A stretch of DNA of 64,000 nt from Promethearchaeota archaeon. Lineage in GTDB: Archaea > Asgardarchaeota > Lokiarchaeia > Sigyniarchaeales > SOKP01. The notes beneath the pieces are model-generated. The model made no database searches, was not told the origin of the DNA, and saw only the letters and a list, made by a program, of their open reading frames with translations. Positions 1 to 64,000 of the stretch are shown piece after piece; positions within the stretch are counted from its first letter, which is position 1; each line of letters opens with the position of its first letter. The stretch is taken from assembly GCA_019058295.1 (NCBI GenBank), contig JAHPZI010000022.1, positions 92,316 through 156,315 of the forward strand, written 5' to 3'. The translations under genes were made by a program, and so were the position numbers.

Positions 1-85
1 CCAAGCGTTCTTTTTCCAGTTTTTCTTTCTCTAAATTATCTTGGTCCGATTTTTCATTTTCATTTATTGGTTTCTTTTCTTCCAT
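1..85 (-). CDS. 5' part of a hypothetical protein (runs off the window start)
   Basis: ATG at 85-83 opens MEEKKPINENEKSDQDNLEKEKLEKERL with no stop before the edge; SD-like TGAG a few nt upstream. Confidence 0.6.
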   Translation of the reverse strand, partial: MEEKKPINENEKSDQDNLEKEKLEKERL

Positions 86-253
86 AATCTCAACTTTAAG
101 GTTTTAATTATAATTTTATTTTATAGCATTTGAAATTACTCTATTATTTTTTCTCGTTTTAATATTAATTTTTTAATTATAATAAATATTAATCTTTTTT
201 TCACAAAATTTATGATGTGTAGATTAAAATAAAAATGAAAGTAAGAAAAACAC

Positions 254-343
254 TTATAAATCTATTCTTGGGATAATATCCTCAATTTCTCTTCTTGAAG
301 GTTTGTACTTAAAGTATCTTCTTGATACACTATCTTCGAGTAT
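254..343 (-). pseudogene. Orphan duplicate of the 3' end of the acyl-CoA dehydrogenase gene
   Basis: Minus strand reads ILEDSVSRRYFKYKPSRREIEDIIPRIDL*, versus VLEDSESRRYFKYKPTKRESEDFIPRIDL* at 1800-1889 (23 of the last 28 aa identical, many synonymous changes). The upstream HGGGSN motif codons are absent. Confidence 0.9.
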
Positions 344-499
344 ATCTTTGATAAACAATTTTTTAAAGCGCTTTATGAAATTAAAAGAACTCAATAACAA
401 TTGCTAAAATATAATGGATGATATAAATTAATTTGATTGAATACAAATTATTGCACTCTTATTAAATATATTTAGAGGATCTAATAAAAATATAGAAAA

Positions 500-1669
500 T
501 TGAGAAAGAATAAAGATATGAAAAAAGACTTATCTAAAAACTTATCATCTAAAGAGTGGAGTCTTCTAAGAGAGAAGACATGGTTAAAAATAAATAAAAT
601 TTTTGAAGAACAAAATTCTAAATATGAAAGGCTGATTGATTTTGATAAAATTAAACAAGATATAATGAATAAATTAATAGTTGATTTTAAAGAATTTAAG
701 GATTTATCAGATAGATATAGAGAATATTTTAATAGTTCAATAATAGCAATTTATCTGTTGAGAACAGGCAAATATCAAAGCCAAAATGAGATTGTTAAGA
801 AATCTAGATTTGCTGGAAGATGGCATATTGAAGCTATAAGAAAGTGTTTGAAGTTTAATCTTAAAGAATCTATTTATTCTAGCTTATTTTTTGACAAAAA
901 ACAAAGATTAAAAGAATGTTCTGAATGTAGAAAAATTTTACCTTTTAAGAAATTCTCTGGGAGAAGTAGGAAATGTAATGATTGTAGAAATGTTAAAAAT
1001 ATGATTAATTATCATCAAAAGAAATTAGCTGTAGCTATTTTTATTACTCTTAAGCAGAATAGAGAAATTTTAATAGATGATTTTTTAGATTTAATTAAAA
1101 TGGAGGAAAAATTTTATTTAGAAATAAAGTGTAAAGAATGTGGTTTAAATGTGAATTATCTTCCCGCGTTGGAATTTCATCATCCTAGTATAAAATCAGA
1201 TATGTGGGATAAGCTAAGGAGTCGTCCTATAGATGCAATAATTAAAACATTAAATAAAGAAGAATCTGTCTTAATCTGCTCTAACTGCCATAAAGTATTG
1301 CATTCTAAATATTTTAATAAGAATAAACGTGAAAAAATATCAGAGTTAAATCGAAACATTACTCGAAATCGTGCTTTAATTCGTCTTAAAATGAAGCGAA
1401 TTATACTGGAAGAATTATATGGAGGTGTTTGTTCTCACTGTAGAGTTGCAGATTTTAAAGTACTACCAGCGATTCAATTTCATCACCCAGATCTTAAGAA
1501 AATTGGATGGCATAGGTTAAGAAATTATAAAGATCTAGATTATATTAAACATAAATTAATATCAGAAAATTGCATAGCTTTATGTGCTAATTGCCATCGT
1601 ATGGAAGAGGCAATACTATTCAACTCTCATAAAGATGAAATTTTATCAAAATATTTATTACATTACTGA
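500..1669 (+). CDS. Tandem (double) HNH endonuclease with an upstream C4 zinc finger
   Basis: CSEC-x15-CNDC finger, then two repeats of CxxC...(E/Q)FHH...CxNCH (CKEC..LEFHH..LICSNCHKVLH and CSHC..IQFHH..ALCANCHRME); very basic protein. Start may be TTG 500 or ATG 518. Confidence 0.8.
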   Translation: MRKNKDMKKDLSKNLSSKEWSLLREKTWLKINKIFEEQNSKYERLIDFDKIKQDIMNKLIVDFKEFKDLSDRYREYFNSSIIAIYLLRTGKYQSQNEIVKKSRFAGRWHIEAIRKCLKFNLKESIYSSLFFDKKQRLKECSECRKILPFKKFSGRSRKCNDCRNVKNMINYHQKKLAVAIFITLKQNREILIDDFLDLIKMEEKFYLEIKCKECGLNVNYLPALEFHHPSIKSDMWDKLRSRPIDAIIKTLNKEESVLICSNCHKVLHSKYFNKNKREKISELNRNITRNRALIRLKMKRIILEELYGGVCSHCRVADFKVLPAIQFHHPDLKKIGWHRLRNYKDLDYIKHKLISENCIALCANCHRMEEAILFNSHKDEILSKYLLHY

Positions 1670-1799
1670 TCAAAGATTTATTTTAGTAAAAATATTAGTG
1701 CATTATTTACTTATAAAGATAATTTAACAAAAATATAGTATTTTACTTTTTAGTTAGTGTCTCAATTATTTGAAATAAAATTAAAAATATAAAAAAAAT

Positions 1800-3165
1800 T
1801 TATAAATCTATTCTAGGTATAAAATCTTCCGATTCCCTTTTTGTAGGTTTGTATTTGAAATATCTTCTTGATTCGCTGTCTTCCAAGACATAATTGCTCC
1901 CCCCTCCATGTTTCTTGACTCAATAGCGATCTGCTATGAGTTATCATGCAATAAGGGTCGAGCAATCCAATTGGATTGGAATATTGCCTAATGAAACCGC
2001 GACCGCCCATTGTCCTGAAACAATGTATTGCGCTTTCGAAACCAAGCTCTGTACTAGATATTTTAAGTCCCATTGCTTGAGCTGCCATTAATTTAGAATT
2101 CGCAAGTTCTGGTCGTCGATCTAACTCTCTTGCATAATTTATCAATGTAGAAACTAATAGATTCATTTCCCTTATGTTTTTAGAGATGGGGAATCTTATA
2201 ACTTGATATTCATGCAAACGCCTCTCAAATTGTCTACGATGAAGTGCATATGTATGAGAATATAAAAGCTTTTTCATAGCATCTCCTAAAGCTTCAGCGC
2301 TAATAACTAATCTTTCTTCTGTTAGCTGGTGGAATGCTATATCTAATCCATTTCCATGAATTATGTTATCTATAGGCTGTTCTACTCTATCGAAGGTTAA
2401 TCTACACACGAAAGCATCAGTCATACCATAGGTTCTTATTCTAGCTGATTTAAAATCCCTCAATTGTTGATTTTCAGTATCAACTATAATAGCTCCTAAT
2501 GGCCCATTGTTTATTCTTCCATATACAATTATATAATCAGCGAACATGCCATTTGTAATAAAGACTTTTTTACCTTTAAGAATTGCTTTATCATCCGTTA
2601 ATTGAATATTTAATTCCATTCTTGATATATCGCTTCCAGCATTAAATTCAGTCATGGCTGATGACGCAGGGGCCCCATCTTTGGCAACAGGAATTAGAAA
2701 TTTTTCTTTTTGTTGCTCAGTTGCTTTATAATTGACTGGATTACAATATAATGTCCCTCCTGCAAGACGTCCCATTTCGACACTATAATTTCCTGCAACA
2801 TATCGTTCGCTCGACTCACTCCATCTCCCCCCACATAATGCATAAGCGATAAGTACATTTCTAGTAATTCTTCCAACTTCAAAATCTTCTTCGTTGAGAA
2901 TTGTGCTATAATACCCGTTATCAGCTAATTTCTTTAAAATTTTAATAATGATTTCTTTTTTTTTCTCTTGAGTAGGTTCCTCAACGAAATAATCGAGTTC
3001 CTCTAATATCTTTAAATCTTTATCAATATCTCTCTCTAAAAAATCGTAAAAATCCGCTAAAAATTCTTTTTCTTGGGGAGTAAGTAAAGGATTTGCTAAT
3101 AAGTCTAATTCAGGTACATATTTTTGGATTCTAATTGGTTCAAAATCTCTTAATCTAGTGTCCAT
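1800..3165 (-). CDS. Acyl-CoA dehydrogenase (LCAD/IVD-type catalytic arrangement), spliced: complement(join(1800..1911,1943..3165)), 444 aa
   Basis: AMTEFNAGSD, GKKVFITNG, LTEERL, RRQF and MGGRGF motifs. After removing 1912-1942 the C-terminus is LDPYCMIHGGGSNYVLEDSESRRYF..., with the D-x8-G-[ST]-N spacing of the family. The stop at 1802-1800 is followed by a T-tract. Confidence 0.88.
1912..1942 (-). other. 31-nt bulge-helix-bulge (BHB)-type mRNA intron
   Basis: RNA: ...UUG CAUG AU|A ACUCAUAGC AGAUC GCUAUUGAGU CAAG AA|A CAUGG...; a 9-bp intron stem (one bulged U), a 4-nt central helix CAUG/CAAG (one A.A mismatch) and two 3-nt bulges. Cutting after the second nt of each bulge restores the reading frame. 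Confidence 0.78.
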
Positions 3166-3368
3166 AATACCTCAATTTTAAATTTTAAATTATAAATATT
3201 TAATTCTAAGTTAAAAAATCAATTTAAGAATAAATAAATTGACATAACTCAATAATAGATATAGAAATTTATAAAATTAATATGAAACAAAACTCAATAT
3301 TATTTATAATCATAAAATGTAATCAATCTTAAATTATATCTATGAAAATGAGTTAAATGTGAAAAAAA

Positions 3369-4790
3369 ATGATAAAATTTAGTGAGAAACAGTTAAAAAT
3401 ACCTAAACTGATGAGACCAGTATATTTAGCTACAGTTGGAATGTCAAAATTTGATCGAGCGTTTCCAGAGACAAGAACAGAAGAATTATGTATTGATGCA
3501 TTAACTGCTGCTAGCGATTTTGTTAACATGACTCCTGCGGAGTTAAAGAGTTACATTCACACGTGTTATTATGGACATTTTGCTGATCATTTTGGTGATC
3601 AATTATTAGGAGAAGCTGTAATCCATGATAGATTAGGTCTTGATCCATTAGGGACTATTGGTGTGAAGACAGGTGGAGCAACAGGAGGATCCGCTATGTG
3701 GGAAGCTGTTAAGGCAGTTGCTTCAGGATATAGTGATTGTGCCCTAGCTCTTGGTTGGGAAAGAATGGATGAGGTTCCAACTGATGAAGGGAATCATCTT
3801 ATATCTTGTGCGGCTGATAAGGATTGGGAAACACCATTGGGGCACATTTACACAGGGTATTATGCTGTAATGGCTCAAAGATATTGGAAAATTTTTGGAA
3901 AGGAAGAGGAATCTTTCAGGAGAACTATGGCAGAAGTCGCTGTTAAAAATCGTGGTTATGCGAGAATGAACCCACATGCTCATGGTCCAATGAAAATAAC
4001 AGTAGATGATGTGATTAACTCTCCGATAGTAGCAGCACCTCTCCGAGTTCTCGATTGTTGTTTAATGAGTGTTGGAGCCGCATGTGGTATTGTATGTGAT
4101 GAAAAAACAGCTTATGAAATTACTGATAATCCTCTTAGAATATATATCGCTGCTGGCAGTCATACATTAAGAGTTGCTGATCGAAGAGATATGCAAATCC
4201 CACTCTTACCTAATGAAAAACCAGGACAATATGATAATTTAGCAAAAGAATTCCCTGGTGCAGACAGATATCCTGGATTTACTGGTTTCTTAGCTGCTCG
4301 AATGGCTGCATGGTATGCTTATCGCATGGCTGGTGTGGCTGATCCCACTGATGATCTTGATGTTGTTGAGCTCCATGATGCATTTACGATAAGTGATATC
4401 CAAACATATGAAGATATCGGTATCCGCCCCTATGGACAGGGAAGAGATTATATAGAGTCTGGTGATGCTTATGTAATTAATCCAAATACCAATAAACCAG
4501 GGGCATTACCAAGCAATCCTTCTGGCGGTTTGATTGGTTGTATGCATGCCGTAGGAGCGACAGGATTAATGCAGATTGCCGAAATTGGATATCATATCTG
4601 GAATCGATGGGATGAAATCCATGAACCACAAGAAAAATGGGATGCTTTTGGACGAGAAAAGCCCTCTGATTGGACGAGCTTACAAGTAAAGGGGGCTAAC
4701 CGTGGTTTAGCAATAAGCCATGCTGGAGTAGGTTCCCATGTAACATGTACAATTTTAATGAATCCGAATAAATTATTAAAGGAGGACTAA
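3369..4790 (+). CDS. Thiolase-fold (SCP-x/Ltp-like) protein lacking the nucleophilic Cys
   Basis: VELHDAF, NPSGGL..MHAVGATG, DCCLMSVGAA; TGGATGG in place of the CASG nucleophile motif. Confidence 0.85.
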   Translation: MIKFSEKQLKIPKLMRPVYLATVGMSKFDRAFPETRTEELCIDALTAASDFVNMTPAELKSYIHTCYYGHFADHFGDQLLGEAVIHDRLGLDPLGTIGVKTGGATGGSAMWEAVKAVASGYSDCALALGWERMDEVPTDEGNHLISCAADKDWETPLGHIYTGYYAVMAQRYWKIFGKEEESFRRTMAEVAVKNRGYARMNPHAHGPMKITVDDVINSPIVAAPLRVLDCCLMSVGAACGIVCDEKTAYEITDNPLRIYIAAGSHTLRVADRRDMQIPLLPNEKPGQYDNLAKEFPGADRYPGFTGFLAARMAAWYAYRMAGVADPTDDLDVVELHDAFTISDIQTYEDIGIRPYGQGRDYIESGDAYVINPNTNKPGALPSNPSGGLIGCMHAVGATGLMQIAEIGYHIWNRWDEIHEPQEKWDAFGREKPSDWTSLQVKGANRGLAISHAGVGSHVTCTILMNPNKLLKED

Positions 4791-4794
4791 AAAA

Positions 4795-5397
4795 ATGCCA
4801 AAAACAGATGATGAAAAAGGATATGTGGATGTCGTTAATGGTAGATACAAACCAAGAGGGAAATTCCATATTATTGAAAAAAATCAACCGATCGTTAATA
4901 AGGATACTGGAAAATTAGCTGGTGTAACTAACCCAAGAGATATGACCTATATTCATTCTTATGGTGGTGAGGCAATATTCTTCGAATCTCTCGGTAAGGG
5001 AAAGCTTATGGCATCTAGATGTGATAATGAAAAATGTGATTCTAAAGGATGTATTTTCGAACCATTTCGAATCTATTGTCCTGATTGTCTTAGAAAAGCT
5101 ACACCAGTAGATATTACTGAAAAAGCTCGAAAAACTGCTAAAATCCATTCATTCATTATTACAGAGAGGTCAGGTGCCTTTAATACACTTCCAAAACCAA
5201 TTAAATTTGTGAATGTTGAATTTGATGAGGAAGTTGTAACGATCTTGATGAGCGTTCTTTCGGTTGGAGAACCTGAAATTGGAGAACATATTATTCCAAT
5301 TTTTAGAACTAAAAGCCCAACATATACAATAATGGATTTAATGTTTGTAACTGAAGGAACTAAAGAATCAGATCTACCAGATGGTTTTACATTCTAA
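4795..5397 (+). CDS. DUF35 Zn-ribbon/OB-fold protein
   Basis: SRC..KC...FRIYCPDC Zn ribbon plus OB fold; starts 5 nt after the thiolase-fold gene. Confidence 0.85.
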   Translation: MPKTDDEKGYVDVVNGRYKPRGKFHIIEKNQPIVNKDTGKLAGVTNPRDMTYIHSYGGEAIFFESLGKGKLMASRCDNEKCDSKGCIFEPFRIYCPDCLRKATPVDITEKARKTAKIHSFIITERSGAFNTLPKPIKFVNVEFDEEVVTILMSVLSVGEPEIGEHIIPIFRTKSPTYTIMDLMFVTEGTKESDLPDGFTF

Positions 5398-5491
5398 ATA
5401 ATTTAAAAAACTTTTCTTTTTTTAATCTTTTTTTATAAGATTTATTACCAAGAAAAAGAAATATAAAAAAAAATAATATTATTATTATTAT

Positions 5492-6010
5492 TTAATCGAC
5501 GCTTCCTTCTTTTTTGTTCAGTTCGATTGCTGGGTCTTCTATTGGCTCGTAATGATCGATATCCAAATATAAACCGTTTCTTTCTTTAGCCCATACGACT
5601 TTTAATGGCATTCCAATATAAATCGAATTAAAATCAACATCTTCAGAAATGTTATGGATTAATGCTGTATCCGCACCATCTTGACGAACGGCTATTACTG
5701 GAAAGGGATGTTCTCTATTCTTATCTTCTTCGTCGTAGTTCGCAGAACCAGTTGCTACTGAAGCAGTTTCAGGTAATCGAACCCATTGATCTGGTTTTAC
5801 TAAACATCTCCCGCAAATTAGTCTTGGAGGAAAAGAGACAGTATTACATGATCTACATTTTAATCCAAGAATTATTCCCTTCTTAAGCCCTTTTAAATAC
5901 TCCTTAATCCGTGATAAATTGAATTTGTATTTATAGCTCGTGAGATACCAGCTCCCCTTCATTGTTCTTGTTCTTTTGTAATCCTTCTTGATATATTCTG
6001 GTAATGGCAT
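5492..6010 (-). CDS. DUF35 Zn-ribbon/OB-fold protein
   Basis: GLKCRSC..FPPRLICGRC, DGADT, IGMPLKVVW. Confidence 0.88.
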   Translation of the reverse strand: MPLPEYIKKDYKRTRTMKGSWYLTSYKYKFNLSRIKEYLKGLKKGIILGLKCRSCNTVSFPPRLICGRCLVKPDQWVRLPETASVATGSANYDEEDKNREHPFPVIAVRQDGADTALIHNISEDVDFNSIYIGMPLKVVWAKERNGLYLDIDHYEPIEDPAIELNKKEGSVD

Positions 6011-6024
6011 TTTTTTTTAACACC

Positions 6025-7269
6025 TCACTTAAATTTACGTTGCGGCTCATCCGCCATAACAACGTGGCTTATTAAATTTATTGCGCCCCCCCAACCATGT
6101 CCTAATGCAGTGTGTACAGTCTTAGGAACTTGATTTCCCGCTTTACCCATAATTTGCAGGGCAGATTCAGCAGGTCTTTCCATTGCAGAAGCACCAATTG
6201 CGTTTGTAGAATTCACTCCGCCAGAACAGTTCACTGGCATTTCACCATTAAGAGCAGTCACTCCATTTAGGTAAGCTTCGGGAGCAGAATTTGGTTCAAA
6301 CAAACCAACTCTTTCAACCCACTGCAATTCTTGATTTGGAAAAGGAGAATAAACTTCCGCATAGTCGATTTCTTTGTTTGGAAAAGAGATTCCTGCTTGG
6401 CTATAAGCAAGTTCGGCTGATTTTACGGCTCCTAATTGTTCACATGGATCAGTTTGTCCAGCTCCACCACAATCAACGCCTATGATTGCAGGTTCATTAG
6501 CATAACTACCAACGCCGTTAATATATACAGGTATATCGGCTATTTGTTTTGCTTTTTCTTCGGTTGTAAATAATACAGCACAAGCCCCATCGGATGCAGG
6601 ACATACCATTCCAAATCTTAAAGGATATGAAATATACGGTGTATCTAACACATCTTCAATTGTAATAGTTGGCATCTTTAGATGGGTCCACCAATTTTTT
6701 GCAGCATTTCTTCTATTTTGTACAACAACGCGAGCTAAATCTTCTTCAGTAGCTTTACTTCTTCTCATATAATTCATTGCCTGGTATGATGCAACACCAA
6801 TAGCAGCACCGGCACCCATATTTCTTCTTAATCTGGTGGCTTCATAGCCTAAAGTAGGATAAATAGATAATTCACCTAATGCCACAGAAGCTAATCCAAC
6901 CGTAGTATTCCCGCAGGATTGTTGTTCAAAAGCAACCGCCAAAACTGTATCAAATAATCCCGAAGCTACGGCATAATAAGCTGAGACAAATACGGAACCT
7001 CCAGTAGTTCCACCGGTTGTTACTCTCAAAAGGGGTTTATTTTTAGCAGCCATATGGTCTGTCATCCATAATTCTGGCATATTAGCACCCTCAAAAGCTG
7101 GCATATTACCATTTATTATGTAATCAATATCTTTCCATTCAACAGATTCAGCTTTATTTAAACAATCTTCAACAGCTTCGTTTACCAATTCAGCCATATT
7201 TACATCAGAACGTTTTGATGCATGTTCACAAAAACCGACACTTATTACTGCTGGTTGTACTTTAGCCAT
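6025..7269 (-). CDS. ltp3: Ltp3-like thiolase-fold protein (putative aldol-lyase subunit)
   Basis: FEGANMPELWMTDHM..KPLLRVTTGGTTGGS, CPASDGACA and AEVYSPF resemble actinobacterial Ltp3 as recalled; no nucleophilic Cys. Confidence 0.7.
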   Translation of the reverse strand: MAKVQPAVISVGFCEHASKRSDVNMAELVNEAVEDCLNKAESVEWKDIDYIINGNMPAFEGANMPELWMTDHMAAKNKPLLRVTTGGTTGGSVFVSAYYAVASGLFDTVLAVAFEQQSCGNTTVGLASVALGELSIYPTLGYEATRLRRNMGAGAAIGVASYQAMNYMRRSKATEEDLARVVVQNRRNAAKNWWTHLKMPTITIEDVLDTPYISYPLRFGMVCPASDGACAVLFTTEEKAKQIADIPVYINGVGSYANEPAIIGVDCGGAGQTDPCEQLGAVKSAELAYSQAGISFPNKEIDYAEVYSPFPNQELQWVERVGLFEPNSAPEAYLNGVTALNGEMPVNCSGGVNSTNAIGASAMERPAESALQIMGKAGNQVPKTVHTALGHGWGGAINLISHVVMADEPQRKFK

Positions 7270-7274
7270 TTTTA

Positions 7275-8405
7275 TTATTCACCTCCCTCTAAAACATATA
7301 TAATATTATTTTGAGCACAAAAGCCAACTTGCCCTGAGGCAATTGCTTTATTAGCCCCTGATATTTGATATCCCTCTGCTTCACCTCGAATTTGTTTCAC
7401 AGCCTCTACGATCCTTGTTAAACCATTCACAGAAGGAGTATATCCTGCCATTGTACCTCCAGAAGGATTAAGTTTCCCAGTGTCAATTAAAGATAAGCCT
7501 TTTCCTTTATCGGCTAAACCTGCAGCTTCAGCTAGAATCAAATCTTCACAGGCAGTATGTCCAAAGAGTTCAGCTACATTAATTTCGCTTTTTGGATCAT
7601 TTATTCCGGCTATTTTATAAGCTTTCTCTGCGGCTTTTTCCATTGAAGAACTAGTACTTAAATCTCTATCACCCAAATAATAAGTGTCGTTAAAGTGCCC
7701 TACACCAGTAATCCATACAGGTTTATCTGTTATTTTACGAGCTTGCCTTTCTGGAGCGAGAATTAAGGCTGTCACGCCGTCACATAGAATAGGATACATT
7801 AATTTTCTCAAAGGAGTACTCAATATTTCGGAATTTAACACTTCATCAACAGTTATGTTAGATTTTTGAGCTTCTGGTATTGCTAAAGGATTTTTCGCTG
7901 CATTTTTTAAATTATATACAGCAACTTTAGCTATATCTTCTTCGGAAAGCCCAAAAGCATTTAAATAAGCCCTCATCTGCATTCCACCTGCAGTATATCC
8001 ATTCAAAAGATTTATTGGTCGATCAAATGTAGGATCAGTTTCTAAAATTCTAACAGATTCGTATGGAAAACAAGAAGGCGTACTAATACCATACACCATT
8101 GCTAATTTATGATTTCCTGATAAGATCCTCATTAATCCATACATCACAGCATGAGCCCCATCCATCTCAACTTTACTTTCATCCTTCATGTAGGCACCAC
8201 CAGCTTCCACTTTAAAACAATTTGAAATGGTTTTACCATCATAATAATCATTATTGCATCCAATTACGGTTGATAAATCGTCTCTCTTTAATCCAGCATG
8301 ATCTAATGCCCCTCTCGTTGCCTCAAAAAGCATCTCATAAGGGCTCATCATTATGTCTAATCCAGGTTTAACTTGATAAAAACCTACTATTGCTACTTTA
8401 TCCAT
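7275..8405 (-). CDS. ltp4: Ltp4-like thiolase-fold protein
   Basis: VAIVGF, NDYYDG and ESKVEMDGAHA resemble Ltp4 (ESHVEMD); LNPSGG. Confidence 0.7.
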   Translation of the reverse strand: MDKVAIVGFYQVKPGLDIMMSPYEMLFEATRGALDHAGLKRDDLSTVIGCNNDYYDGKTISNCFKVEAGGAYMKDESKVEMDGAHAVMYGLMRILSGNHKLAMVYGISTPSCFPYESVRILETDPTFDRPINLLNGYTAGGMQMRAYLNAFGLSEEDIAKVAVYNLKNAAKNPLAIPEAQKSNITVDEVLNSEILSTPLRKLMYPILCDGVTALILAPERQARKITDKPVWITGVGHFNDTYYLGDRDLSTSSSMEKAAEKAYKIAGINDPKSEINVAELFGHTACEDLILAEAAGLADKGKGLSLIDTGKLNPSGGTMAGYTPSVNGLTRIVEAVKQIRGEAEGYQISGANKAIASGQVGFCAQNNIIYVLEGGE

Positions 8406-8407
8406 TT

Positions 8408-8884
8408 TTAAACGCCTCCTATTGGCTCAAATCCCGCAATATCATCGGGATGTCCTTTTATATTTTTTGCCCATACTACTTTTAATTTCATACCTGTTTT
8501 CAAATCTTCTGGATTTATATTTAGAACTGGTACAATCATAGCGGTATCTGCTCCATCAATTTGGACCAGTCCTACAATCTGATCTTTTTTCACGTTTCTT
8601 GATTTTCGCTCAGATATTTTAATATTCGTGACAGTAAAATTCTTTAGTATACCAGTTTCAGGTAAGTCAATAAAATCTTCAGCCTTCGCAAAGCAATCTC
8701 CACATCTATTTCTAGGCGGTAGAAAAACTTTACCACATTTAGAGCATTTAGTACCTATAAATTTTTTCTCTTGAAGTCCATCATAGAATTTATCCATGAC
8801 TATTCCGACCCAAAAGTTAAATTCAGCACGTACCATACCTTTTGTAATAGTTACATCTTGCTCATCATCCAAATTTAATGTCAA
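8408..8884 (-). CDS. DUF35 Zn-ribbon/OB-fold protein
   Basis: GTKCSKCGKVFLPPRNRCGDC, DGADT; TTG start. Confidence 0.88.
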   Translation of the reverse strand: MTLNLDDEQDVTITKGMVRAEFNFWVGIVMDKFYDGLQEKKFIGTKCSKCGKVFLPPRNRCGDCFAKAEDFIDLPETGILKNFTVTNIKISERKSRNVKKDQIVGLVQIDGADTAMIVPVLNINPEDLKTGMKLKVVWAKNIKGHPDDIAGFEPIGGV

Positions 8885-9133
8885 TATCTTTCACTCTTTT
8901 ATTTTTTTTAGAGATCTAAAATTTTTTTTAATGAATAATATTTTACAGTTCTATTATATATACCTTTCAAATTAAATAATGCATCTTTTGAATCTTAATT
9001 TAAAAGTAAAAAAAATAAAAAACATATAACATGAGAACGCTCAAATTGTAAAAATTAGTTGTACTTATTCAGAGAAATAGAAATGTTATTTTATTAAAAG
9101 AAATAAAAAAAAATTGAAATTATTTAAAGCTTC

Positions 9134-10027
9134 TTAATATACATCTCTTTTATGTAGATGGAAGATCTCTACCGTTTCTTCTGGAGTAGCTATTTCACGT
9201 CCTGCTATTTTAGCAACTTTAGCTGCCCACTCTACTTGCTCATAAGAACCTTTAGCTAATGCACCGTCTATAGTTCGGATATTATCTTCTAAACCAACCC
9301 TTATATGACCTCCCATTACGGAAGCGCACATTCCTGCTCGAAACTGATCTTTTGCTACTCCACATACACTCCAAGTAGCATCAGGGGGTTTTAGAGCTAA
9401 AAGACTAGCTAGATTTTGGTAGGAAAATGGAATTCCTCCTAGCACTCCAAATACAAACTGGAAGTGAAGCGGTTGATCGAATAAACCTTCTTGTTTATTA
9501 AGGAATAGGATATTATAAAGACCTCCCATATCATACACTTCTATTTCCGGTTTTGACCCAGCTTTTTTCATTTTTTTAGCAAACTTTTGAATCATTGAGA
9601 AATTGTTCATAAAAACCATTGTGGGGGCAAGTAATACTTTCCCTGTTTTATGGTCGCCTACACTAAAGTTCATAGAATTTGTATTTAAAGAGCAAAGAGG
9701 TGGCATATATGTTTCAACAGGTTTTATTCTCTGTTTCTCTGTTGCAACCTGACTGATGGCAGTGCTTAAATTAATAAGAATATCCGGTGCTTTCTCTTTG
9801 ATATTATCTATTACAGCTTTTATAATATCCAATTCATGGGTAGGATTTCCTTTTTCTGGGTCTCTGGCGTGGATATGAACAATTGAAGCTCCTGCTTCAT
9901 AACATTTTTTTGCTTCGTTCCCAAATTCTTCTGCTGTGTATGGAACATTTTCATTTTGAGATTTCACAGTTGCGGCGCCAGCTAACGCGGCACTAATAAC
10001 CAATTTATCTGATAACTCGTCTGACAT
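9134..10027 (-). CDS. kce: 3-keto-5-aminohexanoate cleavage enzyme family (BKACE/DUF849)
   Basis: AGASIVHIHARD, KPEIEVYD, GGHIRVGLEDN, REIATPEE. Confidence 0.9.
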   Translation of the reverse strand: MSDELSDKLVISAALAGAATVKSQNENVPYTAEEFGNEAKKCYEAGASIVHIHARDPEKGNPTHELDIIKAVIDNIKEKAPDILINLSTAISQVATEKQRIKPVETYMPPLCSLNTNSMNFSVGDHKTGKVLLAPTMVFMNNFSMIQKFAKKMKKAGSKPEIEVYDMGGLYNILFLNKQEGLFDQPLHFQFVFGVLGGIPFSYQNLASLLALKPPDATWSVCGVAKDQFRAGMCASVMGGHIRVGLEDNIRTIDGALAKGSYEQVEWAAKVAKIAGREIATPEETVEIFHLHKRDVY

Positions 10028-10174
10028 TTTTAATCACGATTTCATATTTATTTTGAATAATTAAGTTATTGATAAATTATTAAATACATTAATATTTAAA
10101 TTTTAAAAACAACGCATTAAATTATGTTTTTTTATTTTATATAGTTTAAATTAAGAATTAATATAGTATAGAAG

Positions 10175-11278
10175 TTGATAATAATGTCCGATAAATTTTG
10201 GTATAAAGTTGCAAAAAATATTATGCAAGCTGGGCAGATACCTTTGCCTATTACAGATACATTTATTGAATTTCTTCAAACTGTAATTACAGAGGAGCAA
10301 GCAAAATTTCTATTGATTTATAATAAGTCTTCTTTGAACATAGACCAAATTAAAGATAGAACTGATTTAGATGATGATGCGTTAAATAAAATGTTAAACG
10401 ATTTAATGAATAATGGGATTATTATGAGTGTTCCAAGTGAAATCTATCGCCTTAATCCGCCTCTTCCAGGAATTATTGAGTTTTCTTTAATGAGAGGTAT
10501 AACGAGTGATAAATATAAAAGATTAGCCGAATTAGTAGAAAGATATTTTGATGAACTAGGGGCGAAAATTCAGCAGAATTACGAAAGTGTCTCAAAAGTA
10601 TATACAAAGATCCCAGCGTTTGATAGAATCATTCCAGTCGGGAAAGAGGTGAAAGTTGGTAGTGAGATCATAATACCATATGAAGATGTAGAGAAATATT
10701 TAGAAAAAGTTGGAAAAGAAGAAAATAATATTGCTGTTGGTCATTGTTATTGTAGACATTCCAAAGATCTACTCAATGATCCATGCAAATTAAATGCTCC
10801 AAAATTGAATTGCATTCTTTTTGATAAAGCAGCTAAATTTGCCATTGAACATAACTTTGCTAGTCCTATTTCAAAAGAGGAGGCACTGAAAATCTTTAGG
10901 GAAGCTGAAGATTATGGTCTCGTTCATAGAGTTTTTCATGAACATTTTGATCTTGAAAAAGGGATTGATTCAATTTGTAACTGCTGTCCCTGCTGTTGCG
11001 GGATCTTTTCTTTGTATCATAAAGGCGTGACACCACTCCATACAATTAGTTCTTATTTATCAAAAGTAAATGAAGAGGATTGTGTGGGTTGTGGGACGTG
11101 TGTAGAGAAGTGTCCTATGGAAGCAATTGATTTAGAGGATTCAATTGCATCAGTAAATGAAGAATTCTGCATAGGATGCGGGATTTGTGCCCATCATTGT
11201 CCTGAAGAAGCCATACATCTAGAAAGAATAGGTCCAAGAGATGTATTTATTCCTCTGAAAAAAATTGCCACAAATTAA
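10175..11278 (+). CDS. wHTH + Cys-rich + 2x[4Fe-4S] ferredoxin-domain protein (paralog 1)
   Basis: HCYCRH, ICNCCPCCC and two CxxCxxCxxxCP motifs; likely start at ATG 10184. Confidence 0.85.
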   Translation: MIIMSDKFWYKVAKNIMQAGQIPLPITDTFIEFLQTVITEEQAKFLLIYNKSSLNIDQIKDRTDLDDDALNKMLNDLMNNGIIMSVPSEIYRLNPPLPGIIEFSLMRGITSDKYKRLAELVERYFDELGAKIQQNYESVSKVYTKIPAFDRIIPVGKEVKVGSEIIIPYEDVEKYLEKVGKEENNIAVGHCYCRHSKDLLNDPCKLNAPKLNCILFDKAAKFAIEHNFASPISKEEALKIFREAEDYGLVHRVFHEHFDLEKGIDSICNCCPCCCGIFSLYHKGVTPLHTISSYLSKVNEEDCVGCGTCVEKCPMEAIDLEDSIASVNEEFCIGCGICAHHCPEEAIHLERIGPRDVFIPLKKIATN

Positions 11279-11414
11279 AACATTTAGTTTTAAGAGAAAT
11301 ATTTTAATAAGCTATAAATTGCCTATAATTTATTGTCCCAATTTAAATAAATTATGTAGTTTTATTTTATGTAGTTTAATTTTGAAAATAATATAATAAA
11401 AATGGTTAATTATA

Positions 11415-12524
11415 ATGTCTGAAAAGTTATGGTATAAAGTCGCAAGAACCATTGTAAAGGCAGGAGCTTTTCCTTTTCCTATAACGGATACTCTGATTGA
11501 ATTTCTTCAAACTGTAATTACAGAAGAGCAAGCCAAATTTCTTTTGGTCTATAAGAAGCCATCATTAACTTTAGAGCAGTTAAAAGCAAAAACAGATATG
11601 AGTGAAGAAGCAATAATTAAAATGTTGAACACATTAATGGATAATGGAATAGTTTTAGGATCTCCAAGTAGAAACACTGGCATTATGGTTTATCGTCTTA
11701 TGGGTCCGTACCCCGGAATTTTTGAATATTCGCTATTGAAAGGATTAACTGATGATAAACATAAAAGAGTAGCAGAATTAGCAGACAGATTATTTGATGA
11801 ATTAGGCACTCAATCTCAAAAAAATTATGAGTCTGTTTCAAAATTATTTAAGCAAGTGCCTGCAGTTGACCGAACCATCCCAGTTGAAAAAGAGGTGGAA
11901 GTTGGTACTGAAGTCGTCATGCCATATGAAGAATTAGAAAAATATTTAGAAGATTATGAAAAAGAAGAAAATAATATTGCTGTTGCGCATTGTTATTGTA
12001 GACACCAACATGATCTTCTCAATGATCCTTGCAAATTAGGTGCTCCAAAATTGAATTGCTTTCTTTTTGATAAATCCGCTAAATTTGCTATTGAACGTAA
12101 CTTTGCAAGTCCTATTTCAAAAGAGGACGCAATGAAAATCTTTAGGGAAGCTGAAGAATATGGTCTAGTTCATAAAGTTTTTCATATTCACTCCGATCCC
12201 AAAAAAGGTATTGAAGCAATATGTAATTGTTGCAAATGTTGTTGTGGAATTTTTGGAATGTATCATAGAGGTGTGTTACCACTTCATACAATTAGTTCAT
12301 ATATATCAAGAGTGAATGAGGAGGATTGTGTGGGCTGTGGGACATGTATAGAAAAATGTCCTTTGGAAGCAATTGATTTAGAGGATTCAATTGCAACTGT
12401 AAATGAAGAATTCTGCATAGGATGCGGCGTTTGTGCTTATCATTGTCCTGAGGAAGCCATACATCTAGAAAGAATAGGTCCAAGAGATGTGATTATTCCT
12501 CTGAAAAAAATTGCGACAAATTAA
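11415..12524 (+). CDS. wHTH + Cys-rich + 2x[4Fe-4S] ferredoxin-domain protein (paralog 2, tandem duplicate)
   Basis: Same motifs; the 3' ~220 nt are near-identical to paralog 1. Confidence 0.85.
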   Translation: MSEKLWYKVARTIVKAGAFPFPITDTLIEFLQTVITEEQAKFLLVYKKPSLTLEQLKAKTDMSEEAIIKMLNTLMDNGIVLGSPSRNTGIMVYRLMGPYPGIFEYSLLKGLTDDKHKRVAELADRLFDELGTQSQKNYESVSKLFKQVPAVDRTIPVEKEVEVGTEVVMPYEELEKYLEDYEKEENNIAVAHCYCRHQHDLLNDPCKLGAPKLNCFLFDKSAKFAIERNFASPISKEDAMKIFREAEEYGLVHKVFHIHSDPKKGIEAICNCCKCCCGIFGMYHRGVLPLHTISSYISRVNEEDCVGCGTCIEKCPLEAIDLEDSIATVNEEFCIGCGVCAYHCPEEAIHLERIGPRDVIIPLKKIATN

Positions 12525-12539
12525 AATATTTAGTTTTAA

Positions 12540-12569
12540 TGATTTTTCTTTGTTGTATGTGAAAAATCA
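12540..12569. promoter_or_regulatory. 9-bp inverted repeat upstream of the adh-aor operon (operator or terminator hairpin)
   Basis: TGATTTTTC-N12-GAAAAATCA. Confidence 0.3.
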
Positions 12570-12640
12570 CATTAAAATAAATATGATTTTATCATTTTAG
12601 ATATTATAAAATATATCTTATTATAAAAAAAAGTGATATT

Positions 12641-13951
12641 ATGTCAAGAAGAGATATTGCATGGTATGAAGACCCAAAACTTAAAAGTTTATATATCAAG
12701 GCTTCGTCTAATGCTATGAGGAATTACCACGGTCCAATAGTTACTCCAAAGACAACATTTACTGGAACAAATAGTTTAATAGATTTTGCAAATCACCTAG
12801 GTGGTTTTTTATCAGCAGAGGATAAAAGGGTATTATTAGTTGTTGATAAAGATTTACCAAAATTCGGAGAGAAAGTTGCAAAAACATTAAAAACCATGAA
12901 ACAAATCGATTCAAGAATTTTTTCAAATGTATTGCCTGAAGTTCCAAGATCCACAGTAATGGAAGCCGTTGAGGTTTGTAAAGAATATGACCCAAAAGCA
13001 ATAATAGCTATTGGTGGAGGCTCAGCAATGGATACAGCTAAAATGATTCTGTTACTTTATGAAAAACCTGAAATAAATTTAAATAATCTAATGGCCCCCT
13101 CGTACTTAGGGCTTAGGCAAAAGGTGCACCTTTTAGCGGCTATTCCAACTACTAGCGGTACAGGATCTGAAACAACATTTATAGCAGTTGTAACTGATAC
13201 AGATAGAGAACCTCCAAAAAAGACGGAAGTTGTTTTATACGAGCTTTGCCCTGATTTTGTGGTATTACATACTGATTTTGTAAAAACAATGCCACCATAC
13301 TTAACTATGGGGACTGGAATGGACGCATTATCACATGCTATGGGTTCTTATGTCTTAACTATGAGTACTGAATTTACTGATATTAATAATCTTAAGGCAA
13401 TTCAAATGATCTTAGATTATTTACCTCGCGCAATAAAACGTGGAAATGATCTTGAAGCGCGTTCAAAGATGCAATTAGGAGCATATATTGCGGGAATAGG
13501 TTTTGGAAATGTTTCAGGAGGCGTTGAACATGGTTTAGGGCATTCTTTTGGTGCTTTATTTCATGCTCATCATGGAGTTTGCGTAGGATTGTATCTTTGT
13601 ATATCCCTTGCTTTTCAATCGAAAGCCACAGATAGATTTAAAGATCTTGCCAAAGTTTTTAAAATTAACATAGAAGGTAGAGAACGAGACGAAATTTTAA
13701 AGGAATTACTGGAAAAATTACAAGCATTTATGAAATTAGTAGGATGCCCATTATCCATCAGTGAACTTGAAAAACCTAAAGTTTCTCGTGAAGAATATAT
13801 GAGTAAAATGGATCAAATGGTAGAATATGCATTTGATGACTATACAACCTTATCTTCCACTCGAAAACTTGATCCACCAACAATACGATGGATGTATGAA
13901 ATAGCATATGAAAATAAATTAGATGATATAATGGAGTTGTTTTATAAATAG
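12641..13951 (+). CDS. Iron-containing alcohol dehydrogenase
   Basis: IGGGSAMDTAK, IPTTSGTGSE, GMDALSH, HGLGH..HG metal ligands. Confidence 0.92.
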   Translation: MSRRDIAWYEDPKLKSLYIKASSNAMRNYHGPIVTPKTTFTGTNSLIDFANHLGGFLSAEDKRVLLVVDKDLPKFGEKVAKTLKTMKQIDSRIFSNVLPEVPRSTVMEAVEVCKEYDPKAIIAIGGGSAMDTAKMILLLYEKPEINLNNLMAPSYLGLRQKVHLLAAIPTTSGTGSETTFIAVVTDTDREPPKKTEVVLYELCPDFVVLHTDFVKTMPPYLTMGTGMDALSHAMGSYVLTMSTEFTDINNLKAIQMILDYLPRAIKRGNDLEARSKMQLGAYIAGIGFGNVSGGVEHGLGHSFGALFHAHHGVCVGLYLCISLAFQSKATDRFKDLAKVFKINIEGRERDEILKELLEKLQAFMKLVGCPLSISELEKPKVSREEYMSKMDQMVEYAFDDYTTLSSTRKLDPPTIRWMYEIAYENKLDDIMELFYK

Positions 13952-13966
13952 GAGGAATATGAAAAG

Positions 13967-15817
13967 ATGTTAGGATATAATGGAAAAATTGCTTATATTG
14001 ATTTAAACCTATTAAAAGTTGAGATTAAAGATTTAGATTCTACAATAGCAGAGTCCTATATTGGAGGCGTGGGGTTATCAGCAAAACTTATTTATGATTT
14101 ACTTTCAGAAGTGGATTATGACCTTCTAAAAAATGATCCCTTAGCAAATGTTAATCCTCTTGTTTTTGCAACGGGACCATTAACAGGAACAGCGACACCC
14201 TCTAGTAGTAGATATTCTGTAGCAGGGATATCACCCTTAACGGGCATTTGGGGAGAATCTACATCAGGAGGTTTTTTTCCAATAGCATTAAAGAGATCTG
14301 GATTTGATGCGTTAGTTATAACTGGAGTAGCTGATCAGGCAAAATATATAGTTATTAATGAAGGTCAAATTGAAATTAAAGATGCGAATAATATTTGGGG
14401 AAAAAATACTCGAGAAACTATCGAGATAATTAGAACTAATCTTAACGATAATAGAATCCGTATAGCTTGCATAGGGAAAGGTGGTGAGAACTTAGTAAAA
14501 TACGCTGGCATTATTAATGATGAAGGCAGAGCCGCTGGTCGTTGCGGTTTGGGAGCACTTATGGGCAAAAAAAGGTTAAAAGCAATAGCTGTTAAAGGAG
14601 GGCAACCAATCGAATATGCTGATAAAGAAACACTAACAACCACAGGAAGAAACTCTATAAAAAATATAATGAACGCATTCGCATCACAGTTTTTCAGCAA
14701 TCATGGTACTTTATGTTATACTGACATGGGAATGGTCTTAGCTGATATTCCTGCTAATTATTATACCAATACTGAATTTATCGCTGAACGCTTGACGGGA
14801 AAAGCTTTAAAAGAACAATACCCAGTTTTAAAATATGCCTGCGCAGGATGTACCATTGGTTGTGGGAAGGTTACAATTGCTGAAATAGATGGTAAGGAAG
14901 TTGAAATTGATGGTCCTGAATACGAAACAACTGCGGCTTTTGGTCCAATGTGTGGAATTTTAGACTTTAAATCTATCCTGAAAGCAAACCATATTTGTAA
15001 TCTAGAAGGGATTGATACTATTTCTAGTGGAGTTTCAATATCATTCTTAATTTATCTTGCTGAAAATAAGATTTCTATTGATAATATTTCTAAATACTTA
15101 ACCGATATTAAATTAGAAGAATTAAAATGGGGAAATGAGGAAGTAGTTTTAAAACTTCTTAATCAAATTATTAAAAGAGAAGGTATAGGAGATATTTTAG
15201 CAGAAGGCGTAAGAACTATGGCTGAAAAATTAGGTGTTGACCCCGATTTAGCAGCGCATGTAAAGGGATTAGAAATTCCTATGCATGATCCTAGAGCATA
15301 CCTTGGACAAGCGTTAACTTATATGACTTGTTGTATTGGAGCTAGTCATGAAAAAGGGGATTTCTTTAATATTGATGGTGATGCTGCTTCAATTACGAAA
15401 ATAAAAAAAGATGACCGCTTTGATATTGATGGCAGGGAAGATTCAGTTGCTACATTGCAAGATGTATGTAATATTTACGATTCCGCAGTTATTTGTAATT
15501 TCCCCCATATTAACATATCGATTCTAACGAAATTACTCAAAGTCTCTACTGGATTTGCTTCTTTAGGAAATAAGAAAAAAATGTTTTTAGCAGGCGAAAG
15601 AGGTACAAATCTTAAAAGATTGATCTCTTGTAAACTTGGATGCAAAAGAGAAGATGATTATTTACCTAAAATTGTTACGAAAGCACTAGAAACCGGAGGT
15701 TCAGCTGGGATTAAAGTTGATTTAGAAGATAACTTAAAGGCTTATTATCAATTCCGAGGTTGGGATTGGGAAACTGGCTGGCCCACTAAAGAAAAATTAG
15801 ATGAATTAGGAATATAA
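13967..15817 (+). CDS. aor: Tungsten-type aldehyde:ferredoxin oxidoreductase
   Basis: SPLTG, AAGRCGLGALMGKKRLKAI, CxxCxxxC, GPEYET, DTIS, HDPR. Confidence 0.92.
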   Translation: MLGYNGKIAYIDLNLLKVEIKDLDSTIAESYIGGVGLSAKLIYDLLSEVDYDLLKNDPLANVNPLVFATGPLTGTATPSSSRYSVAGISPLTGIWGESTSGGFFPIALKRSGFDALVITGVADQAKYIVINEGQIEIKDANNIWGKNTRETIEIIRTNLNDNRIRIACIGKGGENLVKYAGIINDEGRAAGRCGLGALMGKKRLKAIAVKGGQPIEYADKETLTTTGRNSIKNIMNAFASQFFSNHGTLCYTDMGMVLADIPANYYTNTEFIAERLTGKALKEQYPVLKYACAGCTIGCGKVTIAEIDGKEVEIDGPEYETTAAFGPMCGILDFKSILKANHICNLEGIDTISSGVSISFLIYLAENKISIDNISKYLTDIKLEELKWGNEEVVLKLLNQIIKREGIGDILAEGVRTMAEKLGVDPDLAAHVKGLEIPMHDPRAYLGQALTYMTCCIGASHEKGDFFNIDGDAASITKIKKDDRFDIDGREDSVATLQDVCNIYDSAVICNFPHINISILTKLLKVSTGFASLGNKKKMFLAGERGTNLKRLISCKLGCKREDDYLPKIVTKALETGGSAGIKVDLEDNLKAYYQFRGWDWETGWPTKEKLDELGI

Positions 15818-15861
15818 ATCCCTATTAACTTCCTTATTTTTTTTATTCTTTTTTTAATTTA

Positions 15862-16911
15862 TTATAAAAATTTTCTTAAAACTTCTCCAATTCTTTTAAT
15901 ACTATGCTGAATGTCATCTTCATTTAGTCCATAATGAGTAACAAAACGGATTCTTTGCTTATCTATATTAAAAGCTAAAATTCCTTCTTTATTAAGAGCA
16001 GTAATTACTTTAATAATACGTATATCTTGGGGAAGAGATATCATGAGTATATTGGTATCAGGTTTTTGAATTTTAATAGGGAGATCTAAATTTTCAATTC
16101 CTTCGGCAAGTGCTTTTGCATTTTTATGGTCCTCCTCGAGTCTTTTAATCCATTTTGGTTCAAGAGCTACTAAACCAAAAGAAGCGATTATTCCTGCTTG
16201 TCGCATACCTCCTCCTAATATCTTTCGAAATTTTCTTGCCTTCATAATTAAACTCTTTGAGCCTGCGACAATTGATCCTACAGGACATGAAAGTCCTTTA
16301 GACAAACAAAACATAATGCTATCAACATGTTTTGTAAATTCAGTTACCGGCATATTAATTCCAATCGCAGCATTAAAAATTCTTGCACCATCTAAATGGA
16401 ACTTTAAGTCATTCTTTTCAGCAAATTGTTTCATGTTCCGTAAATCCTCGGGTTTAATAATTGCTCCTCCATGATAATTATGAGTATCTTCAGCACATAA
16501 AAGAGTGGTAGGTGCTTTTTCTGTATCCTCCTTAGTATTTATTAAATTTTGAAGATCATCGAGCAAGGGAACCCCTCTTTTTGATGGATACCTCTTAATT
16601 TTTAATCCAGCAACTCGAGTCGCACCATCTACTTCATGTTCATAAATGTGACTAAGCTCTTCCAATAGAATTTCTTCGCCAGGATTAGTGTGTGATAATA
16701 ATGAAACAAGATTACCTTGTGTACCCGAAGTAACATATAATGCTGCTTCTTTACCTACGATTTTGGCAGCTTTTTTTTCTAACTTATTAATGGTCAGATC
16801 TTCACCATAAACATCATCTCCAATTTTTGAATTATCTAATGATTTCATATAATTCCACATTTCAGGAGAAGGTTTAGTTATCGTATCTGACCGCAAATCA
16901 ACTATTTTCAT
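15862..16911 (-). CDS. ltaE: Low-specificity L-threonine aldolase
   Basis: DLRSDT, GDDVYGED, SGTQGN, HLDGARIFNA, CLSKGL. Confidence 0.92.
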   Translation of the reverse strand: MKIVDLRSDTITKPSPEMWNYMKSLDNSKIGDDVYGEDLTINKLEKKAAKIVGKEAALYVTSGTQGNLVSLLSHTNPGEEILLEELSHIYEHEVDGATRVAGLKIKRYPSKRGVPLLDDLQNLINTKEDTEKAPTTLLCAEDTHNYHGGAIIKPEDLRNMKQFAEKNDLKFHLDGARIFNAAIGINMPVTEFTKHVDSIMFCLSKGLSCPVGSIVAGSKSLIMKARKFRKILGGGMRQAGIIASFGLVALEPKWIKRLEEDHKNAKALAEGIENLDLPIKIQKPDTNILMISLPQDIRIIKVITALNKEGILAFNIDKQRIRFVTHYGLNEDDIQHSIKRIGEVLRKFL

Positions 16912-16962
16912 AAATTTAGTCCCTAATTCTGCATTTGATTGAGTTAATAAAGAATTAAAAAA

Positions 16963-17535
16963 TTAAAAACCATATGATGGGAAAAATTCATAGAGAACAT
17001 CTTCTTCCAAATTTAATAATAATTCTGGGGAAATATCATTTACTTCTACCCTTTCAGTCCTTTTGATTTTAATCTCTTCATTATGAAGTCCCTTATTATA
17101 CCAATGTTTTAAAAGTCCTATTCTGGAAACAATTTTAGGATCTAATAAACTATGAAGAAATTCCATCCATCTTTTTATTTCCTCATCTCTCTCCATTGGA
17201 GTAAATTTTCTTCCAACTTTTATTTCTTTCTTTTTTAATTTTTCTTTTATCCACTTATCAATTTCTTCATCTGTCCATTTCTTTTTTCTTAACGTCTTGA
17301 CTTTTTTCGAGTTGAGTAAAGTTTGATAATCTTGCAGTTTATTTAATGAACCTAAGATTGTATCACAATCACAATATGCTTTCGTTGCTCGAAAATACAG
17401 ATCTCCCATTCTCAGCTGTGATTGAACAATTTCATTTGTTATTGGGGTAAACGCCATATTGTAAGTATTAAAAAGATTTCTAAATTCTTCCAATTTTGAA
17501 ATTTTTGGAAGTGTAGCAGTTATATAAAAGCACAT
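16963..17535 (-). CDS. Hypothetical protein (MC N-terminus, CDC motif)
   Basis: 190-aa ORF, co-oriented with its neighbours; no family recognised. Confidence 0.7.
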   Translation of the reverse strand: MCFYITATLPKISKLEEFRNLFNTYNMAFTPITNEIVQSQLRMGDLYFRATKAYCDCDTILGSLNKLQDYQTLLNSKKVKTLRKKKWTDEEIDKWIKEKLKKKEIKVGRKFTPMERDEEIKRWMEFLHSLLDPKIVSRIGLLKHWYNKGLHNEEIKIKRTERVEVNDISPELLLNLEEDVLYEFFPSYGF

Positions 17536-17579
17536 ATATCATCAATAAAAAAATAGATTAAAATATTAAAAAAATATTA

Positions 17580-17954
17580 TTATGATTTTAAAACAATTGT
17601 AATTGCTCTAGTTAGGCGGATCACGTCCATAACTTTTCCTTTTTCTACTGTTATTTGTTCCCTACTTATAGCATGAGTGAAATCCCCGCGTCCCTGACAA
17701 ACATTCACAATGGAATTATTATCACCTGTCATAACAATCCCAGGATTAGAGGCAGTTCCATTAATTAGTTTTGCCTTTCTCTCTTTAATTTCTACATAAA
17801 ACGGATCTTCATTATCTAGATTAAATTGAAAAGTCATTTCCCAATCTAAATCTTTTCCCGCAACATTAGTAACAAAAACCTGTTGTGCCTTAGGGATTGT
17901 ATTCATTTTTTCTATTATTTTATTGAGATTTTCGCTTGCGACGCCCATTTTCAC
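17580..17954 (-). CDS. SCP2 sterol/lipid-binding domain protein
   Basis: TFQFNLD..FYVEIK..G....P.IVMTGD pattern; start is either GTG overlapping the upstream stop or ATG at 17948. Confidence 0.8.
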   Translation of the reverse strand: MKMGVASENLNKIIEKMNTIPKAQQVFVTNVAGKDLDWEMTFQFNLDNEDPFYVEIKERKAKLINGTASNPGIVMTGDNNSIVNVCQGRGDFTHAISREQITVEKGKVMDVIRLTRAITIVLKS

Positions 17955-18454
17955 GCACTCCCCTCATATTCAGGTTTACTAATCCACATTTCATATTCAT
18001 CTTCGGGTACAAAGAAAAAATCAGTCATCTTTCCTTCACGATCTTCTCTTCGCTTAAAAACTGCTTTAACTCGTTCTCCTTTTTTTATTTTAGAAGGTAC
18101 TAAATTCTCTGAAAAGATTCCTTGTAGCAGGCCTGTGTCAGCATTATCGAGTTGAATGAAAGCAATTCCGTAAGGAACACTCTGAATGAACGCAGATGTT
18201 GTATACCAGACGATAGTACTCACTTTAATAGTTCCCGTTTGCTTCATCTCAACCCATTCGGCAGGTTCATAGCATTCCGAACAATTAATTCTTGGGGGCA
18301 TCCACGTTTTTCCACAATTTGTACATTTTGTACCTAAGAGCTTCTTATTCTCTTTTAATTCGATAAAGAATTTCGACTGACCACCCATTGTGTATTTATA
18401 TTGTATCTTGATGACATCTCTTATTTCGTGTGCTTGAAAATTATCTTCACTCAT
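17951..18454 (-). CDS. DUF35 Zn-ribbon/OB-fold protein
   Basis: GTKCTNCGKTWMPPRINCSEC; VPYGIAFIQLD. Confidence 0.88.
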   Translation of the reverse strand: MSEDNFQAHEIRDVIKIQYKYTMGGQSKFFIELKENKKLLGTKCTNCGKTWMPPRINCSECYEPAEWVEMKQTGTIKVSTIVWYTTSAFIQSVPYGIAFIQLDNADTGLLQGIFSENLVPSKIKKGERVKAVFKRREDREGKMTDFFFVPEDEYEMWISKPEYEGSA

Positions 18455-19710
18455 GGCTTTTTCAACCCCTCCTCATTTGCCATTACAATAATTGCGGCAT
18501 AAGCTGCTCCCGGACCTCCGATTGAATGAGCTATGGCACGTCCTTTTTCGATTTTTACCTGATGCTTACCAGCATCTCCTCTAATTTGTAATGCTGCTTC
18601 ACCTGTACTCATTATACCAGTTGCTCCCACTGCATGTCCACATCCGATTAAACCTCCCGAAGGACAACAAGGCAATTCACCATTTATCCATGGCCCTTCA
18701 CCAGGCTTTTCGAACGATTTTTCAATCCAGGGACCACCTTCTCCAAATGGAACAAATCCCAATTCTTCATAAGAAATAACTTCTTGACCTGAAAAAGCGT
18801 CGTGGAGTTCAGCAACATCAATTTGATCTTTTATCTTATTATAATCAAGTCCAGCCATCTTATATGCTGCTTTAGCAGCTTCGATATTTGAATAAAGACG
18901 ACCAATGCTCTCTCTATTTCCTATAAAACAATCAGTATTAGCAGCACCTACTCCAGTTATCCATATAGGTTTTTCTATTCCTAACTCTTTTACTTTCTGT
19001 TCACTTGCTAAAATCAATGCTGCGGATGCCTCAGAATAAAGGCAACAATCCAACATCTTAAAAGGATAACATATAATTCTTGAGTATATAACATCTTCGA
19101 CTGTTATTTTCATTGGGGATTGAGATTTTGGATTAAGCGTCGCATTTCCATGATTCTTAACGCTGACATATGCCATTTGCTCTTCTGTTGGATTACCAAA
19201 TTCTTCATAATGTGCATTAACCATTGACACGTAAGAACTTGCCGCCATCATACCCATAGGATATTCATATGTCAAATCTGCGGAGTAAGCAATAGCATTG
19301 AGCACTTCTGGCGTCGTTGTTCCTGTTTGCTCGTCATAGCAGTCATTACATTTCTCCAAACCAATACAGAGACATAAATCAGACAGTCCTGAGGCTACTT
19401 CTGCAAAAGCCATTCTCACAGTATAACCCCCTGTAGCGCCTCCACTTGCTATTCGAGTTCCGGGTTTATCATTCATCCCCAAATAGCTATTAGTAAATAT
19501 GTCTGGCATGAATTGGCGCTCAAATAATTCGTTATAGATACCATAAACAGTAGATTGAAGGTCTTTATGAGTTATTTCCGCTCCATTTCTATTTGCATCT
19601 TCTAAAGCGAGCTTAGTTGCATCATAAGCAAGTTCAAAATAAGTTTTATCCAAGTATCGCGCTTTAAAAGGAGTAATACCTACGCCAATAATGGCTACTC
19701 TATTCGACAT
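18451..19710 (-). CDS. Thiolase-fold (SCP-x/Ltp-like) protein lacking the nucleophilic Cys
   Basis: AELHDAF, PSGGLIGCGHAVGATG; SGGATGG at the nucleophile position. Confidence 0.85.
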   Translation of the reverse strand: MSNRVAIIGVGITPFKARYLDKTYFELAYDATKLALEDANRNGAEITHKDLQSTVYGIYNELFERQFMPDIFTNSYLGMNDKPGTRIASGGATGGYTVRMAFAEVASGLSDLCLCIGLEKCNDCYDEQTGTTTPEVLNAIAYSADLTYEYPMGMMAASSYVSMVNAHYEEFGNPTEEQMAYVSVKNHGNATLNPKSQSPMKITVEDVIYSRIICYPFKMLDCCLYSEASAALILASEQKVKELGIEKPIWITGVGAANTDCFIGNRESIGRLYSNIEAAKAAYKMAGLDYNKIKDQIDVAELHDAFSGQEVISYEELGFVPFGEGGPWIEKSFEKPGEGPWINGELPCCPSGGLIGCGHAVGATGIMSTGEAALQIRGDAGKHQVKIEKGRAIAHSIGGPGAAYAAIIVMANEEGLKKP

Positions 19711-19934
19711 TATGTTTTTTCACCTATATTTAATTATTCTTTATTTCTTACTCTAATATTTTTTAAATTTTAATTTTATTTCTTTTTTTAGGTATTTAAT
19801 TTTTTAAAAATTTAACAGAATCTGCCCATATTTAAAAAAAATCCTTATTATGAAAGTTTTTATAACTCTTTAGACATTCTATAAAATATAATATTATAAA
19901 AAAAACAAATAAGTTAGCGTTGAGGTAAAAAGGA

Positions 19935-20957
19935 ATGATTAAAACGAGAATAACAGAAAAGTTTGGGATAAAATATCCCATTCTTAGCGCACCTATGGGT
20001 CCCTTTTACACTACTGAATTAACTATTGCCACATCTGAAGCGGGAGGTCTTGGAGTTCTAAGCCATGTTACATTACTAGGAAAAAATTCGATTAAAGATA
20101 TGAAAGAGCAAATAAATCATGTTATAGAAAATACAGATAAGCCATTTGGTGTTAATATTAGAACAGCGCGAGTACAAACTGATCATAAAATATTATTGAG
20201 AAAGATAGCTGAATGGCGTAATAAAAATCCGAAAATAAGAGAACAATTGATTTATGGACTAACTAGTGCTGGTGGACCTAGACTGGCTGGTAAATTATGG
20301 AAGAAAAGTGCTCCTGATATGTTTCATTTTCATGTAGGACCAGCTTTATGGCTTGTTGACAAGATTGTTGAATCGGGATGCGATGGTATTGTTGCTACGG
20401 GCACTGAAGGTGGAGGTCATCAGAGCTACGAAGGAATAAGTACATTAGTTCTAGTACAACAAGTAGCTCGTAAATATCCAGATAAATTGATGGTAGCTTG
20501 TGGGGGTTTTAGTAGCCCAGAAGGTGTTGCGGCAGGTTTAGCTATGGGGGCAGATGCAATTGCTATGGGAACTCGATTTATAGCGTCAAATCAAAGCGAG
20601 TTTCATCCTAATTATAAAGCACTTATTCCTCCTGCGACTGCCAGAGACACATTGCTTACAACAGGAGGTTTCGGTCCTATACGTTTGTTAAAAAACAAAT
20701 ATTGCATAGAGCACGGAGAAGTAATTTCAAAACAAGAAAAAATAGCTCAAGAATTAAGTTATGATGTAGCTGGATATATTGATGACTTAAAGAAATATAT
20801 GATTGTGTATACAGAGGGAGATGTGGAAAATGGTGCTATTCCAGTAGGACAAACGGTTGGTTTGATTGATTCGATATTAGATGTAGATGATATCATATCA
20901 GGATTTACTAAAGAAGCAGAAAAGATATTGAAAAATCTTTGCTCAAATATAACTTAA
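19935..20957 (+). CDS. Nitronate monooxygenase / FabK-like flavin oxidoreductase
   Basis: YPILSAPM, AGGLG, EGGGH, ACGG, MGTRF, GQTVGLI. Confidence 0.88.
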   Translation: MIKTRITEKFGIKYPILSAPMGPFYTTELTIATSEAGGLGVLSHVTLLGKNSIKDMKEQINHVIENTDKPFGVNIRTARVQTDHKILLRKIAEWRNKNPKIREQLIYGLTSAGGPRLAGKLWKKSAPDMFHFHVGPALWLVDKIVESGCDGIVATGTEGGGHQSYEGISTLVLVQQVARKYPDKLMVACGGFSSPEGVAAGLAMGADAIAMGTRFIASNQSEFHPNYKALIPPATARDTLLTTGGFGPIRLLKNKYCIEHGEVISKQEKIAQELSYDVAGYIDDLKKYMIVYTEGDVENGAIPVGQTVGLIDSILDVDDIISGFTKEAEKILKNLCSNIT

Positions 20958-21018
20958 GATATTGTATATCTTTTTTCCTTATTTTTTTTTAATTAAATAT
21001 GTTCATTATTAGGGTATA

Positions 21019-21288
21019 ATGCCAAGACCAACACCGAATTTAAGAAAAAAGATTAAAGAATTAATGAATTTAACATATAGAGCAATAACTGATTTATCTA
21101 AGTGTAAATCTTGCGGAACATGCGTAAAATTTTGTCCATTAAAAATCAGAGAATTCAATTCTGAAGGAAAGGCTATTACTATAAAAAATGATAAATCTTG
21201 TGGAGGTTGTTCCGTTTGTTATAAAAGATGTCCTCAAAACGCTATAAAATTAATTTCTATTAAAAAAGATATAAATATGCAGAAATAG
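21019..21288 (+). CDS. 2x[4Fe-4S] ferredoxin
   Basis: CKSCGTCVKFCP and CGGCSVCYKRCP. Confidence 0.85.
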   Translation: MPRPTPNLRKKIKELMNLTYRAITDLSKCKSCGTCVKFCPLKIREFNSEGKAITIKNDKSCGGCSVCYKRCPQNAIKLISIKKDINMQK

Positions 21289-21377
21289 TTTTTAACACTT
21301 TTTATAATTTTGATAATAATATAAAATTAAAAAAAAAGAAAATAATCGAGAGAATCTCCTAATCTTCTCCAGAGCTT

Positions 21378-21680
21378 CTACTTTTTTGGTGGCAGAATTT
21401 CAATTTCCATCGCACTAACGTTACTTTTCGTGCCATCCTTGTTAGTAATTTCTTCAGTATCAATTATTACCTCACCATAGTTAGCTCCTTTTATGAAATT
21501 GTTTTTAAGAATTTCTGCAACATCTACGGCCTTCGAAATTGATCTTCCTCGTGCAAGCAATCTGACTGGTCGGTTTTCGTTAATAATTACCATAGCAGCG
21601 AGCACATAATTCATACTTTTCTTTCTACCAATAAATACTCTTGAATCGTCTTGTGGTTTTTTTTTAGCCAAAATAATCAC
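21378..21680 (-). CDS. albA: Archaeal chromatin protein Alba
   Basis: VFIGRK..MNYVLA, ARGRSISKAVDVAE, NVSAMEI; the true start is probably TTG at 21671. Confidence 0.95.
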   Translation of the reverse strand: MIILAKKKPQDDSRVFIGRKKSMNYVLAAMVIINENRPVRLLARGRSISKAVDVAEILKNNFIKGANYGEVIIDTEEITNKDGTKSNVSAMEIEILPPKK

Positions 21681-21869
21681 TATTTTCCCGTGGTAGGTTT
21701 AAAATTTTATTAATTCTTCTTTAAGTTCTTATTCTTTTCTCTCTTATCAACTATCTTAAGATAATTATGTAAATTAACTTAGATTTTGATTTAAATTTTA
21801 TTAAAAAAGTATAAAGATATTTAAACTATTATATCTGGCAAAAAATTAATGATTTATCGCTGCAAGTTC

Positions 21870-22694
21870 TTATTTTCCAACAAAAATTGGATCGCGCTTT
21901 TCTTTTAGCGCTTTTAAAGATTCTCCAAAGTCTCTGCTGATAATCGTTTTAACCCATCCCTTATTCTCTAAATCTAATTGTTTTTCAATAATTTCTCTAA
22001 AATAAACATGAATTGTTTTTTTCATTAATTTGATAGAGACGCTCGGTCCTTTAGGAGGTATCAATCTTAAAGCTTGCTCTCTTGCATATGGCATTAACTC
22101 ATCGGGTGGTAAAACCTTATTAATTAAACCCAGTTTTTCAGCATCTTGAGCAGTCAGTTTATCTCCAAAGTAAAAAAGTTCTTTAGCTTTTTGAAATCCT
22201 ATTAAAAAGGGCAGGAGATAAGTTGTTGCAAAATCGGGCATTACGGCTCTTTTTATGAAATAAAGCCCAAACCAAGAATCATCAGACGCATAAACTAAGT
22301 CAGCACATACAACTGGTAGGGTAAAACCACCCCCGACAGCTAAACCATTCAATACTGCTATAACTGGTTTTGAGAAATCCCAAAATTTTAAACATAATTT
22401 CTTTGACGCCATATCCTTTAAATCTACTTCTCCTAAATGTTCTGGAGGAATTTGTTCTCTTATATCTTTTGTACTGAAATAACCACCAGAACTAAAAGAA
22501 TTTGCTTCTTCACATCCAGTTAAAATCATAACCTTAATATCTTTATCTTTTTCGGAAATTTCAACAGCATGTATTAATTCAAGAAGAGTCAGGGGACTTA
22601 AAGCATTTTTCCGCTCAGGCCGATTTAAAATAACGGTTACAATTCCATTTTCTTCTTTTTCAAATAGTATATCCTTGAAATCTTCACTTCTCAT
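21870..22694 (-). CDS. Enoyl-CoA hydratase/isomerase (crotonase family)
   Basis: LNRPERKNAL, KPVIAVLNGLAVGGG, EKRDPIF. Confidence 0.9.
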   Translation of the reverse strand: MRSEDFKDILFEKEENGIVTVILNRPERKNALSPLTLLELIHAVEISEKDKDIKVMILTGCEEANSFSSGGYFSTKDIREQIPPEHLGEVDLKDMASKKLCLKFWDFSKPVIAVLNGLAVGGGFTLPVVCADLVYASDDSWFGLYFIKRAVMPDFATTYLLPFLIGFQKAKELFYFGDKLTAQDAEKLGLINKVLPPDELMPYAREQALRLIPPKGPSVSIKLMKKTIHVYFREIIEKQLDLENKGWVKTIISRDFGESLKALKEKRDPIFVGK

Positions 22695-22748
22695 AACCTT
22701 AAAAAATTATTATGAATTATGAATCTTTCTTATGAAAAGAAAGCGTTA

Positions 22749-23420
22749 TTAATCTATATTCTCTAAATCAATAAATTTCCAGATTTTAGTTATTTGTAAT
22801 GCTGCCCATAAGATATAGCCGTACACGATAACTTTTTGTATTATTGGATTATATGGTATGAATATTCTTAATATAATTAAACCAACGATTATCGAAAAAA
22901 CAAAACCAACAATAGCGTATATATTACTGTAATCTTTTTTTAGCAGTATAGCTATTGAATAAAAAAATATAGCACCTGCGAAGGATAAAAAGAAATAGGT
23001 AGCCGAAAATGCGTGTTCAATAAGATGTGTATTGCCGGGAAAGATTCCTACTCCCATTAATAAAGGCGATGAAATAAGGCCCAATAAAGAACCAATATAA
23101 CTAAAGATTTTCGTTATTATATTATCATTAAATACGGTAGTTATAACAATCCAAAATGGGATTAAAAATGCACCTACTAATACACATGTAACAGTAAATA
23201 AAACGCTCGAAATTAAGTTATTCGAACCAGTTCTTATGTTAACGGTAGTACCTAAATAACTAATATAATCTTCTGTAAAAGAATAGCCATCAGGATAAAA
23301 GAATATTGCTGCTATGATTGTTATAATAATAAATTGCAAACCTCCTAATATAGCAATTATACAGCTTAATCTTTTCCATGATTTTAAATCATCTAATTTT
23401 AAACCAAACCTTAAAATCAC
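22749..23420 (-). CDS. DUF998-like membrane protein
   Basis: YPDGYSF..YISYLG, GVGIFP...H, QK motif; about 6 TM helices. Confidence 0.7.
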   Translation of the reverse strand: MILRFGLKLDDLKSWKRLSCIIAILGGLQFIIITIIAAIFFYPDGYSFTEDYISYLGTTVNIRTGSNNLISSVLFTVTCVLVGAFLIPFWIVITTVFNDNIITKIFSYIGSLLGLISSPLLMGVGIFPGNTHLIEHAFSATYFFLSFAGAIFFYSIAILLKKDYSNIYAIVGFVFSIIVGLIILRIFIPYNPIIQKVIVYGYILWAALQITKIWKFIDLENID

Positions 23421-23422
23421 TT

Positions 23423-24826
23423 TTAAAGACCCGATTCTTTTATTTTACTTCTATTTTCACTGACTTTATCAGGATTTAAATCATATAATAACCAAAAAAA
23501 GAAAGCACCAATGAAAATACAAATCATAGGTATTAACGCTGCGTGGATATGAATTCCCCATATTGCTAAAGGGGTTTGAGTATCTGCTCCTTCCACAAAC
23601 CCTGTGAGTTGATGAACTATGGCAAAACTTAAAACTTGGATGATGAGCCCAAGACGACCAAAAAATTGTTGGATTCCTATATATGTGCCTTCTTCGCGTT
23701 TATTGTATTTTACAATAGATTCATCTATTACATCCGAAAAAACAGGGAATATCATAGACCAAAATCCTCCCAATGCCATACCCCATACACAAATAGAGAT
23801 AACAACACCCCAGTATGAGTTAATAAATATTAATGGGATTGCAAAAACACCCAATAATATAGCTGAAATTAACATAATTTTACCATTATCATTTGTTTTT
23901 TGTGCTAACTTTACCCAGAAAGGAATTGAAATTATAGTTCCTATTAGCAATCCAGCCATAATAAATGTAGTAAATCTTGCTTTCTGGTATTGTGGTTCCA
24001 CAGCGAATCGAACTACGTAGGGTAGAGATGCTTGTAATGAATTTATTATAACAAAATACAAGGCGTATATTATCATATAAGCTACGAAAGATTTTTGTTT
24101 AAAAGCTAGTTTCATTGATTTAAGGAAGGATTCTCTTTTAGCTTGTTTTTCATAGGATGTTAAGTAAATGTCAACCGTCTGTTGATCATCACGATGACCT
24201 GGTATTGCCAGTAGCATCATAACGATAGTTATTACCATTACTATTAACCCTTGAATTATATATGACTGCAAATCTTCAAAAGTAATAAATAATGGAGGTA
24301 AAATCGCTCCCAAAGCAACCCCTATGATACCTAGGGGAATATAAATACCTGCGGCAGTCCTTCTTTCCTCAACTGATTGAAATTTGTCTGGAAAAAGAGA
24401 TTGAAAACTAACAAAAAAAAGAGAATGAAAAGTATCAAATAAACATGTAGTAAACGTAAGCCAAGCAAAAATAATCCATGCTCCCCCTACAGGATCGACG
24501 GAGGGTGGAAAAAACACAAGAAAATAACAAAATCCAAGAGGAAACCCTCCTAAAAGAAGCCATGGAAATCGTCTTCCCCATTTTTTTGTGAACTTAAATG
24601 GTCGATTTGTTAAATATCCAATGAGAGGATCGTTAATAGCATTATATATAGCGAATATTATTAACGCTAGACCAATAAGCCAGACATTCAGACCGACTTC
24701 TACCTCGTAATAAAAGAATACTAACACATTAAAAGCCATCTGAACGAATTCGCGACCCATACTGCCGAAACCATATGACGCCATGTTTAATTTACTATGG
24801 ATGATTTCTTTTTTCTCATTTGACAT
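23423..24826 (-). CDS. MFS transporter, glycoside-pentoside-hexuronide (GPH) family
   Basis: NAINDPLIG, KWGRRFPW, DVIDE..REEG; about 12 TM helices. Confidence 0.9.
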   Translation of the reverse strand: MSNEKKEIIHSKLNMASYGFGSMGREFVQMAFNVLVFFYYEVEVGLNVWLIGLALIIFAIYNAINDPLIGYLTNRPFKFTKKWGRRFPWLLLGGFPLGFCYFLVFFPPSVDPVGGAWIIFAWLTFTTCLFDTFHSLFFVSFQSLFPDKFQSVEERRTAAGIYIPLGIIGVALGAILPPLFITFEDLQSYIIQGLIVMVITIVMMLLAIPGHRDDQQTVDIYLTSYEKQAKRESFLKSMKLAFKQKSFVAYMIIYALYFVIINSLQASLPYVVRFAVEPQYQKARFTTFIMAGLLIGTIISIPFWVKLAQKTNDNGKIMLISAILLGVFAIPLIFINSYWGVVISICVWGMALGGFWSMIFPVFSDVIDESIVKYNKREEGTYIGIQQFFGRLGLIIQVLSFAIVHQLTGFVEGADTQTPLAIWGIHIHAALIPMICIFIGAFFFWLLYDLNPDKVSENRSKIKESGL

Positions 24827-24913
24827 TTTTTCAACCTAAAAATTTTGAAAATAAAATTAATTTTATTTACTTATATATTAGTATTTTTTATATTTTTTTA
24901 ATCTGAAAAGAAA

Positions 24914-25690
24914 TTAAATGAATTTTTCTCTAAAGTTTTTTATAAATTGATCTTTATCTTTGTGACTGAACCAATCAGACGCAATCTTCTCAAGCTCGTA
25001 TGCATCGTTGTATGATTTGTCAAGAAAATGGTTGCTACATAATTTTATTGCATTTAAAACAGTCTGATTATGTGTAAATAAAAATTTCACTTTTTTCATT
25101 GTCTCAAGCATTAGTTCTTCCCTTGAATCTACAATTTGATCAATTAATCCAATATCTAACGCTTTTTCAGAACTTACTTTTTCGGCAAGCATTAACATCT
25201 TCTTTGTCCAAGGAATTCCAATTATTTTTGTCATTAATACAACACAACCTGTCCCTGGAAAAATTCCTGAATTTATTTCTGGATATTGAAAGAAGCTATC
25301 TTTAGTTGCAATTCGATAATCGCAGCATATCATATAAACTACACCTTCCCCCATTGTACGCCCGTTTATAGCACAGATAGCTGGCTTTCCATTATATAGT
25401 AATTTACATATATCTGCTGCCGTTCCCTCAAGTTCTTTTACTGCAGCGTAGTCGCTTCCATCTATGGCTCCTAAGTCCATTCCTGTGCTAAATGAGGTCC
25501 CATTATTTGTTAAAATCAATCCCTTGATTTTGTCACTTTTTTGACAGTGTTCTATGGCCTTTTTTAGGTTTCTTAACTGATCAATTGTAAATGCGTTTGC
25601 TCTATGGACTCTATTAAGCGTAATCACACCAAAGCGCTTTTTCACGGAAAATTCAATAAACTCTCCAAAATCTAAATTATTTGAAGGCAT
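24914..25690 (-). CDS. Enoyl-CoA hydratase/isomerase
   Basis: FSTGMDL, KPAICAING, PEINSGIFPG. Confidence 0.88.
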   Translation of the reverse strand: MPSNNLDFGEFIEFSVKKRFGVITLNRVHRANAFTIDQLRNLKKAIEHCQKSDKIKGLILTNNGTSFSTGMDLGAIDGSDYAAVKELEGTAADICKLLYNGKPAICAINGRTMGEGVVYMICCDYRIATKDSFFQYPEINSGIFPGTGCVVLMTKIIGIPWTKKMLMLAEKVSSEKALDIGLIDQIVDSREELMLETMKKVKFLFTHNQTVLNAIKLCSNHFLDKSYNDAYELEKIASDWFSHKDKDQFIKNFREKFI

Positions 25691-25698
25691 AACTTAAA

Positions 25699-26391
25699 TT
25701 AATTTTCTTTAATTATAAAATTCCACTGATTTTTATATAACAGGATTAAAATGTAAGCATAAGACACGGATGGAATTACAAATAATGCTACAAGAGCGAA
25801 AAGTTCGTCGCTCAATGTTCCAGCGATAATTGTAATAAATAAAGGACCTATTATCCACGCGGCTATTCTTGAGTATTTTGGCCCAAAATTTGAACTAAGA
25901 TAAAATGTTATGACCATTGCGAATCCCGGAATATAGTAAATTGGGACATAAGGCCATATAGGAATAGGTCGACCAAGCCCTCCTAAGATCCGAAAAATTG
26001 CGAAATAACTATCCCACCAATTACCTGCTGGATATGGATAATGACCTTTGTCGATCCATAAGCATACCCAAAATATAACGTCTTCTAACATTGCCATAAA
26101 CATTAATCCCATGATTACTTGTTCGATATTAAATTTTTTATTATACCGTGTAGCAAATGCTACGGTAAGACAGAGACTGACATACATTATAATCCAATTA
26201 CCAACACTTCCAAGAATATTGTATAGAGTGATATAGTTATACACAACAAAATATTCATAAATCCCATATCCTATCGAATATATGAACGCTGAGAGAAAAC
26301 CACGCTTGAGAATTATTTTGTGATCTTCAGCATCATTGAGCTTTATTGGACGCTCAAAAAGCAAATCTTTCACTCTTACACTCATAATCAT
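25699..26391 (-). CDS. Hypothetical membrane protein
   Basis: Multiple hydrophobic segments; LEDVIFW motif. Confidence 0.7.
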   Translation of the reverse strand: MIMSVRVKDLLFERPIKLNDAEDHKIILKRGFLSAFIYSIGYGIYEYFVVYNYITLYNILGSVGNWIIMYVSLCLTVAFATRYNKKFNIEQVIMGLMFMAMLEDVIFWVCLWIDKGHYPYPAGNWWDSYFAIFRILGGLGRPIPIWPYVPIYYIPGFAMVITFYLSSNFGPKYSRIAAWIIGPLFITIIAGTLSDELFALVALFVIPSVSYAYILILLYKNQWNFIIKEN

Positions 26392-26522
26392 TCATTAATA
26401 TGCGATCTTTTTTGCTAATAGATTTAGTTAATGAAAAGATTTAAGGAATTCCAATGGAAAGATAAATTAATTCTCATTTAATAACAAACAATAATAATGT
26501 AGTATTCATACTGAATTTAAGG

Positions 26523-28571
26523 ATGGTTGATTCATTAAGAAAAAAAGACTTGAAGAAAACTCCAAATTTAAAGAAAAAGTTTATTTCTATAAATCAACAT
26601 CTATATGGAAAATTAAAATATACTGATACAGATACCAGGGCTCGATCCAAAGAAATAGTCAATCTATTGCTGTGTAAATTAATAGATGAAGTATTTAAAT
26701 CTCCAGATGATTATGTTGATTTTTGTATAAAAGATGGTGAATCAGAACGCGGATTATTAGAACGAATTCAATTGTTTTTCAATAATAATGTGAAAATTAA
26801 GTATTCTGAAATAATTGGAGAACATGAAAGCATTGGTTTAAATAAAGATTTGGTTTATTTAATCGTTCAAGAATTGCAATCTGTTTCTTTACTTCAGTCT
26901 TCTAAAGATATTTTAAGCGATGCGTTTGAGATCTTTGTTAGTAAAATTTTAAAAGACGAGGGTGGGCAATTTTTTACACCTCCTAATGTTGTGAAATTTA
27001 TGGTCAATTATTTAGACCCTGATCTGGATTCAAAAATCTTGGATCCTGCATGTGGACATGGTGGGTTCCTTCTCGAAGCTAAAGATCTATTATGGTCTAA
27101 AATCAAGACTGATAAACAAAAGGTTGATATAATTTCTAACTTACACGGAATTGATAAAGACTTATTTTTAGCGAAAATATCTAAATTATATTTGGAAATT
27201 CTTAGCGGGGGCAATTCTAACATTTTTTGTGAAGACTCATTGGATGCTAAAAGTTACAGAACTCAAGCTAAGCAAATAATTAAAGACGATAACTTTGATT
27301 ATATTTTTACAAATCCACCCTTTGGTGCTAAGATTCCTATCAATAATAAAGAGATTTTAAATAATTATAAATTAGGGCATATTTGGAAAAACATTAATAA
27401 TATATGGACAATGCAAGACAAGCTTGTTAAGCAACAACCCCCACAAGTGCTTTTTATTGAAAGATGTGTCCAGTTACTTAAGGACGGGGGCAAACTCGGT
27501 ATTGTTTTGCCAGAGGGAATCTTTGGAAATCCTTCAGATCGCTATATTTGGCAATATTTAAAATCAAATGGTAGAGTTTTAGGAATAATATCATTAGATC
27601 AAAATACATTTCAACCTTATACATGCAATAAAACAAGTATTTTATTTTTCCAGAAATTAAAAAATGTTCCTAAAGATTATATTATTGACTTTGCTATAGT
27701 TGATTTCGTAGGACACGATAAAGATGGTAAGGTTTTATACAAATTAAATAAGGATGGGTCCAAAGAATTAGATAATGAAGGAAATACCATTGTTAATGAT
27801 GAACTAATTAATTTACATGATAAACTAACGAATTGTGAAGAATTTAATTACCTAGTAGAGCAAAAATTATTTAAAATCAAATTTAGTAACATCAAAAATA
27901 GCATTTTCATCCCATATTATTATACTGGAGTAGAAAAAACTCTTAAAAAACTTGAAAAGGATAAGAATTTTTCATTAAAATCAATCAGAGAATTAACTGA
28001 GAAAAAGATAATCTATACTAATAAAAATGGATATTTACCTCGAGGAGATGAGATCGGCTCGAATGTGTATGGATTAGGAGATATTCCTTTTATTCGGACT
28101 AGCAATATGAATAATTGGGAAATCAATTTGGATTCACATAAAAAAACTAGTAAAGAAGTATATGAGTTATATAAAGAAAAGCAAAATATTGAAGTGGGAG
28201 ATATTCTTTTAGTAAAGGATGGAGGACCAAATCTAATTGGAAATACTGCTTACATTACAGAATTAGATAAAGAAATTATTATCCAGAGCCATATTTTCCA
28301 GATAAAATCTCTGCCTAATGACGAGTATATTGACTCATTCTTGCTGTTATACCTCTTAAACCTCGAAATAGTTCAAAAACAAATTCAAGCTATTACTTTC
28401 ATTCAAGGCACAATCGCGACGATAGGTAATAGAATAATGGAAGTGGTTCTCCCAATTCCTTCTGATATAGAGAAAAGGAAAGAAATATCTAAAACTATTG
28501 AAAAAATTATAGACGATAAGGTAAATATAAGAAAAAAAATAAGAAATTTATCATTAGATTTTATTGGTTAA
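26523..28571 (+). CDS. N6-adenine DNA methyltransferase (HsdM-like) fused to a single HsdS-like target-recognition domain
   Basis: GQFFTP, LDPACGHGGFL, NPPF; C-terminal IPFIRTSN..GDILLVKDG..IG..A..LPIP pattern of type I specificity domains. Confidence 0.85.
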   Translation: MVDSLRKKDLKKTPNLKKKFISINQHLYGKLKYTDTDTRARSKEIVNLLLCKLIDEVFKSPDDYVDFCIKDGESERGLLERIQLFFNNNVKIKYSEIIGEHESIGLNKDLVYLIVQELQSVSLLQSSKDILSDAFEIFVSKILKDEGGQFFTPPNVVKFMVNYLDPDLDSKILDPACGHGGFLLEAKDLLWSKIKTDKQKVDIISNLHGIDKDLFLAKISKLYLEILSGGNSNIFCEDSLDAKSYRTQAKQIIKDDNFDYIFTNPPFGAKIPINNKEILNNYKLGHIWKNINNIWTMQDKLVKQQPPQVLFIERCVQLLKDGGKLGIVLPEGIFGNPSDRYIWQYLKSNGRVLGIISLDQNTFQPYTCNKTSILFFQKLKNVPKDYIIDFAIVDFVGHDKDGKVLYKLNKDGSKELDNEGNTIVNDELINLHDKLTNCEEFNYLVEQKLFKIKFSNIKNSIFIPYYYTGVEKTLKKLEKDKNFSLKSIRELTEKKIIYTNKNGYLPRGDEIGSNVYGLGDIPFIRTSNMNNWEINLDSHKKTSKEVYELYKEKQNIEVGDILLVKDGGPNLIGNTAYITELDKEIIIQSHIFQIKSLPNDEYIDSFLLLYLLNLEIVQKQIQAITFIQGTIATIGNRIMEVVLPIPSDIEKRKEISKTIEKIIDDKVNIRKKIRNLSLDFIG

Positions 28572-30288
28572 TTAATGGCGTTTGTGCTCTTAAGGCCTTT
28601 TTGTTGATTTTACCAACCTCTGTTAAAGTAATTTCTTCAACAAATTCAAAGATTTTAGGAACCTCGTAAGGAGCACATTTTTCTTTTGCAAATGCAGTAA
28701 TGTCCTCGATGAGTGCTTCTTCATTGCCATCATATTCGTATTTCGAACTTAATTGGATAAATGCTTTTACAAACTCCGAACCTGGGCGATCAGGATTCTT
28801 AACTCCGATTAACGCCATGAGTTCAATAGCAGGATGCTCTGTCAAAATATCTTCAACTTTAGAAGAGAACACTTTAAAACCTCCTACAATTATCATATCC
28901 TTTGTTCTATCTACAACTGTTATAAAACCGTCTTCGTCCATAAACCCGACATCTCCTGTATGGATATATCCATCTTTATCAATCGTATTTGCTGTTTCCT
29001 CTGGTTTGTTATAATAACCTTTCATTACTACTGGACTCTTTACACAAATCTCTCCGGGTTCACCTAAGGGCATTTCTTCACCAGTATCTGTGTCAAGAAT
29101 TTTAAGATCTGTATTTAGAAAGGGAATTCCAACCGTTCCAAGTCTCTTTGGTTTTACAGCGGGATTCATACTAAAGATAGCCACAGTCTCCGTCATTCCC
29201 AAAAGCTCCAGAATCTTATTCTCACCCACAATTGCTTCTAATTGCTTTTGAGCATCAACGGGAAATGGCGATGCTCCAGAGATGCAAATTTCACAATTTG
29301 AATGGTCCAATCTTTTGAATTTTCTCGTATTTATGAGGAGTTGGTATAAACTTGGGACATTTGTTAAAACCTTAGGTCTGTACTTTTTAATCGCATTACA
29401 TATCGTAAGCGTGTCACGAGGATCTGGTAAAAGGACTTGTAACCAAGCATAATTCAAACAATTCATTCCGAATGCTAGACCTCCTATATGGAAAAAGGGA
29501 AAACCAGATATTGCGCATTCACCCCCTTTCTCCATATTTAACCAAGCACTCACTATGCATAAGTTAGCAACGAAATTGCTATGAGTTAACATTGCACCTT
29601 TAGGGGGACCCGTTGTACCTCCTGTGTACATAATGAACGCTAAATCTTGTGGAGAGATATCAACGCTAACTGGATCAGATGAAATTTTTGACATAACATC
29701 ATCCCAAAAATCTAATATCTTAATTCCTTCTAAAGGGGTGATTTTCCCTGAGGGAATCTCTCTGACAGCTCTTATTTTTGCTTGATCTTCTTTAGAAAAG
29801 GATCCTATAACACTAGTCCATACTACAAGTTTTAGCTTCGCTTTTGAAGCTACATTTTTAAGACGAAATTCAAAAATAGCGTCAAGTGTAACGAGAGCCA
29901 CTTGTTTGTCTTCTGCAGCTAAATCATTTATTTGATGGAGCATTTGTAGATCGGACATTAGCGGGGATACTCCAGAAACAATACAACCGGCTTTTAGACC
30001 TCCGAACACAGAGATCAAATATTCAGGTATGTTTGGCAAGTTTATGGCTACTATATCACCCTTCTTAAAACCATTTTCAATTAGCATGTTAGCAAAGATA
30101 TTCGACATTCTATCTAATTCTTCAATTGTTGTCTCCACATTTTGAAAGGACCACGCAATTTCTTTTCCGTAATTCTCAAAAGTATCCTTAAAAATATCAA
30201 GGATAGTTTTATTCCATAACTCCGGGTCTAGGTCCTCACAATGATCGTCCCACGATTTCTTCCAGAATCTTTCACTATAAGTTGGCAT
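28561..30288 (-). CDS. fadD: Long-chain fatty acid--CoA ligase (paralog 1)
   Basis: YTGGTTGPPKG, GMTET, TGD, DRTKDMI, GKINK. Confidence 0.9.
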   Translation of the reverse strand: MPTYSERFWKKSWDDHCEDLDPELWNKTILDIFKDTFENYGKEIAWSFQNVETTIEELDRMSNIFANMLIENGFKKGDIVAINLPNIPEYLISVFGGLKAGCIVSGVSPLMSDLQMLHQINDLAAEDKQVALVTLDAIFEFRLKNVASKAKLKLVVWTSVIGSFSKEDQAKIRAVREIPSGKITPLEGIKILDFWDDVMSKISSDPVSVDISPQDLAFIMYTGGTTGPPKGAMLTHSNFVANLCIVSAWLNMEKGGECAISGFPFFHIGGLAFGMNCLNYAWLQVLLPDPRDTLTICNAIKKYRPKVLTNVPSLYQLLINTRKFKRLDHSNCEICISGASPFPVDAQKQLEAIVGENKILELLGMTETVAIFSMNPAVKPKRLGTVGIPFLNTDLKILDTDTGEEMPLGEPGEICVKSPVVMKGYYNKPEETANTIDKDGYIHTGDVGFMDEDGFITVVDRTKDMIIVGGFKVFSSKVEDILTEHPAIELMALIGVKNPDRPGSEFVKAFIQLSSKYEYDGNEEALIEDITAFAKEKCAPYEVPKIFEFVEEITLTEVGKINKKALRAQTPLINQ

Positions 30289-30408
30289 TTTAGATCATTT
30301 TGTATTAAAATGGATTGTAATAGTAATAATTATAAAACTTAGTTATAAATTTTTACTACGTATAAAATAAAGAAAGAAAAAAAGGAATTTAAAAAATAAT
30401 CAATGTGC

Positions 30409-32130
30409 TTATTGCCTTAATACTTTCTTGTCAATTTTCCCGACAGTTGTCAGTTCTAACTCTTCTTGTATTTCAATTATTTTAGGAACTTCGTAAGGAG
30501 CACAGTTATCTTTCGCAAACTTTATGATATCCTCTTTTAAGGCCTCCTCGTTGCCATCATATTCATAGTCAGGATCTAATTGGATAAAAGCCTTGACAAT
30601 TTCAGAGCCTGGTCGATCAGGATTAGGAATTCCAATCAGCGCAATCATTCCGATCGCAGGATGTTTAGTTAGAGTATCTTCTACTTTCGAAGAAAACACC
30701 TTAAACCCGCTTACAATAATCATGTCCTTAGTACGATCTACAATTCGAAGGTAGCCTTCCTCGTCCATGATTGCCACATCACCAGTATGCATATATCCAT
30801 CAGCGTCAATTGCTTTCTTAGTTTCTTCTGGTTTATTTAAATAACCTTTCATCACCATGGGTCCTCGTACGCAAATCTCTCCAGCTTCTCCTAATGGAAC
30901 TTCTTCTCCCGTATCAGGATCTACCAGTTTTAGTTCTGTATTTAGAAGTGGTAAGCCAATGGAGCCTAATTTCCTTTTTCCTCTATAAGGATTTGCTGTC
31001 GTTAGCGGACTTGTTTCTGTCATTCCGTATACTTCACATAATTTTCCCTCACCGACCATACTTTCTAATTTTTTCTGAGACTCCTTCGGAAATGGTGAAG
31101 CAGCAGAAATGCAAATTTCTAGATTTGAATGATCTAATCTCTTAAATTTTCTAAAATTTAATAAAATCTGAAAAAGTGAAGGTACGTTTACAATACAAGT
31201 TGGTTTATATTGTTTTATTTGATTACATATGTACAGCGCATCTCTTGGGTCTGCCACTAAGCACTGCGTCCATCCCAAATAAATGCAATTCTCACAGAAG
31301 CATAATCCAGCAATATGGAAGAAAGGGAATCCAGATAACGCAACTCCAGTTCCTTTATCCCAACCAAGCCATGTTTGAATGATTAATAGGTCGGATACGA
31401 TATTTCTATGGGTGAGCATTGCTCCTTTAGGAGGGCCTGTAGTTCCTCCAGTGTATTGGATAAAACCTAAATCGTCGGGAGATATTTTAACATCTGGATC
31501 TTCAGTTGAATACTTTGCTAAAACATCATCATGATAATCTAGAACTGTTTTTCCTTCTAACGGAGTAACCTCTCCCGAAGGAATATCTCTTACAGCTTTA
31601 ATTTTCGCTTGGTCTTCCTTTGAAAAAGAACCAATGACGCTTGTTGTTATTACAAGTTTCAGCTGTGGCAATTTTTTTTCAATATTTTTCAATCTATGCT
31701 GAAAAATGGCATCTAACGTAACTAGTGCTATATTATTTCCGCTACTTCCTAAGTCGTTTATTTGATAATGCATTTGAACATCTGACATAAGTGGGCTTAC
31801 TCCCGAAACAACACATCCTGCCTTAAGCGTGCCGACAAAAGAGTATACGTATTCGGGAATATTTGGTAAATTTATTCCTACAACATCGCCTTTCTTAAAT
31901 CCATTTTCAATTAACATATTGGCAAATTGATTAGAATATTTATCTAAATCGGCGAATGTAATTTCGAGGCCCTGAAATGCCAACGCAACTTTATCTGGAA
32001 GATTTTTAAGTGAATTTCTAATCGCATCAGGATAAGATGTTTCAAATAATTTAGGATCTATATCGTCCAGTCCTTCATCCCATGATTTTTTCCAGAATCT
32101 TTCACTATATTTTGACATAATAATATACAC
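30409..32130 (-). CDS. fadD: Long-chain fatty acid--CoA ligase (paralog 2)
   Basis: YTGGTTGPPKG, YGMTETSP, TGD, GKIDK; likely start at ATG 32118. Confidence 0.9.
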   Translation of the reverse strand: MYIIMSKYSERFWKKSWDEGLDDIDPKLFETSYPDAIRNSLKNLPDKVALAFQGLEITFADLDKYSNQFANMLIENGFKKGDVVGINLPNIPEYVYSFVGTLKAGCVVSGVSPLMSDVQMHYQINDLGSSGNNIALVTLDAIFQHRLKNIEKKLPQLKLVITTSVIGSFSKEDQAKIKAVRDIPSGEVTPLEGKTVLDYHDDVLAKYSTEDPDVKISPDDLGFIQYTGGTTGPPKGAMLTHRNIVSDLLIIQTWLGWDKGTGVALSGFPFFHIAGLCFCENCIYLGWTQCLVADPRDALYICNQIKQYKPTCIVNVPSLFQILLNFRKFKRLDHSNLEICISAASPFPKESQKKLESMVGEGKLCEVYGMTETSPLTTANPYRGKRKLGSIGLPLLNTELKLVDPDTGEEVPLGEAGEICVRGPMVMKGYLNKPEETKKAIDADGYMHTGDVAIMDEEGYLRIVDRTKDMIIVSGFKVFSSKVEDTLTKHPAIGMIALIGIPNPDRPGSEIVKAFIQLDPDYEYDGNEEALKEDIIKFAKDNCAPYEVPKIIEIQEELELTTVGKIDKKVLRQ

Positions 32131-32325
32131 AATTATTTTTATTAGATAAATTTAGCTTGTTATAACTTATATTGATATGATTAGTTATAAAGATTTTATT
32201 TTAATAGAATTAATTTTTTGAGAGGTTATCAAAATTATTAAAAATGTTAAAAGCTATTAACAGATTTTAATAAAAGTCTTTAACAAATTTTAACAATCTG
32301 AATAATATTTGTATTAATGTAATTT

Positions 32326-32625
32326 TTATAACGATTGTTTTATTTCACTTAGTTTTGTTTGGAAATTCTCAATATCCATTTTAGATATTATATTGTCATT
32401 TATTTTAATAATTAATTTTAAAAAATCCTTAATTAAGGGATGTTCTACAACAGTAGTAGTTTGATTTAATGTGTTAACATCAAAAATCAGGGCAGAATCT
32501 AATATCTCACCAGTTCCAAGTATATCCCTTAATACTAATTCACAGTTTTCTGTATAGCTTAATATTGTAATATCCTCCCCGATTTGAGAACCATCGTTTT
32601 TTTTTATTATTTTAAATTCACACAT
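32326..32625 (-). CDS. cooT: CooT-family nickel-binding protein
   Basis: N-terminal MC, ED, LRDILG; divergent from the cdh genes. Confidence 0.75.
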   Translation of the reverse strand: MCEFKIIKKNDGSQIGEDITILSYTENCELVLRDILGTGEILDSALIFDVNTLNQTTTVVEHPLIKDFLKLIIKINDNIISKMDIENFQTKLSEIKQSL

Positions 32626-32768
32626 ATTTGATTTTTCCCTCTTTTTTAAAATCTATATTTTTTTATATAGTTTAATTTGAGAAAAACAAATTTTTTAATT
32701 TATTTTAAATAAACCTAAGTATAACAATAGTTTTAAATAATTAAATAAAACTGAAAAAACTACGAAAA

Positions 32769-33311
32769 TTGATAGAAATGGCAAGACCGTATCAAAAAGC
32801 GAACATACCAGGGCCAGAAATGGGTACATCCGTCTCTGACCCAAAAGTCATGGCAAATCTTTTAAAATCACCTGACAAGAGGAAAGTATTTGTTATTGGT
32901 GCAGAATCGTTGACATGGGAACTCGACGGGAAAAAAGTTGCAGATTACTTTATTGAAATTGCTAATAAATTAGATTGCGATGTAGTTGCTACAGGACATG
33001 CGTATAGTTATTTAAAGGGGAAAATTAATGCTGACAAACTATACGATATGTCATTGATAAACATTACAGGAAGACTAGTCGATATGGACTGGACGGGTTT
33101 AGATGGTGCGGGACAATATGAAATGGCGTTTTTTGGGGGTCATATAGTATATTATGTGTCCCAGACGTTGAGCCGAATTAAGAACTTTTCAAATTGGGTA
33201 AAAACAATAGACCTTGATAAGTATAGCCATCCAAATGCTCGTTTTAGCTTACCTAATTTAAGCGAAGCTGAATGGAAAACATTTTTAGAAAAAGTAATTG
33301 AATTATTATAA
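32769..33311 (+). CDS. cdhB: CO dehydrogenase/acetyl-CoA synthase epsilon subunit
   Basis: PYQ.ANIPGP, W.GLDG.GQY, YYVSQ.LS.IKNF, HPNA.FSLPNL. Confidence 0.9.
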   Translation: MIEMARPYQKANIPGPEMGTSVSDPKVMANLLKSPDKRKVFVIGAESLTWELDGKKVADYFIEIANKLDCDVVATGHAYSYLKGKINADKLYDMSLINITGRLVDMDWTGLDGAGQYEMAFFGGHIVYYVSQTLSRIKNFSNWVKTIDLDKYSHPNARFSLPNLSEAEWKTFLEKVIELL

Positions 33312-33354
33312 AATAAATATAAGAAAGAAATAAAAATATGAGGAGATTTATGAT

Positions 33355-34779
33355 ATGAGTTTCGAATTTTTTGGAGGAACGAGTCCAGTCGATGTGGGTC
33401 CAGTATACGAAGGTGAACGGATTAGAGGAAAGCAAATGTATATCGAATTCGGTGGTCCAAAGGTGGAAAAACATTTTGAACTCTGCCGCGTTAACCAAGA
33501 TGCTACCGACGGAAAAGTAACAATTATTGGTCCAGACATTAAAGATATGGAAGAAGGATCTAGCGTTCCAATAGGCATTCACATAGAAGTTGCAGGACCT
33601 CAGTTGGAGGAAGACCTAGAAGCGGTATTCGAAAGAAGAATTCACGAGTTTTGTAACTTTGTTAATGGTATTATGCATCTCAACCAGAGATATACAAACT
33701 GGATGAGACTTAGTAAAACAGCTTACGAAAAGGGATTTGATTCGCTTAATATATTAGGGGCTATTTTAATTCGACTTTTCAAGGCTGAATTGCCAATAAT
33801 CGAAAAAGCGCAAGTTACATTTTATACGGATGCAGAAAAAATTAAAGAACCACATGCTATGGCAATGAAAGTTTATAATGCTAGGGATGAAAGAGCTCGC
33901 GGTTTGCATGACGAAGATGTAGATATGTATTACGGCTGTGTTTTATGCCAAAGCTTCGCCCCAACTCATGCGTGTTGTATAACTCCAGACAGAACATCTC
34001 TTTGTGGGAGTATTAATTGGTTTGATGCAAGAGCTGCAGCAAAAGTTGATCCTAAAGGACCTCTTTACGAAGTTCCACCAGGAGAATGCCTTGATGCTTT
34101 TGCTGGAGAATTTTCGGGAGTTAACGATATGATAAAAAAGCGCTCTCTAGGAGAAATTTCGCGTATCTATCTTTACTCCGGTATGGAATTTCCACATACT
34201 TCGTGTGGGTGTTTCGAAGCTATTGATTTTTTTATTCCAGAAACAGGAGTAGGACATGGTATTATTGACCGAAGTCATAATGGTGTGGCACTAAATGGAC
34301 TTCCATTTAGTGCGATGGCAAACCAAACTGGAGGGGGCAAACAAATGCCTGGTTTTAATGGAATAAGTATCCAATACATCCTTTCACCAAAATTTCAGCA
34401 ATATGATGGTGGAATTAAGATGGTTGTTTGGATGGGGAAGACAGTGAAGGACCGAATATATGAGTTACTCCCTGAAGATTTAAGAGATAAGATTGCTACT
34501 GAAGAGGATGTTAGTGATCTAAACGATTTACCTGCTTGGTTAGAAAAAGTGAAGCATCCAATCATAGAGACTGAAGAATACAAAGCTGCTGTTGCTGGGG
34601 TAGAAGAAGAAGAGGAATGGGAAGAAGAAGGAGCGATGATGCCTGTAGGAACTGTTGGAATGACGATTCCTGGCGTTGGAGGCGCAGGTGGATTTAAGGT
34701 GATATTGAAGAATTGCAAGATTCATGCGGAGAGCATTATAATCAAGAAAATCGAATCTAGAAGGGGCAAGAAGAAATAA
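33355..34779 (+). CDS. cdhC: Acetyl-CoA synthase (ACDS beta subunit)
   Basis: YEGERIR, CVLCQSFAPTH, HTSCGCFE, GGGKQ.PGF, acidic linker and ILKN.KI.AE C-terminal domain. Confidence 0.95.
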   Translation: MSFEFFGGTSPVDVGPVYEGERIRGKQMYIEFGGPKVEKHFELCRVNQDATDGKVTIIGPDIKDMEEGSSVPIGIHIEVAGPQLEEDLEAVFERRIHEFCNFVNGIMHLNQRYTNWMRLSKTAYEKGFDSLNILGAILIRLFKAELPIIEKAQVTFYTDAEKIKEPHAMAMKVYNARDERARGLHDEDVDMYYGCVLCQSFAPTHACCITPDRTSLCGSINWFDARAAAKVDPKGPLYEVPPGECLDAFAGEFSGVNDMIKKRSLGEISRIYLYSGMEFPHTSCGCFEAIDFFIPETGVGHGIIDRSHNGVALNGLPFSAMANQTGGGKQMPGFNGISIQYILSPKFQQYDGGIKMVVWMGKTVKDRIYELLPEDLRDKIATEEDVSDLNDLPAWLEKVKHPIIETEEYKAAVAGVEEEEEWEEEGAMMPVGTVGMTIPGVGGAGGFKVILKNCKIHAESIIIKKIESRRGKKK

Positions 34780-34905
34780 ATTTTTTTATTTTACTTTTTT
34801 TTTACTTTTACTATTTTACTTTTTTTGAAATACTTTTATATAAAATAGATATAAAAAAGATGCTTTAATTCAAAAGCATAAATCATTTTCTAACGAAAAA
34901 AAGTT

Positions 34906-35370
34906 TTATATATAATACCCAGTGCTATCTTCCGTGTATTTATTTTTATCGTCGTCGTTCTCGTCATCGTCGTCATGTTTACCCATCATTTTTTTATAAA
35001 ATGCTTTAATAATATCTTCTGGATCAGCGTTGGGATCAAGATCTTTAAAATCTCTTGGATCAATTTTGATAATTCCGCCTTGCTTAAATGGAACAAATTT
35101 ACTACGCATTTCCCTTTCTAATCTTTCTTCTCGCTTGGATTTCAGACTTAATTCTTTTTTCATTAATTCTTTTAATTCGTCAGCAACAATTTTATCTAAC
35201 TCGTCATTTTCGAGTTCTAATAACATATCATTCCCTAAAGTTTTAGTAAGTCGTTTAATGGCTTTTTCTCGTTTAATTTCTGAAATTTGACTTATAGAGT
35301 TTAAATTTAAAAGATTTAAGATATTAAGCCAATCTAGTTTAATTGTCCAAGAAAATTCTTTTTCTGACAT
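34906..35370 (-). CDS. Hypothetical protein with acidic C-terminal tail
   Basis: 154-aa ORF; no family recognised. Confidence 0.7.
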   Translation of the reverse strand: MSEKEFSWTIKLDWLNILNLLNLNSISQISEIKREKAIKRLTKTLGNDMLLELENDELDKIVADELKELMKKELSLKSKREERLEREMRSKFVPFKQGGIIKIDPRDFKDLDPNADPEDIIKAFYKKMMGKHDDDDENDDDKNKYTEDSTGYYI

Positions 35371-35479
35371 ATTTTTAAATATTTTATTTTACAATTATAA
35401 TAATCTATTATTTTAGTTAAATTTTTTTTTATCCGTTAAGATAAACTCATTTGATAAATATATATTTAACCATTTTAAT

Positions 35480-35551
35480 CTATAAATGTAAATCGTTGGC
35501 AAATGAGGGCTATAAATGTATTCTCATCTATTTTAAATTCGCCTATAAATG
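35480..35551. repeat. Three direct repeats of CTATAAATG (spacing 30 and 33 bp)
   Basis: Copies at 35480, 35510 and 35543 in a non-coding stretch. Confidence 0.5.
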
Positions 35552-35631
35552 AAATTAGTTCAAAAAGATTTGATTAAATTAATGAAATAGATAAAATAGA
35601 CAAAATAGATAAGATACGCAAATATCTGGGT

Positions 35632-35856
35632 TTAAGTAAAATAATGTTTAAAGGATTTTCTGAAGTCATCTATATATTCATTGTCAATTTCACCGAATTT
35701 TTTATTACTAAATCTACGACCAAGTGCCCTATTTTGTGTCCGTTCTTTAAGAATGGATATGTAGTGTTTAAAAGATCTCTCAAAATCACCAATATTTAAG
35801 CTATTGACCTCTGCGAATTTAACGAGCCCGAAACGATTTAATAAATCTTCAGTCAT
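35632..35856 (-). CDS. Small hypothetical protein with an internal repeat
   Basis: 74 aa; IGDFERSFKHY and IDDFRKSFKHY repeated at the protein level. Confidence 0.5.
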   Translation of the reverse strand: MTEDLLNRFGLVKFAEVNSLNIGDFERSFKHYISILKERTQNRALGRRFSNKKFGEIDNEYIDDFRKSFKHYFT

Positions 35857-36154
35857 TTTTCATTTTCACTTCCTATCGTTATTTTCGTTTTGTTCAAATG
35901 ATTAATTAATTAATTAAATAAACATTTTTTTTTTTAATTTTTATAAAAGATGACGATTTCATATTTAAATATAATACTAATCTCCAGAATATCAGAGTTA
36001 GATAATTATTTATATTTATATTTTTAAAATCCACAAAAATTAGAATTTTTTTTTGAATTTGGTTAAATTTTATTGACATTAAATAATTAAGAGAAAAAGG
36101 GATAAAAAACAGTTAAATATAAAATACAACTTAATTTCTAGGAGTTGAATCGAA

Positions 36155-37093
36155 ATGAGTAGAAAAGTAGATGATAAGACTTATTTAAGTTATTTATTAC
36201 AATCTTTAAACGTAGATGATTTAAAACAAATTTGCCGAGATTTTGAAATCAAAGGTTTTTCAAAATTAACTAAAGCAAAATTAATTGAATTTATTCTTGA
36301 TTCTTTAGCTGAGGAAGAAATAAGGGAATTATTAAAACAGAAGGAATTAGAAATATTATCAAAAGAAATTGATCTAGCATTTAAAAAAATTACTGGTGAA
36401 GACAGAGAATCAATAAGTGCAATTAAGATAGTAAATCCAGAGAATCATGAGATTGAGATGGTGTTTAAAGGTTTTAATTGGGAGATTACGTCATTTCTGT
36501 CTATAACAAAAAAGAATATCGAAAATCCTGAAAGAGATTGTGATTGTCGAATAGGATCAAATATGGGTTTCTGCAATCATTTCTGGATTGGTTTCATCTT
36601 TTCCTTAAAAGAAGGTTATTTTAAACTCTCTGATTGGACATTAACATTATTACCGGATGATTTTGAGGAAAAAATTAAGTCAATAAAATTATCTAAAGGT
36701 GAGATTGGAGAGGAAAAAGCCGAATCAGTAAGTCTGGTTGATGAGAGCTCAGATTCTTTTCAATTAATGGGATATATTGACAAAAGCATAACGGTTTATG
36801 AAGGCGTAGTAGAAGATATTCTTGAAAGACAGCAAGATTTTCAAGGAAATATAACAGTGTATTATGTGGTTACGTTAAAGAATGCTAGATTCGGTCCAAG
36901 AGTACAGAAAAAAAGCGATTTCCGTGAAGAAGATATTGAAAAAATAGAGATATTAAAATTAAGAATAAGCGAAAAACTGTATACTGAGCATAATTTAAAA
37001 GAAGGAGATAATATTGGAGGAAATGGAAAATTAACAAAAGATATCATTCTAGGTTTTATCGTGAAGAATATTAGAAAAATTGAAAAAATATAA
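36155..37093 (+). CDS. Rho-N/SAP-like helix-extension-helix + SWIM zinc-finger protein
   Basis: LNVDDLKQICRDFEIKGFSKLTKAKLIEFI; CDC-x7-CNH (SWIM-like); beta-rich, possibly OB-like C-terminus. Confidence 0.7.
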   Translation: MSRKVDDKTYLSYLLQSLNVDDLKQICRDFEIKGFSKLTKAKLIEFILDSLAEEEIRELLKQKELEILSKEIDLAFKKITGEDRESISAIKIVNPENHEIEMVFKGFNWEITSFLSITKKNIENPERDCDCRIGSNMGFCNHFWIGFIFSLKEGYFKLSDWTLTLLPDDFEEKIKSIKLSKGEIGEEKAESVSLVDESSDSFQLMGYIDKSITVYEGVVEDILERQQDFQGNITVYYVVTLKNARFGPRVQKKSDFREEDIEKIEILKLRISEKLYTEHNLKEGDNIGGNGKLTKDIILGFIVKNIRKIEKI

Positions 37094-37108
37094 AATTTTA
37101 CGATTATC

Positions 37109-37900
37109 ATGGCTAGAACATATATAATGGCAAGACATTCTGCAGGTAATTCGATATATACTTATGAATTTATTGTTGTTATTATTATTTTGATTATTTT
37201 AATACTTTTTTGGAAGTTAAAAGATGATAGAAATTCGCTAATCGTTTACATTATTACAGGTATTATAGAAACAATCATTGAATTACTAGCGAGCATATCT
37301 GGAATTCGAACAATTGAAGAGACATATTTATTTGGAGTATTTTATGTTGGATTTCCCTTACTACAAATAATTATGGGATTTTTTGAGGGAGGTGTTATAT
37401 GTATAATAGCATATCACCTAATACAGGGAATACTGCTAAAAAACAAACTTTCTTTAAAGTTTTCACTCAGTTATCTCATAGTTACAACTATTATAATGAT
37501 GTTTTCAAGAGTGAGTGTATTTTTCAATGTATCACAAGATTCTAATAGCATTACAAGGAGAGAAATCTTTTCATTAGGCTCAATTATACTTCTTATTAGT
37601 TGTTATTTAGTTTCTTTTGGGTATTTCTTTCTAAATAAAAAGATTAATAAAAGAGACCGAATAAGTTTTTTGCTATGGTATTTATTTATTATAGCTGTAT
37701 ATTTTCCAGTGTTTCTAATCTCTCATATTACAATGACTCGTTTTATTGAAATTGAGCAAAATGGAACATATAAAGTAGCCCCTTTATTAGAACAAATTCT
37801 TGTCTTATATGTCTATGGCTTAGGATTAGAAGCAGGAGGTTTATTCCTCCCTTTTTACGTTATTATTCATCATTTTGATTTAATAGATCTTAGTGATTAG
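37109..37900 (+). CDS. Hypothetical membrane protein
   Basis: About 7 hydrophobic segments. Confidence 0.7.
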   Translation: MARTYIMARHSAGNSIYTYEFIVVIIILIILILFWKLKDDRNSLIVYIITGIIETIIELLASISGIRTIEETYLFGVFYVGFPLLQIIMGFFEGGVICIIAYHLIQGILLKNKLSLKFSLSYLIVTTIIMMFSRVSVFFNVSQDSNSITRREIFSLGSIILLISCYLVSFGYFFLNKKINKRDRISFLLWYLFIIAVYFPVFLISHITMTRFIEIEQNGTYKVAPLLEQILVLYVYGLGLEAGGLFLPFYVIIHHFDLIDLSD

Positions 37901-38018
37901 AATAATTTGTTTTCTAAAGGCAAAATCCATAAAAGAATTGCATATTTATTAAGTAGTGAAAGCGTAAATTTTGCTATTTATTGGATAATAGATTTTTTTA
38001 GAATAAAGTGTAATTATT

Positions 38019-39404
38019 ATGGAAAATATTGAACCTAAATCTGGTTTTGTTAATGATATTAATATGATTTTAGCTACGGACTTTTATCAGTTAACTATGG
38101 GTGCAGCATACTATCAATATAATCTTGAAAACAATATCAGTGAAAAAGATGATATAGCTATTTTTGAATTTTTTATTAGAAAATTCCCTAAAAATCGTAA
38201 TTATTTAATTTTTGCTGGTTTAGAACAAGCTGTCCATTATCTAAAGAATGCCAGATTTACTAAAAGAACCATTGAGTTTTTAAGAAATAAAGATGTATTT
38301 AAAAAAATCGATCCCAGCTTTTTTGATGAGTTCCTACCAAAATTCAAATTTATTCTGGATGTGTGGGCAATGAAAGAAGGGAATTTCTTTTTTCCTAACG
38401 AGCCTATTATGAGAATTCAAGGACCTATATTCCATGCTCAAATAGCTGAAACTTATTTGCTTAATGTTATTAATTTTCAAACTTTAGTCGCATCGAAGGC
38501 TTCAAGGATAAAAAACGTAGCCCAAGATAAGGTTCTTCTGGAATTTGGTACGAGAAGATCACATAGTCCTCTAGCAGGGGTTTATGCCGCAAGAGCTAGT
38601 TATATAGCAGGTTTTAACGGAACAAGTAATGTAGTTGCAGATCTTGAATTGGGAATTAATTCAACTGGCACTATGGCACATAGTTATGTTCAAAAATTTG
38701 AAAAAGAGATTGATAGTTTCCACTCTTATTATGATATTTATGATGAAAATTCAATTCTACTAATTGATACTTATGATACTGAAAAGGCGGCTCAAAAATG
38801 TAGAGAATTTGGTAATAAAATAAGAGGTGTAAGGATTGACTCTGGAGATCTTATTGAACATTCCCGAAAAGTGAGAAAAATTTTGGATGAAAATGGTTGT
38901 GAGAAAGTATTAATTGTCGCAAGCTCTGATTTAAACGAATATAAAATAAAGGAAATTATAGAAAAAAAAGCACCCATAGATGCTTTTGGTGTTGGAACAG
39001 AATTAGCCACTTCTCGCGATGATCCAACCATTTCTGGAGTGTATAAATTAATGGAATATAATAGTAAGCCTAGAATAAAAATTAGCGAAGAAAAAATAAC
39101 CTATCCAGGTATAAAACAAGTCTTCAGGATATATGATAAAAATGGAATATTTAAAGAAGACATTTTAGCGCTGAGTGAAGAAGCTCCCCCCTCTAATTCC
39201 GAGGCATTATTAATACCTGTTATGAAAAATGGAAAATTAGTGGACGAATTACCAAAATTAGATGAAATTCAGCAATATTATTTAAACAATATAAAAAAAT
39301 TACCCGATCAATACAAAACCTTAAAAGAAACTGACATTTTTAAACTGAAAATTTCTGAACAATTAAAAAAATTAACAAAATCCCTCAAAGAGAAATACAT
39401 TTAA
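38019..39404 (+). CDS. pncB: Nicotinate phosphoribosyltransferase
   Basis: TDFYQLTM, EFGTRR, GTMAHS, LIDTYD, GVRIDSGD, FGVGT, VYKL. Confidence 0.95.
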   Translation: MENIEPKSGFVNDINMILATDFYQLTMGAAYYQYNLENNISEKDDIAIFEFFIRKFPKNRNYLIFAGLEQAVHYLKNARFTKRTIEFLRNKDVFKKIDPSFFDEFLPKFKFILDVWAMKEGNFFFPNEPIMRIQGPIFHAQIAETYLLNVINFQTLVASKASRIKNVAQDKVLLEFGTRRSHSPLAGVYAARASYIAGFNGTSNVVADLELGINSTGTMAHSYVQKFEKEIDSFHSYYDIYDENSILLIDTYDTEKAAQKCREFGNKIRGVRIDSGDLIEHSRKVRKILDENGCEKVLIVASSDLNEYKIKEIIEKKAPIDAFGVGTELATSRDDPTISGVYKLMEYNSKPRIKISEEKITYPGIKQVFRIYDKNGIFKEDILALSEEAPPSNSEALLIPVMKNGKLVDELPKLDEIQQYYLNNIKKLPDQYKTLKETDIFKLKISEQLKKLTKSLKEKYI

Positions 39405-39566
39405 ATTGTATATTGAAAAGGTTAAGTATAAAAGTAGGGAATTGGCTGAAATTTTTGAAAAAAAATGAGTTTATTCTTTTGTTTTACCTAATAATTATAA
39501 TATTCATATTAAGCTATAAGTATAATAGATAATTAAAAAGATAAGAATTTAAAAAAAAAAGATTAT

Positions 39567-39641
39567 TTATGAGAAGGGATGGGGCTCTTGATGTCAAGAG
39601 GAGGTTGGAATTTTTTGAAATCTGAGCTCATTCCTCCATAA
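39567..39641. repeat. Conserved 75-nt structured element, copy 1 (3' of a beta-helix gene)
   Basis: TTATGAGAAGGGATG...GTTGGAATTTTT.GAAATCTGAGCTCA...CATAA; the ends pair; followed by a T-tract on the minus strand. Confidence 0.7.
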
Positions 39642-39669
39642 TTTATATTTCTTGATTTTTTCATTATGT

Positions 39670-42504
39670 TTAATCAAATGTGTTTAAGTTTTTTATCAGT
39701 TTCCACCGTTTTTTTACCAGTAATATTAAAATTAAAGAACACAATCCAAAAATTATATATTGATCGTATCCCGGAATGGAAGATTCTCCACCATTTCCAT
39801 CATCATCATCATCATCACCGCTAGGTGGGAGACCTCCACCACCATTACTAGGAGCTGGAGGGGTCCAACATGGCAGTAGTGGATAGTTATCTTGTGAATC
39901 TGCAATTCCTGTTATCCATATATAGGGTGTGTCTACTATGCAATTATTATCAGCGTCTGGACTTGTGTGATTATCCCAGTAATTACCACATTTTTGATAG
40001 TCCCATGCATTATTATTTCCGTCATCGTTTGCATGAACACCATTTCCAGTAAAATTATTCCGATAGCATATATTATCGTCTGATAAATCATCAATTGTTA
40101 TACCTATCATTGTATTACTTAACACTAGGTTGTTGTAGATTATATTATCATTACTATAGTTAAATAATCCTATACCAACCATTCCGTTGAAACTCGCATT
40201 ATTTCCACTAACAAGGCTTTGTATAGTTTTATTTAATCCAATTCCTACCATATCATTGTTAAATGCATTATTCTTTTTTATTATATTATCTATACCTGCG
40301 TTTTCTATGCCAATACCAAAAGTGTGTTTACTTACCTTATTTTCTATGACTCTAATATCATAACAACCTCCAGAAACAGCTATACCAACAAAATCATTAT
40401 TGATCACTATATTTTCTGATACTGTAAAATTATGACATAGTAATGATAGACCAATTCCTGCACCAGTATTATTAACAACAGTATTTCTAGCAATTGTTGT
40501 ATTGAAGCAGTTATTATGTGTAAGAATACCTGACCAATTATTATAAACTACATGATTACCAATAATCTCATTATGGTTTGAAAGGAGAATATAGAGACCT
40601 GTCTGACTTGAGTTAATTATTTGATTTTCTGTAATTTTATTATAATCAGATGATGTAATTCTTATCCCACCAGAAGTACTATTGTAAATATAGTTTTGAG
40701 AAATTTTTAGATGGCTACAATCAAGTGCAAATATCCCCCCATTAGTACTACTCATATTATTCCCAATAGAAACAATGTTATTAGAAGAATCTAGAGTGAT
40801 TCCAGCCCCTTTTAAGCAAAGATTATCTATTAACTTACCATTGTTAGTATTCGATAAAAGTACTGTAGCTGCTGAAACATTTAAAAGTTTACAGTTTCTG
40901 ATAATAAAATACTTTTCAGAGTTTTCAATGTAGATACATGGCATCCCCAATTCACGACCATTAACCTCTAACTTCTCTATAATGTAAGGATCATTTGATG
41001 TTCCCGAACCACTAACCCACGCTTTTAATTTAGCCGTTTTACTCCAATCCCATGCGTTCACCCCTGAGTCATCAATATAGATTGTCTCACCGAGATGGAC
41101 TGGGCTACCTACGAGCGGGTAGCCATCCTCGCTGTCTGCTCCTCCAAAAATCCACATATAAGGATCATCAACGATCCCATCGTTGTCAATGTCGGGTGTT
41201 GTATGATTATCCCAATAATTACCAACAATAGAATTATTCCACTGATTATTACTTCCAGAATCACTTGCATGAATTTTGTTCCCGATAAATGAATTATGAT
41301 AAAATAAGTTATTATCACAACCACTAGATAATTCAATACCAAGTTGGAGGTTATCTTTTATAAGATTTCCTGTAACATTGTTATAATCGCAGTCATCATT
41401 TAAATAAATTCCATAATCAGTATTGTTGTATGCGGTGTTGCCTGATATGATGTTATCATGGCATCGATCATATAAATATAATCCTCGTTGGGAGTTATTA
41501 TTACAAATGTTTCCCATAATTGTACTATTATCACATTCTTGCCGTAAATATATACCAAATTGTGCATTATTGTTGGCAGTGTTTTCTGAAAGGATATTAT
41601 CATCGGAATTGAATCGCAAAATTATTCCTATTTTATTATCGCTAATTTTATTTTCGAAAAGTTTATTATCGTTACAGCTATAACTTAATCTTATTCCTAC
41701 ATCATTGTTATGAGCAGTATTATCCGTGATGTTATTATTATTGCAGTCGTGTTCAAATTCTATCCCAAAAGTATTATCGTTTACAGTATTACTCGAAATA
41801 ATATTTTCCTTACAACGATCAACTATATGTATCCCAATATTAACATTATGATTAGCTGTATTATTCGAAATCGTGTTATTATTACAAATCTGATCTATAT
41901 AAATTCCATCATCATCATTGTGATTGACAATATTTTCAGTAAGTTTATTATTATTAGAACCCCCTATTAGGTAGATTCCATAATAACTATTATCATTAGC
42001 AATATTCTTTGTAATGTTGTTATTTTCACAAGAAATTCGTAAATATATTCCATGTCTGATGTTGGAACATGTATTATTTGTTATAAGTCCATTATTAGTA
42101 TCATATAATTTGATTCCTGCATCATTCGGATTATTACCTGTATTATAAATTGTGCAATTCCTAATGATAAAATATTCAACAGAGTTTTGTATTACAATAC
42201 CGCTACCCGAACCTCCAGCATTTATGGTCACATTTTCGATAATATGCGGATTTTGAGGGGTCCCATCGTTTACTTGAATCCAATCAAGATCAGTTTCTGT
42301 CCAATTATCATTTATAATATAAATATGGTCAATATTCCAATGATCAGACGTTTTTAAGTTTTTAAAGGTAATATCAGTGTTACCCCCTCTTGGTTTTTTA
42401 TTTATCTCTACATCAGAACTGAAGTTGTCGTTGGGTATAATCACTAAAGCAAATAGAAACCCTAAAGTAATCAGAATCGTTAAAGGTTTTGATTTATGCT
42501 TCAT
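39670..42504 (-). CDS. Secreted right-handed beta-helix (NosD/CASH-type) surface glycoprotein with C-terminal anchor
   Basis: Signal peptide, many N-x-x-x-N/GI repeats, two GNYWD..D.DNYP-type caps, Pro/Gly/Asp linker, IPGY + TM helix + basic tail. Confidence 0.88.
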   Translation of the reverse strand: MKHKSKPLTILITLGFLFALVIIPNDNFSSDVEINKKPRGGNTDITFKNLKTSDHWNIDHIYIINDNWTETDLDWIQVNDGTPQNPHIIENVTINAGGSGSGIVIQNSVEYFIIRNCTIYNTGNNPNDAGIKLYDTNNGLITNNTCSNIRHGIYLRISCENNNITKNIANDNSYYGIYLIGGSNNNKLTENIVNHNDDDGIYIDQICNNNTISNNTANHNVNIGIHIVDRCKENIISSNTVNDNTFGIEFEHDCNNNNITDNTAHNNDVGIRLSYSCNDNKLFENKISDNKIGIILRFNSDDNILSENTANNNAQFGIYLRQECDNSTIMGNICNNNSQRGLYLYDRCHDNIISGNTAYNNTDYGIYLNDDCDYNNVTGNLIKDNLQLGIELSSGCDNNLFYHNSFIGNKIHASDSGSNNQWNNSIVGNYWDNHTTPDIDNDGIVDDPYMWIFGGADSEDGYPLVGSPVHLGETIYIDDSGVNAWDWSKTAKLKAWVSGSGTSNDPYIIEKLEVNGRELGMPCIYIENSEKYFIIRNCKLLNVSAATVLLSNTNNGKLIDNLCLKGAGITLDSSNNIVSIGNNMSSTNGGIFALDCSHLKISQNYIYNSTSGGIRITSSDYNKITENQIINSSQTGLYILLSNHNEIIGNHVVYNNWSGILTHNNCFNTTIARNTVVNNTGAGIGLSLLCHNFTVSENIVINNDFVGIAVSGGCYDIRVIENKVSKHTFGIGIENAGIDNIIKKNNAFNNDMVGIGLNKTIQSLVSGNNASFNGMVGIGLFNYSNDNIIYNNLVLSNTMIGITIDDLSDDNICYRNNFTGNGVHANDDGNNNAWDYQKCGNYWDNHTSPDADNNCIVDTPYIWITGIADSQDNYPLLPCWTPPAPSNGGGGLPPSGDDDDDDGNGGESSIPGYDQYIIFGLCSLILILLVKKRWKLIKNLNTFD

Positions 42505-42610
42505 TTCAATTTCACCTTATAAATATTATGATTTTTAATAGATTTTTATAAAACTTAAATCACATTGCATTTATAAAGGCATAAGGAAAGTTCTTTTACA
42601 ATAATAAAAT
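42505..42610 (-). promoter_or_regulatory. Conserved upstream region of the beta-helix gene (copy 1)
   Basis: Aligns with 47833-47938 (ATTTCACCTT, TATGATTTTT.ATAGATTTTTATAA, TATAAAGG.ATAAGGAA.GTTCTTTTACAATA); includes an AGGTGA SD. Confidence 0.65.
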
Positions 42611-42801
42611 TGTAAAAATAGAATTCTAATTAGTATAGAAATTATCTTCAGAGACAATGAATAGGATTTCGGAATTTGTGAGTAGAACTTAAAATAGTGA
42701 GATTTTTATGTTTAAGTTAGTTCCAATCTTTAAAAAATCACTTTTTTATACATTTTTATATAATCAATGCAATATTAAATTAGTGAATTATAAATTATCT
42801 A

Positions 42802-43557
42802 TTGAATGATGATTATTTGGCGATAAATTTAAGAAATTTTCTATGCTTGGATCATCCAAGTGTCCAGAGTGTAATAGAAATAGCTCAAGAGATAATTAGC
42901 GATAATAGAGTTTTAGATACGGAAACTCTCTACAATATCGCAAAAAATCGCCTCCAAATACCCCATAAAGGGCTATTAAGTATCATTCAATTTCTTATTA
43001 ACAAGAAGATTTTGGTTGAGGGGTCGAAATTTACAAAAGATTTAGTCCTAAAGAATGTAAATAGAAAAAGGATATACAATTTCATTACATCTCATATCGG
43101 CGTACACTTTTCAATCATAAAAAAGGTTCTTTTTGATGCAGAAAGCGATAAATCTGGAAGCACGGGGCAATTACTTTGGCATTTAAAAATGTTAATTAAA
43201 TTCAATTATATCAAAAAAATCAGATTTAAGAAATATACACTCTTCATCCCAGTCGAAATTGATCATAAGGTTGGAATAATTTTCTTCTTATTACGTGACA
43301 AAATCAATAAAAAAATAGTAAACTTACTCATCAACGAACAAAAAGTTGAAAAATCCGAAATATACAAACATATAAATGAACAAAGAGAATTAGTTTATTA
43401 TCGAATTAATGATTTAACAGATCATGAAATAATTACCCAATCTCGCGAGGAAGATTGCTTAATTAACTTAAATCAACATAATAAGGAACTAATTGTTCAA
43501 ATCTATAATATTATTACAAATTTAAAAACAAAAAATTCTATAATACAAAGGGAGTAA
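42802..43557 (+). CDS. Multi-winged-helix transcriptional regulator
   Basis: NVNRKRIYNFI..HIGVHFS.I...GQLLWHLKMLIKFNYI, plus a second wHTH (LVYYRINDL). Confidence 0.75.
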   Translation: MNDDYLAINLRNFLCLDHPSVQSVIEIAQEIISDNRVLDTETLYNIAKNRLQIPHKGLLSIIQFLINKKILVEGSKFTKDLVLKNVNRKRIYNFITSHIGVHFSIIKKVLFDAESDKSGSTGQLLWHLKMLIKFNYIKKIRFKKYTLFIPVEIDHKVGIIFFLLRDKINKKIVNLLINEQKVEKSEIYKHINEQRELVYYRINDLTDHEIITQSREEDCLINLNQHNKELIVQIYNIITNLKTKNSIIQRE

Positions 43558-43595
43558 TGATTAAATATTAATTTAAAAGAGGTATTTTTAAGACA

Positions 43596-44912
43596 ATGGC
43601 TTTAAACTGGACACCTGAAGTGATAATAGATTTAATATTGTCGATCGTAATTTTTATCTCTGCAATCTTAACTTATGAAATTCCAAATACAAAAAAAATA
43701 AAGTCTTTATTTTATATCAGATTAGGAATTATTTTTATGGCATTATTTTTTCTATTTGAAGGATTATCTTTTATATTTATGAGCATTTTTCTTCATCAAA
43801 TCCATTCCATTTTGATTTTATTTTCTACATTTTTTTTATTAATAGGAATTAATTATACTATGAGAGAATCTCCAATTTCATGGAATTTAATTCCACTATT
43901 TCTATTTGCTATACCTTTTTTCTACTTGACATTTCAGCCCAGTATGATCATTAATACTTATGAGTTTGGCTATAAGACAATTGCTTGGACAGGATTACTC
44001 ATTATCGTAGGAGCTTTTATTAGTATTTTAGCGGCTACAATTCTCTTTTATTGGGGTTTAAAGACATATTTTAACTCACCATTCTTAATCAAAAAGGAGG
44101 CAAAATTATTTTTTATTGGCACTACGCTTAACTCTATTATTCCCACATGTATTTATCTGTTAACGCTATGGATTCCGATCTTAATTTTATTGTGTGATTT
44201 CATTATGATAATAGGAACATTAATTTTTATTATTGCCATTATAAAAGAACCTAAACTTCTCTATATTTTACCGTTTACTATTTACCGAATAAGTGTAAAA
44301 GATAGGAAAGGCTTTCCTTTGTTTGATCATGACTGGTCTAAATCAGATATCAACGAGACTTTATTTACAGGATTTATTAACGCAGTTCAAATGATGAGTC
44401 AGGAAGTTATGGACATTGGAGGATTAGTCGATATTCATTTAGAGGAGGGAATTCTAATGTTACAAGAATCTGAATATATAACTGTTGGATTGGTTGCCTC
44501 TAAATCATCCAAATTATTACAAGAAGCGCTTATAAATTTCTCAAAAGATTTTCAAATCATGTTCAAGAGAGAGTTAAAACAATCATGCAAAGATATGGTC
44601 AAATATGAAGCCGCCTATGAGTTAATTGAAAAATATTTCTCAAACTTTCCATATAGAATCATTACCAGTAAAAAACAGAAGCTTCTTTTATCTGGGAAAT
44701 TTGTAAAAATACCTCTTGAATTAGACAATCAACTTAAAAGTGTGTTCAAGGATCAGAATGAATATGAAGCAGTTAAAGCAGAATTGATTAAAACGCCCCT
44801 ATCCTTTCCATCAGAATTTCTAAACTTTGTTGATGAGTTCAAAAAAGAAATTAAAGAGTTGGATAACGATGATTATAAATATTTAGATTGGGAATATGAT
44901 GAGGAAAATTGA
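43596..44912 (+). CDS. 7-TM membrane protein with cytoplasmic longin/roadblock-like domain
   Basis: Seven hydrophobic helices, then IYRISVKDRKGFPLF..LFTGFINAVQMMSQEV..IHLEEGILML..ITVGLVA..L..F..F. Confidence 0.65.
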   Translation: MALNWTPEVIIDLILSIVIFISAILTYEIPNTKKIKSLFYIRLGIIFMALFFLFEGLSFIFMSIFLHQIHSILILFSTFFLLIGINYTMRESPISWNLIPLFLFAIPFFYLTFQPSMIINTYEFGYKTIAWTGLLIIVGAFISILAATILFYWGLKTYFNSPFLIKKEAKLFFIGTTLNSIIPTCIYLLTLWIPILILLCDFIMIIGTLIFIIAIIKEPKLLYILPFTIYRISVKDRKGFPLFDHDWSKSDINETLFTGFINAVQMMSQEVMDIGGLVDIHLEEGILMLQESEYITVGLVASKSSKLLQEALINFSKDFQIMFKRELKQSCKDMVKYEAAYELIEKYFSNFPYRIITSKKQKLLLSGKFVKIPLELDNQLKSVFKDQNEYEAVKAELIKTPLSFPSEFLNFVDEFKKEIKELDNDDYKYLDWEYDEEN

Positions 44913-45146
44913 TTTATAATTTGAGGTTTTGTCGAATTCACAAGTTAAGGAAGCTTTACTTTTTGTAAAATATCATTCCTCATACCTTTTTATAAGCAAG
45001 TTGATTTAAATTCCCTAACAACATCCTTAAAAATGTCAAAGCATGTAAATAGGAAGATAATTCAAAAGAAGATATATTTTAATACTCTTATAAGGTTATC
45101 AATATAATAAAAAAGTTAAAAGAAAAGGATTTTAAAAAAAAATTAT

Positions 45147-45221
45147 TTATGAGAAGGGATGAGGCTTATAATTTCACTTTAAAGTTGGAATTTTTAGAAA
45201 TCTGAGCTCAACCCTTCATAA
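45147..45221. repeat. Conserved 75-nt structured element, copy 2
   Basis: Same length and same position relative to the stop codon as copy 1; terminal pairing is kept while an inner segment has diverged. Confidence 0.7.
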
Positions 45222-45249
45222 TTTATATTTCCTTATATTTTTATTATCT

Positions 45250-47832
45250 TTATTTAGATATTTTAGATTTTTTTATAAATTTCCATCGCTTTCTCGTTAA
45301 TAATCCCAATGTTAATAAACACATTCCAACTAAAATTAGTATATTGTATCCCAGAATGGCTTCTGCTTTATCTTCTTTATCGTCATCATCATCCCCATTT
45401 GATAAAATTACTGGAGTGGAAGGAGTGGAAGGAATTTCAACTAGATTCACATAAATTGAATCTTCTGTCTCATTATTACCTACTAAATCAACGGCATAAT
45501 AATAAATGATATAGTGTGCAGGAATAAGGCCAGATAAGTTAAAAGGTGTACTATATTCAAATTCTTCAGAATTATTGATTTTGTATTTAATTATAGATAC
45601 TCCAGAACCAGAAAAATCATGAGCATTCAGAGTAAATAATGTGCTTTCATTTACAAGATTAGGTTTAATATGGGGTATATAGGATATTAATGAGCTTGGT
45701 GCAATAGTATCAACTGTAAAAGATCTTGATAAAGTTTGAAATTTTGTCCCAATCGAGTTGTTTCCAAATATCTGAATTGTGTGCATTCCATCACAAGGTA
45801 ATGGAATAGTAGTATTACCTAAAATAGTTCTATTAGTTTGAGCGTCTAAAGAATACCCCATCCAATCAAGATTAGTGGAATTTTTGAAATTTAATAATAA
45901 GTCTTCATTCAGATTATCTCCAATTTTATAATTATCATCCCAAGAATATCCCACGGCATCTATACATAATTTATAAGATACTGCGGCTGTTCCAGTCCAG
46001 AATGAAAGTGTATCAATATAATCTCTATCACCAAATCTAAAACCAATCTCCTGGGAGGTAATATTATCAATAATAACCCTATATGTATCAGGTGAAAGTC
46101 CTTTATAACCACCATTTCCACATTCGAATTCTATTTTTACATGCATCCAGGTATTAACAACAGGAGCAGGCATTTGATCAACGCCATTTTCTTGGTAAAT
46201 ATCATACCATATACCCCCGATGCGATAGTGCCATTCACTGATCATAATTCTGAAATCGGGACCGATATTGGCTCCTTCTAATACTCTTATCCTTTGAGGG
46301 TCATTTTGAATGTATCCAGTTCGTATCCAAAATTCTATAGTTCCATTCGTTTGCTGATTAAAGATATTATCCGCCCAACGAATATCTCCACCATTATTAT
46401 CAATTTCCATTACTTTTTTATGATTTCCCAAAGATTCAATTACACTACATCTGCTTCCAGTCCACCCAAAAGGCAGTGAACCATCATTATCATTTTCGAA
46501 ACCGTAAGTGGCATGGTAATATCCAGCCATCGACTTATAAGTTTTATTTTCTGGGGTAACTATTTTAATTATTGGTGAAGATATTGGAAAATTATCAACA
46601 CTACCTGCAGTACCTGGAATAGCATAAGGGATGTCTCCAATTCCATCACCATTTTTATCAATCCCTAGATAATCACTATAATAATTTCCTAAAATATCGT
46701 TATCCCAGTTATTATATGTTCCGTTATCCATCGCATTATTAGAATTTGCAATGAATTCATTCAAATAAATTGTATTGTTAATACAATCTTCTAAATATAT
46801 TCCATTTCGATTATTTTCTTTTACGGTATTTCCTAATATAGTGTTATTATGACAATCTCTTAAAAATATTCCATCCCGAGTACTATTAGATATAGTGTTT
46901 TCTAATATTGTATTATTTGTACAATCATTACTGATATATATCCCATCTATTGTATTATTAAATATAATGTTTCTTGAGATCGTGTTATTCTTACAATTAT
47001 TAGTCATAAATATCCCGTACCACTGTGAAGTTGTCATGTCAGTGCTCATATTATTTCCTGAGACAACATTATCATTACAATAAATAGTCACATATATACC
47101 AGAGCGGTCATTGTCATTTGCTGTGTTATTCGTGATAGTATTATTATTGCAGACAATTAAAAGTATCCCATCCTGTTTATTTTTATTTGCATTGTTTTCC
47201 GAAATAGTGTTATTATCGCTGCTATCTAGATAAATTCCATTGTAATCATTATATTCTAAAGTGTTTCCAGATATGCTATTATTATCACTCAGATATAGAA
47301 AAATCCCATTTCTATTATTGCTTATATTGTTTCTTAACAGAAAATTATTATTACAATTTTCACGTAAGTGTATACCGTGTCTTTTATTATTAGAGCAATT
47401 ATTCTCGATTATTTGTCCATTGTCAGTATTTCTTAAAAGTATCGCAGCATCACTACTTACGATACCAGAATTATACACTGTGCAATTTCTAATGATAAAA
47501 TAATCGTTTGAATCTTCAATTATTATACCACTACCCATTCCTACAGCATTTATGGTTACGTTTTCTATAATATGTGGATTTTGGGGAGTTCCAGCTCCTA
47601 CTTGAATCCAATCTAATGCCGTAGCTGACCAATTATCATTTAGAATGTGAATATGATTAGTTTTCCAATGTCCAGAAGTGTTTGGGTTTTTAAAGTTCCT
47701 CTCGGTGATATTTGCACTTTTTCTTTCATTTATCTCTATGTCAGCAAAGAAATTGTTGTTGTTTATAATCATTAAACAAAATAAAAATCCTAATGTAATC
47801 AGAATAGTTAAATGTGTTGTTTTAAACTTCAT
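45250..47832 (-). CDS. Secreted beta-helix surface protein with lectin/LamG-like and Ig-like inserts and C-terminal anchor
   Basis: N-terminus paralogous to 39670-42504; GTIEFW..W.HVKIEF domain; DTIAP..YY..VDLVGN.E; acidic linker, ILGY + TM helix + basic tail. Confidence 0.85.
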   Translation of the reverse strand: MKFKTTHLTILITLGFLFCLMIINNNNFFADIEINERKSANITERNFKNPNTSGHWKTNHIHILNDNWSATALDWIQVGAGTPQNPHIIENVTINAVGMGSGIIIEDSNDYFIIRNCTVYNSGIVSSDAAILLRNTDNGQIIENNCSNNKRHGIHLRENCNNNFLLRNNISNNRNGIFLYLSDNNSISGNTLEYNDYNGIYLDSSDNNTISENNANKNKQDGILLIVCNNNTITNNTANDNDRSGIYVTIYCNDNVVSGNNMSTDMTTSQWYGIFMTNNCKNNTISRNIIFNNTIDGIYISNDCTNNTILENTISNSTRDGIFLRDCHNNTILGNTVKENNRNGIYLEDCINNTIYLNEFIANSNNAMDNGTYNNWDNDILGNYYSDYLGIDKNGDGIGDIPYAIPGTAGSVDNFPISSPIIKIVTPENKTYKSMAGYYHATYGFENDNDGSLPFGWTGSRCSVIESLGNHKKVMEIDNNGGDIRWADNIFNQQTNGTIEFWIRTGYIQNDPQRIRVLEGANIGPDFRIMISEWHYRIGGIWYDIYQENGVDQMPAPVVNTWMHVKIEFECGNGGYKGLSPDTYRVIIDNITSQEIGFRFGDRDYIDTLSFWTGTAAVSYKLCIDAVGYSWDDNYKIGDNLNEDLLLNFKNSTNLDWMGYSLDAQTNRTILGNTTIPLPCDGMHTIQIFGNNSIGTKFQTLSRSFTVDTIAPSSLISYIPHIKPNLVNESTLFTLNAHDFSGSGVSIIKYKINNSEEFEYSTPFNLSGLIPAHYIIYYYAVDLVGNNETEDSIYVNLVEIPSTPSTPVILSNGDDDDDKEDKAEAILGYNILILVGMCLLTLGLLTRKRWKFIKKSKISK

Positions 47833-47938
47833 TTAAATTTCACCTTGTAAAAAGTATGATTTTTGATAGATTTTTATAACACTCGAATCATGTTACCTAT
47901 ATAAAGGAATAAGGAAGGTTCTTTTACAATAGCAAAAT
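47833..47938 (-). promoter_or_regulatory. Conserved upstream region of the beta-helix gene (copy 2)
   Basis: Matches 42505-42610. Confidence 0.65.
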
Positions 47939-48222
47939 TTTTAGTGAATTTGGAAAAAATCAAGGAGTAGTTTATAAATGGATGAACGTCAGATAGGTGA
48001 TAATTTTAATAAGTCGAAATTAAATGATTTAACAAATTCGTTGAGAAAAAAATATATATAAGAGGAAGTCTCAAAAATCTATTACTCAAATACTTAAAAT
48101 CCTTAATAATAATAATAATTTTAAAAGTATAAAAAGTATAAAAAGTATAGACTCTTTTTTTAAAATTAAATCTATTTTTAATAGAATAAATAACTTTTTT
48201 ATTATTTTAGGTGTAAAGATTA

Positions 48223-49941
48223 ATGTATCATATTGACGGAACGGACTACTTGAAAACCCCCTACTATAGTAAAACACGAAGTCTTTGTCCTGAATGCTTA
48301 CAAAGGATCGGTGCTGAGATTTACGAAGAGAATGATCAAATTTGGATGAGAAAAACGTGTCCTGATCATGGGGATTTCAAAGATATAATCAGTTCATCCG
48401 CAAAATATTATAAATGGACTCACTATAAGACTGAAAATTGGAGTTTTGATAAAGATGGCGATGCTAATCCTCCAGATTGCGAGATTACTGATAAAAGGGG
48501 GTGTCCTTATAATTGTGGTTTATGTCCTGAACATTTGTCTACTTGTTCTTTAGCGCTAATAGATCTTACAAATCGATGTAATTTCAACTGTAATTTCTGC
48601 TACGCTAATGTTCAGAAAGCTGGATATTTGATTGAGCCAAGTTTAGAAGAGATTGATAGAATAATGGCGCACTTTAGAAACAAACCAATACCGGCACCTT
48701 CCATTATGTTTACGGGAGGCGAGCCTACAGTAAGAAAAGATTTTCCCGAAATCTGCGCTATGGCTAAAAAACACGGTTTTAAAGAAGTTATTGTTGCAAC
48801 TAACGGTTATGGATTCCAGAGAAAGAATGGAGGGCTTGAATGGACGAAAAAAGTTTTCGAGGCGGGTTTAGATACTTTATACTTTCAATTTGATGGCATA
48901 AATAATGCTACTTATGAAAAAACTCGTGGAATTAAGAATTTAATGGAATACAAACAGAGAGTTATAGAAAATTGCCGAAAGGCAGAGCTCACATCAATTG
49001 TTTTAGTTGCTACAATTGCTAAGGGTGTTACCGATATAGAAATTGGAAATATTATTCAATATGCAATTGATAATATTGACGTGGTTAGAGGAATCACATT
49101 CCAGCCTGTAGCTCTATGTGGGAGAATAACTGCTGAAGATATGCAAGAATTGAGAATAACAAATGCTGATGTAATTCAAGAGATTGATAACCAAACGGGA
49201 GGCAAAATTAGTATTGAAAGTGCATGGTATCCTTTAACAACAATTGTTGAATGGGGAAGAATAATTGCATATTTGGCAGACATAGAACCTGTTGAATTTA
49301 CTTGCCATCCTGATTGTGGATTTGCCACATACCTCGCAATAGACCCAGAGACTAACGAAATGGTTTCAATAATGGATTATTTTGATCCTTTGAAGATTAT
49401 TGATTTTGCTAATAAATTTTGGGATAAAATTAAGAATAAAGAAAAAGAACCAATTAAATTCTTCTCAAGTTTATTAGGAGATTTTGGTGAAACCTTGGAT
49501 AAAGGTGTTAATTGGTTAGACAAACAACAATTGAAAGCAAGATTCCTTTTAGCTATGTTGCAACATACAAAGAAACCTGGAAAACTTATGGAGATGTTTA
49601 GCAGAGTATTGATAGATGGAAAATGGGATAGTATAAGTGCGTTTACACATGGAACGCTTTTAATAAGTTCGATGCATTTTCAGGATGCATATGATTTCAA
49701 TATTGAAAGAGTAAAGCGCTGTATAGTTCATTTTGGAGTCGCTATGCCTGATGGGACAGTAAAAGAGGTCTCATTTTGTACAATGAACACTCTCCACCGA
49801 CCTGAAATAGAAAAGCAGGTTGCGAAGAAATTAACAGAAAAAGTCAAAAACGAATTCGATACCACAATGGGTTATCGAGTAGACGAAATCGATCAAGAAG
49901 TTGCCCATAATGGGGGAACAATCAAGGATGAGGAATTTTAA
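48223..49941 (+). CDS. tes: Tetraether lipid synthase (Tes/GDGT-MAS, MJ0619-like radical SAM)
   Basis: SLCPEC..KTCPDHG rubredoxin-like site, GCPYNCGLCPEH, CNFNCNFC, GGEPT, FQPV, CHPDCG, MHFQD.Y.F..ERVKRCIVH..FC. Confidence 0.85.
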   Translation: MYHIDGTDYLKTPYYSKTRSLCPECLQRIGAEIYEENDQIWMRKTCPDHGDFKDIISSSAKYYKWTHYKTENWSFDKDGDANPPDCEITDKRGCPYNCGLCPEHLSTCSLALIDLTNRCNFNCNFCYANVQKAGYLIEPSLEEIDRIMAHFRNKPIPAPSIMFTGGEPTVRKDFPEICAMAKKHGFKEVIVATNGYGFQRKNGGLEWTKKVFEAGLDTLYFQFDGINNATYEKTRGIKNLMEYKQRVIENCRKAELTSIVLVATIAKGVTDIEIGNIIQYAIDNIDVVRGITFQPVALCGRITAEDMQELRITNADVIQEIDNQTGGKISIESAWYPLTTIVEWGRIIAYLADIEPVEFTCHPDCGFATYLAIDPETNEMVSIMDYFDPLKIIDFANKFWDKIKNKEKEPIKFFSSLLGDFGETLDKGVNWLDKQQLKARFLLAMLQHTKKPGKLMEMFSRVLIDGKWDSISAFTHGTLLISSMHFQDAYDFNIERVKRCIVHFGVAMPDGTVKEVSFCTMNTLHRPEIEKQVAKKLTEKVKNEFDTTMGYRVDEIDQEVAHNGGTIKDEEF

Positions 49942-49955
49942 GAGGTGATTTATAA

Positions 49956-50231
49956 ATGGCTGAAATAGATCCTGAATCTGGATTGAAATTAAGGAAATTG
50001 ACTGAATTAAAACCTACAGCTGCTGAAGAATATCAAGAAGCGATGTTGAATAGAGTGGACTATTTTTCAAAAAAAAGGGATTCCACATTTAATAGTTTCG
50101 TTGAAAATACTATAGTAGGCAGTCTTAAGATTTTGTTAGATTTAAAAGTGAAAGTTGAGGAAATGCTTGGCGACGACAATAAGGAAAAGGTCCATGAGAT
50201 GATTGATAAATTACTTTTATTTGGTCTTTAA
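49956..50231 (+). CDS. Hypothetical protein
   Basis: 91 aa, GAGGTG SD, 14 nt after tes. Confidence 0.7.
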   Translation: MAEIDPESGLKLRKLTELKPTAAEEYQEAMLNRVDYFSKKRDSTFNSFVENTIVGSLKILLDLKVKVEEMLGDDNKEKVHEMIDKLLLFGL

Positions 50232-50276
50232 TTTATTTTTCACAATATTTTTTTAAATTACATTTTTTTAATTATA

Positions 50277-51356
50277 ATGGCTTTTAATGTAATTACACTT
50301 CCAGTTATAGTGCTATTTATTTTAAATGGATTTTGTCAATTATATTACGCGATTAAACTAAAAAGAAAGTACCCAGAGGAACATAATATCATAAATAGTT
50401 ATGTTTCTTTTGTTTTATGGATTATTGCTGGATTGTTATATCCATTCATTTATTTAACGGACAATTCACGTATTAGATGGTTTCAAGCATTATCAACATT
50501 TTTTATCTGTATTTTTACGCCCGGAATTCTTTTTCTAATACTATATTATCAATATAGAGTTGTTAAAAAGAATCCTGAATTGAAAAAAAGAAGGTGTTTC
50601 TCTTTTTTTATAAAAGAATTTAACCAAAAAAGAAATGAAACCCAGAACATGAAAATTAGTAAATTTAGAAAAGACATAAATAGAAAAGCTTTACATTTAT
50701 TTCCGGCAAGTGTAATAATTATATTATGGATATTTGCCGTTTATATATGGGACGGGATGTGGAAGGCCGACCAAATTTGGGGAATAAGTGGTGTGAATTT
50801 TGGAAAGTTTTTAATTATCACTGCGGGATATTCTGGAATTCTAGTTTTTTCTGCATTAGATTACGTGAGATTGTCGTATATTTTTGAAAATCGTAATATT
50901 TTTCATTTATTACCTGATAATGTCTCAAATATATTAAAAAAGGCTTTAAATAGAAATGAGTTGTATGAATTTACGAGACCTGCTGTTTTTGTTTTAGCAC
51001 TCGTGCCTATCTTTTTTTTTCCCTTTGGAATCTTTGCTGCCGCAGCATTAATAGGAACAATTGGCGACGGTGCCGCCTCCGTTTTCGGTATAAAGTTTGG
51101 AAAGCGCAATTTTCCCAAAAACAGTGATAAGACTGTTGTTGGGTACATAGCCGGATTTTTAGCTTCATTCGGAATAGTTATTTTTTCTCTATGGATATTT
51201 GAAAGTGATTTGGTTCTTGAAAAAATATTAATAATAGCTTTAGGAGGAGCTGTTATATTCTTTATAATTGACTTTTTAAACCTTAGAATTGACGATGATA
51301 TCCTAAATCCATTATGTTGCGCAATAGTTATGATTTTATTGTATTATTTCATTTAA
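50277..51356 (+). CDS. Dolichol/phytol kinase-like CTP-dependent lipid kinase
   Basis: RKALHL, GDGAASVFGIKFGK, KTVVG and DDDI motifs; polytopic membrane protein. Confidence 0.75.
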   Translation: MAFNVITLPVIVLFILNGFCQLYYAIKLKRKYPEEHNIINSYVSFVLWIIAGLLYPFIYLTDNSRIRWFQALSTFFICIFTPGILFLILYYQYRVVKKNPELKKRRCFSFFIKEFNQKRNETQNMKISKFRKDINRKALHLFPASVIIILWIFAVYIWDGMWKADQIWGISGVNFGKFLIITAGYSGILVFSALDYVRLSYIFENRNIFHLLPDNVSNILKKALNRNELYEFTRPAVFVLALVPIFFFPFGIFAAAALIGTIGDGAASVFGIKFGKRNFPKNSDKTVVGYIAGFLASFGIVIFSLWIFESDLVLEKILIIALGGAVIFFIIDFLNLRIDDDILNPLCCAIVMILLYYFI

Positions 51357-51414
51357 AATTTTATTAAGTTATATTAGATTCTTTTCAGCACAAAAACCAC
51401 ACCCTCATACATTT

Positions 51415-51436
51415 ATCAATATTAATTAATATTGAT
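51415..51436. promoter_or_regulatory. Perfect 22-bp palindrome upstream of the Fe-S gene
   Basis: ATCAATATTAATTAATATTGAT equals its own reverse complement. Confidence 0.4.
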
Positions 51437-51504
51437 TAATTACTATTTTAAAATCAAGAGGAATTCTTTAACGACAATAATGACTATTTGTGAAAAAATA
51501 AATT

Positions 51505-52593
51505 ATGATTGAATCAGAAGATCATAAAGAGAATTTGATAAAATTTACCGAAAAATATCGCAACATCCCGCAATCGTTCCCCCAAGACAAGAACGGAAAA
51601 CCAACTGAGAAATATCTGGAGTATCTCAGCTTGATTTACGATGCCGAAGCAATAAAAATTGTCCTTGAACTGGATGTTCTTCCTGAAATGATCTCTATTT
51701 CAAAGCTTTCTAGAAAATTAGGGATAGAAAAAGAAGAACTTTTAAATAAATTGGAACCCCTTATTAAAAGGGGTTTTGTTTTTAAACTAGGACCTAGACT
51801 TGCACGCCCAACGCCATTATACTTATATGATTTGCCATTTGCCTTAGAATCAAATTATTTAAGAGAAGATGTTAAGGAATTTGCCAGATTAAGCCGTGAG
51901 TTCTTCGAAGAAGGATATTATAAAACGTGGGAAAACACTAAAGAAGGAATACCTTTAACGAGAGTTTTAACCGTAAGCGAAGAGGTTGAAGATCCTAGAG
52001 AAATCGTACCCTATGAAGAAGTGTATAAAATTATCGACCAACATTCTGTTTTCGCGGTGGTTGGATGTCCGTGTCGAAGGAGAAAAGAAATAGAAGGTAT
52101 TAGAAAGTGTAAAGATAAATATCCTATCCATAACTGCCTACAAATGGGGATTCACGCAGAGTATTTATTAAATGAAATAGGGGATCCGGACATTAAACGC
52201 ATCTCTAAAGAAGAAGCAAAGAAAATTACAAAAGAAGCTGCTGAAATAGGTCTCGTGCATACGACAGATAATCGTGTAGGAAACTTTAATATCATCTGCG
52301 CGTGCTGCGAATGCTGCTGTGGATTTTTATCAGGTTTGACAAGGTTTGACAATCCAAGAGCCATAGCGAAAGCCAATTATATATCTCACGTCGATAGCGA
52401 GAAGTGCGTGGGGTGTGAGACGTGCTTAACCCGATGTAAATTTGACGCAATTACAGTTGATGATGTTTCGCATATCAACATTGATAAATGCATGGGCTGT
52501 GGACTCTGTGCCGTGACGTGTCCTCAAGAAGCAATCACCATGAAAAGAATGGAACGAGAAACAATACAAGAGAAAGAATTTGGATTGCTTTAG
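51505..52593 (+). CDS. wHTH + Cys-rich + 2x[4Fe-4S] protein (distant paralog 3)
   Basis: GCPCR, GLVH, ICACCECCC, two ferredoxin motifs. Confidence 0.85.
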   Translation: MIESEDHKENLIKFTEKYRNIPQSFPQDKNGKPTEKYLEYLSLIYDAEAIKIVLELDVLPEMISISKLSRKLGIEKEELLNKLEPLIKRGFVFKLGPRLARPTPLYLYDLPFALESNYLREDVKEFARLSREFFEEGYYKTWENTKEGIPLTRVLTVSEEVEDPREIVPYEEVYKIIDQHSVFAVVGCPCRRRKEIEGIRKCKDKYPIHNCLQMGIHAEYLLNEIGDPDIKRISKEEAKKITKEAAEIGLVHTTDNRVGNFNIICACCECCCGFLSGLTRFDNPRAIAKANYISHVDSEKCVGCETCLTRCKFDAITVDDVSHINIDKCMGCGLCAVTCPQEAITMKRMERETIQEKEFGLL

Positions 52594-52779
52594 CAAAATT
52601 GAAAGAAATAATGAATTTATAACAATAATAATTAATGTTCGTCCAAGTCCAAGTTCGAAATTTTTTTCAATTATTTATAATATATGATTTTATGCCTTAT
52701 ATAAAAGATCCTAGAATAAAGCATTAAACCATGAGAAAGGGAATAATCAAATTTAATTTTATTGTTTCTATGAAATAAA

Positions 52780-53592
52780 TTAAACGTTAGTAATGTTTTT
52801 TGGAAGCGGGAAAGCTTTTTTCCAATAATAGTTAAATACATCTGCGATCCATTTCGTCCCTTGTTCATGTTTAATTTTCCAGCCCTGCCTAAAGTCTGCT
52901 TTTCCTGATTTATTAAAAAAGACACATCCTAAATTAGTTAGCGGAAATAAAGCTATATTAACGGGAAAGGTTGGTAAATAGCGGAAATCATTTAATGAAA
53001 TAATATTATCATATTTGCTTATAAACTGCCATGGAGGAATTTTAACAGTTTCCAATCTCTTCAATGAAATTATAAATTTATAATCAAATTCATATTCCGA
53101 TGTTTTTACAGTAGAAGCAATTAAAGTCCCAATACTTGCATCAAAGTTTAAGTCGAATGATCCCATTAACTTTGCGTTGAACATAAGCTCTCTTTGCTGT
53201 TCGTCTTGAAAATTTTTAATAATTTCACCTAAAAATGAGGGTACTTCGATAACCTGAGTAGGTTCTAATTCTGGTATTCTAAAAATAAATTGAAACGGTA
53301 GATCGTGAAGCTCATAATTAGAAATAAAATCAAAAGAATAAGTAATTGCTTTAAGCGGTTCAAGGAGTTTTTTAATCGTTTTCCAAATAGGTTTAATAGA
53401 ATAAAATTTTTCTCCCTGGATAAGCTGAGTTTTTAATAACTTATCAAGATGATCTTTAATTGTAGGTGGTGGAGTATTCAATCTAGAAGCGATAGTTGAT
53501 AAACGCAATTCTTCTTCATGTTCATCAAGTAATTTAAGGATTTCCTGCCGCCTCTGAGAAGATAGCACCTTTAAAAATTCATAAAACTCCAT
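52780..53592 (-). CDS. ArsR-family winged-helix regulator with C-terminal sensor domain
   Basis: LKVLSSQRRQEILKLL..IASRL..PTIKDHLDKL; W...VFNYYW C-terminus. Confidence 0.8.
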   Translation of the reverse strand: MEFYEFLKVLSSQRRQEILKLLDEHEEELRLSTIASRLNTPPPTIKDHLDKLLKTQLIQGEKFYSIKPIWKTIKKLLEPLKAITYSFDFISNYELHDLPFQFIFRIPELEPTQVIEVPSFLGEIIKNFQDEQQRELMFNAKLMGSFDLNFDASIGTLIASTVKTSEYEFDYKFIISLKRLETVKIPPWQFISKYDNIISLNDFRYLPTFPVNIALFPLTNLGCVFFNKSGKADFRQGWKIKHEQGTKWIADVFNYYWKKAFPLPKNITNV

Positions 53593-53621
53593 ATAGTTAA
53601 TGTATTTGTATATGTTTATTT

Positions 53622-53645
53622 ATTTTTCGGAAAAACCCGAAAAAT
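53622..53645. promoter_or_regulatory. Candidate operator (9-6-9 inverted repeat)
   Basis: ATTTTTCGG-AAAAAC-CCGAAAAAT in the divergent intergenic region between the ArsR gene and the oxidoreductase operon. Confidence 0.5.
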
Positions 53646-53692
53646 TACGTAAAGCATTATTTTGTGCTAAAAGTCGAGATTTATAATGGATT

Positions 53693-53715
53693 ATAAGAAA
53701 TAATGAATTTCTTAT
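53693..53715. promoter_or_regulatory. Second candidate operator (9-5-9 inverted repeat)
   Basis: ATAAGAAAT-AATGA-ATTTCTTAT. Confidence 0.35.
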
Positions 53716-53827
53716 GATTTTTTAAGTAAAGCTTAAATATTAGATGTGATAATGTAAAAATAGCTAAAAAGTTTATGATAAAATCAAACTTAAAAAAATA
53801 ATTAATTAATAATAAAAATCCCTATTA

Positions 53828-55249
53828 GTGAATATAATGAATATAAAAGAATTCAAAGTTGAAATGGAAAAGATTGTAGGTAAAAACAATGTTATCGAAG
53901 ATCAAGATCGGACTAAAGATTACTCACAAGACTCTCATTACCCTTTAGTAGAGGGAAGTATATCCCAAATTGTAATAATTCCTAATAACTTTGAGGAAGT
54001 TCAGCAAATAGTTAAAGTCAGTAATGAATATAAAATCCCACTTATTCCTAAAAGCTCTGAAGTAAGTCTTTATGGTGGAACTATAGCAAATAATGGTGGT
54101 GTAATACTTGACTTACGAAAATTAAATCAGATAAGAACCATTAATGAGACAAGTATGTATGCTGTTATTGAACCTGGAGTTACATTTAAACAGCTGCAGA
54201 AAGAGTTAGATAATTATAAGCTTAGAATCCTCCCTACGATTTTTTCTAGTTCCGACTCTATTATTTCTTCTTATTTAGCCCGTTATCCAACATATTCCAT
54301 GGCTAAATTTGAATATACAGAACTAGTTGCAAATCTTGAGATTGTCTTAGGGAATGGAGATCTCTTCAGAACTGGATCATGGGCTTCAGTCAAAAGTCCA
54401 CCTGTTTATCCATATGGATCTTCTTTAGATTGGTTTAGAATTTTTCATGGAGCGAGAGGTGGATTGGGAGTTATTACTAAAGCTTCAATAAGGATTAAAC
54501 CTAAACCTCTAATTCAAGAGATAGTATCAGTTCCGTTTTCTAATCATAAAGATTTTATTAATTTCGTGTATAAGGTTGAAAGAAAAGAAATTGGAACTGA
54601 ATGTATTCTATTAAACAAGGTAAATGCTTTAAATTATCTAGAGATTGAAGATAAAACTAAAGGATTCCCAAACTGGATATTTCTAATCTGTCTGGAAGGT
54701 CTTCAAAGGCTTCCTGAAGAGAAAATTGCTTATGAAAAAGAAGCTTTAAGTCAGTTAATTGTAGAACACAAAATAAAGGTAAAAATGGACGACTTAATTT
54801 ATAAATTGGAACAAACTATATTAAAAGAATTTAATGAGCCTCGAGTTATAAAGAAAAAAGCTTATGATCTACCTGTATATCTAACTTTAAATAAATTTCC
54901 AGATGTTTATTCAATAATTCAGAACGAATTAAGTCGATTTAACGGTAATAAAATCGAATTGGGAGTCTCTATTATCCCAGTTGAGCGAAATAGAACGGCT
55001 TATGTCGAATTTGATCTTTATACCGGACTTAACACTGAACAAGAAATAACTGAATTTAAAAAATTATTTAGTAATTTAGGGGAATTAGCTGTAAAAGCTG
55101 GAGCGATCATTGATATTCCTTATGGTCCTTTAAAGCAAGTAATTTATTCTAAACTTGGGAATTATTTAGCTTTAATTAATGAGGTCAAGGATATTTTTGA
55201 TCCAAATAATATAATGAATCCAGGAAAAATAGAAAAGGAGGTAATCTAA
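53828..55249 (+). CDS. FAD-linked oxidoreductase (GlcD/VAO-PCMH superfamily)
   Basis: VIEPGVTF, LEIVLGNG..RTG, GARGGLGVIT, FDPNNIMNPGK. Confidence 0.85.
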   Translation: MNIMNIKEFKVEMEKIVGKNNVIEDQDRTKDYSQDSHYPLVEGSISQIVIIPNNFEEVQQIVKVSNEYKIPLIPKSSEVSLYGGTIANNGGVILDLRKLNQIRTINETSMYAVIEPGVTFKQLQKELDNYKLRILPTIFSSSDSIISSYLARYPTYSMAKFEYTELVANLEIVLGNGDLFRTGSWASVKSPPVYPYGSSLDWFRIFHGARGGLGVITKASIRIKPKPLIQEIVSVPFSNHKDFINFVYKVERKEIGTECILLNKVNALNYLEIEDKTKGFPNWIFLICLEGLQRLPEEKIAYEKEALSQLIVEHKIKVKMDDLIYKLEQTILKEFNEPRVIKKKAYDLPVYLTLNKFPDVYSIIQNELSRFNGNKIELGVSIIPVERNRTAYVEFDLYTGLNTEQEITEFKKLFSNLGELAVKAGAIIDIPYGPLKQVIYSKLGNYLALINEVKDIFDPNNIMNPGKIEKEVI

Positions 55250-55250
55250 A

Positions 55251-56423
55251 ATGACTATTGACTTAGACGAGTATTATAAAATCATTCGTAACTGCAGTAA
55301 ATGTGCGATGTGTCGAAATATGTCGCCGTGGGATATGGGGAGCTTGGAATTTAAAGATATATGTCCAAGCGGGACAAGATTTCTCTTTGAAGCATACTTT
55401 GCTCCCGGAAAAATGGAAATAACCCGAGCATTATTAGACAATGATATTCAGTATTCGGAACGTTTAGAACATATAATTTTTGCGTGTCCCTTATGTGGAG
55501 GCTGTCAAGCACAATGCGATGAGGTAAATATAATTAAGCCCCTTGATGTATTACAAGAGTTAAGAATAAAATATGTTAAAGCAAAGGGTCCTTTAGAGGC
55601 TCATGCTAAATTCGCTGAAAGTTTAAAAGAGTTGCATAATCCTTATAATGAACCTCATGAAAATCGATTAAATTGGCTTCCTAAGAATATAACCTTCAAT
55701 GAAGATGCTAAAATTGCTTATTTTGTTGGATGTACCTCATCCTATAGAAGGGAAGAAATCGCAAAAGCTATGGTAAATGTTTTAGACTCATTAAAGGTTG
55801 AGTTCAATATCCTTCATCCTAGTGAGTGGTGTTGCGGAAGTCCATTATTTATGACAGGTCAAATTGATGCCGGAATTGAATTGATGAAACATAATTTAGA
55901 AGCGATAAAAGAAAAGGGGATTGAAACGCTAGTGTTTTCTTGTGCTGGATGTTATAAAACTTTTAAAGAGACGTATCCAAAGTATGTTGGAGATTTAAAA
56001 TTTAATGTCTATCATTTTACTGAGTTTATAGCAGATTATTTCAAAAAAAATGATATAAAACTTAAATCTTTCCCTAAAAGCATTACCTATCATGATCCTT
56101 GTCATTTAGGACGGCATTCTAAAGTTTATGAAGCACCTCGAGAAGTTTTAAAACAAATACCGGGAATAAAATTTATCGAAATGGAAAGAATTAAGGAAAA
56201 TGCGTGGTGCTGCGGGGCAGGAGCCGGAGTTTCATCGGCATATAAAGATTTTGCGTATTGGACCGCTACACAGAGACTAAAAGAAGCAGAATCTACTGGA
56301 GCAGATATTTTAACGACATCATGTCCTTTTTGTATTACAAATTTTCTTGAAACTTCTAAAATAAGTAAGAGTTCATTAGAGATTATTCCCCTAATTAAAA
56401 TCTTAGAGGAGGTAATTAAATAA
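55251..56423 (+). CDS. Fe-S oxidoreductase with two CCG domains (GlcF/HdrD-like)
   Basis: CSKCAMC, CPLCGGC, FVGC, WCCG, YHDPCHLGR, WCCGAG, SCPFC. Confidence 0.9.
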   Translation: MTIDLDEYYKIIRNCSKCAMCRNMSPWDMGSLEFKDICPSGTRFLFEAYFAPGKMEITRALLDNDIQYSERLEHIIFACPLCGGCQAQCDEVNIIKPLDVLQELRIKYVKAKGPLEAHAKFAESLKELHNPYNEPHENRLNWLPKNITFNEDAKIAYFVGCTSSYRREEIAKAMVNVLDSLKVEFNILHPSEWCCGSPLFMTGQIDAGIELMKHNLEAIKEKGIETLVFSCAGCYKTFKETYPKYVGDLKFNVYHFTEFIADYFKKNDIKLKSFPKSITYHDPCHLGRHSKVYEAPREVLKQIPGIKFIEMERIKENAWCCGAGAGVSSAYKDFAYWTATQRLKEAESTGADILTTSCPFCITNFLETSKISKSSLEIIPLIKILEEVIK

Positions 56424-57982
56424 TGATTGACTTGAGTTTATCTGATAAACATCTAGAAGTGTATTCTAAATTGGAACAAATCGTTGGAAAAGAATACATC
56501 TCTGACGATCCATCAATTCGTATAGTTCATTCACGTGATCAATCTCCTTTTGCTAATCTAAAACCTATACCTCCTGAATACGTAGTATTGCCTGAAAACA
56601 CAGAACAAATTCAAGAAATTATGAAGATCTCAAATGAATATAAAATTCCGGTGGTAATTCAAAATACAGGAGTGAATGCTAGTGGGGCTTGCGTCCCTGA
56701 AGAAACTGGATCAATCTTAATGCATCTCCGTCGCTTAAACCAAATTATTGAAATTGATGATCTTAATATGTCGGCAACAATTCAACCCTATGTTAGCTAC
56801 GCTGATTTGCAAGTAGAAACCATGAAAAAAGGACTTTGGCTCCCATCTCCAGCGGCCCCATCCACTGTTGGAGTAATTTCAAATATGCTCTTTTGTGGAA
56901 TGACATGGTGTATGGTTAAATACGGATATGAAAGGAGATCCATTATTTGCATGACATGGGTAACTCCTAAAGGTGAAATTATAAAAACTGGTTCATCTGC
57001 AGTAGGAAATGTCGGTAAATTCTGGTGGAATGGTCCAGGACCAGATCTTAAAGGAATTTTAACAGGAGCAATTGGTGAATTAGGGATTTGCACTGAAATG
57101 ACGGTTAAACTGTATCCATGGGTTGGAGGTTCGCAATTAAAACCAGGGGAATTGGCAGAGAATACAAAAATCCTAACAATTTCATTTAGGAAAGGAGAAA
57201 GAATGATAAAGGCGCTACAGGAATTAAGCCGAGCAAACATTGCAGTTGCTTTAACAAAAATGCCCTTAGTTTGGTCAATTATGGGCATTCCTAAATATCT
57301 TGAAACATCAAAAAAAATGTGGGAAAAAAAGGAGCAAATTGAACCTATTATGAACTATTTTGTCTTTGTTTGCATTCAAGGAATAACTTCTGAAAAACAA
57401 ATTGAATATTGTGAAAAAATAGTTAGACAAATTGCCAAAGAAACTAGAGGGATGGTTATTGATCCTGAAACTATGTCTCTACCTCTTGATCAATTTGATC
57501 CTGATTTTAAACCTGAGGAAAACCTATCAGAGTTTTTTAGAGCCAAGATTTCTCCCAGAATAATGAGATTTAAAGGAGGATTCATGCCCGCTTTCTTTCC
57601 TCAAGAACCTATCGAGAACGCACTTAAGAGTGCTGAATTAATGGAGAACACTTTAAAAGATTCTCCAATCTACCCCCAAGATCTTTTTAGTAGCTGTGTT
57701 GTACCGGTGGATATGGGACATTTTGGTTTGCATGAATTAGATATTTTTTATGATCAAAATTCCCCGGAAGAATTAAAGGCATGCCTTGATTTTGCTGTTA
57801 AAGTACAACGCCTTTCTCAATCAGAACAAGATACGTGGCCACCTCATAGCGAATGGAGATCGTACCATTGGGATGTTGTTAAGGATATTCCTGAATTTGC
57901 TATTCTAAAGTCAAAATCAGAAAAGATTAAAAATCTATTTGATCCCAATCGTATAATGAATCCGGGAAAATGGTTAAAGTAA
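56423..57982 (+). CDS. FAD-linked oxidoreductase (GlcD/VAO-PCMH superfamily)
   Basis: VVLPE.TEQIQ, IQPYVS, GPGPDL.G..GA.GELGICT, FDPNRIMNPGK. Confidence 0.85.
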   Translation: MIDLSLSDKHLEVYSKLEQIVGKEYISDDPSIRIVHSRDQSPFANLKPIPPEYVVLPENTEQIQEIMKISNEYKIPVVIQNTGVNASGACVPEETGSILMHLRRLNQIIEIDDLNMSATIQPYVSYADLQVETMKKGLWLPSPAAPSTVGVISNMLFCGMTWCMVKYGYERRSIICMTWVTPKGEIIKTGSSAVGNVGKFWWNGPGPDLKGILTGAIGELGICTEMTVKLYPWVGGSQLKPGELAENTKILTISFRKGERMIKALQELSRANIAVALTKMPLVWSIMGIPKYLETSKKMWEKKEQIEPIMNYFVFVCIQGITSEKQIEYCEKIVRQIAKETRGMVIDPETMSLPLDQFDPDFKPEENLSEFFRAKISPRIMRFKGGFMPAFFPQEPIENALKSAELMENTLKDSPIYPQDLFSSCVVPVDMGHFGLHELDIFYDQNSPEELKACLDFAVKVQRLSQSEQDTWPPHSEWRSYHWDVVKDIPEFAILKSKSEKIKNLFDPNRIMNPGKWLK

Positions 57983-58013
57983 ATCCATTATATTGCGCAA
58001 TAAAAACTAATTA

Positions 58014-60869
58014 TTAAAAAAACGCATCCATCTTTTTTATTCCTTTAATTTCTTCAAATGTAATACCTAACGCATCTAATACTTGTTCCAAAGCAGATTG
58101 TAATAGCTCACGATATTTTTTAGTATCTATATCTTGAAGTTTTGCTAATTCAAGTGCTTTAGCTCCGATAGTACCTTTGCTTTTTATAAAGGAAATTACT
58201 TCGCCTTTTTGATATTCTTTACCAGTCGCTTCTTTTAATTCTAGTGCTGCGCGGACATGTTGCGGCACTACTTTTGTATAGCCTGAAAGTTTTTTCTGTA
58301 TTGCGATGTTTATCGCATAATCCTCTAAGGTGAAAGTATCTGGTTTCCCAATTTTCTTTAAATTATCTCTAACTATTTCAATAATTTCATTTTTAGCCTT
58401 GGAAAACTCATTATCATTTGTAATATTCTTTAAGATCTCAATCATTTGGCCAAATATGGTTTTAATAAAATCAGGAGTATTTCTTTTTTTAGCGAGTAAT
58501 CCCTTGATATCTACATATTTAGTATCCTTATAGATACCTACATAATTTTTCTTTCTTTTAGAAAGCGCTAAAAATTGGTAGGTTTTTTCTTCCTCTAAAT
58601 CAAGATCAAGTTCTTTTTTACTCCAATCTGATATTTCCTTCATCTGATTCTTAGAAGGATTCAATAAGAAGACGCTATCAGTGTCCCCGTACAGGACTTT
58701 TACGCCGAGTTCTTCTGATTTTTTAATTGTCTGCTTTATTGAGTATTGTCCTATACCAGTTGTGCTTTCTGCTACGGGTAGGCAAAATAATGGGAAATTT
58801 TGTGAACCAAAAACTCCATACGAACCATTAATAAACACTTTTAAAGCTTGCTGAATTGTAGTGAAGTAGCTACGTCTTTCATCAGATAAACTTTTCTCAA
58901 CCGATTTTGGCTTGAAAAATTTCACCCGAATATCTCGGAAAAATCCAACAACATATGCAAATATACCCATTTTATGAGTACAAACATGATAGGGAATTCC
59001 TTTGATTAAATTTTCCGTACAATCAGTATGAGGGCATTGGACTGTTTCATAAGAAAGATTATATTCTTTTATAATTGAAGGGTAGAGTGATGCGAAATCC
59101 ATAACTACAACATCATAATGAATACCTGGAACAGGAGGTATAACATAAGCTCCTGCATACGCTTTTCCCTCAATTGTGGCTTTAGAATAACCGCCTTTTT
59201 TTATTTCAGATATTTCTGAACGACGAGGGATTAAATAATTGTTTTGTCGATGTTCAAAATAGAAAATATTTTGTATCCATGCAGAGATTTGGTGCCTAAT
59301 CATATCATGAATGGGCATTTTTGTCATTCTACATAGCAAAATTATAAGATTCCAGACAAGGGAATTATTAAATTTTGTTAATTCGAGCGTTAATATAGAA
59401 TCTTTTAAATTGTACCATGCTAAAATGCCATATCTCATATCATGAATTTCTTCTTCGTGTTTATATTTACCTTCTCCGAGTAATGCCGTGCTGATTGCTT
59501 CTAATGAACTACTCTCATATGCTCCTCCAAAGGCATAACCTGATATACTTCTATTGAAAAATAAGTTGAATACATCAATATGAATTCCTTTTCTTAAATC
59601 ACATTCTGCTCTTGAGAGAAATCCATATCCTCTTTTAAAAACAATAGGATTCAGATCTCTGTCTATTTTTAATTTATTTGCTCGATGAAATAAGTAATTT
59701 AAGTCAAAATTATCTCCATTAAAAGTAATGATAATAGGATATTCCCACATTAATCTAAATACTTCAGTTAATAATTCCTTCTCGCTTTTAAAAAATGTTA
59801 TTTTAGCTTCTTTAGGAAATTTTTCATGAAGTTCTATGTAAGTAAATCCCGCTCGTTCCAATACATAAACTTGATGTAATCCATCAGTAGCGACAAAAGA
59901 AACACTGATAACTTCTTGCTTCGCCATAACTGGATCAGGTATTTTATAATCCTTTGGACCTATACTTACCTCAATATCAAGAGCCATCCGCTTAATATCA
60001 GGGATAGGAGTTAGAAAGATATTCAAATATTTTTTTGCAAATTTTTGCATTTCCGGTTCTTCTTCTTTAAACAAATTTATTAACTCATTAGCAATCCTCT
60101 CTGATTCAGTTTTATCTTCTCTAAATTCTACTTTTTCAATTTTTCCATTTTTGATACTATAAATTAATCCCGGAATTAAACCAGTATCATAAATATAATT
60201 TAAATGATATCTAATATCTGCTTCCCATGCTCCTCCTAGAATTCCTCGAATATTCTTTCCAGATCCTCCAATGTCGAGAGGAGTCTTTCCGTATATCTTG
60301 GTCATTGGAATTTCTTTGTCAGTTAATAATTCAAACTTTTTAACGTCTTCAATTCTTACGAATCCATCATAATTAGTTAATTCGATATTTGATTCTAAAC
60401 TGGTTTTCGACTCCTTACTTAAGCAATAAGGCTCATGATTAGTAGTATCAATCCAAATTTTAATATCGTCAGTTTCTAAATCGTAAAATTTACAGTATGC
60501 TTTATTTTGTCCACCATCATAATCAACATCTAATAAAAGACCTTTTTCTAGATCCTGAACAATTTCACCTTTTTCTATTAAATATCTGAGATATCGTTGA
60601 GCATAAGATTCTCCCTTCATCTGTTTTATTTCAAAATTATCTTCCTTTAAACCAAAGGGAATATCATTACGTTTAAAATATAATTCATCAGGAATTTCTC
60701 CAGGAGCTTTAGGAGCTGTTTTAGGTTTTTCAGGCTTTTCTGCTTTTTTCTTAGTGGGTTTTTTTTTCGCAGGTTTCTTTTTTGCCACTGATTTCTTAGA
60801 TCTTGACGTATCCATGAAAGAAGTGAGAGACTTCTGCTGTTTATCTTCTACTCTTTTCTTTTTTGCCAA
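58014..60869 (-). CDS. polB1: Family B DNA polymerase, PolB1 type
   Basis: Exonuclease motifs ALDIE, FNGDNFD, YNLKD; polymerase motifs DFASLYPSII, KVFINGSYGVFG, YGDTDS, KKNY; no intein. Confidence 0.93.
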   Translation of the reverse strand: MAKKKRVEDKQQKSLTSFMDTSRSKKSVAKKKPAKKKPTKKKAEKPEKPKTAPKAPGEIPDELYFKRNDIPFGLKEDNFEIKQMKGESYAQRYLRYLIEKGEIVQDLEKGLLLDVDYDGGQNKAYCKFYDLETDDIKIWIDTTNHEPYCLSKESKTSLESNIELTNYDGFVRIEDVKKFELLTDKEIPMTKIYGKTPLDIGGSGKNIRGILGGAWEADIRYHLNYIYDTGLIPGLIYSIKNGKIEKVEFREDKTESERIANELINLFKEEEPEMQKFAKKYLNIFLTPIPDIKRMALDIEVSIGPKDYKIPDPVMAKQEVISVSFVATDGLHQVYVLERAGFTYIELHEKFPKEAKITFFKSEKELLTEVFRLMWEYPIIITFNGDNFDLNYLFHRANKLKIDRDLNPIVFKRGYGFLSRAECDLRKGIHIDVFNLFFNRSISGYAFGGAYESSSLEAISTALLGEGKYKHEEEIHDMRYGILAWYNLKDSILTLELTKFNNSLVWNLIILLCRMTKMPIHDMIRHQISAWIQNIFYFEHRQNNYLIPRRSEISEIKKGGYSKATIEGKAYAGAYVIPPVPGIHYDVVVMDFASLYPSIIKEYNLSYETVQCPHTDCTENLIKGIPYHVCTHKMGIFAYVVGFFRDIRVKFFKPKSVEKSLSDERRSYFTTIQQALKVFINGSYGVFGSQNFPLFCLPVAESTTGIGQYSIKQTIKKSEELGVKVLYGDTDSVFLLNPSKNQMKEISDWSKKELDLDLEEEKTYQFLALSKRKKNYVGIYKDTKYVDIKGLLAKKRNTPDFIKTIFGQMIEILKNITNDNEFSKAKNEIIEIVRDNLKKIGKPDTFTLEDYAINIAIQKKLSGYTKVVPQHVRAALELKEATGKEYQKGEVISFIKSKGTIGAKALELAKLQDIDTKKYRELLQSALEQVLDALGITFEEIKGIKKMDAFF

Positions 60870-61058
60870 ATAAACACCAATATCAGATGACTTTTTTATT
60901 TCTATATATAATTATTATAGTATTTATTAAAATTTCAACTATTTCTACCTTAATATTGAAATATCTAGTACATTTTTTTTTGTTTTTAACAGATATTAAA
61001 TCAAAACGAGAATATAAAAAAAAAATATTATTTTTTTTGGTTTCGAGAACTAATTGTA

Positions 61059-61382
61059 CTACCAAACAGCTGAAAATCCCCATGCCATAGCACCTAAAAG
61101 AAATAACAAACATATGGCACTAAAAACGGTTCCTAAAATTCCAAATGTTTTATTATCTTCAGCAGTAGCAATTCCAACAATTCCTAGAATTAGAGCTATG
61201 AAACAAAAGACAAGTAAAACAATTCCAAAAGTCGCTGCTTGGGCAACTTGAGCAGTAGCTACAGTCCCAGCAAATGCAGCAGATGCTATAGCTCGCCATA
61301 TCATTACTGGTAAAATTATAAAAGTTAAGACACAAAGAACAAGTGATAAAACGAAAGAAGCAATTCCAACTCCATTTCCCAT
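61059..61382 (-). CDS. Small membrane protein (about 3 TM helices)
   Basis: Hydrophobic 107-aa ORF with GAGTGA SD, co-oriented with pmbA and polB. Confidence 0.65.
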   Translation of the reverse strand: MGNGVGIASFVLSLVLCVLTFIILPVMIWRAIASAAFAGTVATAQVAQAATFGIVLLVFCFIALILGIVGIATAEDNKTFGILGTVFSAICLLFLLGAMAWGFSAVW

Positions 61383-61463
61383 ATAATTTCACTCTCTTTT
61401 TTGTTTAATTTTTTTATTGGATGTAATTTTTATTTACACAAAATTGTATTTAAACTTTTTTAC

Positions 61464-62843
61464 TCATTTAGTTCCAGTCGTCATCCTTATTCCCTCAATA
61501 AGCATAAAAGGAGCAAATACGGGATTTGAAGTCGGACTTAGCCATGTAGAGACTTGTTTTAATTTTTTTCCTAAACCTATTGTATGTTCAAGCATGTGAT
61601 AATGGTTGGAGTTAATACGTAGTTCTCTGACGGGTTCAAGAATTTTTCCTCTATTTTTTACTAAAAACATGCCATCTTTAGGAATAGAAGATAATACTCC
61701 AGGAGGGGCATAACTCTGATAACGAGTGTACCACGTTGATGAAATTAATAAAGTAGGTTTCTCAGAAATTTCCATTAATTCTTCTAAGGTGTGATCACCA
61801 GCTGCAAATACCGTATTGGAAGGTCTTGGCATTGTAATTCCGGCATTACCAGTTGATTCTTTATTTTTTCTTGTGAGAGATGTATTCGTAAAATATTGAT
61901 GTATAATTCCTTTATTAATTAATAATGTCTTTTTGGTGGGGACACATTCATCGTCAAAAGGAGAGCTTTCTAAACCATATTCAATGGTTCCATCGTCCCA
62001 TGCTGAGATATTTTCGCTGGCAATTTTATCACCTAATCTTTTTCCTATTAACCATGATAAACCCATCTTTCTGATGTATTCATTCATAGCTATTGATAAT
62101 GTAGGAGCTTGTAATTCAGTAGATACTTTTGGATATATGATTATATTATATATGCCTGGTTCCGCTTTTTTACCACCGACAGCCATTTTACAAATTTTTC
62201 CTGCCTCTTCTCCAGCCCATATTGCATCAAAATCTTTATTTAAGTGAGTTGAACAAGATAAAGATTCTCCTGTCGCGTACATATCTTCCGCAAATGCTCT
62301 TATTCGAAAATTAAGATGTGTTCTTTTAAAGTTTTGTTCAATACCGGTACTAGTTTCTAAAAAAAAATTAGTATCTCCAAAAAAGAAAGACCCAGCCACT
62401 CTCTTAGCTCCTTGGGTTATTGAAACATCTGTAGCTCTTTCAACAAGACCAATAGCTTTTTCACCCAAATTAGCGACTTTATCGTCAAAAATCTTACCTT
62501 GAATGCTCATATCATATTTAAGCGTTCCTTCTGGCAGTCTTTTGTAATATCTATTAATTTTTGCGACATTTAATAACTTTTCGCAATAATTTATGGTATT
62601 TTCGATTACATTAGGACTTAAATTGCTGATTGAAATTTCAGTTGTTCTTCTTTTTTTAGATAAAAACAATACTAACTTGATATCATCCCAATTCTTATTA
62701 ATGTCTATATTATTCTCAGAAAATCTGATTTGATTCTCTGATTTTATTATTCCTTTAATTACCCATGAATCACAAAATTGTTTTAGATGCTTTTTAGCAA
62801 GCTCCATTTTATCTGTTAAAATTTCAAACTTTTTTTGATTCAA
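61464..62843 (-). CDS. pmbA: TldE/PmbA-family protein
   Basis: QIRFSEN, PFDDECVP, STGNAG; no HExxxH motif; directly follows tldD. Confidence 0.85.
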   Translation of the reverse strand: MNQKKFEILTDKMELAKKHLKQFCDSWVIKGIIKSENQIRFSENNIDINKNWDDIKLVLFLSKKRRTTEISISNLSPNVIENTINYCEKLLNVAKINRYYKRLPEGTLKYDMSIQGKIFDDKVANLGEKAIGLVERATDVSITQGAKRVAGSFFFGDTNFFLETSTGIEQNFKRTHLNFRIRAFAEDMYATGESLSCSTHLNKDFDAIWAGEEAGKICKMAVGGKKAEPGIYNIIIYPKVSTELQAPTLSIAMNEYIRKMGLSWLIGKRLGDKIASENISAWDDGTIEYGLESSPFDDECVPTKKTLLINKGIIHQYFTNTSLTRKNKESTGNAGITMPRPSNTVFAAGDHTLEELMEISEKPTLLISSTWYTRYQSYAPPGVLSSIPKDGMFLVKNRGKILEPVRELRINSNHYHMLEHTIGLGKKLKQVSTWLSPTSNPVFAPFMLIEGIRMTTGTK

Positions 62844-62852
62844 ATAATCACC

Positions 62853-64000
62853 TTATGCTAATTTAACATTTCTTAATCTAACATTGGGACCACCAGTCCA
62901 AACAGGACACCCTTGGCCTGGTTCTGATTTACCACAAAAGGCTCCTTCCCATTCCATCGTTTCTTCCTTTCCTTGAGCGTCAATACTACCAAATAATCCA
63001 GGTGATGAGATTTCGAGACCTGGTTTTAAAACTAGATTTTTAATTTCACCATTTTCTATTAAATATGATTCTTGCCCTACATACTTAGATTGTAACCGCT
63101 TATCGTCAATATTCCATTCTGTGAAACTTTTCATGAAAATACCCAATTTTACATCCTCAATCATTTCTTCAAATGAATAATCTCCAGGTGCGAAATAAGT
63201 ATTCGCCATCCTTATAATAGGTTCACGATCATAAGCCACAGCTCTAGCGGCAGCATTGCTATGAGTATTAAAAACACTAGCAGTCTCTCGATTTAACAAC
63301 ATTTCATTAAAGATTCCATTTTTAATTAGCTCTCTTCTGTGAGCCTTTACACCCTCATCATCATATAAATAAAAACCATAGGAACCTGCAATAGTTGGAT
63401 CTTCATATATATTAACACATTCATTACCAATTCTAAAGCCAATTTCATGTTCTCTTAAATATGATTCCCCTGCCTGCGCTCCTTCACGACCTAGAATCCG
63501 ATCCGACTCATGCGGATGGCCACAATTTTCGTGAGATATTATTCCTGCAACTTTTGGTCCTAAAATTATATCTATCTCACCTTCAGGAGGCTTTTTGGCT
63601 TCTATTATAATTTTCCCGAGTATATTAACTTTTTCTCTTACTTTTTCAATTAAATTCCAAGAAATTAATTCGTTCCACCCTGCTGTTGTAGCAAAAGTAC
63701 TCATAGATTGTTCATTCTTACCACCAGGTTGTATTCCTATAATGATGGGTATAAAAGCAACTCGTGGAACTGAACTAGAGATTTTTGCTGAATCAGAATT
63801 AATGTAATATGTATCTCTCTGCTCTGTAATTAAAACAAAAATATGAATAAAATCTACAGGATATTTCTTTTCAGAGAAAATTTTAATAAAATCTTGAATA
63901 TATTCGATCTTTTCTTCTAAAGAGACTTCTATTGGATTAATATCATATTTGCTTTGCCATTTCGCTTCGTAAAATTTTTCTTCACTCATTTGAATGGGAG
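62853..64000 (-). CDS. tldD: TldD metalloprotease (5' end outside the window)
   Basis: HENCGH..E.DR, YDDEG, RMANTY, CGK..GQ..PVWTGGP; the frame stays open to the window edge. Confidence 0.92.
   Translation of the reverse strand, partial: PIQMSEEKFYEAKWQSKYDINPIEVSLEEKIEYIQDFIKIFSEKKYPVDFIHIFVLITEQRDTYYINSDSAKISSSVPRVAFIPIIIGIQPGGKNEQSMSTFATTAGWNELISWNLIEKVREKVNILGKIIIEAKKPPEGEIDIILGPKVAGIISHENCGHPHESDRILGREGAQAGESYLREHEIGFRIGNECVNIYEDPTIAGSYGFYLYDDEGVKAHRRELIKNGIFNEMLLNRETASVFNTHSNAAARAVAYDREPIIRMANTYFAPGDYSFEEMIEDVKLGIFMKSFTEWNIDDKRLQSKYVGQESYLIENGEIKNLVLKPGLEISSPGLFGSIDAQGKEETMEWEGAFCGKSEPGQGCPVWTGGPNVRLRNVKLA

Follow-up and report, generated by a model that had tools for sequence, protein, structure and literature searches.

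A fatty-acid-metabolism gene of the acyl-CoA dehydrogenase (ACAD) family in a Promethearchaeota (Asgard) archaeon was found to carry, at its 3′-end, a cassette composed of a tandem-HNH endonuclease gene, a replacement for the end of the interrupted gene and a 31-nt insert. The best reading of this locus, to which we give a probability of about 0.6, is that of a free-standing homing-endonuclease cassette that replaces the 3′-end of its target and co-mobilises an ORF-less intron. [quoted passage not shown] Splicing in vivo, the site of cleavage and immunity to it are its predicted components. Positions are those of the window, the whole stretch of 64,000 nt that was analysed.

Anatomy of the locus

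Five elements were verified, in minus-strand order exon 1, the insert, copy A of the 3′-end, a convergent HNH gene and an orphan copy B of the 3′-end (Table 1). An earlier note on this DNA had given the same order (ACAD 5′ part, insert, 3′-end A, antisense HNH gene, 3′-end B), and all of these elements are present. Its layout stands, while two of its coordinates were revised: the HNH ORF more likely begins at the ATG at 518 than at the TTG at 500, and copy B runs from 340 to 254 rather than over 254-343. The duplication, which the note had traced from ~20 nt past the insert to the stop codon, was measured at 87 nt (1886-1800 versus 340-254), beginning 24 nt 3′ of the insert and ending at the stop codon. 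Copies A and B aligned by blastn over a core of 73 nt (82% identity, E = 4e-8) and by tblastx with E = 3e-14; in copy B, the conserved ESRR motif has Val in place of Glu. A search of Rfam with window positions 1-3600 gave no match. The possibility that the duplication was an assembly chimera, already raised in the note, was rejected as unlikely because a separate public assembly (Logan contig L058, run SRR14802574) contains the whole arrangement of copy B, HNH gene, copy A and insert, with 99.86% identity over 2097 nt.

Table 1. Features of the interrupted ACAD locus (window coordinates)
Feature	Position	Strand	Remarks
Orphan copy B: original resident ACAD 3′-end, severed from its gene	254..340	-	Ends at its own TAA
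Filler	341..424	.	Matches neither the empty site (L011) nor the L053 cassette
Region upstream of the HNH gene	425..517	+	In common with the L053 cassette, i.e. outer end of the shared cassette; probable promoter of the HNH gene
Tandem-HNH endonuclease gene	518..1669	+	From ATG; alternative TTG at 500
AT-rich spacer	1670..1799	.	Between the convergent ACAD and HNH stop codons; from sequence, no Rfam match
Exon 2 = copy A: cassette-borne replacement 3′-end	1800..1911	-	36 codons + stop
ORF-less BHB-type mini-intron, 31 nt (predicted)	1912..1942	-	By the BHB cut rule; 1911..1941 is equivalent because one A is ambiguous
ACAD-family gene, exon 1	1943..3165	-	Pfam Acyl-CoA_dh_M + Acyl-CoA_dh_1; resident except for the final ~22 nt

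Empty site and donor lineage

The closest relative, L011 (G007), has an ACAD that is 96% identical at the amino acid level; it lacks both the insert and the HNH gene and has only one 3′-end, which shares 81 of 90 nt with copy B (as does that of L012) and 71 of 90 with copy A. Such an allele had been predicted earlier, namely one lacking both intron and HNH gene and having a single 3′-end close to copy B. The flank downstream of copy B is collinear with L011 (window 6-340, 85%), and the HNH gene is optional at this collinear site, which is filled in the window and empty in L011. Exon 1 is 96% identical to that of L011 over 1215 nt, and the drop in identity is confined to the final ~22 nt, in which the window differs from L011 at four positions, all four of them L053-like. 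L053 is the lineage nearest to copy A (80 of 90 nt), to the insert (28 of 31 nt) and to the HNH protein (71% aa), and its alignment with the window by blastn extended over 425-1665 at 79% identity and ended there. Copy A is in fact closest to the insert-bearing alleles L053, L150 and L152, rather than to the window's own relatives. Since L053 is the nearest lineage for all three parts (copy A, insert and HNH gene), they arrived together; the donor-like sequence of copy A and of the final 22 nt of exon 1 represents a co-conversion of flanking target sequence. The earlier structural proposal of a cassette equipped with a replacement 3′-end thus holds, with copy A, insert and HNH gene forming a foreign tract. 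The converse scenario, in which the relatives had been emptied by recombination between copies A and B, was discarded: it would have left the insert behind, yet the relatives have none.

Recurrence of cassettes with replacement 3′-ends

Orphan 3′-end duplications flank members of the HNH family at six loci. Besides the ACAD gene of the window, these are a second ACAD (L061, with an orphan beginning 7 nt 5′ of the intron site), an ACAD paralogue (L043), a luciferase-like gene (L059), dut (L164, where the orphan starts in the GTIDSGYR motif) and the 3′-end of a tRNA (L166), this last being assigned only from T-arm/acceptor-like sequence, with no tRNA with the duplicated 3′-end called by ARAGORN at L166. 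The search for orphan 3′-ends in L053, L060, L151, L149, L152, L153, L054 and L160 gave none. The arrangement of an HNH gene plus a replacement 3′-end therefore recurs, and the ACAD locus is not a one-off. The note had suggested a survey of HNH homologues for nearby frameshifted genes with BHB inserts; 3′-end duplications occur at four other targets (the ACAD paralogue, the luciferase-like gene, dut and the tRNA), and the cassettes there provide replacement 3′-ends and no introns.

Association of the insert with the HNH gene

The insert was found at the same codon in 10 diverged alleles, its length being 31 nt in each. These alleles are spread over at least six supported ACAD clades, each of which has insert-free sisters. 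HNH homologues with 71, 57, 43, 41 and 30% identity are all convergent with, and downstream of, the same ACAD orthologue, and the orphan 3′-end is kept at two of five HNH-linked orthologous ACAD loci. The HNH gene adjoins five of the nine insert alleles with enough flank and none of 26 insert-free relatives, an association inflated because part of the sample was collected through the HNH gene; in the set collected through ACAD only, the values were 2/5 versus 0/26. Four insert alleles (L149, L152, L153 and G119) have no HNH gene within 1.4-4 kb. L054 is HNH-linked yet insert-free, with an ordinary-looking site; 9-15 nt upstream of it, DAF is present in place of the DPY of its clade. Insert and HNH gene thus appear associated, but not obligately; of the earlier prediction that they co-occur, an enrichment is suggested and strict coupling does not hold.

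These exceptions are what would be expected if a real BHB intron and a real homing endonuclease were two independent elements, linked by proximity (co-conversion), the nuclease having another target and the intron conferring no immunity. The four intron-less cassettes mentioned above fit such a view, as does the mini-intron present in rtcB of two relatives (G006 and G002), which has no HNH gene within 4 kb. However, the insert of the window lies inside the imported tract and came with the HNH gene, the orphan breakpoints of two independent insertions fall at -7 nt (L061) and +24 nt (window) from the intron site, the association amounts to 5/9 versus 0/26, and protection of this kind has precedents in MobA/gene 60 and F-CphI/psbA. 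We regard independent elements as unlikely, while granting them appreciable weight.

The tandem-HNH protein

The HNH protein contains two CxxC...HH...CxNCH modules, whose HH, N and CxNCH residues are invariant, together with a zinc ribbon and a helical N-terminal domain. It matched phage HNH-endonuclease families in PHROG (phrog_2255, E = 2e-21, two stretches) and, weakly and under the cut-off, Pfam HNH (18.1 versus 21.4 bits). A Foldseek comparison of the HNH model (pLDDT 83.6) with the PDB gave nothing under E = 1. NCBIfam has no family for the window protein or for P0007, and for P0005 it returned only two sub-threshold chance matches (~14 bits versus a cut-off of 200). The gene is intact and present as a single copy in this genome, and its dN/dS of 0.2-0.5 relative to homologues indicates purifying selection. 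The tandem-HNH family, which comprises ~190 clusters, is patchy, being present in 48 of the 161 genomes of the class, with stop codons in some copies. When metagenome contigs were searched with the HNH alignment, only distant relatives were obtained (≤31% identity), and the search yielded no further cassette next to ACAD. In relatives, N-terminal extensions of 500-1000 aa are common among family members. The window protein is predicted to cut cassette-free alleles close to the intron site, and the positions of the two orphan breakpoints given above bear on this indirectly.

It could be argued that the tandem-HNH protein has a cellular or defence role instead of a homing one, and that the cassettes are moved by unseen machinery, for example a recombinase acting in trans. 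There are many paralogues with long extra domains and several copies per genome, and replacement of 3′-ends is typical of integrase-driven islands. Nevertheless, the 1.6-kb unit contains no integrase or transposase, the HNH gene is the sole common content of six independent cassettes, the junctions are imprecise (filler, variable orphan start), unlike those of site-specific recombination, and the cassettes hit conserved catalytic motifs, as homing enzymes usually do. An explanation of this sort is accordingly considered improbable.

The 31-nt insert fits a BHB intron

The insert lies between the Ile and His codons of the CMIHGGGS motif. Deleting the 31 nt restores CMIHGGGSNYVLEDSESRR, which is uninterrupted in each of the 27 orthologues (L011-L037) that lack the insert and were read across the site; excision of exactly this length yields the CMIHGGGSNY motif present in all insert-free orthologues, the predicted spliced junction joining exon 1 ...TGCATGAT to ACATGGAGG.... 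By pattern, the insert is absent from 159 of the 161 genomes of the class, and blastn-short detected no copies elsewhere in this genome.

All 10 alleles fit the hBHBh′ form, with a 4-bp helix H, a 3-nt bulge on either side (AUA/AUU/GUU and AAA/AUA/AGA) and an inner hairpin. In helix H, exon CAUG (UAUG in two alleles) stands opposite intron CAUG, CAAG, CAUA or CUUA. This central helix pairs at 4/4 positions in four alleles and at 3/4 in six, including the window; the mismatch is A.A in five of the six (CAUG/CAAG) and U.U in L153 (UAUG/CUUA). Exon UAUG faces intron CAUA (G119) or CUUA (L153) instead of CAUG/CAAG, which indicates complementarity rather than duplication. The outer, exon-exon helix consists of 2 bp, a 2x2 mismatch and a further 3-5 bp. 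In the window, the BHB RNA of 68 nt corresponds to 1895-1962 on the minus strand, and each bulge would be cut 3′ of its second base. Paired cells amounted to 83.9%, versus 73.2% in shuffles (the observed value was reached by 0/500) and 39-56% when the partner columns were slid. The covariation score was 0.283 versus 0.128 in shuffles, none of 500 reaching 0.283, and changes on both sides were observed in nine pairs in total, six of them in the inner 24-nt hairpin. The fit to a BHB motif is much better than could be seen when the insert was first described as BHB-like. A relaxed BHB scanner recovered the true site, but also gave very many false hits in 500 nt of this AT-rich DNA.

Exon 2 has 36 codons and a stop in all 10 insert alleles. 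In the nine that were tested, its pN/pS was 0.06 in the spliced frame versus 1.9-2.5 in the other two; it is in the spliced frame only that exon 2 shows strong purifying selection. Fold and selection together suggest that the insert is an archaeal BHB mini-intron, spliced in vivo. The converse, that ACAD is a pseudogene broken by the cassette and the 31 nt either a scar left by repair or a small palindromic transposon that duplicated 7 bp of its target, is very improbable. The reading frame is certainly broken, and the 7 nt that precede the insert resemble its last 7 nt (CATGATA versus CAAGAAA), but a pseudogene would not account for exactly 31 nt and intact exons in ten diverged alleles, for the constraint on exon 2, for compensatory stem changes or for the lack of a second copy of the insert in the genome. 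In addition, two exon-TATG alleles carry the complement (CATA, CTTA) in the insert and no duplicate; with a complement rather than a copy, a target-site duplication or MITE is ruled out. A homopolymer error (1 nt in the G-run, leaving a 30-nt in-frame insertion) was also rejected, since a length of exactly 31 nt is shared by all 10 alleles and no extra residues occur in the orthologues. A ribosomal solution in place of splicing, in which a programmed +1 frameshift or bypassing as in gene 60 would let the insert be translated or skipped, can practically be dismissed: although the MobA cassette, the closest phage analogue, uses bypassing, and the unspliced frame is open for 44 codons, there are no matched take-off/landing codons and no stop codon following a take-off site, an AUG-to-AUG hop ends in the wrong frame, base pairs are conserved while insert-encoded peptides are not, and 10 extra residues would interrupt the protein within its most conserved motif.

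The genome encodes two EndA paralogues, as expected for an (alpha-beta)2 enzyme, the broad-specificity type to which Asgard EndA belongs (PMC5829648). No RtcB was detected in this genome (79% complete); seven of eight genomes of the same genus have it. The rtcB gene itself bears a canonical 29-nt BHB insert in the two same-genus genomes G006 and G002.

Proposed mechanism

In the homing-cassette reading, a ~1.6-kb cassette (about window 341-1964) would have entered the resident ACAD gene near the CMIHGGGS codons, a conserved C-terminal motif, bringing an intact tandem-HNH gene, the donor-derived last 36 ACAD codons and the 31-nt ORF-less intron. The HNH enzyme would break the cassette-less allele no more than a few tens of bases away from the intron site, and the left end would be repaired by homologous copying off a cassette-bearing allele, with a 5′ conversion tract of at most 22 nt. 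Synthesis would continue so as to copy in turn the intron, the replacement 3′-end and the HNH gene, and the right end would then be joined non-homologously, leaving the original 3′-end stranded as orphan copy B. ACAD is proposed to stay functional because its pre-mRNA would fold into a BHB motif, from which the two EndA paralogues, as the host splicing endonuclease, and the RtcB ligase would excise exactly 31 nt, restoring the frame. The intron probably disrupts the recognition site of the nuclease; the DAF of L054, the one HNH-positive allele without an insert, is suggestive in this respect. Such a disruption would protect the allele that carries the intron, and breaks made by the HNH enzyme could spread the intron, whether accompanied by the HNH gene or not.

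A broader proposal, for which we would offer somewhat less than even odds, is that tandem-HNH cassettes are the archaeal counterpart of MobA/gene 60 and serve in general to carry ORF-less BHB micro-introns. In this view, the nuclease would break a conserved motif, repair would import a replacement gene end and a site-shielding intron, and the latter would later spread on HNH-made breaks without the nuclease gene.

Relation to known systems

Archaeal rRNA BHB introns encode LAGLIDADG homing endonucleases (I-DmoI type). They resemble the proposed system in that a BHB intron is mobilised by a DNA endonuclease via homing, but their nuclease is encoded inside a long intron, whereas here it lies outside a 31-nt one, belongs to the HNH family and is accompanied by the replacement of a gene 3′-end. 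Integrase-driven islands insert into the 3′-ends of tRNA or protein genes, restoring them. As in the ACAD locus, the 3′-end of the target is duplicated and the element-borne copy is in use; unlike them, the 1.6-kb unit described here has no integrase, its junctions are imprecise and HNH is its only protein.

The closest phage parallel is MobA/gene 60 of T4-type phages. According to a preprint (bioRxiv 10.1101/2022.08.31.505936), an HNH homing gene and a substitute for the deleted target stretch form one unit there too, a short non-coding insert that must be removed from expression lies ~20 nt from the break (this being the 50-nt bypass insert, for which Bonocora 2011 is cited), and recent independent insertions occurred in several clades, the insert being kept after loss of the nuclease in some. 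Unlike the phage system, the host here is an archaeon, removal of the insert is predicted to depend on host tRNA-splicing enzymes rather than on ribosomal bypass, the nuclease is one chain with two HNH modules, and the gene is not split into two ORFs, its old 3′-end being left as an orphan. In collaborative or trans homing, as described for F-CphI and the ORF-less psbA group I intron of cyanophage S-PM2, and for MobE and the I-TevIII intron (PMC6083498, PMC2790892), a free-standing nuclease gene likewise adjoins a gene with an ORF-less intron, which presumably prevents self-cleavage and becomes mobile through the nuclease. The intron of the ACAD gene differs in being a 31-nt, protein-dependent BHB candidate and not a self-splicing ribozyme, the nuclease is of another family, and cleavage and protection are here predictions.

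The cbf5 gene of Crenarchaeota is the sole archaeal protein-coding gene in print with a confirmed BHB intron (PMC2738675). As in ACAD, the introns of cbf5 pre-mRNA in Desulfurococcales and Sulfolobales are ORF-less, short (16-44 nt), patchily distributed and located in a conserved motif of the coding sequence; they are cut by heteromeric EndA, and the authors knew of no means of moving for such short introns (PMC2738675). The present case concerns another gene and the Asgard phylum, and its intron lies in a nuclease cassette whose arrival is visible as a filled versus an empty site. For Asgard tRNA introns, a number of arrival routes were tested in a 2026 preprint, which left the question open (bioRxiv 10.64898/2026.10.13.758758).

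We found no HNH cassette with a mini-intron of this design in print. The ACAD locus appears to show an arrival in the act, with a filled site, an empty relative at 96%, a donor-like tract and a stranded gene end, and the vehicle that it suggests for the intron is a small family of single-chain double-HNH nucleases. It would extend to Asgard archaea the phage logic of a nuclease plus a shielding insert, with host RNA splicing in place of bypass or ribozymes, and it suggests one entry route for tiny introns into archaeal protein genes. If correct, this would be a concrete route of arrival for the abundant, unexplained introns of Asgard archaea, reaching metabolic mRNAs and possibly tRNA genes. 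The locus also provides substrates with which the proposal can be tested, namely insert-minus and insert-plus sites of 17-30 bp for the nuclease and a 68-nt BHB RNA for splicing.

Organization of the locus

The earlier note had read from the sequence an order of ACAD (an acyl-CoA dehydrogenase-family gene), insert, ACAD 3′ end (copy A), tandem-HNH endonuclease gene (HNH) and orphan ACAD 3′ end (copy B); this order was correct, with coordinates off by a few bases. The alignment of copies A and B spans 87 nt (blastn core of 73 nt, 82% identity, E = 4e-8; tblastx, E = 3e-14), the duplication starting 24 nt past the insert and ending at the stop codon. An assembly chimera, which the note had listed as refuting its reading, is unlikely, since L058, a contig from the public Logan assembly of a different run (SRR14802574), has the same arrangement (99.86% identity over 2097 nt). 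Homologous proteins in public records bear the names Promethearchaeota, Lokiarchaeota and Hodarchaeota, which sets the host genome within the Asgard archaea.

Features of the locus (window positions) and of related loci
Feature	Position	Strand	Description
ACAD-family gene	start 3165	minus	Pfam Acyl-CoA_dh_M + Acyl-CoA_dh_1
31-nt insert	1942-1912, equivalently 1941-1911	minus	frame break
Copy A	1911-1800	minus	36 codons + stop, shifted frame
AT-rich spacer	between copy A and HNH ORF		130 nt
HNH ORF	518 or 500 to 1669	plus	383-389 aa, convergent with ACAD
Non-coding DNA	between HNH ORF and copy B		~180 nt
Copy B	340-254	minus	second, orphan copy of last 29 ACAD codons
Next gene	beyond copy B in minus-strand order
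rtcB insert, L154/L157	G006:C13 ~33460-33490
rtcB insert, L155/L158	G002:C3
rtcB, L156	G007		insert-free form
Orphan, L061			same ACAD orthologue; begins 7 nt upstream of intron site, retains uninterrupted site
Orphan, L043/L182			ACAD paralogue (Pfam E = 2e-7); 103-nt repeat, 87% identity, begins just before IGGS motif
Orphan, L059			luciferase-like monooxygenase; orphan 3′ end flanks tandem-HNH
Orphan, L164 (G097:C17)	~640-830 and ~2700-3350		dUTPase; tandem-HNH between intact gene and orphan
Repeat, L166 (G115:C1)	~1254-1277 and ~2376-2399	orientation reversed	24-nt direct repeat around 332-aa tandem-HNH ORF

Comparison of filled and empty sites

A search of 60 relatives yielded 28 orthologous ACAD loci. 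The insert site is included in 27, and in all of these the insert-free sequence TGY ATG NTN CAY GGN GGN GGN is uninterrupted; 26 of them extend 1.38 kb or more downstream, and every one of the 26 lacks an HNH gene at that position. In the closest relative (G007, locus L011) the 5′ 1215 nt of ACAD are 96% identical to those of the window, protein and DNA alike. Its 3′ end and downstream flank are collinear with copy B and window positions 6-340, and this 3′ end matches copy B at 81/90 nt against 71/90 for copy A, as the earlier note had predicted for an empty allele devoid of intron and HNH. The alleles nearest to copy A are the donor-type L053 (80/90), L150 and L152. Identity between the window and L011 stays at ~96% up to ~22 nt before the insert; the last ~22 nt hold four differences, all of them L053 bases. 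These alignments indicate that copy B is the end of the resident gene and that the DNA from ~1964 down to 341 was imported. The left junction is homologous and the right one is not, an 84-nt filler (341-424) there having no match in the empty site or in the L053 cassette. The cassette is very likely an imported unit.

The insert as a probable bulge-helix-bulge (BHB) intron

Insert alleles were traced by searching a protein collection with the out-of-frame ORF tail and following the hits to their contigs, and by a pattern scan of every species genome in the class (161). Ten distinct alleles have an insert at this codon (window, L053, L152, L061, L149, L060, L150, L151, L153 and G119/L160), which in every case is exactly 31 nt long and fits canonical BHB geometry. 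The exon sequence CAUG, three bases before the insert hairpin, pairs with the four insert bases just after the 24-nt inner hairpin (CAUG, or CAAG with one A.A mismatch); each strand has a 3-nt bulge (5′ side AUA, AUU or GUU; 3′ side AAA, AUA or AGA), and the exon-exon outer helix begins G-C, U-A. In each bulge of a BHB motif the cut follows the second base (tRNA 37/38 geometry), and cuts so placed excise 31 nt and restore CMIHGGG. In a gap-free alignment of nine alleles (G119, found later, not included), paired cells amounted to 83.9% against 73.2% in shuffles, none of 500 shuffles scoring as high; sliding the partner columns left only 39-56%, and nine pairs showed double-sided changes.

A target-site duplication would make the insert stretch a copy of the exon and, CAUG being self-complementary, copy and complement are indistinguishable in the first eight alleles. 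In two alleles, however, the Cys codon is TGT and the exon reads UAUG; the G119 insert has CAUA, a perfect complement, and that of L153 CUUA (3/4 pairs). Neither insert contains UAUG, which rules out the duplication and identifies the stretch as a complement. The insert is very probably a spliced BHB intron.

The interrupted gene and the splicing machinery

In all ten insert alleles the 5′ part is open, and exactly 36 codons follow the insert before a stop. For nine of them, the initial 21 exon-2 codons gave pS 0.72 and pN 0.046 (ratio 0.06) in the spliced frame, against ratios of 1.9-2.5 in the other two, one of which continues the frame of exon 1. This constraint indicates that the interrupted ACAD gene is still in use.

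The window's genome encodes two paralogues of the splicing endonuclease EndA, consistent with the (alpha-beta)2 type of broad specificity that has been reported from Asgard archaea (PMC5829648). The RNA ligase RtcB was not found in this genome (79% complete) and is present in 7/8 genomes of the genus. In two of the genus (G006 and G002), a 29-nt insert forming a canonical BHB (UUGG/CCAA, bulges AUA and AAA, 8-bp inner stem) interrupts rtcB within the GYDINCG motif, with no tandem-HNH gene within 4 kb. Therefore, mRNA mini-introns of the same design are present in the genus, even in a gene implausible as a pseudogene. As the ligase needed for BHB splicing, rtcB would itself need splicing in G006 and G002.

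Linkage of the insert to the HNH gene

Genomic context of the seven closest HNH homologues
Homologue	Identity to window HNH	Locus	Context	Insert
P0001	99%	L058	same cassette, another assembly	yes
P0002	71%	L053	ACAD orthologue, HNH convergent downstream	yes
P0003	57%	L054	ACAD orthologue, HNH convergent downstream	no
P0006	43%	L061	ACAD orthologue, HNH convergent downstream	yes
P0005	41%	L060	ACAD orthologue, HNH convergent downstream	yes
P0004	45%	L059	luciferase-like gene	no
P0007	36%	L066	PAP2 gene	no

At L151, the gene lying convergently by ACAD encodes a 1081-aa protein whose C-terminal part is a tandem HNH (30% identity). The earlier note expected intron and HNH to co-occur, which held in part: where the flank of an insert allele is long enough (nine alleles), the gene accompanies five (window, L053, L061, L060, L151) and is absent from four (L149, L152, L153, G119), L150 being left out because its sequence ends too early, and L054 is the sole HNH-linked allele without the insert. 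This sample was partly gathered via the HNH gene; in the ACAD-only subset, HNH was present in 2/5 insert alleles versus 0/26 insert-free ones. The association is strong but not obligate. In the ACAD tree the insert alleles are spread over six or more well-supported clades, all of them accompanied by insert-free sisters, and the overall distribution is that of a homing element, sporadic and horizontally spread with later loss of the nuclease.

At 9-15 nt upstream of the intron site, L054 alone in its clade has DAF where the other members have DPY, possibly a resistance polymorphism against its resident enzyme. An AT-rich intergenic motif, TTTTATTATAAATTNTCAGAGAAT, is conserved after the ACAD stop in L014, L016, L023, L027, L029 and L037, and also occurs on the orphan side of L061; the adjacent gene probably has its promoter in this motif.

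The tandem-HNH family and its orphan 3′ ends

In the product of the HNH ORF, present once in the window's genome, the N-terminal domain is helical, a CxxC...CxxC ribbon is present, and both of the HNH modules are complete, with invariant HH, N and CxNCH residues. It matches phage HNH-endonuclease families (phrog_2255, E = 2e-21, over two stretches) and Pfam HNH weakly; its predicted structure is confident (pLDDT 83.6), and Foldseek returned no whole-chain match in the PDB. Values of dN/dS against homologues were 0.2-0.5. The family, which accounts for 38 clusters at E <= 1e-30 and 192 at E <= 1e-10 in a set of 1.84 billion representatives, is small; it is also patchy (48/161 class genomes, at most six copies per genome), some copies containing stop codons (G087, G121, G106). 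In many relatives (L039/L163 in G003, L045 in G019, L069, L073, L151) the module is preceded by a fused N-terminal region, 500-1000 aa long and without a Pfam match.

Orphan 3′ ends lie beside tandem-HNH genes at six independent loci, including the window. The L164 orphan, the C-terminal half of dUTPase from the GTIDSGYR motif, is decayed and frameshifted, in a window-like layout with no intron. The L166 repeat resembles a tRNA T-arm plus acceptor 3′ end; since ARAGORN calls no tRNA there, this may be an intron-bearing or unusual one. HNH is the sole protein common to the six units, none of which has an integrase; their junctions are imprecise and their targets conserved motifs. Among these targets the intron is found in the ACAD orthologue only. 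The HNH gene is probably the homing engine.

A model for cassette transfer

The HNH enzyme would break the cassette-free allele close to the intron site, since the two orphan breakpoints bracket that site (-7 nt in L061, +24 nt in the window) and the 5′ conversion tract in the window is at most 22 nt. Repair would then copy from a cassette-bearing allele. Re-annealing of the new strand within the homologous 3′ end would limit the transfer to the intron plus some flank, yielding insert-positive, HNH-negative alleles; synthesis through the HNH gene followed by non-homologous end capture would strand the old 3′ end, as in the window and L061; and downstream synteny would permit two-sided homology, leaving no orphan. 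The intron would shield its carrier from re-cutting.

We infer the repair and shielding steps by analogy with MobA/gene 60 and collaborative homing. In MobA/gene 60, an HNH element carries along a homologous region as replacement and, ~20 nt from the nick, an insert of 50 nt; the insert, and not the polymorphisms, blocks cutting, and some lineages later lost the nuclease and kept the insert (bioRxiv 10.1101/2022.08.31.505936). Described cases of collaborative homing pair F-CphI with the psbA intron (PMC6083498) and MobE with I-TevIII (PMC2790892). Cooperation of intron and nuclease in shielding and co-mobilisation is slightly favoured, and we give the combined model a probability of about 0.6.

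In the literature searched, no report of an HNH-linked BHB intron was found, and the only archaeal mRNA BHB intron was that of cbf5, too short, according to its authors, to encode its own nuclease (PMC2738675). A recent preprint left open the route by which Asgard tRNA introns arrived (bioRxiv 10.64898/2026.10.13.758758). In the window's own genome (G000), 27 intron-less tRNA genes form two divergent blocks at C22:30303-33335, ~59 kb before the window start, and many other tRNA genes called by ARAGORN bear introns of 13-54 nt.

What the first reader, a model, noticed from the sequence alone, without database searches (positions are those of the whole stretch)
1912..1942. 31-nt bulge-helix-bulge intron inside a protein-coding gene (acyl-CoA dehydrogenase)
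Seen: the ORF-track protein loses family similarity after ...LDPYCMI. The insert AACUCAUAGCAGAUCGCUAUUGAGUCAAGAA forms a 9-bp hairpin on a 4-nt central helix (CAUG/CAAG), with 3-nt bulges AUA and AAA on opposite strands. Cutting after the second nt of each bulge (the EndA rule) removes exactly 31 nt and yields C-M-I-H-G-G-G-S-N. This gives D-x8-G-S-N, the same spacing as the canonical RDARITRIYEGTN motif. The alternative register (29 nt) does not restore the frame. The independent copy at 254-343 confirms which frame is the real C-terminus. Established: BHB mRNA introns are best known from crenarchaeal cbf5. Caveat: the central helix has an A.A mismatch and the outer exon helix is imperfect, so this is a relaxed BHB.
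Basis: partly seen in the sequence, partly recalled or inferred. Interest (0 to 1): 0.9.

Follow-up and report, generated by a model that had tools for sequence, protein, structure and literature searches.

The report
tRNA-type mini-intron in Asgard enzyme gene
A 31-base insert that breaks the reading frame of an acyl-CoA dehydrogenase gene in this Asgard archaeon has the shape, cut sites and evolutionary behaviour of a tRNA-type (bulge-helix-bulge) intron, a kind of mRNA splicing published in archaea only for cbf5. In this genome it appears to have arrived by DNA transfer together with a neighbouring nuclease-like gene.

Summary
The ACAD-like gene (minus strand, start codon at 3165) carries exactly 31 extra bases (1912-1942). 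I read the junction in 126 orthologous loci (some listed twice).

- 123 loci run straight through ...CMI|HGGGSN...
- Three carry an insert: this genome, one metagenome contig, and genome G117.
- In all three the insert is 31 nt, sits at the same site and has the same plan: 1 nt, a 24-nt hairpin, a 4-nt helix strand, 2 nt.
- The three sequences differ, but six base pairs show compensatory changes. One of these pairs an exon base with an intron base in the 4-bp central helix.
- Cutting after the second base of each bulge restores the frame in all three. Exon 2 is under purifying selection (pN/pS 0.10-0.20).

The genome encodes a catalytic and a His-less EndA paralogue. Its essential uL11 gene carries a strict BHB insert with an in-frame stop, shared by five species of the genus.

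Best reading (about 0.8): an EndA-cut, ligase-joined mRNA intron. No RNA data exist, and RtcB was not found in this 79%-complete MAG.

New here: nucleotide identity to the sister species falls from 96% to 78% exactly at the intron. The native 3' end lies displaced beyond a 1.4-kb HNH-like cassette. Intron, exon 2 and cassette therefore came in together.

Earlier agents of this scan reported similar mini-introns on other Asgard DNA.

The parts
1943..3165 (-). Exon 1 of the acyl-CoA dehydrogenase-like gene (ATG at 3165; ends ...UGC AUG AU)
   Evidence: ORF and Pfam domains. It is 95.7% identical in nucleotides to the G007 orthologue over its last 600 nt and 92-100% in most 60-nt windows (one at 87%).
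1912..1942 (-). 31-nt BHB mini-intron: 1 nt of bulge 1, a 24-nt hairpin (1941-1918), H2 CAAG (1917-1914) and 2 nt of bulge 2
   Evidence: It is absent from 123 of 126 orthologous junctions. Two other lineages have a 31-nt insert at the same site.
1945..1948 (-). H1, the exonic strand of the 4-bp central helix (CAUG, from the Cys-Met codons); the 5' cut lies between 1943 and 1942
   Evidence: It pairs with CAAG here (3 of 4 pairs). L046 has CAUG/CAUG and G117 has UAUG/CAUA, so an exon C-to-U change is matched by an intron G-to-A change.
1800..1911 (-). Exon 2: last base of the Ile codon, 36 codons (HGGGSNYVLEDSESRRYFKYKPTKRESEDFIPRIDL) and the TAA stop at 1800-1802
   Evidence: The protein sequence is conserved against all orthologues. 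pN/pS is 0.11-0.13 against G007, L038 and G006. Nucleotide identity to G007 is only 78%, so this exon is of foreign origin.
1892..1967 (-). Exon-exon outer helix arms flanking the BHB (UG/CA next to the 3' bulge, then CCCUU/GAGGG, then GAUUGCUC/GAGCAAUU)
   Evidence: Seen in the MFE and BHB-constrained folds. The CCUU/GAGG and UG/CA parts are also present in G117.
341..1763 (.). About 1.42 kb of inserted DNA that is absent from sister genome G007 and from metagenome contig L038
   Evidence: blastn of the window against G007 and L038. The flanks align, this stretch does not, and about 115-122 nt of the target is duplicated.
500..1669 (+). 389-aa ORF with two tandem Cys-rich HNH-like modules (EFHH...CxNCH), convergent with the ACAD gene
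   Evidence: The Pfam HNH match has E = 0.003 and 18.1 bits, below the 21.4-bit cut-off. The ORF is single-copy here. Its homologues are patchy and multicopy in 50 of 154 genomes of the order.
254..343 (-). Displaced native 3' end of the ACAD gene (...ILEDSVSRRYFKYKPSRREIEDIIPRIDL*), now a remnant
   Evidence: It is 90% identical to the G007 and L038 3' ends, whereas the working exon 2 is 78% identical.

Best explanation
The 31 nt at 1912-1942 (minus strand) are an archaeal bulge-helix-bulge intron in the pre-mRNA of an acyl-CoA dehydrogenase-like gene of an Asgard (Promethearchaeota) archaeon.

In the transcript, the exonic CAUG pairs with the intronic CAAG to form the 4-bp central helix. Two 3-nt bulges (AUA and AAA) flank that helix. 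A 9-bp intron hairpin stacks on one side and an exon-exon helix on the other.

The two-subunit splicing endonuclease (a catalytic EndA plus a His-less paralogue) cuts after the second base of each bulge. An RtcB-type ligase then joins ...AUGAU to ACAUGG.... This restores the Ile codon and the frame, so the conserved C-terminal 36 residues are translated.

Shown:
- The exact insert and the BHB geometry.
- Its recurrence at the same site, with compensatory base changes, in three lineages.
- Selection on exon 2.
- The presence of EndA.

Inferred:
- That cleavage and ligation actually occur.

In this genome the intron is a recent arrival. It came in at the DNA level together with a foreign exon 2 and a 1.4-kb cassette that encodes an HNH-like protein.
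For: 1. The insert is exactly 31 nt against 123 uninterrupted junctions. Its removal gives CMI|HGGGSN. In the uninterrupted orthologue the Pfam ACAD C-terminal domain crosses the junction (compared).

2. Metagenome contig L046 (gene 81% identical in protein) and G117 (71%, another genus) each carry a 31-nt insert at the same site. Both have the plan 1 + 24-nt hairpin + 4 + 2.

3. On the gapless 95-column alignment A2, 91.7% of cells are paired, against 38-60% when partners are slid. Six pairs change on both sides, including the exon-intron pair of the central helix (C-G to U-A). None of 500 shuffles reaches these values.

4. The BHB cut rule restores the frame in all three lineages.

5. Exon 2 ends at the same stop position in the orthologues compared (one, G086, reads a codon further). 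Its pN/pS is 0.10-0.20, with synonymous sites near saturation.

6. The fold has z = -4.8. Random 31-mers meet the geometry in 0.14-0.33% of trials, and 1 of 31 rotations of the real insert does.

7. The insert is not a repeat in this genome.

8. The genome has two EndA paralogues. One is closest to the Aeropyrum pernix heterotetramer subunit (3p1z_B) and keeps the catalytic Y, H and K. The other lacks the catalytic His.

9. The single-copy uL11 gene of this genome has a strict BHB insert with an in-frame TAA inside the GPPIGPxxGP motif. Five species of the genus share it, with compensatory changes in the central helix. The lineage must therefore be able to remove such inserts.

10. Three independent assemblies carry the insert, which rules out an assembly artefact.
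Against: No transcript, circular-intron or protein evidence exists.

RtcB (PF01139) was not found in this 79%-complete MAG. It is present in 19 of 21 relatives, including all 10 that are at least 90% complete and at most 5% contaminated.

The BHB is relaxed in each lineage:
- This genome has an A.A mismatch in the central helix and only 2 bp of outer helix next to the 3' bulge.
- L046 has a 4x4 internal loop instead of a clean 3' bulge.

In this genome the intron arrived recently with foreign DNA. Selection on exon 2 was therefore exerted mainly in the donor lineage.

The unspliced frame stays open for 42 codons, so an alternative C-terminus could be translated.

My own genome-wide BHB-plus-ORF scan showed no excess over decoy cut sites. 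That scan was swamped by noise and even excluded this locus, so it says nothing either way.
Confidence: 0.8

Rival explanations
1. The insert is a disruptive DNA insertion that is not removed from the RNA. On this reading the gene is a young pseudogene, or makes a protein with a 42-residue nonsense tail, and the BHB-like fold is incidental.
For: Only 3 of 126 junctions carry the insert. In this genome it is recent: the sister species G007 lacks it. It arrived in a recombination event that also left a gene remnant. RtcB was not found in this MAG. No RNA data exist.
Against: Three lineages have a same-length insert at the same site. The sequences differ, yet base pairing is conserved and compensated. 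Exon 2 is intact and under purifying selection in all three. The structure-defined cuts coincide with the orthology-defined borders. The essential uL11 gene of the same genome carries the same kind of insert with a stop codon.
Confidence: 0.08
2. The insert is a translational bypass element, like the 'byp' elements of Magnusiomyces mitochondria or T4 gene 60. The ribosome would hop over the 31-nt hairpin, with no RNA cutting.
For: The insert is a short hairpin-containing element in a coding sequence, and ignoring it restores the frame. This resembles byps (comparison from my own knowledge).
Against: No matching take-off and landing codons flank the insert in any of the three lineages: AUA before it, and AAA, ACC or AAA at its end. 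Bypassing does not predict a 4-bp exon-intron helix with compensatory change, or two 3-nt bulges at fixed distances. The BHB model predicts both. EndA is present, and the lineage is rich in tRNA-type introns (preprint 10.64898/2026.10.13.758758).
Confidence: 0.04
3. The insert is an assembly or sequencing artefact, for example a k-mer-sized chimeric insertion in a MAG.
For: The length of 31 equals a common k-mer size. The genome is a 30-contig MAG.
Against: Independent assemblies (a JGI metagenome contig and another species' MAG) show a 31-nt insert at the same site with different sequence. The insert is not derived from flanking or other genomic sequence.
Confidence: 0.01

Closest known systems
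cbf5 pre-mRNA BHB intron of Crenarchaeota (Aeropyrum, Sulfolobales, Desulfurococcales; Yokobori et al. 2009, PMC2738675, and the earlier work it cites)
   Same: Both are short non-spliceosomal introns in a protein-coding gene with a (often relaxed) BHB motif. The hetero-oligomeric splicing endonuclease is thought to recognise the motif outside a tRNA context. Both show gain and loss among related lineages.
   Different: The host is an Asgard archaeon. The gene is a metabolic enzyme, not an RNA-modification enzyme. The length is fixed at 31 nt, with a stereotyped plan of 1 + 24-nt hairpin + 4 + 2. Presence is polymorphic in 3 of about 120 orthologues. Here the intron shifts the frame. The DNA shows how it was acquired. 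Splicing has been shown experimentally for cbf5 but not here.
Archaeal tRNA BHB introns, including the heavily interrupted tRNA genes of Asgard archaea (preprint 10.64898/2026.10.13.758758)
   Same: The motif is the same: two 3-nt bulges on a 4-bp helix, half of it built from exon sequence. The presumed enzymes are the same. That preprint found two full-length EndA paralogues consistent with (alpha-beta)2 in 44 of 60 Asgard genomes. This genome also has two.
   Different: The host RNA is an mRNA, so removal must be exact to the base to keep the frame. The exon half of the motif is made from conserved codons (Cys-Met-Ile / His-Gly-Gly). The preprint does not treat protein-coding genes.
Ire1-dependent unconventional splicing of HAC1/XBP1/bZIP60 mRNA in eukaryotes (own knowledge)
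   Same: An endonuclease and a tRNA-type ligase (RtcB in animals) excise a very short intron (26 nt in XBP1) from an mRNA. The excision shifts the reading frame and so changes the C-terminus.
   Different: The nuclease is different (Ire1, not EndA). The recognition element is twin stem-loops, not a BHB. That splicing is regulated by stress. Nothing here indicates regulation.
Free-standing homing endonucleases that act together with an endonuclease-less intron ('collaborative homing', cyanophage psbA and phage Aeh1 nrdA; own knowledge, not checked in the library)
   Same: An intron without its own nuclease lies next to a separate HNH-type ORF. Intron, flanking exon and ORF appear to have been co-converted into a naive allele. 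The break in the recipient gene lies within about 12-24 nt of the intron site.
   Different: Those introns are self-splicing group I introns, and this one is a BHB intron. Nuclease activity and target site of the ORF are untested. The Pfam HNH match is below threshold. G117 carries the intron with no such ORF nearby.

Membership tests
Archaeal BHB (EndA-spliced) intron | [quoted passage not shown] | tested here: met
   This genome has CAUG/CAAG (3 pairs plus an A.A mismatch) with bulges AUA and AAA. L046 has CAUG/CAUG and G117 has UAUG/CAUA, both 4 of 4 pairs. The motif is relaxed rather than strict in this genome, and at the 3' site of L046.
Archaeal BHB (EndA-spliced) intron | Flanking helices: an intron helix h' stacked on the central helix and an exon helix h | tested here: met
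   h' is 9 bp with a single bulge. h is 2 bp (UG/CA) next to the bulge, followed by 5 and 8 further pairs after small internal loops. The h helix is weaker in L046.
Archaeal BHB (EndA-spliced) intron | Cuts at the symmetric bulge positions give a functional product (here, an in-frame conserved protein) | tested here: met
   The cuts remove 31 nt in all three lineages and give M-I-H-G-G-G-S-N, as in 123 uninterrupted orthologues.
Archaeal BHB (EndA-spliced) intron | The structure, not the sequence, is conserved among homologous introns (covariation) | tested here: met
   Six pairs change on both sides, and 91.7% of cells are paired against 38-60% for slid partners. Only three sequences are available, so the statistics are thin.
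Archaeal BHB (EndA-spliced) intron | The host encodes a splicing endonuclease able to cut relaxed or non-tRNA substrates (the (alpha-beta)2 or epsilon2 type) | tested here: met
   There are two PF01974 ORFs of 201 aa each. One is closest to the A. pernix heterotetramer chain 3p1z_B and keeps Y, H and K. The other lacks the catalytic His. The (alpha-beta)2 assembly itself is inferred.
Archaeal BHB (EndA-spliced) intron | The host encodes the RtcB-type ligase | tested here: inconclusive
   RtcB was not found in this 79%-complete MAG. It was found in 19 of 21 relatives, including all 10 that are at least 90% complete and at most 5% contaminated.
Archaeal BHB (EndA-spliced) intron | Excision and exon ligation are observed in RNA | not testable with these tools
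Acyl-CoA dehydrogenase superfamily (host gene) | Acyl-CoA_dh_M and Acyl-CoA_dh_1 domains | tested here: met
   PF02770 has E = 3e-11 and PF00441 has E = 2e-13. In the uninterrupted orthologue PF00441 extends across the junction. Substrate and activity were not tested.
HNH endonuclease (neighbouring ORF 500-1669) | Match to the HNH profile above its curated threshold | tested here: inconclusive
   PF01844 scores E = 0.0031 and 18.1 bits against a cut-off of 21.4 bits. Two EFHH...CxNCH modules are visible by eye.

The most novel reading that the evidence does not exclude
BHB mini-introns in Asgard protein-coding genes may spread at the DNA level by riding with free-standing HNH homing-endonuclease cassettes. 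On this reading the HNH-like protein encoded at 500-1669 cuts intron-less ACAD alleles at or near the intron site. Repair then copies intron, exon 2 and cassette from the donor, and the intron protects the invaded allele by splitting the target. This would be collaborative homing with a tRNA-type intron.

The weaker part is fairly well supported: that intron, foreign exon 2 and cassette entered this genome in one recombination event at the intron site (about 0.7). The nuclease-targeting part is untested.
Probability: 0.15. Interest if true: 0.9.

Novelty: new member of a known kind. Interest (0 to 1): 0.8.

Why it matters
In the papers I could search, splicing of an archaeal protein-coding transcript by the tRNA-splicing endonuclease is documented only for cbf5 of Crenarchaeota.

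This gene shows the same mechanism, by sequence evidence, in an Asgard archaeon, a member of the closest prokaryotic relatives of eukaryotes. The gene is an ordinary metabolic one. Essential genes of the same genome, such as uL11, carry comparable inserts. If transcripts confirm it, these archaea routinely interrupt coding genes with about 30-nt introns that must be removed exactly.

That would have three consequences:
- Gene callers mis-annotate such genes as frameshifted or truncated.
- Completeness and pseudogene counts for Asgard MAGs are biased.
- Discussions of intron origins gain a prokaryotic example of widespread mRNA splicing.

This locus adds two things that other cases may lack. 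It is a presence/absence polymorphism at one site, with compensatory changes. It also carries a DNA-level record of how an intron was gained, by co-transfer with a foreign exon and a nuclease-like cassette. The recent preprint on Asgard tRNA introns found that none of the routes it tested gives a general explanation of intron gains.

Tried and rejected
1. Genome-wide BHB scan. I scanned both strands for inserts of 14-110 nt with at least 3 of 4 central-helix pairs, an inner helix of at least 4 bp and an outer helix of at least 2 bp. This gave 443,050 candidates. I then filtered for ORF fusion and for codon-usage score, and compared the true cut rule with shifted decoy cuts. There was no excess over decoys at any threshold. 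The motif is too permissive in a 31% GC genome, gene boundaries dominate the hits, and my 'disrupted frame' filter even excluded the target locus. I treat this scan as uninformative, not as evidence against introns.

2. MITE or REP idea. blastn-short of the 31-mer and of the 76-nt fold against the whole genome found only the locus itself. The next best hits were 13-nt chance matches. Rejected.

3. Donor of the foreign exon 2. No sampled orthologue is closer than about 80%. The donor lineage is unsampled.

4. HNH-like ORF next to the other intron-bearing alleles. There is none within 4.2 kb downstream in G117. The L046 contig is too short to tell.

5. Identity drop at the intron in L046 and G117. 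They have no relatives close enough to test this.

6. RtcB in the window's own genome. Not found.

7. tRNA genes in the window. None.

8. Careful ML tree. It did not finish in 300 s, so the quick IQ-TREE result was used.

9. One Pfam call failed because I included a stop codon. I corrected the coordinates and repeated it.

10. Further collection scans for more intron-bearing alleles were not possible.

Full report
**What is at the coordinates**

The window comes from a 3.2-Mb, 30-contig, 30.7% GC MAG that is 79% complete. Depositors label its relatives Promethearchaeota, Hodarchaeota or Hermodarchaeota, so it is an Asgard archaeon.

On the minus strand an ORF of 450 aa (1813..3165) matches the middle and C-terminal acyl-CoA dehydrogenase domains. 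The C-terminal match stops at residue 396, profile position 120 of 150.

The minus-strand text around the finding reads ...UUG CAUG AUA [24-nt hairpin] CAAG AAA CAUGG.... Removing 1942..1912 (31 nt) gives ...C-M-I-H-G-G-G-S-N-Y-V-L-E-D..., ending at a TAA at 1800-1802.

The 76-nt region folds at -27.1 kcal/mol, with z = -4.8 against shuffles. The fold includes an extended exon-exon helix outside the BHB.

**Orthologues**

A search of 61 and then 154 genomes of the same order, plus one scan each of the metagenome and genome collections, gave 126 loci in which the junction could be read. Some loci are duplicates between sources.

- 123 loci read straight through as TGY ATG NTN | CAY GGN GGN GGN.
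- Three carry an insert: this genome, metagenome contig Ga0180433_10110242 (L046; gene 81% identical in protein), and G117 (another genus; 71%).
- In all three the insert is exactly 31 nt, at the same phosphodiester, with the plan 1 nt + 24-nt hairpin + 4 nt + 2 nt.

In the uninterrupted G007 orthologue the Pfam C-terminal domain runs across the junction to residue 415.

**Structure and covariation**

The three pre-mRNA segments align without gaps (A2). The insert sequences are largely different. This genome and L046 share the hairpin base ACUC/GAGU. L046 and G117 share the loop AAUUUAU.

For the BHB structure, 91.7% of cells pair, against 38-60% when the 3' partners are slid by 1-3 columns. 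Six pairs change on both sides, and none of 500 shuffles reaches these values.

The most telling pair lies in the central helix. This genome and L046 have exon C with intron G. G117 has exon U (a synonymous Cys codon change) with intron A. L046 and G117 have perfect 4-bp central helices, and this genome has an A.A mismatch.

The 5' splice site is a clean 3-nt bulge in all three. The 3' site is a 3-nt bulge here and probably in G117, but a 4x4 loop in L046.

Random 31-mers at this site meet a lenient version of the geometry in 0.14-0.33% of trials. Only the real register, of 31 rotations of the real insert, does so. The 31-mer occurs nowhere else in the genome.

**Is the gene alive?**

In the orthologues compared, exon 2 ends at the same stop (one, G086, reads a codon further). 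Its pN/pS is 0.10-0.20 against relatives, while synonymous sites are near saturation.

A quick maximum-likelihood tree puts the three intron-bearing genes in three separate places. Well-supported branches force at least three changes of state.

**Can the organism do it?**

The genome has two PF01974 ORFs of 201 aa.

- One is closest to the Aeropyrum pernix heterotetramer chain 3p1z_B and keeps the catalytic Tyr, His and Lys.
- The other has Ser where the catalytic His should be.

This fits a two-subunit enzyme, the type reported to accept relaxed and non-tRNA substrates (PMC2738675; PMC5829648 abstract).

RtcB was not found in this incomplete MAG. It is present in 19 of 21 relatives, including all 10 that are at least 90% complete and at most 5% contaminated. 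ARAGORN finds 44 tRNA genes and calls introns in 10 of them.

Following a lead from earlier notes of this scan, I checked uL11. The only uL11 gene has a TAA inside the Pfam match. A strict BHB sits there: a 7-bp outer helix, a 4-of-4 central helix and a 6-bp inner helix. Removing its 30 nt restores GGPPIGPVVGPTGIN.

The same intron, 28-30 nt long, sits at that site in five species of the genus, with compensatory changes in the central helix (GGUU/AGUC, GGCU/AGCC, AGCU/AGUU). Other species carry inserts at three other sites of the same gene, and many have none. An essential single-copy gene with a conserved stop-containing insert is hard to explain unless the insert is removed from the RNA.

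**How the intron got here**

Against the sister species G007, exon 1 is 95.7% identical over its last 600 nt. Identity falls to 78% immediately after the intron. The G007-L038 pair is 94-95% identical on both sides.

The window also contains a second copy of the gene's last ~30 codons at 254-343. That copy is 90% identical to G007 and L038. Between the two copies lie 1.42 kb (341-1763) that are absent from G007 and L038. This stretch encodes a 389-aa protein with two HNH-like Cys/His modules.

The simplest reading is one event. Foreign DNA carrying intron, exon 2, the 3' flank and the HNH-like gene replaced the end of the native gene, starting within about 20 nt upstream of the intron site. 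The native end, which begins about 12-24 nt downstream of that site, was left as a remnant beyond the cassette.

No sampled orthologue is a close donor.

The HNH-like family is patchy and multicopy in the family. One homologue, in G095, sits in the same arrangement: convergent with a dUTPase-like gene, with a 217-nt remnant of that gene's 3' end beyond it, and no intron. G117 carries the intron with no such ORF nearby.

The cassette therefore explains the gain in this genome but is not an obligatory partner of the intron. Whether the protein is a nuclease that targets the intron-less site is speculation.

**Rivals**

- **Unspliced disruptive insertion.** This is hard to reconcile with recurrence, covariation and selection on exon 2.
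- **Translational bypassing.** It predicts matched take-off and landing codons, which are absent. It does not predict the exon-intron helix.
- **Assembly artefact.** Three independent assemblies exclude it.

**Literature and earlier findings**

In the held library, archaeal mRNA BHB splicing is described only for cbf5. A 2026 preprint treats Asgard tRNA introns but not coding genes, and two further searches found nothing on Asgard coding genes.

Earlier agents of this scan reported similar mini-introns in other Asgard genomes (radA, EF-1alpha, fbp, cbf5, ychF). First readers noted many in this genome. Of these I verified only uL11, and argG in part.

**Verdict**

RNA-level proof is lacking.

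Noticed in passing
window 341-1763 (ORF 500-1669 +), with remnant at 254-343: A 1.42-kb insert that sister genomes lack. It encodes a 389-aa protein with two HNH-like modules and is flanked by two diverged copies of the ACAD 3' end. This looks like a free-standing homing-endonuclease-type cassette that brought its own copy of the target gene's end.
   Followed up: partly
G000:C30:126577-126777 (L032/L172) and loci L173-L194: uL11 carries a strict 28-30-nt BHB insert with an in-frame TAA in five species of the genus. Relatives have inserts at three other sites in the same N-terminal region: upstream in G006, G002 and G021, within GGPPI in G008, and after GPTGIN in G005 and G022. The region is an intron hotspot in an essential gene.
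   Followed up: partly
G000:C2:54774-55298 (L033): The argG match contains an in-frame TGA inside the SGGLDTS ATP-binding motif (...YSGGLEYIQLMYI*SNTS...). This is consistent with another ~30-nt insert. My contiguous-helix filter did not pick up a BHB there.
   Followed up: partly
G006:C13:33313-34649 and G002:C3:15844-17180: In two relatives the RtcB ligase gene matches in two pieces (profile 1-47 and 47-426) separated by about 26 nt. The ligase gene itself may carry a mini-intron.
   Followed up: no
L161 (G095:C17:70142-74266): A homologue of the HNH-like ORF lies convergent with a dUTPase-like gene. A 217-nt remnant, 74% identical to that gene's 3' end, lies beyond the ORF. This is the same architecture as in the window, but with no intron.
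   Followed up: partly
window about 10119-11330: About 1.2 kb that has no counterpart in the otherwise collinear G007 contig C146, where only about 54 nt lie between the flanking matches. This is another lineage-specific insertion.
   Followed up: no
G061:C492, G115:C14 and G158:C3 (rows): Three ACAD orthologues have a single in-frame stop inside exon 1. In G061 it is a TAA where others have TAT, so it looks like a point change rather than an insert.
   Followed up: no
G000 whole genome: RtcB (PF01139) was not detected in this 79%-complete MAG, although nearly all relatives have it. ARAGORN tRNAs, 10 with introns, and one call has an implausible 2114-nt intron.
   Followed up: partly
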